This document shows, piece after piece, positions 1 to 27,208 of a DNA stretch of 27,208 nt. The position numbers and the translations under genes were made by a program. Below the pieces are notes generated by a model. The model had not been told where the DNA came from. It worked only from the letters and a program-made list of their open reading frames with translations, and did no database searches. This stretch comes from an uncultured archaeon. GTDB lineage: Archaea > Asgardarchaeota > Lokiarchaeia > Sigyniarchaeales > SOKP01. Every line of letters starts with the position of its first letter. The first letter of the stretch is position 1. The stretch is taken from positions 1 to 27,208 of the forward strand of contig CAZBPC010000041.1 in NCBI GenBank assembly GCA_964493715.1, in the 5' to 3' direction.

Positions 1-123
1 AGACTGGTATAACGACTTTTTTATATATCAAATAAAAACGTTAAACGCTCACACCGTGTATATATTGAATAAATAATTCAATATAAACGAAGGTCGAGGG
101 TTCAAATCCCTCTCTGCGCACCA
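1..123 (+). tRNA. tRNA-Val(CAC), 5'-truncated by window edge, with two non-canonical introns (17-44 and ~61-91) and encoded CCA
   Basis: T-arm GAGGG-TTCAAAT-CCCTC, acceptor 3' strand TCTGCGC-A-CCA. Removing 17-44 and 61-91 gives a perfect anticodon arm ACACG-CTCACAC-CGTGT (anticodon CAC at 50-52) followed by variable loop AGGTC. D-loop AGACTGGT is at the window start. Confidence 0.85.
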
Positions 124-222
124 TATTTTAAACAATATGATTTCCTCTTATCTCAATCATAATCCAAAAAGTTTTATTCTATAGAATATTTAATCAACTA
201 ATTACTCCTTTTTAAGTGCATT

Positions 223-525
223 ATGTCATCTTTTATAGAATCTCGTGAATTAAGAAATAGATATAAAGAAGTCAAAGAATATGTTAAGATCGGTTCAATT
301 TTTCTCACAAGATATGAAAGAGCTCGAATTGTCGGTGCTAGAGCACTACAAATAAGTTTTGGAGCTCCTATATTGATAGAAAAGCCAAAAAACCTTATAG
401 ATCCCATTAAAATTGCATTAGCTGAATTGAAATCTAAAATTCTTCCATTAACCTTAAGACGTGAAATGCCTAGTGGAGAATTTCAAGATATTCCAATAGA
501 CAAATTAATTTTGAAAAAGGATTAA
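223..525 (+). CDS. rpoK: DNA-directed RNA polymerase subunit Rpo6 (RpoK/RPB6)
   Basis: [30 protein letters not shown]....LPLTLRR motifs of the Rpo6/RPB6 family. Confidence 0.96.
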
Positions 526-535
526 TTCAGATAAA

Positions 536-997
536 TCACTGGACTCGATAATTTCCACGTTCAGTGAGAAAAAAAACTTCATTATCTCCAACTTTCTCTG
601 ATTTAACATATCCTTTTGAAATCAAGCTATCCAATATTTTCTCGAATTCTGCTTTCTTGAGGGGTTCGATTCCTAAAGGTACTTTACTTTGATTAACCAC
701 GATTGCAATTCGATTTAAAAATAATCTTTTTCCCGCGAATGACTCAAGTATCGTAATCTCATCATTGGAAAGGATCTCAAATTGATCATGTTCAATATAT
801 TGATCTCGCAAGGTCTGAGCTAGATCTAACGTTTCTTGACTCGCCTCTTGTTTTTTCACTTCTACATGCGACAACTGAACTAAATCTTTTGCTACCGCTT
901 TCTTTTTCCCTTCTACAGCTTTTGCTATGTATTCTCTGATTTTTTCCTTTTCTTCTTGCTCTTTTTTTGATGACTCAGTATCTTTTTCATCTTCCAT
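536..997 (-). CDS. Hypothetical protein, charged N-terminus and C-terminal winged-helix-like domain
   Basis: 153-aa ORF; C-terminal FEKILDSLISKGYV...FFLTERG is typical of a wHTH recognition helix plus wing. Confidence 0.7.
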   Translation of the reverse strand: MEDEKDTESSKKEQEEKEKIREYIAKAVEGKKKAVAKDLVQLSHVEVKKQEASQETLDLAQTLRDQYIEHDQFEILSNDEITILESFAGKRLFLNRIAIVVNQSKVPLGIEPLKKAEFEKILDSLISKGYVKSEKVGDNEVFFLTERGNYRVQ

Positions 998-1042
998 ATT
1001 ATTATCATAAGGAATTTAATTATAAAATTTTTTATTCACCTT

Positions 1043-1612
1043 ATGAAGCAAGTTATTGAGATAAAAAACGGTGAAAAAATACTCATTCGTCATGTTAAAG
1101 AATCAGATACCGATGGAGTATGGAACAATTTTAATGAAGTAGTTGATGAAGGAATTTATCTACCCGTATTTTTTCCGGTTAGATCTCAATTTGAAAAACA
1201 GAATTGGTATGATACATTAAAACGTGACAAAGAAATCTGTATTGTAGCAATTGATCCCCAGTTAAAGGGTCCGCAAGCTGTTATCGGGCAATGCGAAATA
1301 TCTAATCTGGAATGGGATGCGGCTAATCACGTAGGTCGATTAGGGATTATCGTTAAAAAAGCTTATAGAGATTTAGGAATTGGATATCATCTAATTGATA
1401 CTGCGATTCGGGAATCGAAAAAACTAAATTATAAGGAAAAAATAATCCTATCGAGCTTCTTGAATAATGACAGAGCACTTAAACTCTACCAGAAAATTGG
1501 CTTCAAAGAAGTTGGCGTTAGAAAGAAACAATTCTACATGGAAAGTAAATATTATGATGAAATTTTAATGGATCTATGGATTGATGACTATTTAAAAACT
1601 TACAACCCGTAA
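1043..1612 (+). CDS. GNAT-family N-acetyltransferase (RimJ/RimL-like)
   Basis: LGIIVKKAYRDLGIG acetyl-CoA motif A; NDRALKLYQKIGF..VG motif B; YYDEILM C-terminus. Confidence 0.9.
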   Translation: MKQVIEIKNGEKILIRHVKESDTDGVWNNFNEVVDEGIYLPVFFPVRSQFEKQNWYDTLKRDKEICIVAIDPQLKGPQAVIGQCEISNLEWDAANHVGRLGIIVKKAYRDLGIGYHLIDTAIRESKKLNYKEKIILSSFLNNDRALKLYQKIGFKEVGVRKKQFYMESKYYDEILMDLWIDDYLKTYNP

Positions 1613-1715
1613 GGGAGATATCTAAGGAGATTTATCTCTCTATTGATATGCTAATAAACTCTATGAACTTAATAGATCGTTTTTAAAAAAATAATGATCT
1701 CAAATTACTCCTTAA

Positions 1716-2828
1716 TCAGGTATAAATATATTCCTTAATGGAATGCTCCTCATCTAAGAATTCAACAATAGATTTCTCAAATAATTCTTGAGTTACTTCC
1801 GTCTTTCCTTCTCTGAGACCAAGCATTCCTGATTCCGTACATAAAGCCTTTAATTGAGCTCCGCTAAAACCATCAGTTTTTTTCGCAATGATATTCAAGT
1901 CCACCCCTTTTAAATTCATCCTTCGAGTGTGAATCTTAAGTATCATTAATCTCGCAACTTCATTAGGTAAATTAAATCTGATTATTCGATCGAAACGACC
2001 CGGTCTTAATATTGCTGGATCTAGTACGTCTTCTCGATTTGTTGCTGCTAAAAACATTATCCCTTCCGTGTTCGCAAAACCATCTAATTCACTCAATAAT
2101 TGCATGAAAGTTCGTTGTACTTCTCTATCACCTTTATACACATCATCCGTTCGCTTAACAGCTATCGCATCGATCTCATCTATGAAAATGATTGCTGGAA
2201 TGTTCTCCTTGGCTAAAACAAAAACCTCTCGAACCATTCGAGAACCCTCTCCAATAAACTTCTGAACTAAATCAGATCCTACAAGATGAATGAATCTAGC
2301 ATGAGTAGAATTAGCAATGGCTTTTGCTAATAAAGTCTTACCTGTTCCAGGAGGTCCAGAAAGAAGAGCTCCCGAAGGAGGATCGATACCGATCTTCTCA
2401 AAGAGATCCGGATGTAGTAAAGGTAATTCAATAACTTCTCGTATGGCTTGGATCTGGTCATCTAATCCCCCTATATCTTCAAAAGTCTCAATAGGCATCT
2501 CGATCAATTCCATTGATGCAACTCTCCCCCTAATCTTCCGGGAAAGAATTTCTATTATCTGAAAAGTTTGACCGTGTAATGTCACAGAGTCACCTGCAAC
2601 TGGGGCAATCAATGAACTTGCAGGAAGTAATACCCGATTACCTGGAGAGTGTGAGACAACGATTCTCCCATCATTCAAAATTCTCTCAACGGAACCAATT
2701 ATAAGAGGTTTTGCTTTCAAATTTTCAACATATTGCTTATAAGACTCAATCTCTTGCTTGAGAACTCTATTCTCTTTCTCCAAAATACTGATTCTTTTCT
2801 GAACTGCCTTAATATCTGTCTCTGCCAT
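1716..2828 (-). CDS. pan: Proteasome-activating nucleotidase (AAA+ ATPase)
   Basis: N-terminal coiled coil and OB region, DIGGL..QI..IREVIELPL.HP, Walker A GPPGTGKT, pore loop KFIGEG, Walker B IIFIDEID, SRH DPAILRPGRFDR, C-terminal HbYX (IYT). Confidence 0.95.
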   Translation of the reverse strand: MAETDIKAVQKRISILEKENRVLKQEIESYKQYVENLKAKPLIIGSVERILNDGRIVVSHSPGNRVLLPASSLIAPVAGDSVTLHGQTFQIIEILSRKIRGRVASMELIEMPIETFEDIGGLDDQIQAIREVIELPLLHPDLFEKIGIDPPSGALLSGPPGTGKTLLAKAIANSTHARFIHLVGSDLVQKFIGEGSRMVREVFVLAKENIPAIIFIDEIDAIAVKRTDDVYKGDREVQRTFMQLLSELDGFANTEGIMFLAATNREDVLDPAILRPGRFDRIIRFNLPNEVARLMILKIHTRRMNLKGVDLNIIAKKTDGFSGAQLKALCTESGMLGLREGKTEVTQELFEKSIVEFLDEEHSIKEYIYT

Positions 2829-3141
2829 TTTGATATCCTGCTTGAATAGTTTCTAGTGCTTTTTCTATTACAATATATCTTCTCTCATAAATTAAATTTT
2901 GGCTTTTTAAATAAAAGTATCATTAAACATATTTGTTAGTTCAAAATAGATCCAATTGTGTTAACAATTAAATTAATAATGTTATCCATATTGAACCTAA
3001 AAAATTTTTTTGGTTTCTCAACATTTATATTTATTTAACCGATTATATTTTTAATCTTAATTTGTTATCACCAAGATTGTAATCACAAAAACGAGTTAAA
3101 ATTAAATAATCAAAATTCCGTTTGGTATTAAAATAAGAATT

Positions 3142-3149
3142 TTTATATA
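3142..3149 (+). promoter_or_regulatory. Putative TATA box of the actin gene
   Basis: TTTATATA preceded by purine-rich AAGAA, about 50 nt upstream of the actin ATG. Confidence 0.45.
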
Positions 3150-3197
3150 AATTAACTCAAACAAATAATAATTAAAAATAAGAGCTGAAAACGAAAT

Positions 3198-4343
3198 ATG
3201 GCAGAAGAAGAATCTTTTTTAAATGCCAAAGCCTTGGTTGTTGATAATGGTACTGGTATCTCTAAAAATGGTTTCGCTGGTGAAGATCAACCTCGATCAG
3301 TGTTCCCAACTCTCATTGGATACCCAAAATATGAGTCCATAATGACAGATGTCGAACATTATACTCGAGAATATTATATCGGTGAAGAAGCAATGCAACT
3401 CAAGGGTGTCTTAAAATTAATGTTCCCTGTAGAACATGGTATCATCGAAGATTGGACAGCAATGGAAAAAATCTGGCACTATACTTTCTACACCGACTTA
3501 AGAATCGACCCAAGTGAACATCCCGTTCTATTAACTGAAGCTCCATTAAATCCAAGACCCAATCGGGAAAAAATGGCTGAAATTATGTTTGAAACTTTCA
3601 ACGTTCCCGCGCTATATGTTGCAATGCAAGCAGTCTTGTCTCTATATGCTTCTGGGCGTACAACTGGATGCGTTATAGATATTGGAGATGGTGTTTCTCA
3701 CGTCGTACCTATCTTTGAAGGTTTTGCATTAAGCCACGCGATCCAAAGAATAGACCTCGCTGGGCGAGATATCACCACATATTTACAAAGATTACTCCGA
3801 CAAAAAGGCTATTCATTCACAACCTCAGCAGAAAAAGAGATTGTGAGAGATATAAAGGAGAAGCTATGCTATTGTGCCATAGACCCAGAAAAAGAAATGA
3901 TGTTGAGCAAAAAAGTCGCTGGAATGGAGAAAAGTTATATGCTTCCTGACGGTGAGACCATTAATGTCGGTGTAGAACGATTTTTAGCACCTGAATGCTT
4001 CTTTAACCCATCTGTAATAGGGAAAGAATTAGAACCTTTAGATGATGTTATTGTTGGAGCCATTTCAGAGTGTGATGTTGATTTACGCCGAGATCTTTAT
4101 AGCAACATCGTGCTTTCTGGCGGGTCTACCATGTTCCCAGGAATTAAAGAACGCTTGACTAAGGAGATAAAAGAACAGATTCCAGAATCTGTTGATGTTA
4201 AAATCATTGCACCTCCAGAACGTATGTACTCCGTATGGATTGGCGGGTCAATCTTAAGCTCCTTAAAGACTTTCCACCGAATGTGGGTTACGCGTAGGGA
4301 ATATAAAGAGATGGGGCCTCAGGTTATTCACCGCTGCTTCTAA
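3198..4343 (+). CDS. Asgard actin (lokiactin-type)
   Basis: [104 protein letters not shown]-terminal HRCF; collinear with eukaryotic actin. Confidence 0.97.
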
Positions 4344-4362
4344 TCGGAGAATCTCCTTAACC

Positions 4363-4412
4363 AACTTTAAATAAATTTTTTTAACTAAAGTTTTTTATTT
4401 TCTTTCTTTTTT
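4363..4412 (+). terminator. Putative terminator after actin (inverted repeat plus T tract)
   Basis: AACTTTA(4363-4369)...TAAAGTT(4386-4392) followed by long oligo-T runs, between convergent genes. Confidence 0.4.
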
Positions 4413-4565
4413 GACTATATTTTTCTTGAAGAATATAGAATAAGAAATATTGTATGTGAGTTACAAGTCGAGATTATAAGTCGATGGGTTCCACATAAAA
4501 AAATTGTAGATATTGAAACAAGTATGATAGGGAAATAAAACAAAAGGTAAGAAATTGAGCTAAAA

Positions 4566-5687
4566 TCAATCCAATTTTTCTCGTTCTTTTAGAGCTTTTG
4601 CATATCTTTCGTATTTTCTTTTTCCAAAACTAATTACCTTAGCTAACATCTCTGATTTTTTGATGGAAGTGTTAAATTTATTTAGTTCTTTTATGTATCC
4701 TTCTTTTAAAGCATTAGTGTAAATTTCATTACCAATTTTAGTCCTTATCAACGTAGTGGTGAATCCATCTTGAGACCCTAAACCTCCAAATGATATATCT
4801 GCATAAACGTTGGAAAAGTCTCGGCATGCATAACATGCTGCTCTAGTAATCCTTCCCAAATCATTAAAATCGATGTGAATAGATTTCTGATTTTGAAGGG
4901 TTAATATCAAATCTTCTTTTATATTCATGCTTTCGACTTCGTTGAATGAGAAGTTGAATTTTTCTTCCAATTCTTTTCTTCCTTCAATATTGAAGGAAAA
5001 ATTTAAATTACAAAATAGTCCTAAAGTATATTTTATTATATGTGCTGGTAAAATACTCAATTCTTGCATTTTCCTAATAGACATGATTTGGCAAGGTGTC
5101 CCGACGACCGCAATGTTCATCATATCCGAGCTGACGACTTTTTTTAATTTAGTTATTGTTGGAATGAAAGTATTATAGTTTTCTAAACCAACAACGCCTT
5201 GAGATAAATCAAAATGAGATCCTGCGGCTTCAATTAATTCTTCTTTAGTAGTTGCAAAGAAGGGTACCCGATTAAATGGTCCCTCCTTTTTAGAAACTAT
5301 TGCCCCATTTATTAAATTATGATCTAATAAATAACTGAGAATGGCAGTAACGCCACCTCCATCAGTCGCATTTTCTAAAATTTCTTTCGAATTAGCTTGA
5401 ATCGATGTAATTTTCATCCAATTACCTATGGAAACTTTATATGCGTATTTTTCATTTAACTCCTTATCTAACACGTGAGTTTGGGGGCAAATTAAATAAC
5501 AAATTCCACATTTTAAGCAATTATCCTTATTATAATATCTTGGAGGACCAGATTCAGACATCTCGATTGCTTTTATCTCGTGGGCTGAGCAAAAACTCAC
5601 GCATCCTCCACATTCTCCACAGATTCCAAGTTCGTGAACGTCTTTTATCAAATCCTCAAAAGATTTTGGCATTAACTCTTCAACCAT
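4566..5687 (-). CDS. FrhB/FpoF-family coenzyme F420 oxidoreductase beta subunit with N-terminal 2x[4Fe-4S] ferredoxin
   Basis: CGECGGCVSFC and CLKCGICYLICP; TDGGGVTAIL, AAGS, AVVGTPCQI, GLFC, CYAC.DF...ADISFGGLGS motifs of the FrhB family. Confidence 0.9.
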   Translation of the reverse strand: MVEELMPKSFEDLIKDVHELGICGECGGCVSFCSAHEIKAIEMSESGPPRYYNKDNCLKCGICYLICPQTHVLDKELNEKYAYKVSIGNWMKITSIQANSKEILENATDGGGVTAILSYLLDHNLINGAIVSKKEGPFNRVPFFATTKEELIEAAGSHFDLSQGVVGLENYNTFIPTITKLKKVVSSDMMNIAVVGTPCQIMSIRKMQELSILPAHIIKYTLGLFCNLNFSFNIEGRKELEEKFNFSFNEVESMNIKEDLILTLQNQKSIHIDFNDLGRITRAACYACRDFSNVYADISFGGLGSQDGFTTTLIRTKIGNEIYTNALKEGYIKELNKFNTSIKKSEMLAKVISFGKRKYERYAKALKEREKLD

Positions 5688-5721
5688 TAATTTTACACCA
5701 TATTTTTTTTAATTTTTAATT

Positions 5722-6561
5722 TTAATAATCATTTGGCATTTTTTTTAATTCCGCAAGAGAAAATACAGGTCCATCCGTGCAGATAAATTTATCCCCAATG
5801 TTACATCTTCCACATTTACCTATTCCGCATTTCATTCTTGCTTCTAAACTGTTCAAAATTTGTTCATCTTTCCAACCTAAACCAACTAGCTCTGCCACTG
5901 CTGTTCGAATCATGATTGGGGGACCACATATAACAGCTACTGCATTACTTGGAGATGGAGCAACTTTTTTAACAATAGCTGCAACAAAACCTACTTCATG
6001 AGTCCACCCTTCCTCTTCTTGATCAATAGTTAAAACTAATTTTAAGTCCTTCCTTTTTTCCCATTCTTCCAGTGTCTCACGATATAAAACTTCTCCGACA
6101 TTTCTATTTCCATAAATTACCGTGATATCCGCATATTCTTTTCGATTTTTTTCCTCCAACACATATAACAAGAGAGAACGCAAGGTTGAGAAAGCAAAAC
6201 CTCCTCCAATGACAACTATATTTTTTCCTTTCATTTCATCTATAGGCCAACCATTTCCTAAGGGCCCCCTAACACCAACGATATCTCCAATTTCAGAATT
6301 GTGAAATTCTGAAGTGACCGTCCCCATTTTTTTAATGGTAAATTTAATTGAACCCTCTTCTGTTGGTGATGATGCGATTCCAATAGGGCATTCTCCTTTT
6401 CCCATTATGCTTATTTCTGAGAATTGACCCGGAATATAATCAAATTTGGCATATTCATCATCCTTTATAAATTCAAGTTCTATAGTTTTTATATCATTTA
6501 CTTTATTTTCTGAGACTATAGATTTTACTTTCGTAAGCATTGGTATATATGGATTAGGCAC
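5722..6561 (-). CDS. FAD/NAD(P)-binding oxidoreductase with [2Fe-2S] (FlxA/AsrB/HydG-like)
   Basis: PGQF, VRGPLGNGW, IGGGFAF, CGPPIM, MKCGIGKCGRC..CTDGPVF. Start moved to GTG 6561 behind a purine-rich SD-like stretch. Confidence 0.9.
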   Translation of the reverse strand: MPNPYIPMLTKVKSIVSENKVNDIKTIELEFIKDDEYAKFDYIPGQFSEISIMGKGECPIGIASSPTEEGSIKFTIKKMGTVTSEFHNSEIGDIVGVRGPLGNGWPIDEMKGKNIVVIGGGFAFSTLRSLLLYVLEEKNRKEYADITVIYGNRNVGEVLYRETLEEWEKRKDLKLVLTIDQEEEGWTHEVGFVAAIVKKVAPSPSNAVAVICGPPIMIRTAVAELVGLGWKDEQILNSLEARMKCGIGKCGRCNIGDKFICTDGPVFSLAELKKMPNDY

Positions 6562-7615
6562 TAACTTTCTCCCCTTTCTTTTCTTTTTCAATATCAGTAA
6601 TTTTATCTATAATGATTCTGAGTTCATTATTAACTGGACATGCTTCAATACATCTACCGCATCCAACACATCCAAGACAATCATAATTTGACGGATAATA
6701 ACTAAATTTATGCATGATTCGATTCCTACACCTCTGTACTTTTTCTGGGCGAGGATTATGACCACTTGTCTCAAGTCGATACAGACAAGATTGACAAGTA
6801 TCCCAAATCCTAATTCTTCTTCCCCGATTATTATATTTATCCTCTTCGTCAATCACATCAAAACATGTACAAGTTGGACATAAAAATGTACATGAACTAC
6901 ATCCAATACAAGTTTCACTTATTTCTTGCCAGACAGGATGGTCATAATTTTCATTCAAAATTTCCGTAACCAAATCAAAATTAAATTTAGTGGTAAATGA
7001 TTCTTCAGCTTCTTTAGATAGATCTTCAGCTTTTTTAATCTCTTTTTTATTAGCATCTGATAACCATGCTAATTTTTGAAGAAAACTAATCCCCTTTTCA
7101 GTATTAGCTTCTACTAAATATTTCTCACCAAGATCAACCATGGAGATATCGATATTATCCTTTGAGAAAGGGTGACCACCCACAGAAGTACAAAAACAGG
7201 AGAGTCGAGGACTATTACATCCCAAACTTACTATAGTTGTGTTTTCACGTTTTTTCAAAAAGATTTCATCTTTTTCCTTTCCAGAAGCAAAAAAATCCTC
7301 AAGTAATTTAAAACTAAAAGCGTCGCAAGGTCTAACGCCAAATATTAATATCTTATCATCCAAATCTTTCCTTTCGGTTATAACCAGTTCCTTTCCTTCA
7401 TATCGATATTCAAAAATCGTTTCCATCTTTGGGAAAAGCACATCTTTAGGAGGGATTTTTGAATTAAGGTAATCAAGTCTAATTTCTTTTGGATCGGAGA
7501 TCTTTTTAAAAATAATATTCCCTTTCTCATTAACTGGAGCGAAAAAATTATATTCATTTTCCAGTTCACTGTATAGCCTAGCAATTTGATCTTTCAGCAG
7601 TATTTTTTTATCCAT
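6554..7615 (-). CDS. 4Fe-4S protein (FlxB/AsrA/HydB-like)
   Basis: PPKDVLFP, FGVRPCD, CFCTS, CIGCSSCTFLCPTCTCF, RIRIWDTC, CVGCGRCIEACP. Confidence 0.9.
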   Translation of the reverse strand: MDKKILLKDQIARLYSELENEYNFFAPVNEKGNIIFKKISDPKEIRLDYLNSKIPPKDVLFPKMETIFEYRYEGKELVITERKDLDDKILIFGVRPCDAFSFKLLEDFFASGKEKDEIFLKKRENTTIVSLGCNSPRLSCFCTSVGGHPFSKDNIDISMVDLGEKYLVEANTEKGISFLQKLAWLSDANKKEIKKAEDLSKEAEESFTTKFNFDLVTEILNENYDHPVWQEISETCIGCSSCTFLCPTCTCFDVIDEEDKYNNRGRRIRIWDTCQSCLYRLETSGHNPRPEKVQRCRNRIMHKFSYYPSNYDCLGCVGCGRCIEACPVNNELRIIIDKITDIEKEKKGEKVSA

Positions 7616-7617
7616 CC

Positions 7618-8637
7618 TTAATCTTCCTCCAGCATAAATTCTTCTGAATCCTCCATTGTAAAACTCATCATTGGAGGTGATATTTTGGGATCTAATCCTG
7701 AAGTAAAATTATATCTTTTCTTTACAATTTCTTCTAACTTTCTATTAATTAAATATAAATCAATTCCCACTGGACATACACTGCTACAGGCTCCACAACC
7801 TACACATCTACCTGCCATGTGCATCGCGCGAATTAAATGGAAAACCATGATGTCTGAGATGTCGGTTGTTTTCCCAAACCAAACAGGTTTATTCTGATCG
7901 ACAAAACATAAATTACAATAACACATGGGACAGGCCTCTCTACAAGCATAACATCTAGTACAGATTTCTAAGCTATTTTTTACATATTCCCATTTTTCTT
8001 CGGAGGTTTTTAATTCAAATTCAGAGACATCATTAAAATCGTCTGATATTGAAGAATATTCTTGACATTCACCTACACATGCATCAGGTAAATCCGCAAT
8101 AATTGGAGGCTTTTTCACTTTACATGTTTTGCATAATTCATTTAAATATTCCTCGTATGGAAAACTCTGTTCAAAATCTTTGCCCTTGACATAAATTTTA
8201 TCATCTTTAACAAACATTTCTCGAATTTCTTTCTGCCCAATTTCTTGTTCAATTCTTTGTCTGTTAATAATTCCATTACATGAAAATCCAATGATTTTAA
8301 TCTCTTCTAGATTTAATTGATTTTCTGAAGCGAGATGTATCAAGGCTCTTCCTACACATCCTTTAGAGACCACTCCAACTCTTAAATTCCCTTTTTCGGC
8401 ATCGACAAATTTTGGAATTCTCGGAACTAAATACCTTGCTAAATTAACATAACAAGTATTGTTCCAGATTAATTTTTCGACTTCCTCTTCTTTTTTTATA
8501 ACAATGGGTTGAGCCATTAGAGGTAGCGTTCCTTTCGTATACCCAATTATAACATCAACCTTATTCTCTTTAAATAATTCCGATGAAATTTTCCTAATCA
8601 TATTTTGAATTTCTTGATTTTCCGTGTCTATTCCCAT
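7618..8637 (-). CDS. FdhB-related 4Fe-4S protein (FlxC-like)
   Basis: VDVIIGY, KGC, CKTC, CTRCYACREACPMCYC..C, FHLIRAMHMAGRCVGCGACSSVCP; start may be 8637 or 8649. Confidence 0.85.
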   Translation of the reverse strand: MGIDTENQEIQNMIRKISSELFKENKVDVIIGYTKGTLPLMAQPIVIKKEEEVEKLIWNNTCYVNLARYLVPRIPKFVDAEKGNLRVGVVSKGCVGRALIHLASENQLNLEEIKIIGFSCNGIINRQRIEQEIGQKEIREMFVKDDKIYVKGKDFEQSFPYEEYLNELCKTCKVKKPPIIADLPDACVGECQEYSSISDDFNDVSEFELKTSEEKWEYVKNSLEICTRCYACREACPMCYCNLCFVDQNKPVWFGKTTDISDIMVFHLIRAMHMAGRCVGCGACSSVCPVGIDLYLINRKLEEIVKKRYNFTSGLDPKISPPMMSFTMEDSEEFMLEED

Positions 8638-8642
8638 AATTC

Positions 8643-9095
8643 TCACCATTTTTTTTCAAATTTTTTATTCGGACCCAATTCTTTAACGATACGAGTGGCT
8701 TTCCTAACTAACATAGCAAAACGTTCCCCTTCTGCAGCAGAAGCCCACATAAAATTAACTCTTCCCGGTTCGATACCGAAGAACTGTAATAATTCATTTA
8801 ATATAGCAAACCTTCTTCGAGCAACTAAATTCCCAGTCAGATAATGACAATCACCGGGGTGACAACCTGATATTAACACTCCATCCCATCCATCTGTTAA
8901 ACTTTTAATAATAAAGTAAGGATTAACTCTGCCAGAACATGGAACCCGGACGATCCTTATATTTGGAGGATATTGAATTCTACTAACACCAGCAAGGTCA
9001 GCACCCGCATAACTACACCAATTACACAAGAATGCAATAATTTTAGGCTTCCATTCTTCACTTTTAGAATTTGACTCTTCTGTTTGTATTGTCAT
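8643..9095 (-). CDS. mvhD: MvhD/FlxD [2Fe-2S] subunit
   Basis: FLCNWCSYAGADLAG, RVPCSGRV, GCHPGDCHY, WASAAEGERF. Confidence 0.95.
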   Translation of the reverse strand: MTIQTEESNSKSEEWKPKIIAFLCNWCSYAGADLAGVSRIQYPPNIRIVRVPCSGRVNPYFIIKSLTDGWDGVLISGCHPGDCHYLTGNLVARRRFAILNELLQFFGIEPGRVNFMWASAAEGERFAMLVRKATRIVKELGPNKKFEKKW

Positions 9096-9097
9096 TT

Positions 9098-12000
9098 TTA
9101 GATCCTCCCAGTTATCATTTCAAATATTTGTCCACCTGTAAAGCCTAGTATATCTATTGCAGAGCACCGACAATTTCCGGAACATGCGCCACATCCTTTA
9201 CATAAAGCTTGATTAATAGATGCTACTGTGCCGAATCTTCTATCTTCAATTAATTCAATGGCATTATATGCACAATTTTCAATACACATTCCGCAACCAA
9301 TACAACGTGTTATATCAATTCTAGCTGTTTTTCCTTCTGCTTCAATTTCTTCTTTAGAAAGGATTGTACAAGCTCTTGAAACAGCTGCATTTGCTTGAGA
9401 TATGGAATCTTCTATGGTTTTAGGGCAATGTGCCGTTCCCGCTACAAAAACACCCTCCGTTGCAAAATCAACAGGTCTTAACTTTACGTGTGCTTCTAAG
9501 AAGAAGTTATCATCATTTAAAGGTACTTTAAGCATTTTTGCTAATTCCTCTTTCTCTTCTCGATCTGAATATATTCCCGCACTTAAAACTAACCAATCAG
9601 CATGAATGTATAATTTATCATGCCTTGGAGTATGAATTTCCACTTTTAGATCAGGACTGATCTTAGGAGGATCATTCTCGTCATATTGAATAAATATAAC
9701 TCCTAATTCTCTGGCTTTGCGATAATATTGTTCTTTAAACCCATAAGTTCTAATATCTCGAAATAAAACTGTTACTTCTAAGGCAGGATTCAACTCTTTA
9801 GCCAATATGGCATTTTTTATCGCTTCAGCACAACACATTTTACTACAGTATGGGTGTTCATCGTTTCTTGATCCAACACATTGGATCATTACAACAGATT
9901 TTTTATTTTTGATTTGATCCGTCTCATTTAGAATTCTTTCAAATTCAGATTGAAGGATAACATTTTTATTTTGCCCAAAAAGAAATTCTTTTGGTTGATA
10001 TTCCTTAGCTCCAGTAGCAACAACCACAACTCCATGAGTGAATTCTGCTCTTTCTTTATTTTCTCCATAAATAACTGAAGATTTAAAATTGCCTATATAT
10101 CCATCTATATTTTCAATTTGAGCTTCAGTAAATACATGAATATTTTTATGTGTTTTAACCTTATTAATTAATTCCTTATAATAAGCTTGAATGTCTGCTC
10201 CTTCAAGGGTGTGGTAAATATGTTTTGCAAAACCTCCCAACTCCTTTTCTTTTTCCACAAGGTATGTTTCATATTCTTGACTTGCGAAATTTAGTGCTGC
10301 AACCATTCCACTAATCCCCCCTCCTATTACAAGAGTTTTGGGAGTCACACTTAACTTGATTCTATCGATTGGTTCTATTTGTCTAGCTTTATTAACAGCC
10401 ATGCGAACAAGGTCCTTTGCCTTCTCTGTGGCAGCTTCCCAATCATTCATGTGGACCCAAGAGCATTGATCCCGAATATTTGCCATTTGGAAAAGGTATC
10501 TATTTAATCCTGCCTCTCTAATCGTCTCTTGAAACAATGGTTCATGTGTTCTAGGAGTACAAGACGCGACAATAACTCTATTTAAATTATACTCTTGAAC
10601 TTTTTCCTTTATAATAGTTTGGGTATCAGCAGAACATGTATATAGGTTTCGGTCTGACATCACTACATTAGGCAAGGTTTTTGCATATCTTGTAACTTCT
10701 GGTACATCTAAAAAACCTCCAATATTTATACCACAATGACAAATAAAGACACCTATCCTAGGTGGTTGGCCACTTACAAAGATTTCGGGAGGTAAAGTTT
10801 TTTCAGTTATTAAAGTCCCTTTTTTCTCATAAAGAAGTTGGTTTACACATCCAGCAGCTGCACTGGCTTGTGTTACCGTGTCGGGGATGTCTTTTGGAGA
10901 AGAAAATGCACCACAAACAAATATTCCTGGTCTTGTAGTTTGGACTGGATTAAACAGATCTGTTTTTGCAAAATCGTACTGATTTAATTCCACTCCAAAT
11001 TTATCAGCAAGATTTTTTGCATCATTAGGAGGATTTAATCCTACAGCAAGTACGACCATATGAAAATCTTCTTCAATTATTTTTCCATCTTGGGTTTCAT
11101 ATTTCAATCTTAAATCTTTCGTTTCGGGTACTTCCTTTATTGATGAAACTCTGCTTCTGATATATTTAACTCCATATTGTTCCCGAGCACGTATAATATA
11201 TTTATCAAAATCTTTACCATAAGCTCTAACATCCATGCTAAAAATTGTAGGTTTTATTTGATGCATGTGTTCATGAGCGATTACAGCCTCTTTTGCTGTA
11301 TACATGCAGCAGACTGAGGAACAGTAAGGCTTCCCCACTCCCGAATTATCCCGAGAACCTATACATTGCAAAAATGCCACTTTTTCAGGAATATCCCCAT
11401 CTGAAGGTCTAAGAACTCTTCCAGAGTATGGACCACTCGCACTTAAAATTCTTTCAAATTCAATACTAGTAACAACATTTTTATATTTACCATAACCGTA
11501 GAGATTCGCTTCCTTGGGGACATATTCATCAAAACCGGGTGATAAAACTATTGCTCCCACATTTATATCCACAATTTCATCTTCCCGATCATACTCCACT
11601 GCTTTAGCTTTACACACACCATAGCATATTCCACAACCAATACAAGCATCTCTATTAATTGCGTAGAGTAAGGGTACTGCCTGTGGATACTTTACTGAGG
11701 TTGCCCCATATTTAGCTAACTTTTCATTAAATAAATCGATTGCTTCAATTGGACATTCACGACCGCAAACTCCGCATCCTGTACATTTTTTCGGGTTAAT
11801 AAATAACGATTTCTTTCTCACCTTGACGGTAAAATTACCTGCTTCACCACTAACATTCTCTATTATACAATTAATGCTCAAATCAATATTTTGGTGACGA
11901 CCTGTTTCAACTAATTTAGGTGAAACAATACACATGGCGCAATCATTAGTCGGGAAAGTTTTATCGAGTTGAGCCATCACTCCTCCAATACTAGTGGAAG

Positions 12001-12103
12001 ACTCAATCAAATATACTTTATAACCCGAATCTGCTAAATCTAGGGAAGCTTGCGACCCTCCTATTCCCGCTCCTACAATCATTACAGCTCCGACTTTATC
12101 CAT
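9098..12103 (-). CDS. hdrA: Large heterodisulfide reductase subunit A-like protein (two FAD-domain repeats, 1001 aa)
   Basis: GAGIGG, KTFPTNDCAMC, inserted ferredoxin, QCIGSR, YCSSVCC, central GVFICHCG/CTPRTHE/NIRDQCSWVH domain, second GGGISG, EAHVKLRPVDF, C-terminal ferredoxin. Confidence 0.95.
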   Translation of the reverse strand: MDKVGAVMIVGAGIGGSQASLDLADSGYKVYLIESSTSIGGVMAQLDKTFPTNDCAMCIVSPKLVETGRHQNIDLSINCIIENVSGEAGNFTVKVRKKSLFINPKKCTGCGVCGRECPIEAIDLFNEKLAKYGATSVKYPQAVPLLYAINRDACIGCGICYGVCKAKAVEYDREDEIVDINVGAIVLSPGFDEYVPKEANLYGYGKYKNVVTSIEFERILSASGPYSGRVLRPSDGDIPEKVAFLQCIGSRDNSGVGKPYCSSVCCMYTAKEAVIAHEHMHQIKPTIFSMDVRAYGKDFDKYIIRAREQYGVKYIRSRVSSIKEVPETKDLRLKYETQDGKIIEEDFHMVVLAVGLNPPNDAKNLADKFGVELNQYDFAKTDLFNPVQTTRPGIFVCGAFSSPKDIPDTVTQASAAAGCVNQLLYEKKGTLITEKTLPPEIFVSGQPPRIGVFICHCGINIGGFLDVPEVTRYAKTLPNVVMSDRNLYTCSADTQTIIKEKVQEYNLNRVIVASCTPRTHEPLFQETIREAGLNRYLFQMANIRDQCSWVHMNDWEAATEKAKDLVRMAVNKARQIEPIDRIKLSVTPKTLVIGGGISGMVAALNFASQEYETYLVEKEKELGGFAKHIYHTLEGADIQAYYKELINKVKTHKNIHVFTEAQIENIDGYIGNFKSSVIYGENKERAEFTHGVVVVATGAKEYQPKEFLFGQNKNVILQSEFERILNETDQIKNKKSVVMIQCVGSRNDEHPYCSKMCCAEAIKNAILAKELNPALEVTVLFRDIRTYGFKEQYYRKARELGVIFIQYDENDPPKISPDLKVEIHTPRHDKLYIHADWLVLSAGIYSDREEKEELAKMLKVPLNDDNFFLEAHVKLRPVDFATEGVFVAGTAHCPKTIEDSISQANAAVSRACTILSKEEIEAEGKTARIDITRCIGCGMCIENCAYNAIELIEDRRFGTVASINQALCKGCGACSGNCRCSAIDILGFTGGQIFEMITGRI

Positions 12104-12115
12104 TATTCTCTCCTC

Positions 12116-12877
12116 TCACATCTTCATATAAATTGGTGTATTTTTAATAATTTCTTGAAAGTCAACCTGAGCACGACTTTTTAAAATCAACATATGTTCT
12201 AGAATTATACTTGGATCAATTTTCAGTTCAGAACCTAAGGCTTTTACCGATTTTGATTCATCTTCTAAAGCAATTAGTATTCGATGGCGATCGAATTCTT
12301 CTTTTATGGCTTGAGACATTATTTCCTTATATTTTTTTAAAGGGTATTTTTCACCATAGACATTCTCTTCCTCAGTAATTTTCCTTTCTCTACCTACCAA
12401 AGCTCGCATTCTATTACTCCCCGCTGCTAACTTAATAGCTCTTACTTTATTAATTAATTCCTTATCAGGAGAATCTCCACCTAGAGGCGATGGTCCTAAT
12501 TTTTTGATATCATTCACGAATTTAGATACAACATTTCCATATCTCACGCCTTCAGAAGCGGAAACCCAATCTAATCTAATTCTATTATCAAGACCTACAA
12601 GTTTAAGGAATTCTTGAGTCATTTCAAACTTCATTACGGCTTCATAATTTCCTTCAAGATAATGACAATCTCCGAGATGGCATCCCATGACATAAACTCC
12701 ATCAATTCCTAACTCGAGAGCTTGAATAATAAACTTAGGATCAATTCGACCACTACACATTACTCTTATTACTCTCATGTTTGGAGGATATTGAATTCTA
12801 CTGACTCCTGCCAAATCAGCTCCTGCATAAGAACACCAATTACACAAAAATCCTAATAATTTCGGTTCAAAACTCAT
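12116..12877 (-). CDS. mvhD: MvhD-like subunit with C-terminal helical/wHTH-like extension
   Basis: FLCNWCSYAGAD, MCSGRI, GCHLGDCHY, WVSASEG, then about 120 extra aa. Start moved to ATG 12877 after GGAGGGA. Confidence 0.9.
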   Translation of the reverse strand: MSFEPKLLGFLCNWCSYAGADLAGVSRIQYPPNMRVIRVMCSGRIDPKFIIQALELGIDGVYVMGCHLGDCHYLEGNYEAVMKFEMTQEFLKLVGLDNRIRLDWVSASEGVRYGNVVSKFVNDIKKLGPSPLGGDSPDKELINKVRAIKLAAGSNRMRALVGRERKITEEENVYGEKYPLKKYKEIMSQAIKEEFDRHRILIALEDESKSVKALGSELKIDPSIILEHMLILKSRAQVDFQEIIKNTPIYMKM

Positions 12878-12878
12878 T

Positions 12879-14567
12879 TTATTTCCCTCCATATGCAAGT
12901 ATTTCAGACATTATTTGATCATCGGTAAAATGCCTTATCACTATTGCTTGATTCGTGCATGTAGCTCCACAAACTCCACATCCTTTACAAAGCGCTTCGA
13001 TTATCTCGATTTCATCATCTTCATTTTTAATTATTGCATGAAATGGACACACTTTTATACATATTTCACAACCAGTACATAATTTTTTATTATATACTGG
13101 TAAATTTGAAGTGGACCCTTCTACTTCAATAGTATTATGAGAAAGAATAGTACTCGCTCGGGAGGCTGCTGAATATCCCTGTGCTATAGATTCAGTGATA
13201 TCTACGGGCCATTTTGCAGATCCCCCAATAAATACGCCATCTGTGGCGAAATCACTTGGTCTTAATTTTACGTGTGCTTCAAGAAAGAAATTATTACTCT
13301 CTGTTGGCACTTTTAGCATCTGAGCAAGATCCTTATTATCTGAATTTGCAACTAAAGGGGTCGATAACACTAAAAGATCATAAGGGATGAGCATTTCTTC
13401 TCCCATATATTCATTATAGACTCTAATATGGTTTTCTTCAACAATCGGATTTCTATCCTCATCATATCTAATAAAAAGAATACCTTCTTCTCGAGCCTTT
13501 CTATAATATTCTTCATATTCTGTTCCAGGAGTATATAAATCTCTAAAAAGTATAGAAATGTGCGTTTCTGGACTTTTTTCTTTAATAATTAAGGCATTTT
13601 TGAGAGCCGTCATGCAACAAACACTGGAGCAATAGGGTCTTTTATCGTTCCGAGAACCAGCACATTGAATCATTACCACTTCTTTGGCTTTGATTTGCTT
13701 ATTCTTCAGTTTTGGCTCCAATTCATATTGAGTAATGATTTTTTGTCCATCATACTTAAATAATCCTTGTGGATCGAGGATTGAAGAACCAACAGCTACA
13801 ATAATAATCCCTACCTTTAGGTTCACATCCTTACCATTTTGGAGAAGCTCTATTTCGTAGTTACCTACAAATCCGTCGATATTTGTGATCTTTGTTGATA
13901 ATAAAATTTCTAGATTTGGAGAATTATTGAGATTTGTAATGAGCTTATCTAAAAGAACGGATGCTTCAATATCATATGGAAATAGCTTATATAAATTATT
14001 TAATCTCCCACCTAAACGATCATCTCTTTCTACTAAATAAGTTTTAAATCCTTGCCGGCTTAAATTAAGTGCGGCACTCATACCAGTGACTCCTCCACCA
14101 ATAACTAGACCAATAGGATTTATATCTAATTTTATCATATCCAAAGGTTTAAGCTTTTCCGCTTTCGCTACACCCATTTTAACTAAATCTGCAGCTTTAG
14201 CATAGGCACCCTCTGGATCCTTCATGTGAACCCAAGTGCATTGGTCCCTAATATTAACGAAATTAAACAAGTAGGGATTCAAGCCAGCTTCAGAAATACA
14301 TTCCCGAAATAAAGGTTCATGAGTTCGTGGAGTACATGACGCCACAACTACGCGATTTAGATTATTTTCTTTAATAGCAGTCTTGATAGCTGTTAATCCA
14401 GTTTCAGAGCACGTATATAAATTATCCTCACTATGAGCAACACCATGTAACGTACCTGCATACTCAGCTAAGCCCTTACAGTCAATTAATCCTCCAATAT
14501 TAGAACCACAATGACATATAAAGACTCCTACTCTAACATCTTCTTCCTTTTTTTCTTCTTCAACCAT
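12879..14567 (-). CDS. hdrA: HdrA-like protein, C-terminal half of a split large HdrA
   Basis: VGVFICHCG, CTPRTHEPLF, NIRDQCTWVH, GGGVTG, QCAGSR, YCSSVCC, EAHVKLRP, C-terminal ferredoxin. Start moved to ATG 14567 (MVEEEKK). Confidence 0.92.
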   Translation of the reverse strand: MVEEEKKEEDVRVGVFICHCGSNIGGLIDCKGLAEYAGTLHGVAHSEDNLYTCSETGLTAIKTAIKENNLNRVVVASCTPRTHEPLFRECISEAGLNPYLFNFVNIRDQCTWVHMKDPEGAYAKAADLVKMGVAKAEKLKPLDMIKLDINPIGLVIGGGVTGMSAALNLSRQGFKTYLVERDDRLGGRLNNLYKLFPYDIEASVLLDKLITNLNNSPNLEILLSTKITNIDGFVGNYEIELLQNGKDVNLKVGIIIVAVGSSILDPQGLFKYDGQKIITQYELEPKLKNKQIKAKEVVMIQCAGSRNDKRPYCSSVCCMTALKNALIIKEKSPETHISILFRDLYTPGTEYEEYYRKAREEGILFIRYDEDRNPIVEENHIRVYNEYMGEEMLIPYDLLVLSTPLVANSDNKDLAQMLKVPTESNNFFLEAHVKLRPSDFATDGVFIGGSAKWPVDITESIAQGYSAASRASTILSHNTIEVEGSTSNLPVYNKKLCTGCEICIKVCPFHAIIKNEDDEIEIIEALCKGCGVCGATCTNQAIVIRHFTDDQIMSEILAYGGK

Positions 14568-14574
14568 TATAATT

Positions 14575-15882
14575 CTACACTCCTCTAATAACTTCTGCTG
14601 CTCTTGCTGCTGCTCCACTTGCTTCAGCTACAGAACGCGGAATATCCATAGGTTCATGAACACATCCACATGTGAAAATTCCATTTTTACTCGTTTCTAC
14701 TGGTATAAATGGGGTTGTTTTTATGAAATTGTAATCATTTAATTCAATATCTAAAATTTCAGCTAAATTCTCAATTCCATCAGGTGGAATTATACATGTA
14801 GCCAAAACTACAAGATCAACCTGAATTTGTTTAATTTTACCATCTTCATAATCCTCATATACAATAATCGGATTTTCATCTTTATCAATATCAATTTGAG
14901 CAATCTTGCTTTTAATATAATTGATATTATAATCTGAGGCTCCTCTACGAAGGAAAGATTGAAATCCTTTTCCACCCGCTCTCATATCAATATAAAATAC
15001 ATAAGACTCCAGACTATTATCATGTTCATAAGCAATCATAGCCTCTTTCGTGGTGTACATGCAACATATTGAAGAGCAATATTTCTCAAATCGATCTGAA
15101 CGAGAACCTATGCATTGCAAAAATGCTATCTTTTTTGGGGTTTCTCCATCCGAAAATCGTTTAATATGACCACCTTGAGGTCCAGAAGCACATTCCATTC
15201 GTTCAAATTCTAATGCAGTAACTACATTTCTGAATTTACCATAACCATAACTATTTAATGCTTCAGTCTCAATATCTTCAACTAAATTATATCCCGTGGC
15301 AACCACTATAGAACCAACATTATTCAAGGTAATTGTTTGGTCTTGTTGTTCAAAATCAATCGCATCTCTTTCACATGTTTTTTCACATATCCTACAAGCA
15401 TTTTTAGTAAACCATAAGCATTTTTCTTTATCAATCGTCATGACTGCAGGGACTCCTTGAAGATAATACATGTAAATTGCCCTTCGCTTTCTTATTTCAC
15501 GATCAAATTCATCTTCAACCCTCATTGGACATTTTTCAGTACACAATCCACAATTAATGCATTCACTCTCTTTAACGTATCGAGCATGTTTTAAAATCTC
15601 AACTGAGAAATTTCCTGCTGAACCTTTCACCTTTTGAACTTCTGAATATGAATGGAGTGTAATATTAGGATGTCTGAAGCATTCAGATAATTTTGGCGCT
15701 AAGATGCATATTGAACAGTCATTTGTTGGAAAAGTCTTATCTAATTGTGCCATTTTTCCACCAATACACGGTTTTTTTTCCACCATATCAACATGTATTC
15801 CCATACCTGCTAAATCCAATGCTGCTTGAATTCCTGCAATCCCCCCACCAATAACTAAGGCAGTCTTTGAATTTTTCTCCAA
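14575..15882 (-). CDS. hdrA: HdrA-like protein, N-terminal half of a split large HdrA
   Basis: GGGIAG, KTFPTNDCSICILAP, ferredoxin CINCGLCTEKCP, QCIGSR, YCSSICC, PMDIP.SV..AS.AA; TTG start, TAG stop. Confidence 0.92.
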   Translation of the reverse strand: MEKNSKTALVIGGGIAGIQAALDLAGMGIHVDMVEKKPCIGGKMAQLDKTFPTNDCSICILAPKLSECFRHPNITLHSYSEVQKVKGSAGNFSVEILKHARYVKESECINCGLCTEKCPMRVEDEFDREIRKRRAIYMYYLQGVPAVMTIDKEKCLWFTKNACRICEKTCERDAIDFEQQDQTITLNNVGSIVVATGYNLVEDIETEALNSYGYGKFRNVVTALEFERMECASGPQGGHIKRFSDGETPKKIAFLQCIGSRSDRFEKYCSSICCMYTTKEAMIAYEHDNSLESYVFYIDMRAGGKGFQSFLRRGASDYNINYIKSKIAQIDIDKDENPIIVYEDYEDGKIKQIQVDLVVLATCIIPPDGIENLAEILDIELNDYNFIKTTPFIPVETSKNGIFTCGCVHEPMDIPRSVAEASGAAARAAEVIRGV

Positions 15883-15934
15883 ATTTTCTTCACTTATTAT
15901 TAGTTTTATTTTTATTTTTATTTATTAATAGAGA

Positions 15935-16810
15935 TTAAACATCAAATCCTATACTTTCGAATAATTCGCTTGGTTTAATGCGATGAAAGTTAAATCCTAA
16001 TTCTTCTGGTTTAAACCCAAATGACAAAGCTATCAGTTCTGATAAGTAAAAGATCGGAATATTGTATTCTGAATTATTCTTCTTATTAAGTTCTTTTTGA
16101 TTATACTCAAATTGCTGATAACAAGCAGGACATACAACAACAACACAGTTTGCACCAGCTTCTTGAATTGCTTTCAATTTGTTGTCTATCATTTGCAGAG
16201 ATAAATCTTTATCTGATTTTTCAAGAGGATTTCCGCAACACTCCATTTTTTGCTCATAATCTACGGATTCCGCCTGCAATGCCTTCACGATTTCATCCAA
16301 TGTCACTGGTTCAAAGGGATCGTCCCATTTAATAATCTCCGAAGGTCTTAAATAATGGCAACCGTAATGAACCGCAACCTTAAATCCTTCCAAGGGTTTT
16401 TCTAAATTTTTTTTTACTTTATCTAAGTTTTCATAAAGGACTTGAGCAAAGTGTTTTACCTCAGTTTTACCCTCATATGCCTTTCCAATCTTTTTTAAAT
16501 GTTTATTAACTTGTTCTTTTGCGTTTACATCCTTATTAATAAAATAATTAACACCTTTCAATGTTTCAACGCATCCAGAACAGAAAGATACGACTCCTCC
16601 ATTATTATCACACAAACTTAAATTCCTTGCACCCAAAGTTAACCATGTTTCGTGGTCAATTAGCTCAATCCCAGTAGGATCAGGACAACAACTAAATCCG
16701 TCAACATCTCGTAATTCTATACCAAGCTTTTCAAAAATTTTTCTTGAAGACACCTCTAAATAAGGTAATCTTGCTGGAATAACACAACCTAAAAATAAAT
16801 CGTACGCCAT
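15935..16810 (-). CDS. hdrB: Heterodisulfide reductase subunit B
   Basis: FLGCVIP, SCCP, CSGC, VAVHYGCH.LRP, CCG, CPAC..QF (two CCG domains). Confidence 0.96.
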   Translation of the reverse strand: MAYDLFLGCVIPARLPYLEVSSRKIFEKLGIELRDVDGFSCCPDPTGIELIDHETWLTLGARNLSLCDNNGGVVSFCSGCVETLKGVNYFINKDVNAKEQVNKHLKKIGKAYEGKTEVKHFAQVLYENLDKVKKNLEKPLEGFKVAVHYGCHYLRPSEIIKWDDPFEPVTLDEIVKALQAESVDYEQKMECCGNPLEKSDKDLSLQMIDNKLKAIQEAGANCVVVVCPACYQQFEYNQKELNKKNNSEYNIPIFYLSELIALSFGFKPEELGFNFHRIKPSELFESIGFDV

Positions 16811-16811
16811 T

Positions 16812-17309
16812 TTATTCTGTCCCCCTCAAGATGTTTTTGTCAAAATTTGTCTCATTCAGTAATACTTGAATCTCTTCCACTGAAGCGACTTTAATCTTGG
16901 GAAGACCTAGTTTTTTGCGTCTCGCAATGATTGAATTTGAATAAGGAATAGCAACTCCATTATCAAACACTGCTTTACCCTGGGAGTAAAATGCTTCAGG
17001 AAATTTCTGCTCTTCAAAACATAAATTCTTTACCAAAGTAAATATCTCCGTCAATTCAACCTTTTGAGGACACAACTCAACACATTTTTGACAAGTCGAA
17101 CATAGCCAGGGATTAGGATCCTGACTCTCAATTAATTTATCCTTTAACCCTAATATTGCTTCTTCAATTATTTTCCTAGGATTATACTTACCCTCAGTAA
17201 GTAAAGCCACGGGACATCCACCAGAACAAGTTGAACATTGGTAACAATAACTCAAGGATGCATTATGCTTGAGCACTTCATTCCTAAACTCGTAATTTAT
17301 TACACTCAT
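16812..17309 (-). CDS. hdrC: Heterodisulfide reductase subunit C
   Basis: CYQCSTCSGGCP, NPRKII, WLCSTCQKCVELCP, RKKLGLP; directly upstream of hdrB. Confidence 0.95.
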   Translation of the reverse strand: MSVINYEFRNEVLKHNASLSYCYQCSTCSGGCPVALLTEGKYNPRKIIEEAILGLKDKLIESQDPNPWLCSTCQKCVELCPQKVELTEIFTLVKNLCFEEQKFPEAFYSQGKAVFDNGVAIPYSNSIIARRKKLGLPKIKVASVEEIQVLLNETNFDKNILRGTE

Positions 17310-17583
17310 TATAATTATCCTAATTTTTTTTCATTAATTTGAAGGAAATCTTTTTACATTATTGTCGTGTTATCAAAAGCATTTTTTTCCTTAAATTTCT
17401 TAAATATAACACACTTTTAAATTTTTTATAAAATTTCGAAATAATTTTCATCTTTATGAAATAAATATATCACAATGATATCTCTAATTTCAATTATCCA
17501 CAATTTTCCAGATTATGAACTATCAAATTAAAGATATATAGCTGAATTTCTCTCCCTAATTTCATTTAATATATTAAATTGCT

Positions 17584-17871
17584 CTATTTCGAATCTAATT
17601 GTTTTTGAATATCAATCACAATTGGGATTTCGCTATCTTTTTTTCTTATTACCACTTTCAATAAGCCATCCTCAATCGTGGTGCTAATCGGATGGAACTG
17701 ATCAGCCTCTTCAATCTCTCCCTCCGCATTAACATTTTCAGGTTTTGCTTTCGTTTTCAGGCAGGTATGATGTTCATCATATAACACGCACTTTGAACAA
17801 CAGAACCCAACAGGCATGTATCCTACGATGGAACAACGATCGTAAGCATCACAATTGCAACTATTACACAT
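17584..17871 (-). CDS. Cys-rich small protein, paralog 3 (95 aa)
   Basis: MCNSCNCDAYDRCSIVG...FCCSKC..Y.....C; shares motif with the two upstream ORFs. Confidence 0.85.
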   Translation of the reverse strand: MCNSCNCDAYDRCSIVGYMPVGFCCSKCVLYDEHHTCLKTKAKPENVNAEGEIEEADQFHPISTTIEDGLLKVVIRKKDSEIPIVIDIQKQLDSK

Positions 17872-17876
17872 GAGAA

Positions 17877-18116
17877 TTACCTCTTGTTTATAATTAGAGT
17901 GACTTCTTCACTTTTCTCTTCAGTTTTATTTTCCATATTTGCAGTAACATGGATATGCTGTTTTGGATCCAATTTCGAAATGTCCAACTGATAATGCTCA
18001 CAAGAATGCCTTAATTCATAACCCACACATTGATCACAACAAAAATGAATGGGCATGCAACCTACTATCGAACATCTATCATACATATCATTACTACATT
18101 GACAATGATTACACAT
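17877..18116 (-). CDS. Cys-rich small protein, paralog 2 (79 aa)
   Basis: MCNHCQC..MYDRCSIVG...FCCDQC..Y.....C. Start moved to ATG 18116 from paralog alignment and the GAGGTG SD. Confidence 0.85.
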   Translation of the reverse strand: MCNHCQCSNDMYDRCSIVGCMPIHFCCDQCVGYELRHSCEHYQLDISKLDPKQHIHVTANMENKTEEKSEEVTLIINKR

Positions 18117-18132
18117 GATTTTCACCTCTTTT

Positions 18133-18315
18133 TTACGCATTCAAGACCTCAAGATGTGCAGTAAGAGCAGGATTAACTCTTTTTACACGCACTTGCGATC
18201 GAATGCAATCAAGTGATTCGTTATAGAGCTCACATCTTGGACAACAAAATCCTATAGAAACACATCCTACTATAGAACATCGATCAAGATTATCACACGA
18301 GCAAGAATTACACAT
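18133..18315 (-). CDS. Cys-rich small protein, paralog 1 (60 aa)
   Basis: MCNSCSCDNLDRCSIVG...FCCPRC..Y.....C. Confidence 0.85.
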   Translation of the reverse strand: MCNSCSCDNLDRCSIVGCVSIGFCCPRCELYNESLDCIRSQVRVKRVNPALTAHLEVLNA

Positions 18316-18324
18316 TTTTTATTT

Positions 18325-18378
18325 TCACTTTGGGTATTTTTTTTTTGGTTTTGTGGGAAATAGTTCACACTTTACCAT
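18325..18378 (-). CDS. Putative 17-aa leader uORF MVKCELFPTKPKKKYPK
   Basis: ATG 24 nt downstream of a TATA box (leaderless geometry); TGA stop ends just before the first Cys-rich ORF. Confidence 0.35.
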   Translation of the reverse strand: MVKCELFPTKPKKKYPK

Positions 18379-18401
18379 TATGATCAATTAGCTTAATCTA
18401 G

Positions 18402-18422
18402 TATATAAATATTTACCTTTTT
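18402..18422 (-). promoter_or_regulatory. Putative BRE-TATA promoter of the Cys-rich cluster
   Basis: Minus strand AAAAAGGTAAATA-TTTATATA. Confidence 0.55.
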
Positions 18423-18815
18423 CATCATTATCGCCGCAAAAATTATCATCTTCAAATGATATGTATGATAATGTCAAGCATATTGATCATATTTTAGATA
18501 TTCGCATATCGATCTACGATGAATGTTTGAAAATCTCAAACCATGCGAAAAATAATTATTGAAGAACGTAAAACCGACATTTATGAGAAAATTCGTCGAC
18601 AAATATGCATAATTCGTGAAAGTGGTGATCCATTTTTGGAGGAAAAAACGAAATGTGACAATTTAGTGACGTGAATGATCTAAAAATCCATCTACAATGT
18701 TGATAAAAAATCGCAGGATGGGATTTAGCGAATATATCTAATGTTAGCATAGAAAAAAAAGAATGAATGATGCGTAAGTTGATTAATAGCTATTTCTAAA
18801 TATTCTTGAAAAACA

Positions 18816-18983
18816 TTAGTAAATCCCATAATATTCGTCAAGTTCTCGAAGAAGTGCAATATCTTCAGGATCAGTAGTATCTATTCCCGCTTGGGATAAT
18901 GTTTCGCCAAGATATTCGGCATCAAACGTTGCAATTGTTTTGTGGTAAGTTTACCGAATAAAATCTTTTGTTTTTTCATCCAT
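18816..18983 (-). pseudogene. 55-codon acidic ORF interrupted by in-frame TAA
   Basis: MDEKTKDFIR*TYHKTIATFDAEYLGETLSQAGIDTTDPEDIALLRELDEYYGIY; TAA at 18951-18953. Confidence 0.5.
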
Positions 18984-19068
18984 TTTTTTATACTCTGATA
19001 TATTTTAATCAAAGAATAGAAAGAAATCCTATTTATACAATATGTATAAAATTATTAAAAAAACTAGT

Positions 19069-20031
19069 CTATATTTTATCTATCAATTCAAACAAGACAG
19101 AGAGTACCTCTTCGGCATCGCCCGAAAATTTAAACACGCCTTCAACGAGTTCTCCCTCGACTCCTTCCGCAACCAGTTCATAGATGATATTTTCGGCAAA
19201 TTGCTCTGATTTATTTAATGCGAGCGCGAATTTGTTTATGGGGATGCCTTTCTGAAGTTTTATTAAACCCGTAATTCTCCTTTTAATCCTTTCTTTATCT
19301 ACCGAAGACTCTCCTGAAGATGCTTTAACTTTAACTTTGTTCCCGAGATCCGAAATCCCTGATTCTTCCACCGCTTTTTCAATGTTATCTCCCCATTTTT
19401 CCATTTTTTTCCCAAATTCTTCCAAAGTTCGAAGATCTCCGATGTTATTCTTAACAAATTTCATCGATTTACGTACCAATTCGGAAACAGAAGAACCTAA
19501 ATCATCCGACCATTCCCTCCATTCTTCACTCGTGTCAGGAGGAACCGAAATATTTATGCGAGTTACCTTATCTTTTGCTTTTCTTTCCTTATATTCTTGC
19601 CTTTTAGCCCTTGCACGAGCCTTTCTTTCTTTTTCCCTGAATTTTTCCGCTAATTCTGCCCGCCTTTCTCTCAGATCTTCCTTCCTTTCTCTCAAATCTT
19701 CCCGAGATTCTTCCCGTAACTCTCGAATTTCCTCCAAGAGATCCAGCCTTTCCTCTTTCTTTTCATCAACCATCTCTCTTAAATCTTCAGAAGGATCATC
19801 TTCTAGTTCTCTTAAGTCTTCTGCAATCTCACTTTCAAGTTCTTGTAATTCCTTTTCCTTTTCTCGTATCTTTTCCTCGAATCCAGTTGTCTTTTCTTGT
19901 ATAGATTTCTCCCTATCCTTAATTTCTCTAATGAAATTTTCTCTGAGTTGTTTAATTTCATCAAGCTCGTCAAAATCATCCTTTTTTAAAGTCTTATCTT
20001 TTTCCTGATCCTCTTTCTCTTCTTTTGACAT
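19069..20031 (-). CDS. Coiled-coil protein with central ribbon-helix-helix-like and C-terminal PCI/winged-helix-like domains
   Basis: E/K/R-rich N-terminal ~150 aa with EDLRE x4; TRINISVP...WREW...G.SVSELVRKSM (RHH pattern); IPINKFALALN.S...AENIIYELVAEG.VEG (WH pattern). Confidence 0.8.
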   Translation of the reverse strand: MSKEEKEDQEKDKTLKKDDFDELDEIKQLRENFIREIKDREKSIQEKTTGFEEKIREKEKELQELESEIAEDLRELEDDPSEDLREMVDEKKEERLDLLEEIRELREESREDLRERKEDLRERRAELAEKFREKERKARARAKRQEYKERKAKDKVTRINISVPPDTSEEWREWSDDLGSSVSELVRKSMKFVKNNIGDLRTLEEFGKKMEKWGDNIEKAVEESGISDLGNKVKVKASSGESSVDKERIKRRITGLIKLQKGIPINKFALALNKSEQFAENIIYELVAEGVEGELVEGVFKFSGDAEEVLSVLFELIDKI

Positions 20032-20140
20032 TTTTTTTCTCTCCTAATATATTTTTTATTCCTTTCTTTTATTGGTTTTTTATTCTTTTTTTCGTTGTTA
20101 GCTATTTTAATAAAAAAATACCTTAATTTACAATAGGTAT

Positions 20141-20157
20141 TATTATAAATGCTTTCG
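20141..20157 (-). promoter_or_regulatory. Putative BRE-TATA promoter for the RHH/coiled-coil gene
   Basis: Minus strand CGAAAGCA-TTTATAATA about 110 nt upstream of the ATG. Confidence 0.5.
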
Positions 20158-20340
20158 CATGAAGCCGGTTTTTTACATCCTCAATACTAACATCTTTTAT
20201 CAAGCTCATTTGACATCCCTCCATACTATTTTTATTTATCATTATTTTATTCATCAGGTTTTTTTAGATTTGAATTTTTAATTTTTTGGTTTTTTTAATT
20301 CCGTTTTATTTTCATTATCATGAGAAATTTTTTGGTGTGT

Positions 20341-20566
20341 TTTTTTTGTGTATTAAAAAATGGAAAAAAAATATTAATGATTAATGGTACTGTATGTTAA
20401 AATATTGCTATATGGCTTGTTCTTTATTTCATCTATATTCATCAAACCATTACTTTTTTTATATCTATTCATTTTTTTCTTCACTTCATTTTTTTTTGTG
20501 TATTCTATTTAATAATAAAAAAAGATAGTATTTAAATGTTTGTGTATCAAACAAAAAAAGTGTGTA
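20341..20566. repeat. Dispersed TGTGTA boxes (x4), two within an identical 14-mer TTTTTTTGTGTATT
   Basis: TGTGTA at 20347, 20497, 20541 and 20561. Confidence 0.5.
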
Positions 20567-20851
20567 GGCAATTCATATTTATAAGGTAGGAGTAGCGAAA
20601 GTACCATAGAATTAGTATGTATTATTTTTTATGTGTTATTCATATGAAGTAGAAGGTGAATTGAAACTCAATTTTTTTTAAAGATTTCTTTTTTAAGCAG
20701 AAGTTAAATCTCTTTTTAGTTTTTTGGTCATGTAAGGATGAATTATTGATCGAAAAATAACAAAAGGGAAAAAACTATTTATATAATCATTACATTATAA
20801 ATGCACAATTTTACTTTTTTATATAAAAAGGAACAAAAAATACCATATTTA

Positions 20852-21280
20852 ATGATAAAAATGGATGCAGTTGATCTCAAAATATTGGAAGAATTAAAAA
20901 ATGATAGTCGAATGTCATATAATGAGATTAGTGATCGTATTAACAAGACTGAAGCAACGGTACGAAGAAGGGTTCAGAAGTTAAAAGACGATGGAGTTAT
21001 AAAGCGTTTTACAATTGATTATGATGTTGACTCGAAACCAAAAGTGAGTGCTACTATTAAAATTGAACCAGATTTTAAGGATATCAAGCGTATCCTGTCT
21101 GAATTAAGGAATATTGAAGAGATTAATGTAATCTGGCGCTTATCTGGAGATTGTGGATTATTAATGAAGGTCGATATTCCTTCAATTGAACAATTTAATC
21201 CTTTAATAGAAGAGAAAATCTCTCATATTCAAGGAATAAAAATAGTGGAAACATGTTTCATTACTGATATTATCAAGTAA
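20852..21280 (+). CDS. Lrp/AsnC-family transcriptional regulator
   Basis: MDAVDLKILEELKNDSRMSYNEIS...TEATVRRRVQKLKDDGVIKRFTI HTH plus RAM domain (LSGDCGLLMKV). TATA TTTATATA at 20818-20825 favours a start at 20852 or 20861 over 20801. Confidence 0.93.
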   Translation: MIKMDAVDLKILEELKNDSRMSYNEISDRINKTEATVRRRVQKLKDDGVIKRFTIDYDVDSKPKVSATIKIEPDFKDIKRILSELRNIEEINVIWRLSGDCGLLMKVDIPSIEQFNPLIEEKISHIQGIKIVETCFITDIIK

Positions 21281-21320
21281 GTTTTTTATATTTTCTCCTT
21301 TTTTATTGATTTCAATGCTA

Positions 21321-21998
21321 TTACGGTGCAATTAAAGGTGAAAGGTCTAAGATTTTTTGAACAATAATACGATAAATTTCTTCCACGTTTTCACCCGTCA
21401 GTGCAGAACATTCAATGTATCCACTAACATCCATTGATTTTGCCATACTTATTGCTTGTGTAGATTGAACTTGTCTATTTTCCTTCAAGTCTAACTTGTT
21501 TCCAATCAAAAATATCGGAAAAATCTCTGGATCGTCGACTTCATTCCATATTAATGAGACCCATGCTTCATAATTTGCCAATGAATATAAGTTAGAAATA
21601 TCAAAAAAAAGCAATCCTGCATGAGCACCCTTTGTATATGTAGAGTAAAATAAGTGAATTCTATCAATATCATTAAAACTCCAAATTTGCAGTTGGTATC
21701 TGTTTTGACCTAAAATGACAGATTTAGTATAAAATTCAATGCCAATTTTTTTATCTGCTTTACTTCGAGAAATTATCTTTTTTGTGCTATTTCTCAGGAA
21801 AGTTGCCTTTCCAGCTCCAGAATTTCCAAACACGATTAATTTAAACGTATCATCGTATCCTGTTTTAACGACATTTTTTTTTATAGGATCAACAACCTTT
21901 TTCTCTGCAATAAAAGTTGCTGTGAAGGTATTGATATCAATATCCTCTGGTATCGTTCTTAAATGCCTTTTTTTCTTCCATTTTTTATAAGGTTCCAT
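21321..21998 (-). CDS. Rab/Ras-like small GTPase with degenerate G1-G3 motifs
   Basis: FKLIVFGNSGAGKAT, IGIEF, LQIWS, YTKGAHAGLLFFDI, LIGNKLDL...RQV, YIECSALTGENVEE. Confidence 0.88.
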   Translation of the reverse strand: MEPYKKWKKKRHLRTIPEDIDINTFTATFIAEKKVVDPIKKNVVKTGYDDTFKLIVFGNSGAGKATFLRNSTKKIISRSKADKKIGIEFYTKSVILGQNRYQLQIWSFNDIDRIHLFYSTYTKGAHAGLLFFDISNLYSLANYEAWVSLIWNEVDDPEIFPIFLIGNKLDLKENRQVQSTQAISMAKSMDVSGYIECSALTGENVEEIYRIIVQKILDLSPLIAP

Positions 21999-22453
21999 CG
22001 GGGGTCATAAAATTTCAATTTTTTCTAAATAGCTTTGATCTAATTTGATTTTTTTATTGAAAAGTTAGTAATTAGAATTTCGCTTAATTGGTTATATTAA
22101 ATCAAAGAAATTGTCTTGTATTTAAATCTTTTCTTCATATTATATGAAATCATATAAAATCCATTCGCAATAAAGTTAATATTCGCAGAATATGAGACAT
22201 ATTATGAATTATTTACACCACATTTCACTAGGATAAATTTCTAAATCAAAAATAATCTTGGAAAAAATCTTACTTATAAATCTTTAATATTTCCAAGCGA
22301 TTTTTTTGTTCAAAAATTCACAAAGATGGCTAAAAAATTATTAAATTATCATGGTCACTTCCATTAAAATTTCTAATCTAAATTAATACTAATATAACGA
22401 ACAAATGAAATAAGCGTTTGAATTTAATACACATAAAAAATTGATTTTAAATA

Positions 22454-22627
22454 ATGACCGTTGATTCAAATTTCAATCTCGAGGATCATTTATTGGATTG
22501 TCCTTTTTGCCATTTTTGTACTTTACCTCAGAATCCAAATTTATGCAATTTTCCAGATTATAAAATTTGTCCTGAATATTCACAAAAATTACTAAAATTA
22601 AAAAACTCGACTAAAATTCTACACTGA
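22454..22627 (+). CDS. Unannotated 57-aa Cys-rich microprotein
   Basis: Own translation: MTVDSNFNLEDHLLDCPFCHFCTLPQNPNLCNFPDYKICPEYSQKLLKLKNSTKILH; below the ORF-track cutoff. Confidence 0.7.
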   Translation: MTVDSNFNLEDHLLDCPFCHFCTLPQNPNLCNFPDYKICPEYSQKLLKLKNSTKILH

Positions 22628-22748
22628 ACTTAACCTACTTAATATTACTTGTAATATTAAATTCTAATTCATTTAATAACAAAGAATATAGAATAAAGCG
22701 TATTAAAATACTATTCTAAATAGAAAATACCAAAAAGAGAAAATATTT

Positions 22749-23033
22749 TTATTGAAGATCTTCTTCCAATTTTTCAACTAAATATTCATCCAGGGATATG
22801 TCAATTTCCATTTCAGAGTTTTGAATTTTCTTTGCAACTTTTCGTAACCCAGAGTCATTCATCATTAACTCAAGAATATTCTGGTATAAACCTTCAATGT
22901 TTTCTTTCCCAGCGTTAAAATATAAATCTTCAGAAACTCCTAAATTAAGGACATCATATAATCCCTTAATAGATTCCTTGATGTTTTTAAAATTTTCTAA
23001 TGCTTTTTCCTCTGCTTTTTCTGAATAATTCAT
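22749..23033 (-). CDS. Hypothetical acidic helical protein (94 aa)
   Basis: Clean ORF, GAGG SD-like element, upstream TATA-like TTAAATA; no recognisable motif. Confidence 0.75.
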   Translation of the reverse strand: MNYSEKAEEKALENFKNIKESIKGLYDVLNLGVSEDLYFNAGKENIEGLYQNILELMMNDSGLRKVAKKIQNSEMEIDISLDEYLVEKLEEDLQ

Positions 23034-23496
23034 TTTTTTTTAACCTCTAAGTTATTATAATAAGATAAAGTATTTAAGCATTAATGTTTTTCGACATTTA
23101 TGTTATATGATCCCGTAAAATTAAGCGACGTTTTTTCTTTATTTATCGTCTAAAAACATTATTTTGAAGACGAATTCCTAATACTTTTTTATGATGGAGG
23201 TCATTATTTTTTCATTATTTCACAAAAATGCAACTGAAAACGTTAATTTTAAGATTTTTCGTAAAAAGATGATCAGAAATTGCTAGAAAGTTCAATTTTC
23301 AAAATAAAATAAGTAAGAAATTATTAATGTCTAAAAACTGAAAAAGGACATTTGAAGTGGGTATTTGGGAGGTTTTTAATCTTCTTAATCTCCATAGGAT
23401 TTGATCAAATTACTGAAATTTTTTTGAACTCTTTTTGCTCCAAATCGAGAATTTTCAATGTTGCTGTTCAGAAAAGATTATTACGCTATCAACAAA

Positions 23497-24069
23497 TTAC
23501 TGTTTTCTTAATATATAAGCGTCGTAAAAAGGAAGTTTTATCAATTCGGATAAGAAACGTTGATTTCCCAAATAAGTTCTTGGATCGACCGCATCTGGAT
23601 GTGTTGGAAATTTTTTCTCACGTATGATCTTTATTCCATTCCTATTTGGTTCAAAAACGCAAACAATCCCATTTAACCTTAATATGCGGAAGCATTCTTT
23701 GAAAGTTGCTTCTTTATCATTGATATGATGTAAAGCTCCTAAAATGAAGATCGCGTCAAAAGAAGCATCTTCAAAGGGCATGTCCTCAGCATTGAATGGA
23801 ATGTATGTAATCATGTGATCAACCTTTACATTTTTGGCAGAATCTAACCAATCTTGTTTAGCATACTCTGATTCGTCGTTTTCGGGTTCTCCAGAGACTA
23901 CTTTGTAGTTGTTCAATGCAAGGGTTATAGCCATTCTGCCCGATCCTGTACCTATATCTAAGATTTTTGCCGATTTCTCTAATTTTAAATCGGAAATAAC
24001 GGGGTTAATATCATTGAAAATATGGACAAATTCGTTTCCTAAGATCTTTTTTAATTCTTTAACATCCAC
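23497..24069 (-). CDS. Class I SAM-dependent methyltransferase
   Basis: KILDIGTGSG motif I, AEDMPFEDASFDAI motif II, LHHI, RILRLNG; GTG start. Confidence 0.92.
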   Translation of the reverse strand: MDVKELKKILGNEFVHIFNDINPVISDLKLEKSAKILDIGTGSGRMAITLALNNYKVVSGEPENDESEYAKQDWLDSAKNVKVDHMITYIPFNAEDMPFEDASFDAIFILGALHHINDKEATFKECFRILRLNGIVCVFEPNRNGIKIIREKKFPTHPDAVDPRTYLGNQRFLSELIKLPFYDAYILRKQ

Positions 24070-24255
24070 CTACTTTTCCTTCCTTTTTCTCGAAATCTTT
24101 CCAGTATATGAATTCTGACGACTTTTTCTTTTTTAACTTTATATTTTATAATTTATCCGGAAAAAAATCAAAAAAAAGTAAAATTGAGGAACCAAAACGA
24201 GAATTAAACATATTCTAAGAAATAAAAGAATTAAAAAAACAGAGGAATTGAAACC

Positions 24256-24723
24256 TCATTTGATGGAAGCCCCAACAATAGCAAAAATACCAGCAATAAA
24301 GGATCCAATAAACGCGAAGTGAAGGCTATAAAACTCCCAGAACAAATCAGTTAACCATGAGGGTAAATTTGATGTAAGACCGAAGTAAAAAACAATTGGG
24401 GCTGCGATAAATAAGATCCCACACAGAAACCAAAGAGTTCGATATTTTTGAGTTCTTTTACTCGCCCTTCGTGCAGTTGAGATGATTGAGATGGTAGCAA
24501 TTAAGATTAATAAAGTAGTTATTAAACCCCAGGTCAAGAAATCTGTATCCTCGCTAAAATAAAACGTTGTATCACCAAGAAGCACTTTCCACGTGTATAA
24601 GCCCCACATCCAAATATAGGATTCTGCTAAAGAACTATTATGATATGCTATTGGAGTGATAAGAACCAAAATTCCAAAAAATCCTGCGATATATGCTGCA
24701 ATGTAACCTTTGCTTTTCGCCAT
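24256..24723 (-). CDS. Four-TM membrane protein of unknown function
   Basis: Four hydrophobic segments; first loop has WMWGLY; basic loop RRASKRTQKYR between TM2 and TM3. Confidence 0.8.
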   Translation of the reverse strand: MAKSKGYIAAYIAGFFGILVLITPIAYHNSSLAESYIWMWGLYTWKVLLGDTTFYFSEDTDFLTWGLITTLLILIATISIISTARRASKRTQKYRTLWFLCGILFIAAPIVFYFGLTSNLPSWLTDLFWEFYSLHFAFIGSFIAGIFAIVGASIK

Positions 24724-24846
24724 GCTATTCTCAAATAAATTTCATTGAATTAATGTTGATAAATAACTTTCTTATAAAAATTTACGTAAAAAGGTCTTGG
24801 GTCAGATGTTTTTGATATAATTTTCAAAATTTTTTCTAAAATTTAC

Positions 24847-26043
24847 TTAAACATACTCTATGGTTCCAGGAGGTTTTGATGTAATATCGAAATAAATATT
24901 TTTAGTATCATGGATTTCGAGCAACTTGTACTTAATTTCTTCAATTAAACTAATTGGTAATTTGGTTACGCTGGCAGTTCGAGCGTCGATGCTATTGATT
25001 GATCTTATTAAGACATCGTATACTCCTTGGTGGCTCTCATGGAGTTCATATAAAGCTCTAGAATAACCCTTAATTTGAGAAGCGAAACGAGTTAACTTTT
25101 CAAAATCCCATTCACCTTTTATAGATAACGGGACCTCATAAGTTCTTTGACCATTTATAATTCCTGTCACTTTTCGTAATAATATATCAGTTGTAGTAGC
25201 CGCAAAAGCTTGGAAAGGTTCCTGTTCGCCCTTATCATTTATGATCATTGTTTTACCATGATTTTCCAGATAGTAATCTTCAATAGTTGACTCAACAATA
25301 TCATGTACTTTTTTTTCATAAGCAAGGTTCTCCATTGAGACAGGACCTATTATTCGTGCTGAGAGTGCAGGACCCGGAAATGCCTTCCTATAGACGTGTT
25401 CGGTTGGTAAGTTTAAATATTCTAAAATGCTTCGCACTTCTGGTTTAGTTAAGCTAGCTACTGGCTGTAATGTTGCTTCCACCTCATATTCAATGTCCAA
25501 ATTATGCTGGCTTTTTACAAACCCCTTCTTATTTTTTTCCATAAGGGTCCTTTCCTCTTCAAGACTCATCGATTCTTTTAAATCGGTAATTTTCACACCA
25601 AAACTCTCTTCAATATCAGGAAGAATGGTGCCATCCGCAAGTAAATCACATTTTTCTTCCTTAATTACCCTACTAATCGTATCTGAATATGCGTTTTTGA
25701 ATAATTTTCGCTTAATTTCAGCATCTTCTTCACCTATGATTTTGGGAAGGAACTGGTCCCTAATGTCTATGATTCTTATATCGGGGAATACTTTTTTAAT
25801 ATATTCTCTCTCTTCGACGCCACGAATAATTCGCATGAGACCATGGTCAATAAATACCGGAAGCATTTCAATACCTGCTTCCTTTAAAGTCATGTAGGTA
25901 GCTGAGCTATCCACCCCTCCTGAAAGAGCACAAAATACCTTTTTTCCTTTTGCGTGCTTCTGTAGGAATTCACTAGCCGCTTTTATAAATTCTTGGGGTT
26001 TTTTAGGGGGATCTATTAATCTATGATTTATCATGAACATCAT
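24847..26043 (-). CDS. guaAB: GMP synthase ATP-pyrophosphatase subunit (subunit B), elongated
   Basis: PP-loop LSGGVDS, FIDHGLMR, GTILPDIEES, KSQHN, LTKPEVR, FPGPALSARIIG, YFDITSKPPGTIEY; no glutaminase domain. Confidence 0.9.
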   Translation of the reverse strand: MMFMINHRLIDPPKKPQEFIKAASEFLQKHAKGKKVFCALSGGVDSSATYMTLKEAGIEMLPVFIDHGLMRIIRGVEEREYIKKVFPDIRIIDIRDQFLPKIIGEEDAEIKRKLFKNAYSDTISRVIKEEKCDLLADGTILPDIEESFGVKITDLKESMSLEEERTLMEKNKKGFVKSQHNLDIEYEVEATLQPVASLTKPEVRSILEYLNLPTEHVYRKAFPGPALSARIIGPVSMENLAYEKKVHDIVESTIEDYYLENHGKTMIINDKGEQEPFQAFAATTTDILLRKVTGIINGQRTYEVPLSIKGEWDFEKLTRFASQIKGYSRALYELHESHQGVYDVLIRSINSIDARTASVTKLPISLIEEIKYKLLEIHDTKNIYFDITSKPPGTIEYV

Positions 26044-26173
26044 TAGGATGGAAATGTAATTAAGTTCTATTATTAAGGTATTATGAATTTTAAATATTTT
26101 CCATATTTTTTGGAAAAACTTCTATTTATAAAGATGGAACCGATAGGTTGGGTAAAATCGTTAAGGTTTTTCT

Positions 26174-26446
26174 TTGGATGAACCATTAGCTCCCGAATTG
26201 AGAAAAAAAATAGATGCTGTAGTTGAAAAAGTCTTAGCATTATTCATGGATAAAGTTTCTAAGGAAGGCTCTTTGGAAGAATTATTAAAAACTTTAATTG
26301 TTGAGAAAGTATTCAGCAAGTTAGGACCTAGGATGAATAGATTTGCAGTAAGAAAAGTAGCCAAACTCGCTGTTAGAAAAGCAGTGGATAAAGTATGGGA
26401 ACGACATAGAGATAAATTAACAACTAAATTATGCAATCTGAAATAA
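26174..26446 (+). CDS. Hypothetical helical protein (90 aa)
   Basis: TTG-start ORF with amphipathic helical composition; TATA-like TTTATAAA at about 26126. Confidence 0.65.
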   Translation: MDEPLAPELRKKIDAVVEKVLALFMDKVSKEGSLEELLKTLIVEKVFSKLGPRMNRFAVRKVAKLAVRKAVDKVWERHRDKLTTKLCNLK

Positions 26447-26472
26447 AAACAGTAATTTTTTTAAAAAAAAAT

Positions 26473-26937
26473 CTAGTGGGATATCTTGTTTTTTTCATTA
26501 TATTTTTGGTGATATTCTTCAGCTCTCGTAAAGGTTGAAATAGGGACTATTTCAGTTACAATTGGGTTTTTATATTTGCCCGATTTATCCAGCTTCTCCT
26601 TTAGTGCTATAGCCGCTAATCTTTGTTCCTCATCATGATAAAATACAGCTGATCGATATTGAGTACCTACATCCCAACCTTGACGATTTAGCGTTGTAGG
26701 ATTATGCAAGTTCCAAAAAATTTCTAATAATTCTTCATATGATACAATCGAAGGATCGAAAGTAACCTGTACCACTTCTGCATGACCCGTTTTGTTAGTA
26801 CATACATCTTTATATGTTGGATTTTCAGTAGATCCTCCAGTATATCCAACTACAGTATTAATTACTCCTTTTACATTTCCAAATCGAGTCTCCACACCCC
26901 AAAAACATCCTGCACCAAATGTTGCAATTTCTGTCAT
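26473..26937 (-). CDS. msrA: Peptide methionine sulfoxide reductase A
   Basis: GAGCFWG, GYTGG..NPTY..VC...[31 protein letters not shown]. Start moved to ATG 26937. Confidence 0.96.
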
Positions 26938-27132
26938 AATAACATATAATATCAAATAGACTTAAATAAAGCATTTCTAATGAAATAAAAAGGAATATTA
27001 TGTTATACATTAAAATAATAACTTAAAATGTGAAATAAATTAGAGAAAATAAGGAGAATGTAAATCCTTATCTTTAAATTTATTCCATTTTTTTGATCGA
27101 TGGGCACGAAATATATGAAACATTGAAATCAA

Positions 27133-27208
27133 ATGCAGGATTCTAGTTCAGAATTTTACATGGTTTCTTCTGGAAAATTGATTTATTCAAGGGCAAGAGA
27201 AGAAGAAA
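27133..27208 (+). CDS. Possible 5' end of a gene running off the window
   Basis: ATG CAG GAT... stays open to the edge (MQDSSSEFYMVSSGKLIYSRAREEE). Confidence 0.35.
   Translation, partial: MQDSSSEFYMVSSGKLIYSRAREEE

Follow-up and report, generated by a model that had tools for sequence, protein, structure and literature searches.

Asgard archaea encode and strongly express electron-bifurcating complexes of the Hdr type and are, to our knowledge, without methanogenesis. In the window, i.e. the whole 27,208-nt stretch of Lokiarchaeial DNA analysed here, three very small cysteine-rich proteins are encoded shortly ahead of such a gene cluster, hdrCB-hdrA-mvhD-flx-frhB, and the question is what these proteins are and what they may have to do with the Hdr complex. 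The best explanation, to which a probability of about 0.45 can be given as a whole, is that they form a lineage-specific family of cytoplasmic microproteins, in which a metal- or iron-sulfur-binding head would be carried on docking tails and would serve this Hdr-Flx complex in an accessory role. Being small, conserved and Cys-rich, and shared in gain, retention and loss with a single Hdr-Flx cluster, such a protein offers a concrete partner candidate that can be tested cheaply; the head, as an unclassified domain of putative metal type, is also of interest independently of Hdr.

The original prediction of three co-oriented, close-set ORFs of 60, 79 and 95 aa was borne out, all three lying on the minus strand (Table 1). 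The distance between genes B and C is 5 nt, and the ends of genes A and B overlap if gene B is given its start in the ORF list (ATG 18140, 87 aa). The ATG at 18116 is the likelier start, because the GAGGTGA sequence is placed between the two ATGs and every relative starts with M-C. Genes A, B and C are real genes: ribosome-binding sites are found in the sequence ahead of genes B and C, intact orthologs of identical length to all three are present in the related locus L101, and contigs from four RNA libraries (88-98% identity) cover all three genes, one of them bridging the B/C junction. The support from these contigs is weak, since such libraries can contain DNA; they were assembled, from runs picked for this stretch, and with a single piece on hdrC and none in the spacer between gene C and hdrC or beyond 18330 on the upstream side they are uninformative on operon structure. 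A search of positions 16500-19500 against Rfam gave no match.

Table 1. Coordinates of the small genes, of their parts and of the adjoining hdr genes in the window
Feature	Position	Strand	Size	Description	Basis
Gene A	18133..18315	-	60 aa	eight-Cys head plus ninth Cys (residues 1-37), short tail	ORF and translation
Gene B	17877..18116	-	79 aa from the M-C-N-H-C ATG	head and its own tail	
Gene B head				2-residue insertion after the third Cys; ninth Cys	
Gene C	17584..17871	-	95 aa	head, charged variable linker, conserved C-terminal module	
Gene C head	17758..17871	-	residues 1-38	C-x2-C-x-C-x5-C ... CC-x2-C-x8-C	alignments
Gene C linker	17698..17757	-	residues 39-58	K/E-rich; length and sequence vary	alignment
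Gene C tail	17587..17697	-	residues 59-95	predicted as three beta-strands, then a short helix	
GAGGTGA ribosome-binding site, gene B	18122..18128	-		ends 5 nt before the ATG	sequence
AGAGGT ribosome-binding site, gene C	17879..17884	-		overlaps the end of gene B	sequence
Spacer gene C-hdrC	17310..17583	-	274 nt	AT-rich	sequence
hdrC	17309..16812	-		4Fe-4S dicluster	Pfam
hdrB	16810..15935	-		two CCG domains	Pfam
hdrCB-hdrA-mvhD-flx-frhB cluster	down to about 4566	-		opens with hdrC and hdrB	

The common part of the three proteins is a head of 37-39 N-terminal residues, in which a three-way alignment confirmed the eight invariant Cys that had been described. In gene A numbering, the invariant residues are M1, C2, N3, C5, C7, D8, D11, R12, C13, S14, I15, V16, G17, F23, C24, C25, C28, Y31 and C37; the ninth Cys of genes A and B is found in the sequence SIVGC. 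Among the heads of relatives (sets of 42 and of 86) six Cys are invariant and the remaining two almost invariant. A profile built on the three heads retrieves from the 3.68-Mb genome the A, B and C loci only, with E values from 4e-23 to 9e-26 (4.4e-23 for the head of gene A); a fourth match, on contig C13 (E 0.0045), contains two internal stop codons, and none of the matches of the genome searches holds an in-frame TGA marking a catalytic Sec/Cys position. Eight Cys in 37 residues, with no visible signal peptide, point to a metal, and the head is probably metal- or iron-sulfur-binding. It would fold around this metal, most likely in the form of iron-sulfur or of two tetrathiolate metal sites; its first four Cys are spaced as in the [2Fe-2S] motif of SoxR, and its last four are arranged as CC-x2-C-x8-C. 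A reading of the proteins as RiPP precursors was rejected: the Cys-rich N-terminus is the conserved part, and no maturase-type gene is found nearby.

Homologs of the head, sought with the profile as had been recommended, are present in relatives, and the statement that the family is not recognisable stood up to searches of Pfam, NCBIfam, PDB sequences, folds and the ESM Atlas. Pfam and NCBIfam contain no family matching proteins A, B and C; Pfam gave no match for 42 heads, with TRASH/YHS included at E <= 10, and for sets of 60 and 38 full-length members it gave sub-threshold noise only, with the exception of a recurrent HSP20. The family HMMs of Fer4, CCG and CxxCxxCC (PF03692) do not match the three proteins or any of the 42 heads, and the local HdrB, HdrC and CxxCxxCC protein were dismissed as relatives at hhalign 0.2%, 0.1% and 1.6%. 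The head profile has 0 matches at E <= 10 among all PDB chain sequences; the full-length profile reaches keratin (E 1.5) and MotS (E 6.1), both judged chance. In the ESM Atlas the sole high scorers (0.93-0.95) are Promethearchaeota clusters without annotation, which probably represent this family itself; a score of 0.80, under the trust level, was obtained for a phage cluster, and the head alone has no usable match to named clusters. AlphaFold models reached a mean pLDDT of 55.9 with 60 full-length sequences (head below 50) and of 59.5, with no secondary structure, for the head alone with 86 sequences; Foldseek against PDB (best E 0.28) and a wide VIA-align search (no Z >= 2) were run on models too poor to judge the fold.

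The head is found in 101 of the 132 genomes of one Lokiarchaeial family, in 1/19 genomes elsewhere in the order and in 0/160 sampled from other families. Among 1.84 billion cluster representatives there are 70 matches only, 68 of which are proteins of 49-110 aa, and 52 of the 70 have their first Cys at residue 2. The proposal of a new Asgard domain needs to be narrowed, the head belonging to one family of one order.

Within this range the three genes evolve at different rates. The dN/dS ratio against L101 is 0.13 for gene C, 0.20 for gene B and 0.37 for gene A; the latter is 75% identical to its ortholog, with values of 0.26 in the head and 0.54 in the tail. Pooled values for gene C, which rest on 18 usable pairs out of 325, are 0.15 for the head, confirming the purifying selection that had been postulated, 0.85 for the linker, which is nearly neutral, and 0.28 for the tail. 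Gene B has 10 close relatives (65-97% identity) and falls together with the middle copy of L022 (support 100/96). The conserved core of the trio is gene C; the two genes upstream of it, A and B, are tandem duplicates that evolve faster.

As had been proposed, relatives also carry the head on small proteins with differing C-terminal tails: P0131 ends in half a GerE-type helix-turn-helix (E 2.5e-4, below the cut-off) and P0196 in a two-helix membrane anchor. P0188 is an FrhB-family Fe-S flavoprotein in which the head is inserted between the two FrhB domains; it has 28% identity (E 4e-40) with the FrhB-like gene that closes the cluster of the window. Its 90% cluster contains three members, on contigs of 17.8-18.4 kb, and no relative was found in a metagenome scan; among 398 genomes of the phylum none has a near-identical match. 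The build is modular, with head, neutral linker and putative docking tail, and the FrhB-family enzyme presents a natural insertion of the head; this insertion and the identity of the gene C tail are new findings here.

The idea that the tails are unrelated and variable is correct in that they differ across members, but not for gene C, whose tail is conserved full length in relatives (117 at E <= 1, most covering 98-100% of the protein). From its sequence, this tail is a conserved module similar to the part of small heat-shock proteins (sHSPs) that comprises their final strands and I-x-I anchor. Compared with 27 local sHSPs it gives hhalign 84% (E 7.7e-6), with query columns 62-94 placed on columns 73-106 of 110; in the controls, 3.4% was reached with the reversed alignment, no more than 0.7% in 20 shuffles of the columns and no more than 8.3% with unrelated alignments. 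Pfam HSP20 (PF00011) matches are found in 5/60 members, at 12.8-15.3 bits, under the 20.8-bit cut-off, and four of the five cover only profile positions 70-92 of 102; none of the 60 members tested has a complete alpha-crystallin domain above the Pfam gathering score. The resemblance is limited to about a third of the alpha-crystallin domain (~33 columns), and the N-terminal part of gene C is the Cys head and not an sHSP N-terminal region. AlphaFold predicts for the tail strands 59-67, 70-77 and 80-87 and a helix 88-92, with pLDDT about 76, while the linker is below 50. A complex prediction of the tail (residues 52-95, with alignment) with residues 72-183 of the genome's sHSP, i.e. its alpha-crystallin domain and C-terminal region, scored 0.00, where the mark to be reached is 0.32, and speaks neither for nor against binding.

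Head genes nearly always accompany one particular hdr gene cluster. The synteny with hdr that was to be checked, and the position upstream of an Fe-S-rich Hdr cluster, 274 nt away here, hold across relatives: hdrCB is found within about 1.5 kb at 20 of 29 related loci, in the same direction at 12 and divergent at 8, and adjacency has outlasted no fewer than two or three independent inversions of the head gene. A close hdrB ortholog is present in 94 of 133 family genomes, and 89 of these 94 have the head, vs 13 of the 39 genomes that lack the ortholog; four of the five hdrB-positive, head-negative genomes are interrupted by contig ends. This co-occurrence is not independent of linkage, since adjacent genes are inherited or lost together and the genomes are close kin. 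At co-directional loci the spacer between gene C and hdrC varies from 42 to 496 nt. Co-transcription with hdr is not the rule, because 8/29 loci are divergent and one genus is unlinked; that the head gene has its own promoter is shown by its divergent placement and by spacers that reach 577 nt. In this genus (g4) the head genes have an FMN reductase on one side and a CxxCxxCC protein on the other, and one genome (G144) retains both head gene and hdr, unlinked; another genome, G242, has no hdr within 3 kb of its head gene, and two genomes of genus g3 have a tail-less 53-aa copy and no close hdrB ortholog. The head is not essential to Hdr-Flx generally, since sister families have orthologous Hdr-type clusters without it (head in 1/19 genomes).

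Taken together, and with the SoxR-type Cys spacing, the insertion in an FrhB-family enzyme and the association with hdr in its favour, the picture is of small proteins that may dock to the electron-bifurcating hdrCB-hdrA-mvhD-flx complex and carry, accept or sense electrons there. Their C-terminal tails would be exchangeable and would serve for docking or assembly; in gene C, the head is connected by a flexible linker with beta-strands related to the C-terminus of sHSPs, the part that these proteins use for assembly.

A different and rather unlikely reading is that the proteins are structural zinc microproteins, i.e. zinc-finger-like adaptors or regulators, placed next to hdr by inherited synteny with no functional meaning. 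The CxxC-type knuckles C2-x2-C5 and C25-x2-C28 suit a zinc ribbon or a rubredoxin-like fold, and haloarchaeal CPxCG proteins are a known example of archaeal zinc-finger microproteins. The latter are likewise cytoplasmic, under 100 aa, with Cys knuckles and often of unknown function; they differ from the head, which has eight Cys with a CC doublet, a one-family range and hdr linkage. A second comparison is with TRASH/YHS domains (PF04945, PF24273 and relatives), whose Cys motif is C-x2-C-x19-22-C-x3-C. The head shares with them a CxxC knuckle followed by [FY]-C-[CS]-x2-C and an aromatic residue. Fitted to the Cys motif it gives C2-x2-C5-x18-C24-x3-C28 (x20 in gene B), near this range but not within it; the knuckle spacing is 18 instead of 19-22, and the head has four extra Cys. 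The head profile weakly matches, through its FCC-x2-C part, TRASH/YHS-type repeats in P0199 (E 8.4e-4), but profile comparisons are insignificant, both with 25 local YHS domains from P-type ATPases and small proteins of relatives (hhalign 6.8%, 10 columns) and with P0199 (29% over 19 columns). Small archaeal metallochaperones and metal sensors are included among TRASH proteins in a passage of PMC7830388. The variety of tails, with the partial helix-turn-helix of P0131 and the membrane anchor of P0196, would also suit zinc adaptors, as would the loci of genus g4 and G242, where the gene is unlinked from hdr, and the neighbouring Lrp and Ras genes, which also recur across the relatives' loci. 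Conversely, inherited synteny does not easily account for the distribution of the head with and without hdrB, for an adjacency that survives inversions or for the head inserted in an FrhB-family redox enzyme. If they were plain zinc microproteins, their interest would be modest, as a family-restricted addition to the catalogue of archaeal small proteins.

A bolder form of the accessory role, for which the odds are low, is that Lokiarchaeial Hdr-Flx has in these microproteins the physiological partner that is missing so far, a protein-borne Fe-S/thiol acceptor replacing CoM-S-S-CoB in electron bifurcation, whose paralogous tails, including the sHSP-like module, would route it to different docking sites.

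In a related proposal by analogy with DsrC, which appears improbable, the microproteins themselves would be the protein thiol/disulfide substrate of HdrB, in place of CoM-S-S-CoB. DsrC (PF04358) is a small Cys protein proposed as substrate of the bacterial FlxABCD-HdrABC; the two cases have in common a small Cys-bearing protein whose gene is tied to a Flx-Hdr type cluster, while CoM-S-S-CoB is absent from the organism. DsrC has two Cys, carried on a C-terminal arm, whereas the head has eight, at the N-terminus, and Pfam and NCBIfam searches revealed no similarity of A, B and C to DsrC. In favour of such a substrate, neither McrA nor DsrC was found in this genome by searches whose controls responded. 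In one passage of PMC11291895 the Asgard Hdr substrate is termed an 'unidentified heterodisulfide'. The gene is placed directly upstream of hdrC-hdrB, at 42-102 nt in L011, L019 and L026, and the first Cys, where it is residue 2, would be terminal and accessible if Met were removed. A redox pair, though, needs two Cys, and eight near-invariant Cys with conserved Gly and aromatic residues suggest a metal-dependent fold; the sister families that have Hdr and lack the head, and the genes of genus g4 that are unlinked from hdr, also stand against a substrate.

Equally improbable is a role in sensing redox state or metal in the manner of SoxR, by which the protein would regulate the hdr cluster or a stress response via protein partners reached by the tail. 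The starting point is the first four Cys of the head, spaced exactly as C-x2-C-x-C-x5-C in 78/86 heads, those of genes A and C included; among the 9671 frames of at least 60 aa in the genome this arrangement occurs in genes A and C only, gene B having x7 where SoxR has x5. The [2Fe-2S] motif of SoxR, as given in a passage of PMC8063818, is CX2CXCX5C, with Cys119, 122, 124 and 130 of the E. coli protein as ligands. In SoxR this segment is preceded by a DNA-binding domain of MerR type and by the helix used in dimerisation, whereas the head starts at residue 2 and has four more conserved Cys after the motif. SoxR structures are present in the PDB. The likeness consists of the four-residue spacing alone, with 0 PDB sequence matches at E <= 10, and Pfam and NCBIfam recognise no MerR-type or other DNA-binding domain in A, B and C. 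A sensor would agree with a promoter of its own, with the divergence from hdrCB at 8/29 loci and with the partial GerE-type helix-turn-helix that ends P0131. Moreover, the divergent spacers of 576-578 nt hold 5-9 GATC boxes at conserved positions, at a density of 8.7-15.6 per kb vs 1.8-4.7 per kb in the flanks; these boxes, however, are confined to closely related loci, and TGATCA is not enriched in the window (11 found vs 12.6 expected).

Finally, a role of gene C as an sHSP partner, whose I-x-I-like tail would dock and bring a redox-sensitive Cys/metal head to the chaperone by a logic comparable to that of the Hsp33 zinc switch, is very improbable: the tail does resemble the sHSP C-terminus, but over ~33 columns and with HSP20 scores under the cut-off, neither the window nor the related loci inspected contain an sHSP gene, and the module could equally be an element for self-association. 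In favour of this role, a passage of PMC3638399 states that the I-x-I motif is required for the oligomerisation of MjHSP16.5, and one relative of gene C is named HSP20 family chaperone by one source.

The coordinates, translations and alignment of the three Cys-rich microprotein genes, A, B and C, confirmed that they are co-oriented ORFs with a common 8-Cys N-terminal module of 37-39 residues, the head; all begin with M-C-N-x-C-x-C and have in common 8 invariant Cys together with DRCSIVG, F and Y, and a ninth Cys is found in genes A and B. Gene B was listed in the ORF table from a more upstream ATG, at 18140; the start at 18116 is likelier, because a GAGGTGA site lies between both ATGs and every relative begins with M-C. 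An AGAGGT site is present 5' of gene C. Searching the 3.68-Mb genome with a profile built from these heads gave matches only at the loci of A, B and C (E 4e-23 to 9e-26). The window has about 33% G+C and belongs to a Loki-type Asgard archaeon; it includes eukaryote-like signature genes for a Ras-family GTPase, a proteasome-type AAA ATPase and an actin that scores 442 bits with Pfam Actin. Immediately upstream of gene A lies a 320-aa E/K/R-rich ORF, with no Pfam match and no tblastn match in eight larger related loci, which appears to be specific to the arrangement in this genome.

Coordinates of the window features considered here
Feature	Position	Strand	Remark
Proteasome-type AAA ATPase	1716-2828	-	eukaryote-like signature gene
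Actin	3198-4343	+	eukaryote-like signature gene
1001-aa gene	9098-12103	-	aligns to both hdrA halves
mvhD-fusion gene	12116-12898		after split hdrA
Split hdrA (435-aa + 579-aa genes)	12879-15882	-	44-nt overlap, different frames
Gene C	17871..17584	-	95 aa
Gene B	18116..17877	-	79 aa
Gene A	18315..18133	-	60 aa
E/K/R-rich ORF	19069-20031	-	320 aa
Ras-family GTPase	21321-21998	-	eukaryote-like signature gene

The 8-Cys family is small, young and confined to one taxonomic family. Among whole genomes, the head profile matched 29/38 from the window's own family and none of the 160 taken from 26 further families in the phylum; over the whole order, it matched 101 of 132 genomes in the family, 1 of 14 in a sister family and none of the 5 in two others. 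The Asgard domain first proposed is therefore not general among Asgard archaea. A genome has at most three matches, clustered in one locus in the loci examined, and the 39 positive genomes of genus g2 have one each. With gene C as query, a collection of 5.8 billion proteins yielded 117 relatives (E 2.6e-54 to 6.5e-14), mostly of 85-96 aa and with 98-100% query coverage, and gene B yielded 10; relatives carry the name Promethearchaeota or Lokiarchaeota in their sources, and the named gene C relatives are all 'hypothetical protein' except for one 'HSP20 family chaperone'. A profile of 42 heads matched 70 of 1.84 billion cluster representatives at E <= 1e-3; 68 of the 70 have 49-110 aa, and the head begins at residue 2 in 52.

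The predicted purifying selection on the module was borne out. A MAG record, L101, contains the same trio with identical lengths (60, 79 and 95 aa), and in comparison with it dN/dS is 0.37 in A, 0.20 in B and 0.13 in C, with 0.06-0.26 in the heads and 0.23-0.54 in the tails; pooled over 26 C-type genes (18/325 pairs, the unsaturated ones), the head has a value of 0.15, the linker (residues 39-58 of gene C) one of 0.85 and the tail (residues 59-95) one of 0.28. All three genes are covered by contigs assembled from four metatranscriptome libraries, and a single contig spans the B/C junction; being 88-98% identical, these contigs come from relatives, and they are only a weak sign that the trio is expressed, because the pieces are short and such libraries can hold DNA.

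Gene C is separated from hdrC by 274 nt, in agreement with the roughly 270 nt first noted upstream of an Hdr cluster on the same strand. This cluster continues with hdrB, the split hdrA, the mvhD fusion, the 1001-aa double hdrA, mvhD, two Fe-S proteins, an NAD/FAD protein and an FrhB-like protein and, on our reading of the Pfam domains, would be of the Hdr-Flx type; hdrA is split likewise at the related locus L039, where the halves are 30 nt apart. Synteny is frequent: in 20 of 29 related loci, hdrCB lies within about 1.5 kb of the Cys genes, co-directional in 12 and divergent in 8; hdr is not nearby in four loci of genus g4, is missing from the available flank in two of g3, and three loci are truncated at the end of their contig. 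Of the eight divergent genes, six fall in one clade and two elsewhere in the tree, which indicates that the small gene was inverted more than once and still remained beside hdrC; the spacers measure 42 to 578 nt, which means that it often carries a promoter of its own. In g4, a pair of Cys genes is placed between an NADPH-dependent FMN reductase and a CxxCxxCC protein, another redox/metal neighbourhood, and in the g4 genome G144 an hdr cluster 57-71% identical is kept on a separate contig. At the g4 locus L034 (9074-9490, minus strand) the CxxCxxCC neighbour (PF03692), putatively Zn/Fe-chelating, is convergent.

Six divergent loci (L016, L018, L020, L021, L024 and L029), which are close kin, have spacers of 576-578 nt between Cys gene and hdrC, with 21-23% G+C and, at conserved positions, 5-9 GATC sites, of which 2-4 read TGATCA; GATC occurs 8.7-15.6 times per kb in them and 1.8-4.7 times per kb in the flanks, and they could represent an operator array or some other element. 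Their 85-aa C-type genes form one clade with support 100/100, which mixes genomes labelled g1 and g2 (L018 in genome G159 and L024 in G071 on one side, L016, L020, L021 and L029 on the other) and hints at locus transfer across genera or at a problem with the labels. Two loci have a damaged-looking hdrB beside the Cys genes, which could reflect decay or assembly error: in L011 (G193) it aligns at residues 1-21 and 184-282 only, and in L109 (G247) the match is in two frames, with a break near residue 188 and a TAG inside.

A close hdrB ortholog (about 68% identity or more) is found in 94 of 133 genomes of the family, 89 of which also have the head; among the 39 genomes that lack such an ortholog, the head is present in 13. 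Four of the five hdrB-positive, head-negative genomes are truncated by a contig end; in the fifth, the 1.8 kb next to hdrC contain no head. The association is tight; as the classes were compiled by hand from two tables, the counts come from close-kin genomes and linked genes are lost together, they do not show independent co-evolution. The head also occurs in P0188, a cluster representative that is a 386-aa FrhB-family protein with Fer4, FrhB_N and FrhB_C, as an insertion between FrhB_N and FrhB_C; P0188 shares 28% identity (E 4e-40) with the FrhB-like gene at the end of the window's cluster, and it is not a one-off assembly error, since its 90% cluster has three members (JGI and NCBI, contigs of about 18 kb).

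The likeliest reading, with a probability of roughly 0.45, is that the head would bind metal or an Fe-S cluster and the tails would provide docking or assembly, the family serving as an accessory of this Hdr-Flx complex in the role of a small redox carrier, acceptor or sensor. That these are structural zinc microproteins without relation to Hdr, as the g4 loci might suggest, is less likely beside the adjacency kept through inversions and the P0188 insertion. A role as protein thiol substrate of HdrB is improbable; in its favour, PMC11291895 terms the Asgard Hdr substrate unidentified, and neither McrA nor DsrC is detectable in the window's genome. Both Cys-rich small proteins of metal type and small proteins that partner Hdr-like enzymes are known in general; the domain family is new. 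Full-text searches on Lokiarchaeota/Asgard Hdr found no paper on these proteins, and they are annotated only as hypothetical. Also new are the sHSP-like tail, the head-linker-tail build, the FrhB insertion, the divergent and unlinked arrangements, the genome-wide cross-tabulation and the selection figures.

The head, C-x2-C-x-C-x5-C followed by 10 residues and CC-x2-C-x8-C, has no match in Pfam, NCBIfam or PDB sequences, as expected of the unrecognised family first proposed; in the ESM Atlas, high scores come only from unannotated Promethearchaeota clusters, which probably belong to the family itself. By sequence, the head is a new family; metal binding and the kind of metal are putative. Relationship to the HdrB CCG domain, HdrC or CxxCxxCC proteins failed in profile comparisons, as did a TRASH/YHS-like treble clef (6.8%), suggested by a weak match to the TRASH repeats of a planctomycete protein. 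AlphaFold reached a pLDDT of 59.5 with 86 sequences and stayed below 50 with 60, and fold searches with these low-confidence models were empty; such failure would be expected for a metal-dependent fold, but proves nothing. The first half of the head has the spacing that PMC8063818 states for the [2Fe-2S] motif of SoxR, exact in 78/86 heads and, among the genome's 9671 frames of at least 60 aa, found only in genes A and C. Unlike SoxR, the head comes without a MerR-type domain, and beyond this spacing it resembles no PDB sequence. A SoxR-like sensor has a low probability.

Gene C is the core member of the family, and its alignment shows two blocks of conservation with a K/E-rich segment between them whose length varies. 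The first description of the tails as unrelated and variable holds for other members, which differ in this part, but not for gene C, whose tail is conserved. AlphaFold models this tail as three strands and a short helix (pLDDT ~76), and hhalign matched it to 27 small heat-shock proteins (sHSPs) of this genus at 84% (E 7.7e-6), along their last strands and C-terminal I-x-I end, compared with 3.4% for the reversed alignment, <=0.7% for 20 column shuffles and <=8.3% for unrelated alignments. Sub-threshold Pfam HSP20 matches occur in 5/60 members, four on profile positions 70-92 of 102. According to PMC3638399, the C-terminal part of sHSPs mediates assembly; the tail is like this end but, unlike an sHSP, is a fragment only, with no alpha-crystallin domain, and a partner of sHSPs is the least probable alternative. 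By regular expression, the sHSP-like tail is present in at least 9 of the 70 representatives, a motif like L-P-x2-F-C-L-K that brings an additional Cys in 12, and a tail ending in F/Y-P in 12. Two other representatives combine the head with a hydrophobic tail resembling two membrane helices (P0196) and with the second half of a GerE/LuxR-type helix-turn-helix (P0131; E 2.5e-4, 21.1 bits where the cut-off is 23.5). The additional copies show faster evolution, with long branches of 1.2-3.6 in a tree of 44 copies, compared with a median of 0.22.
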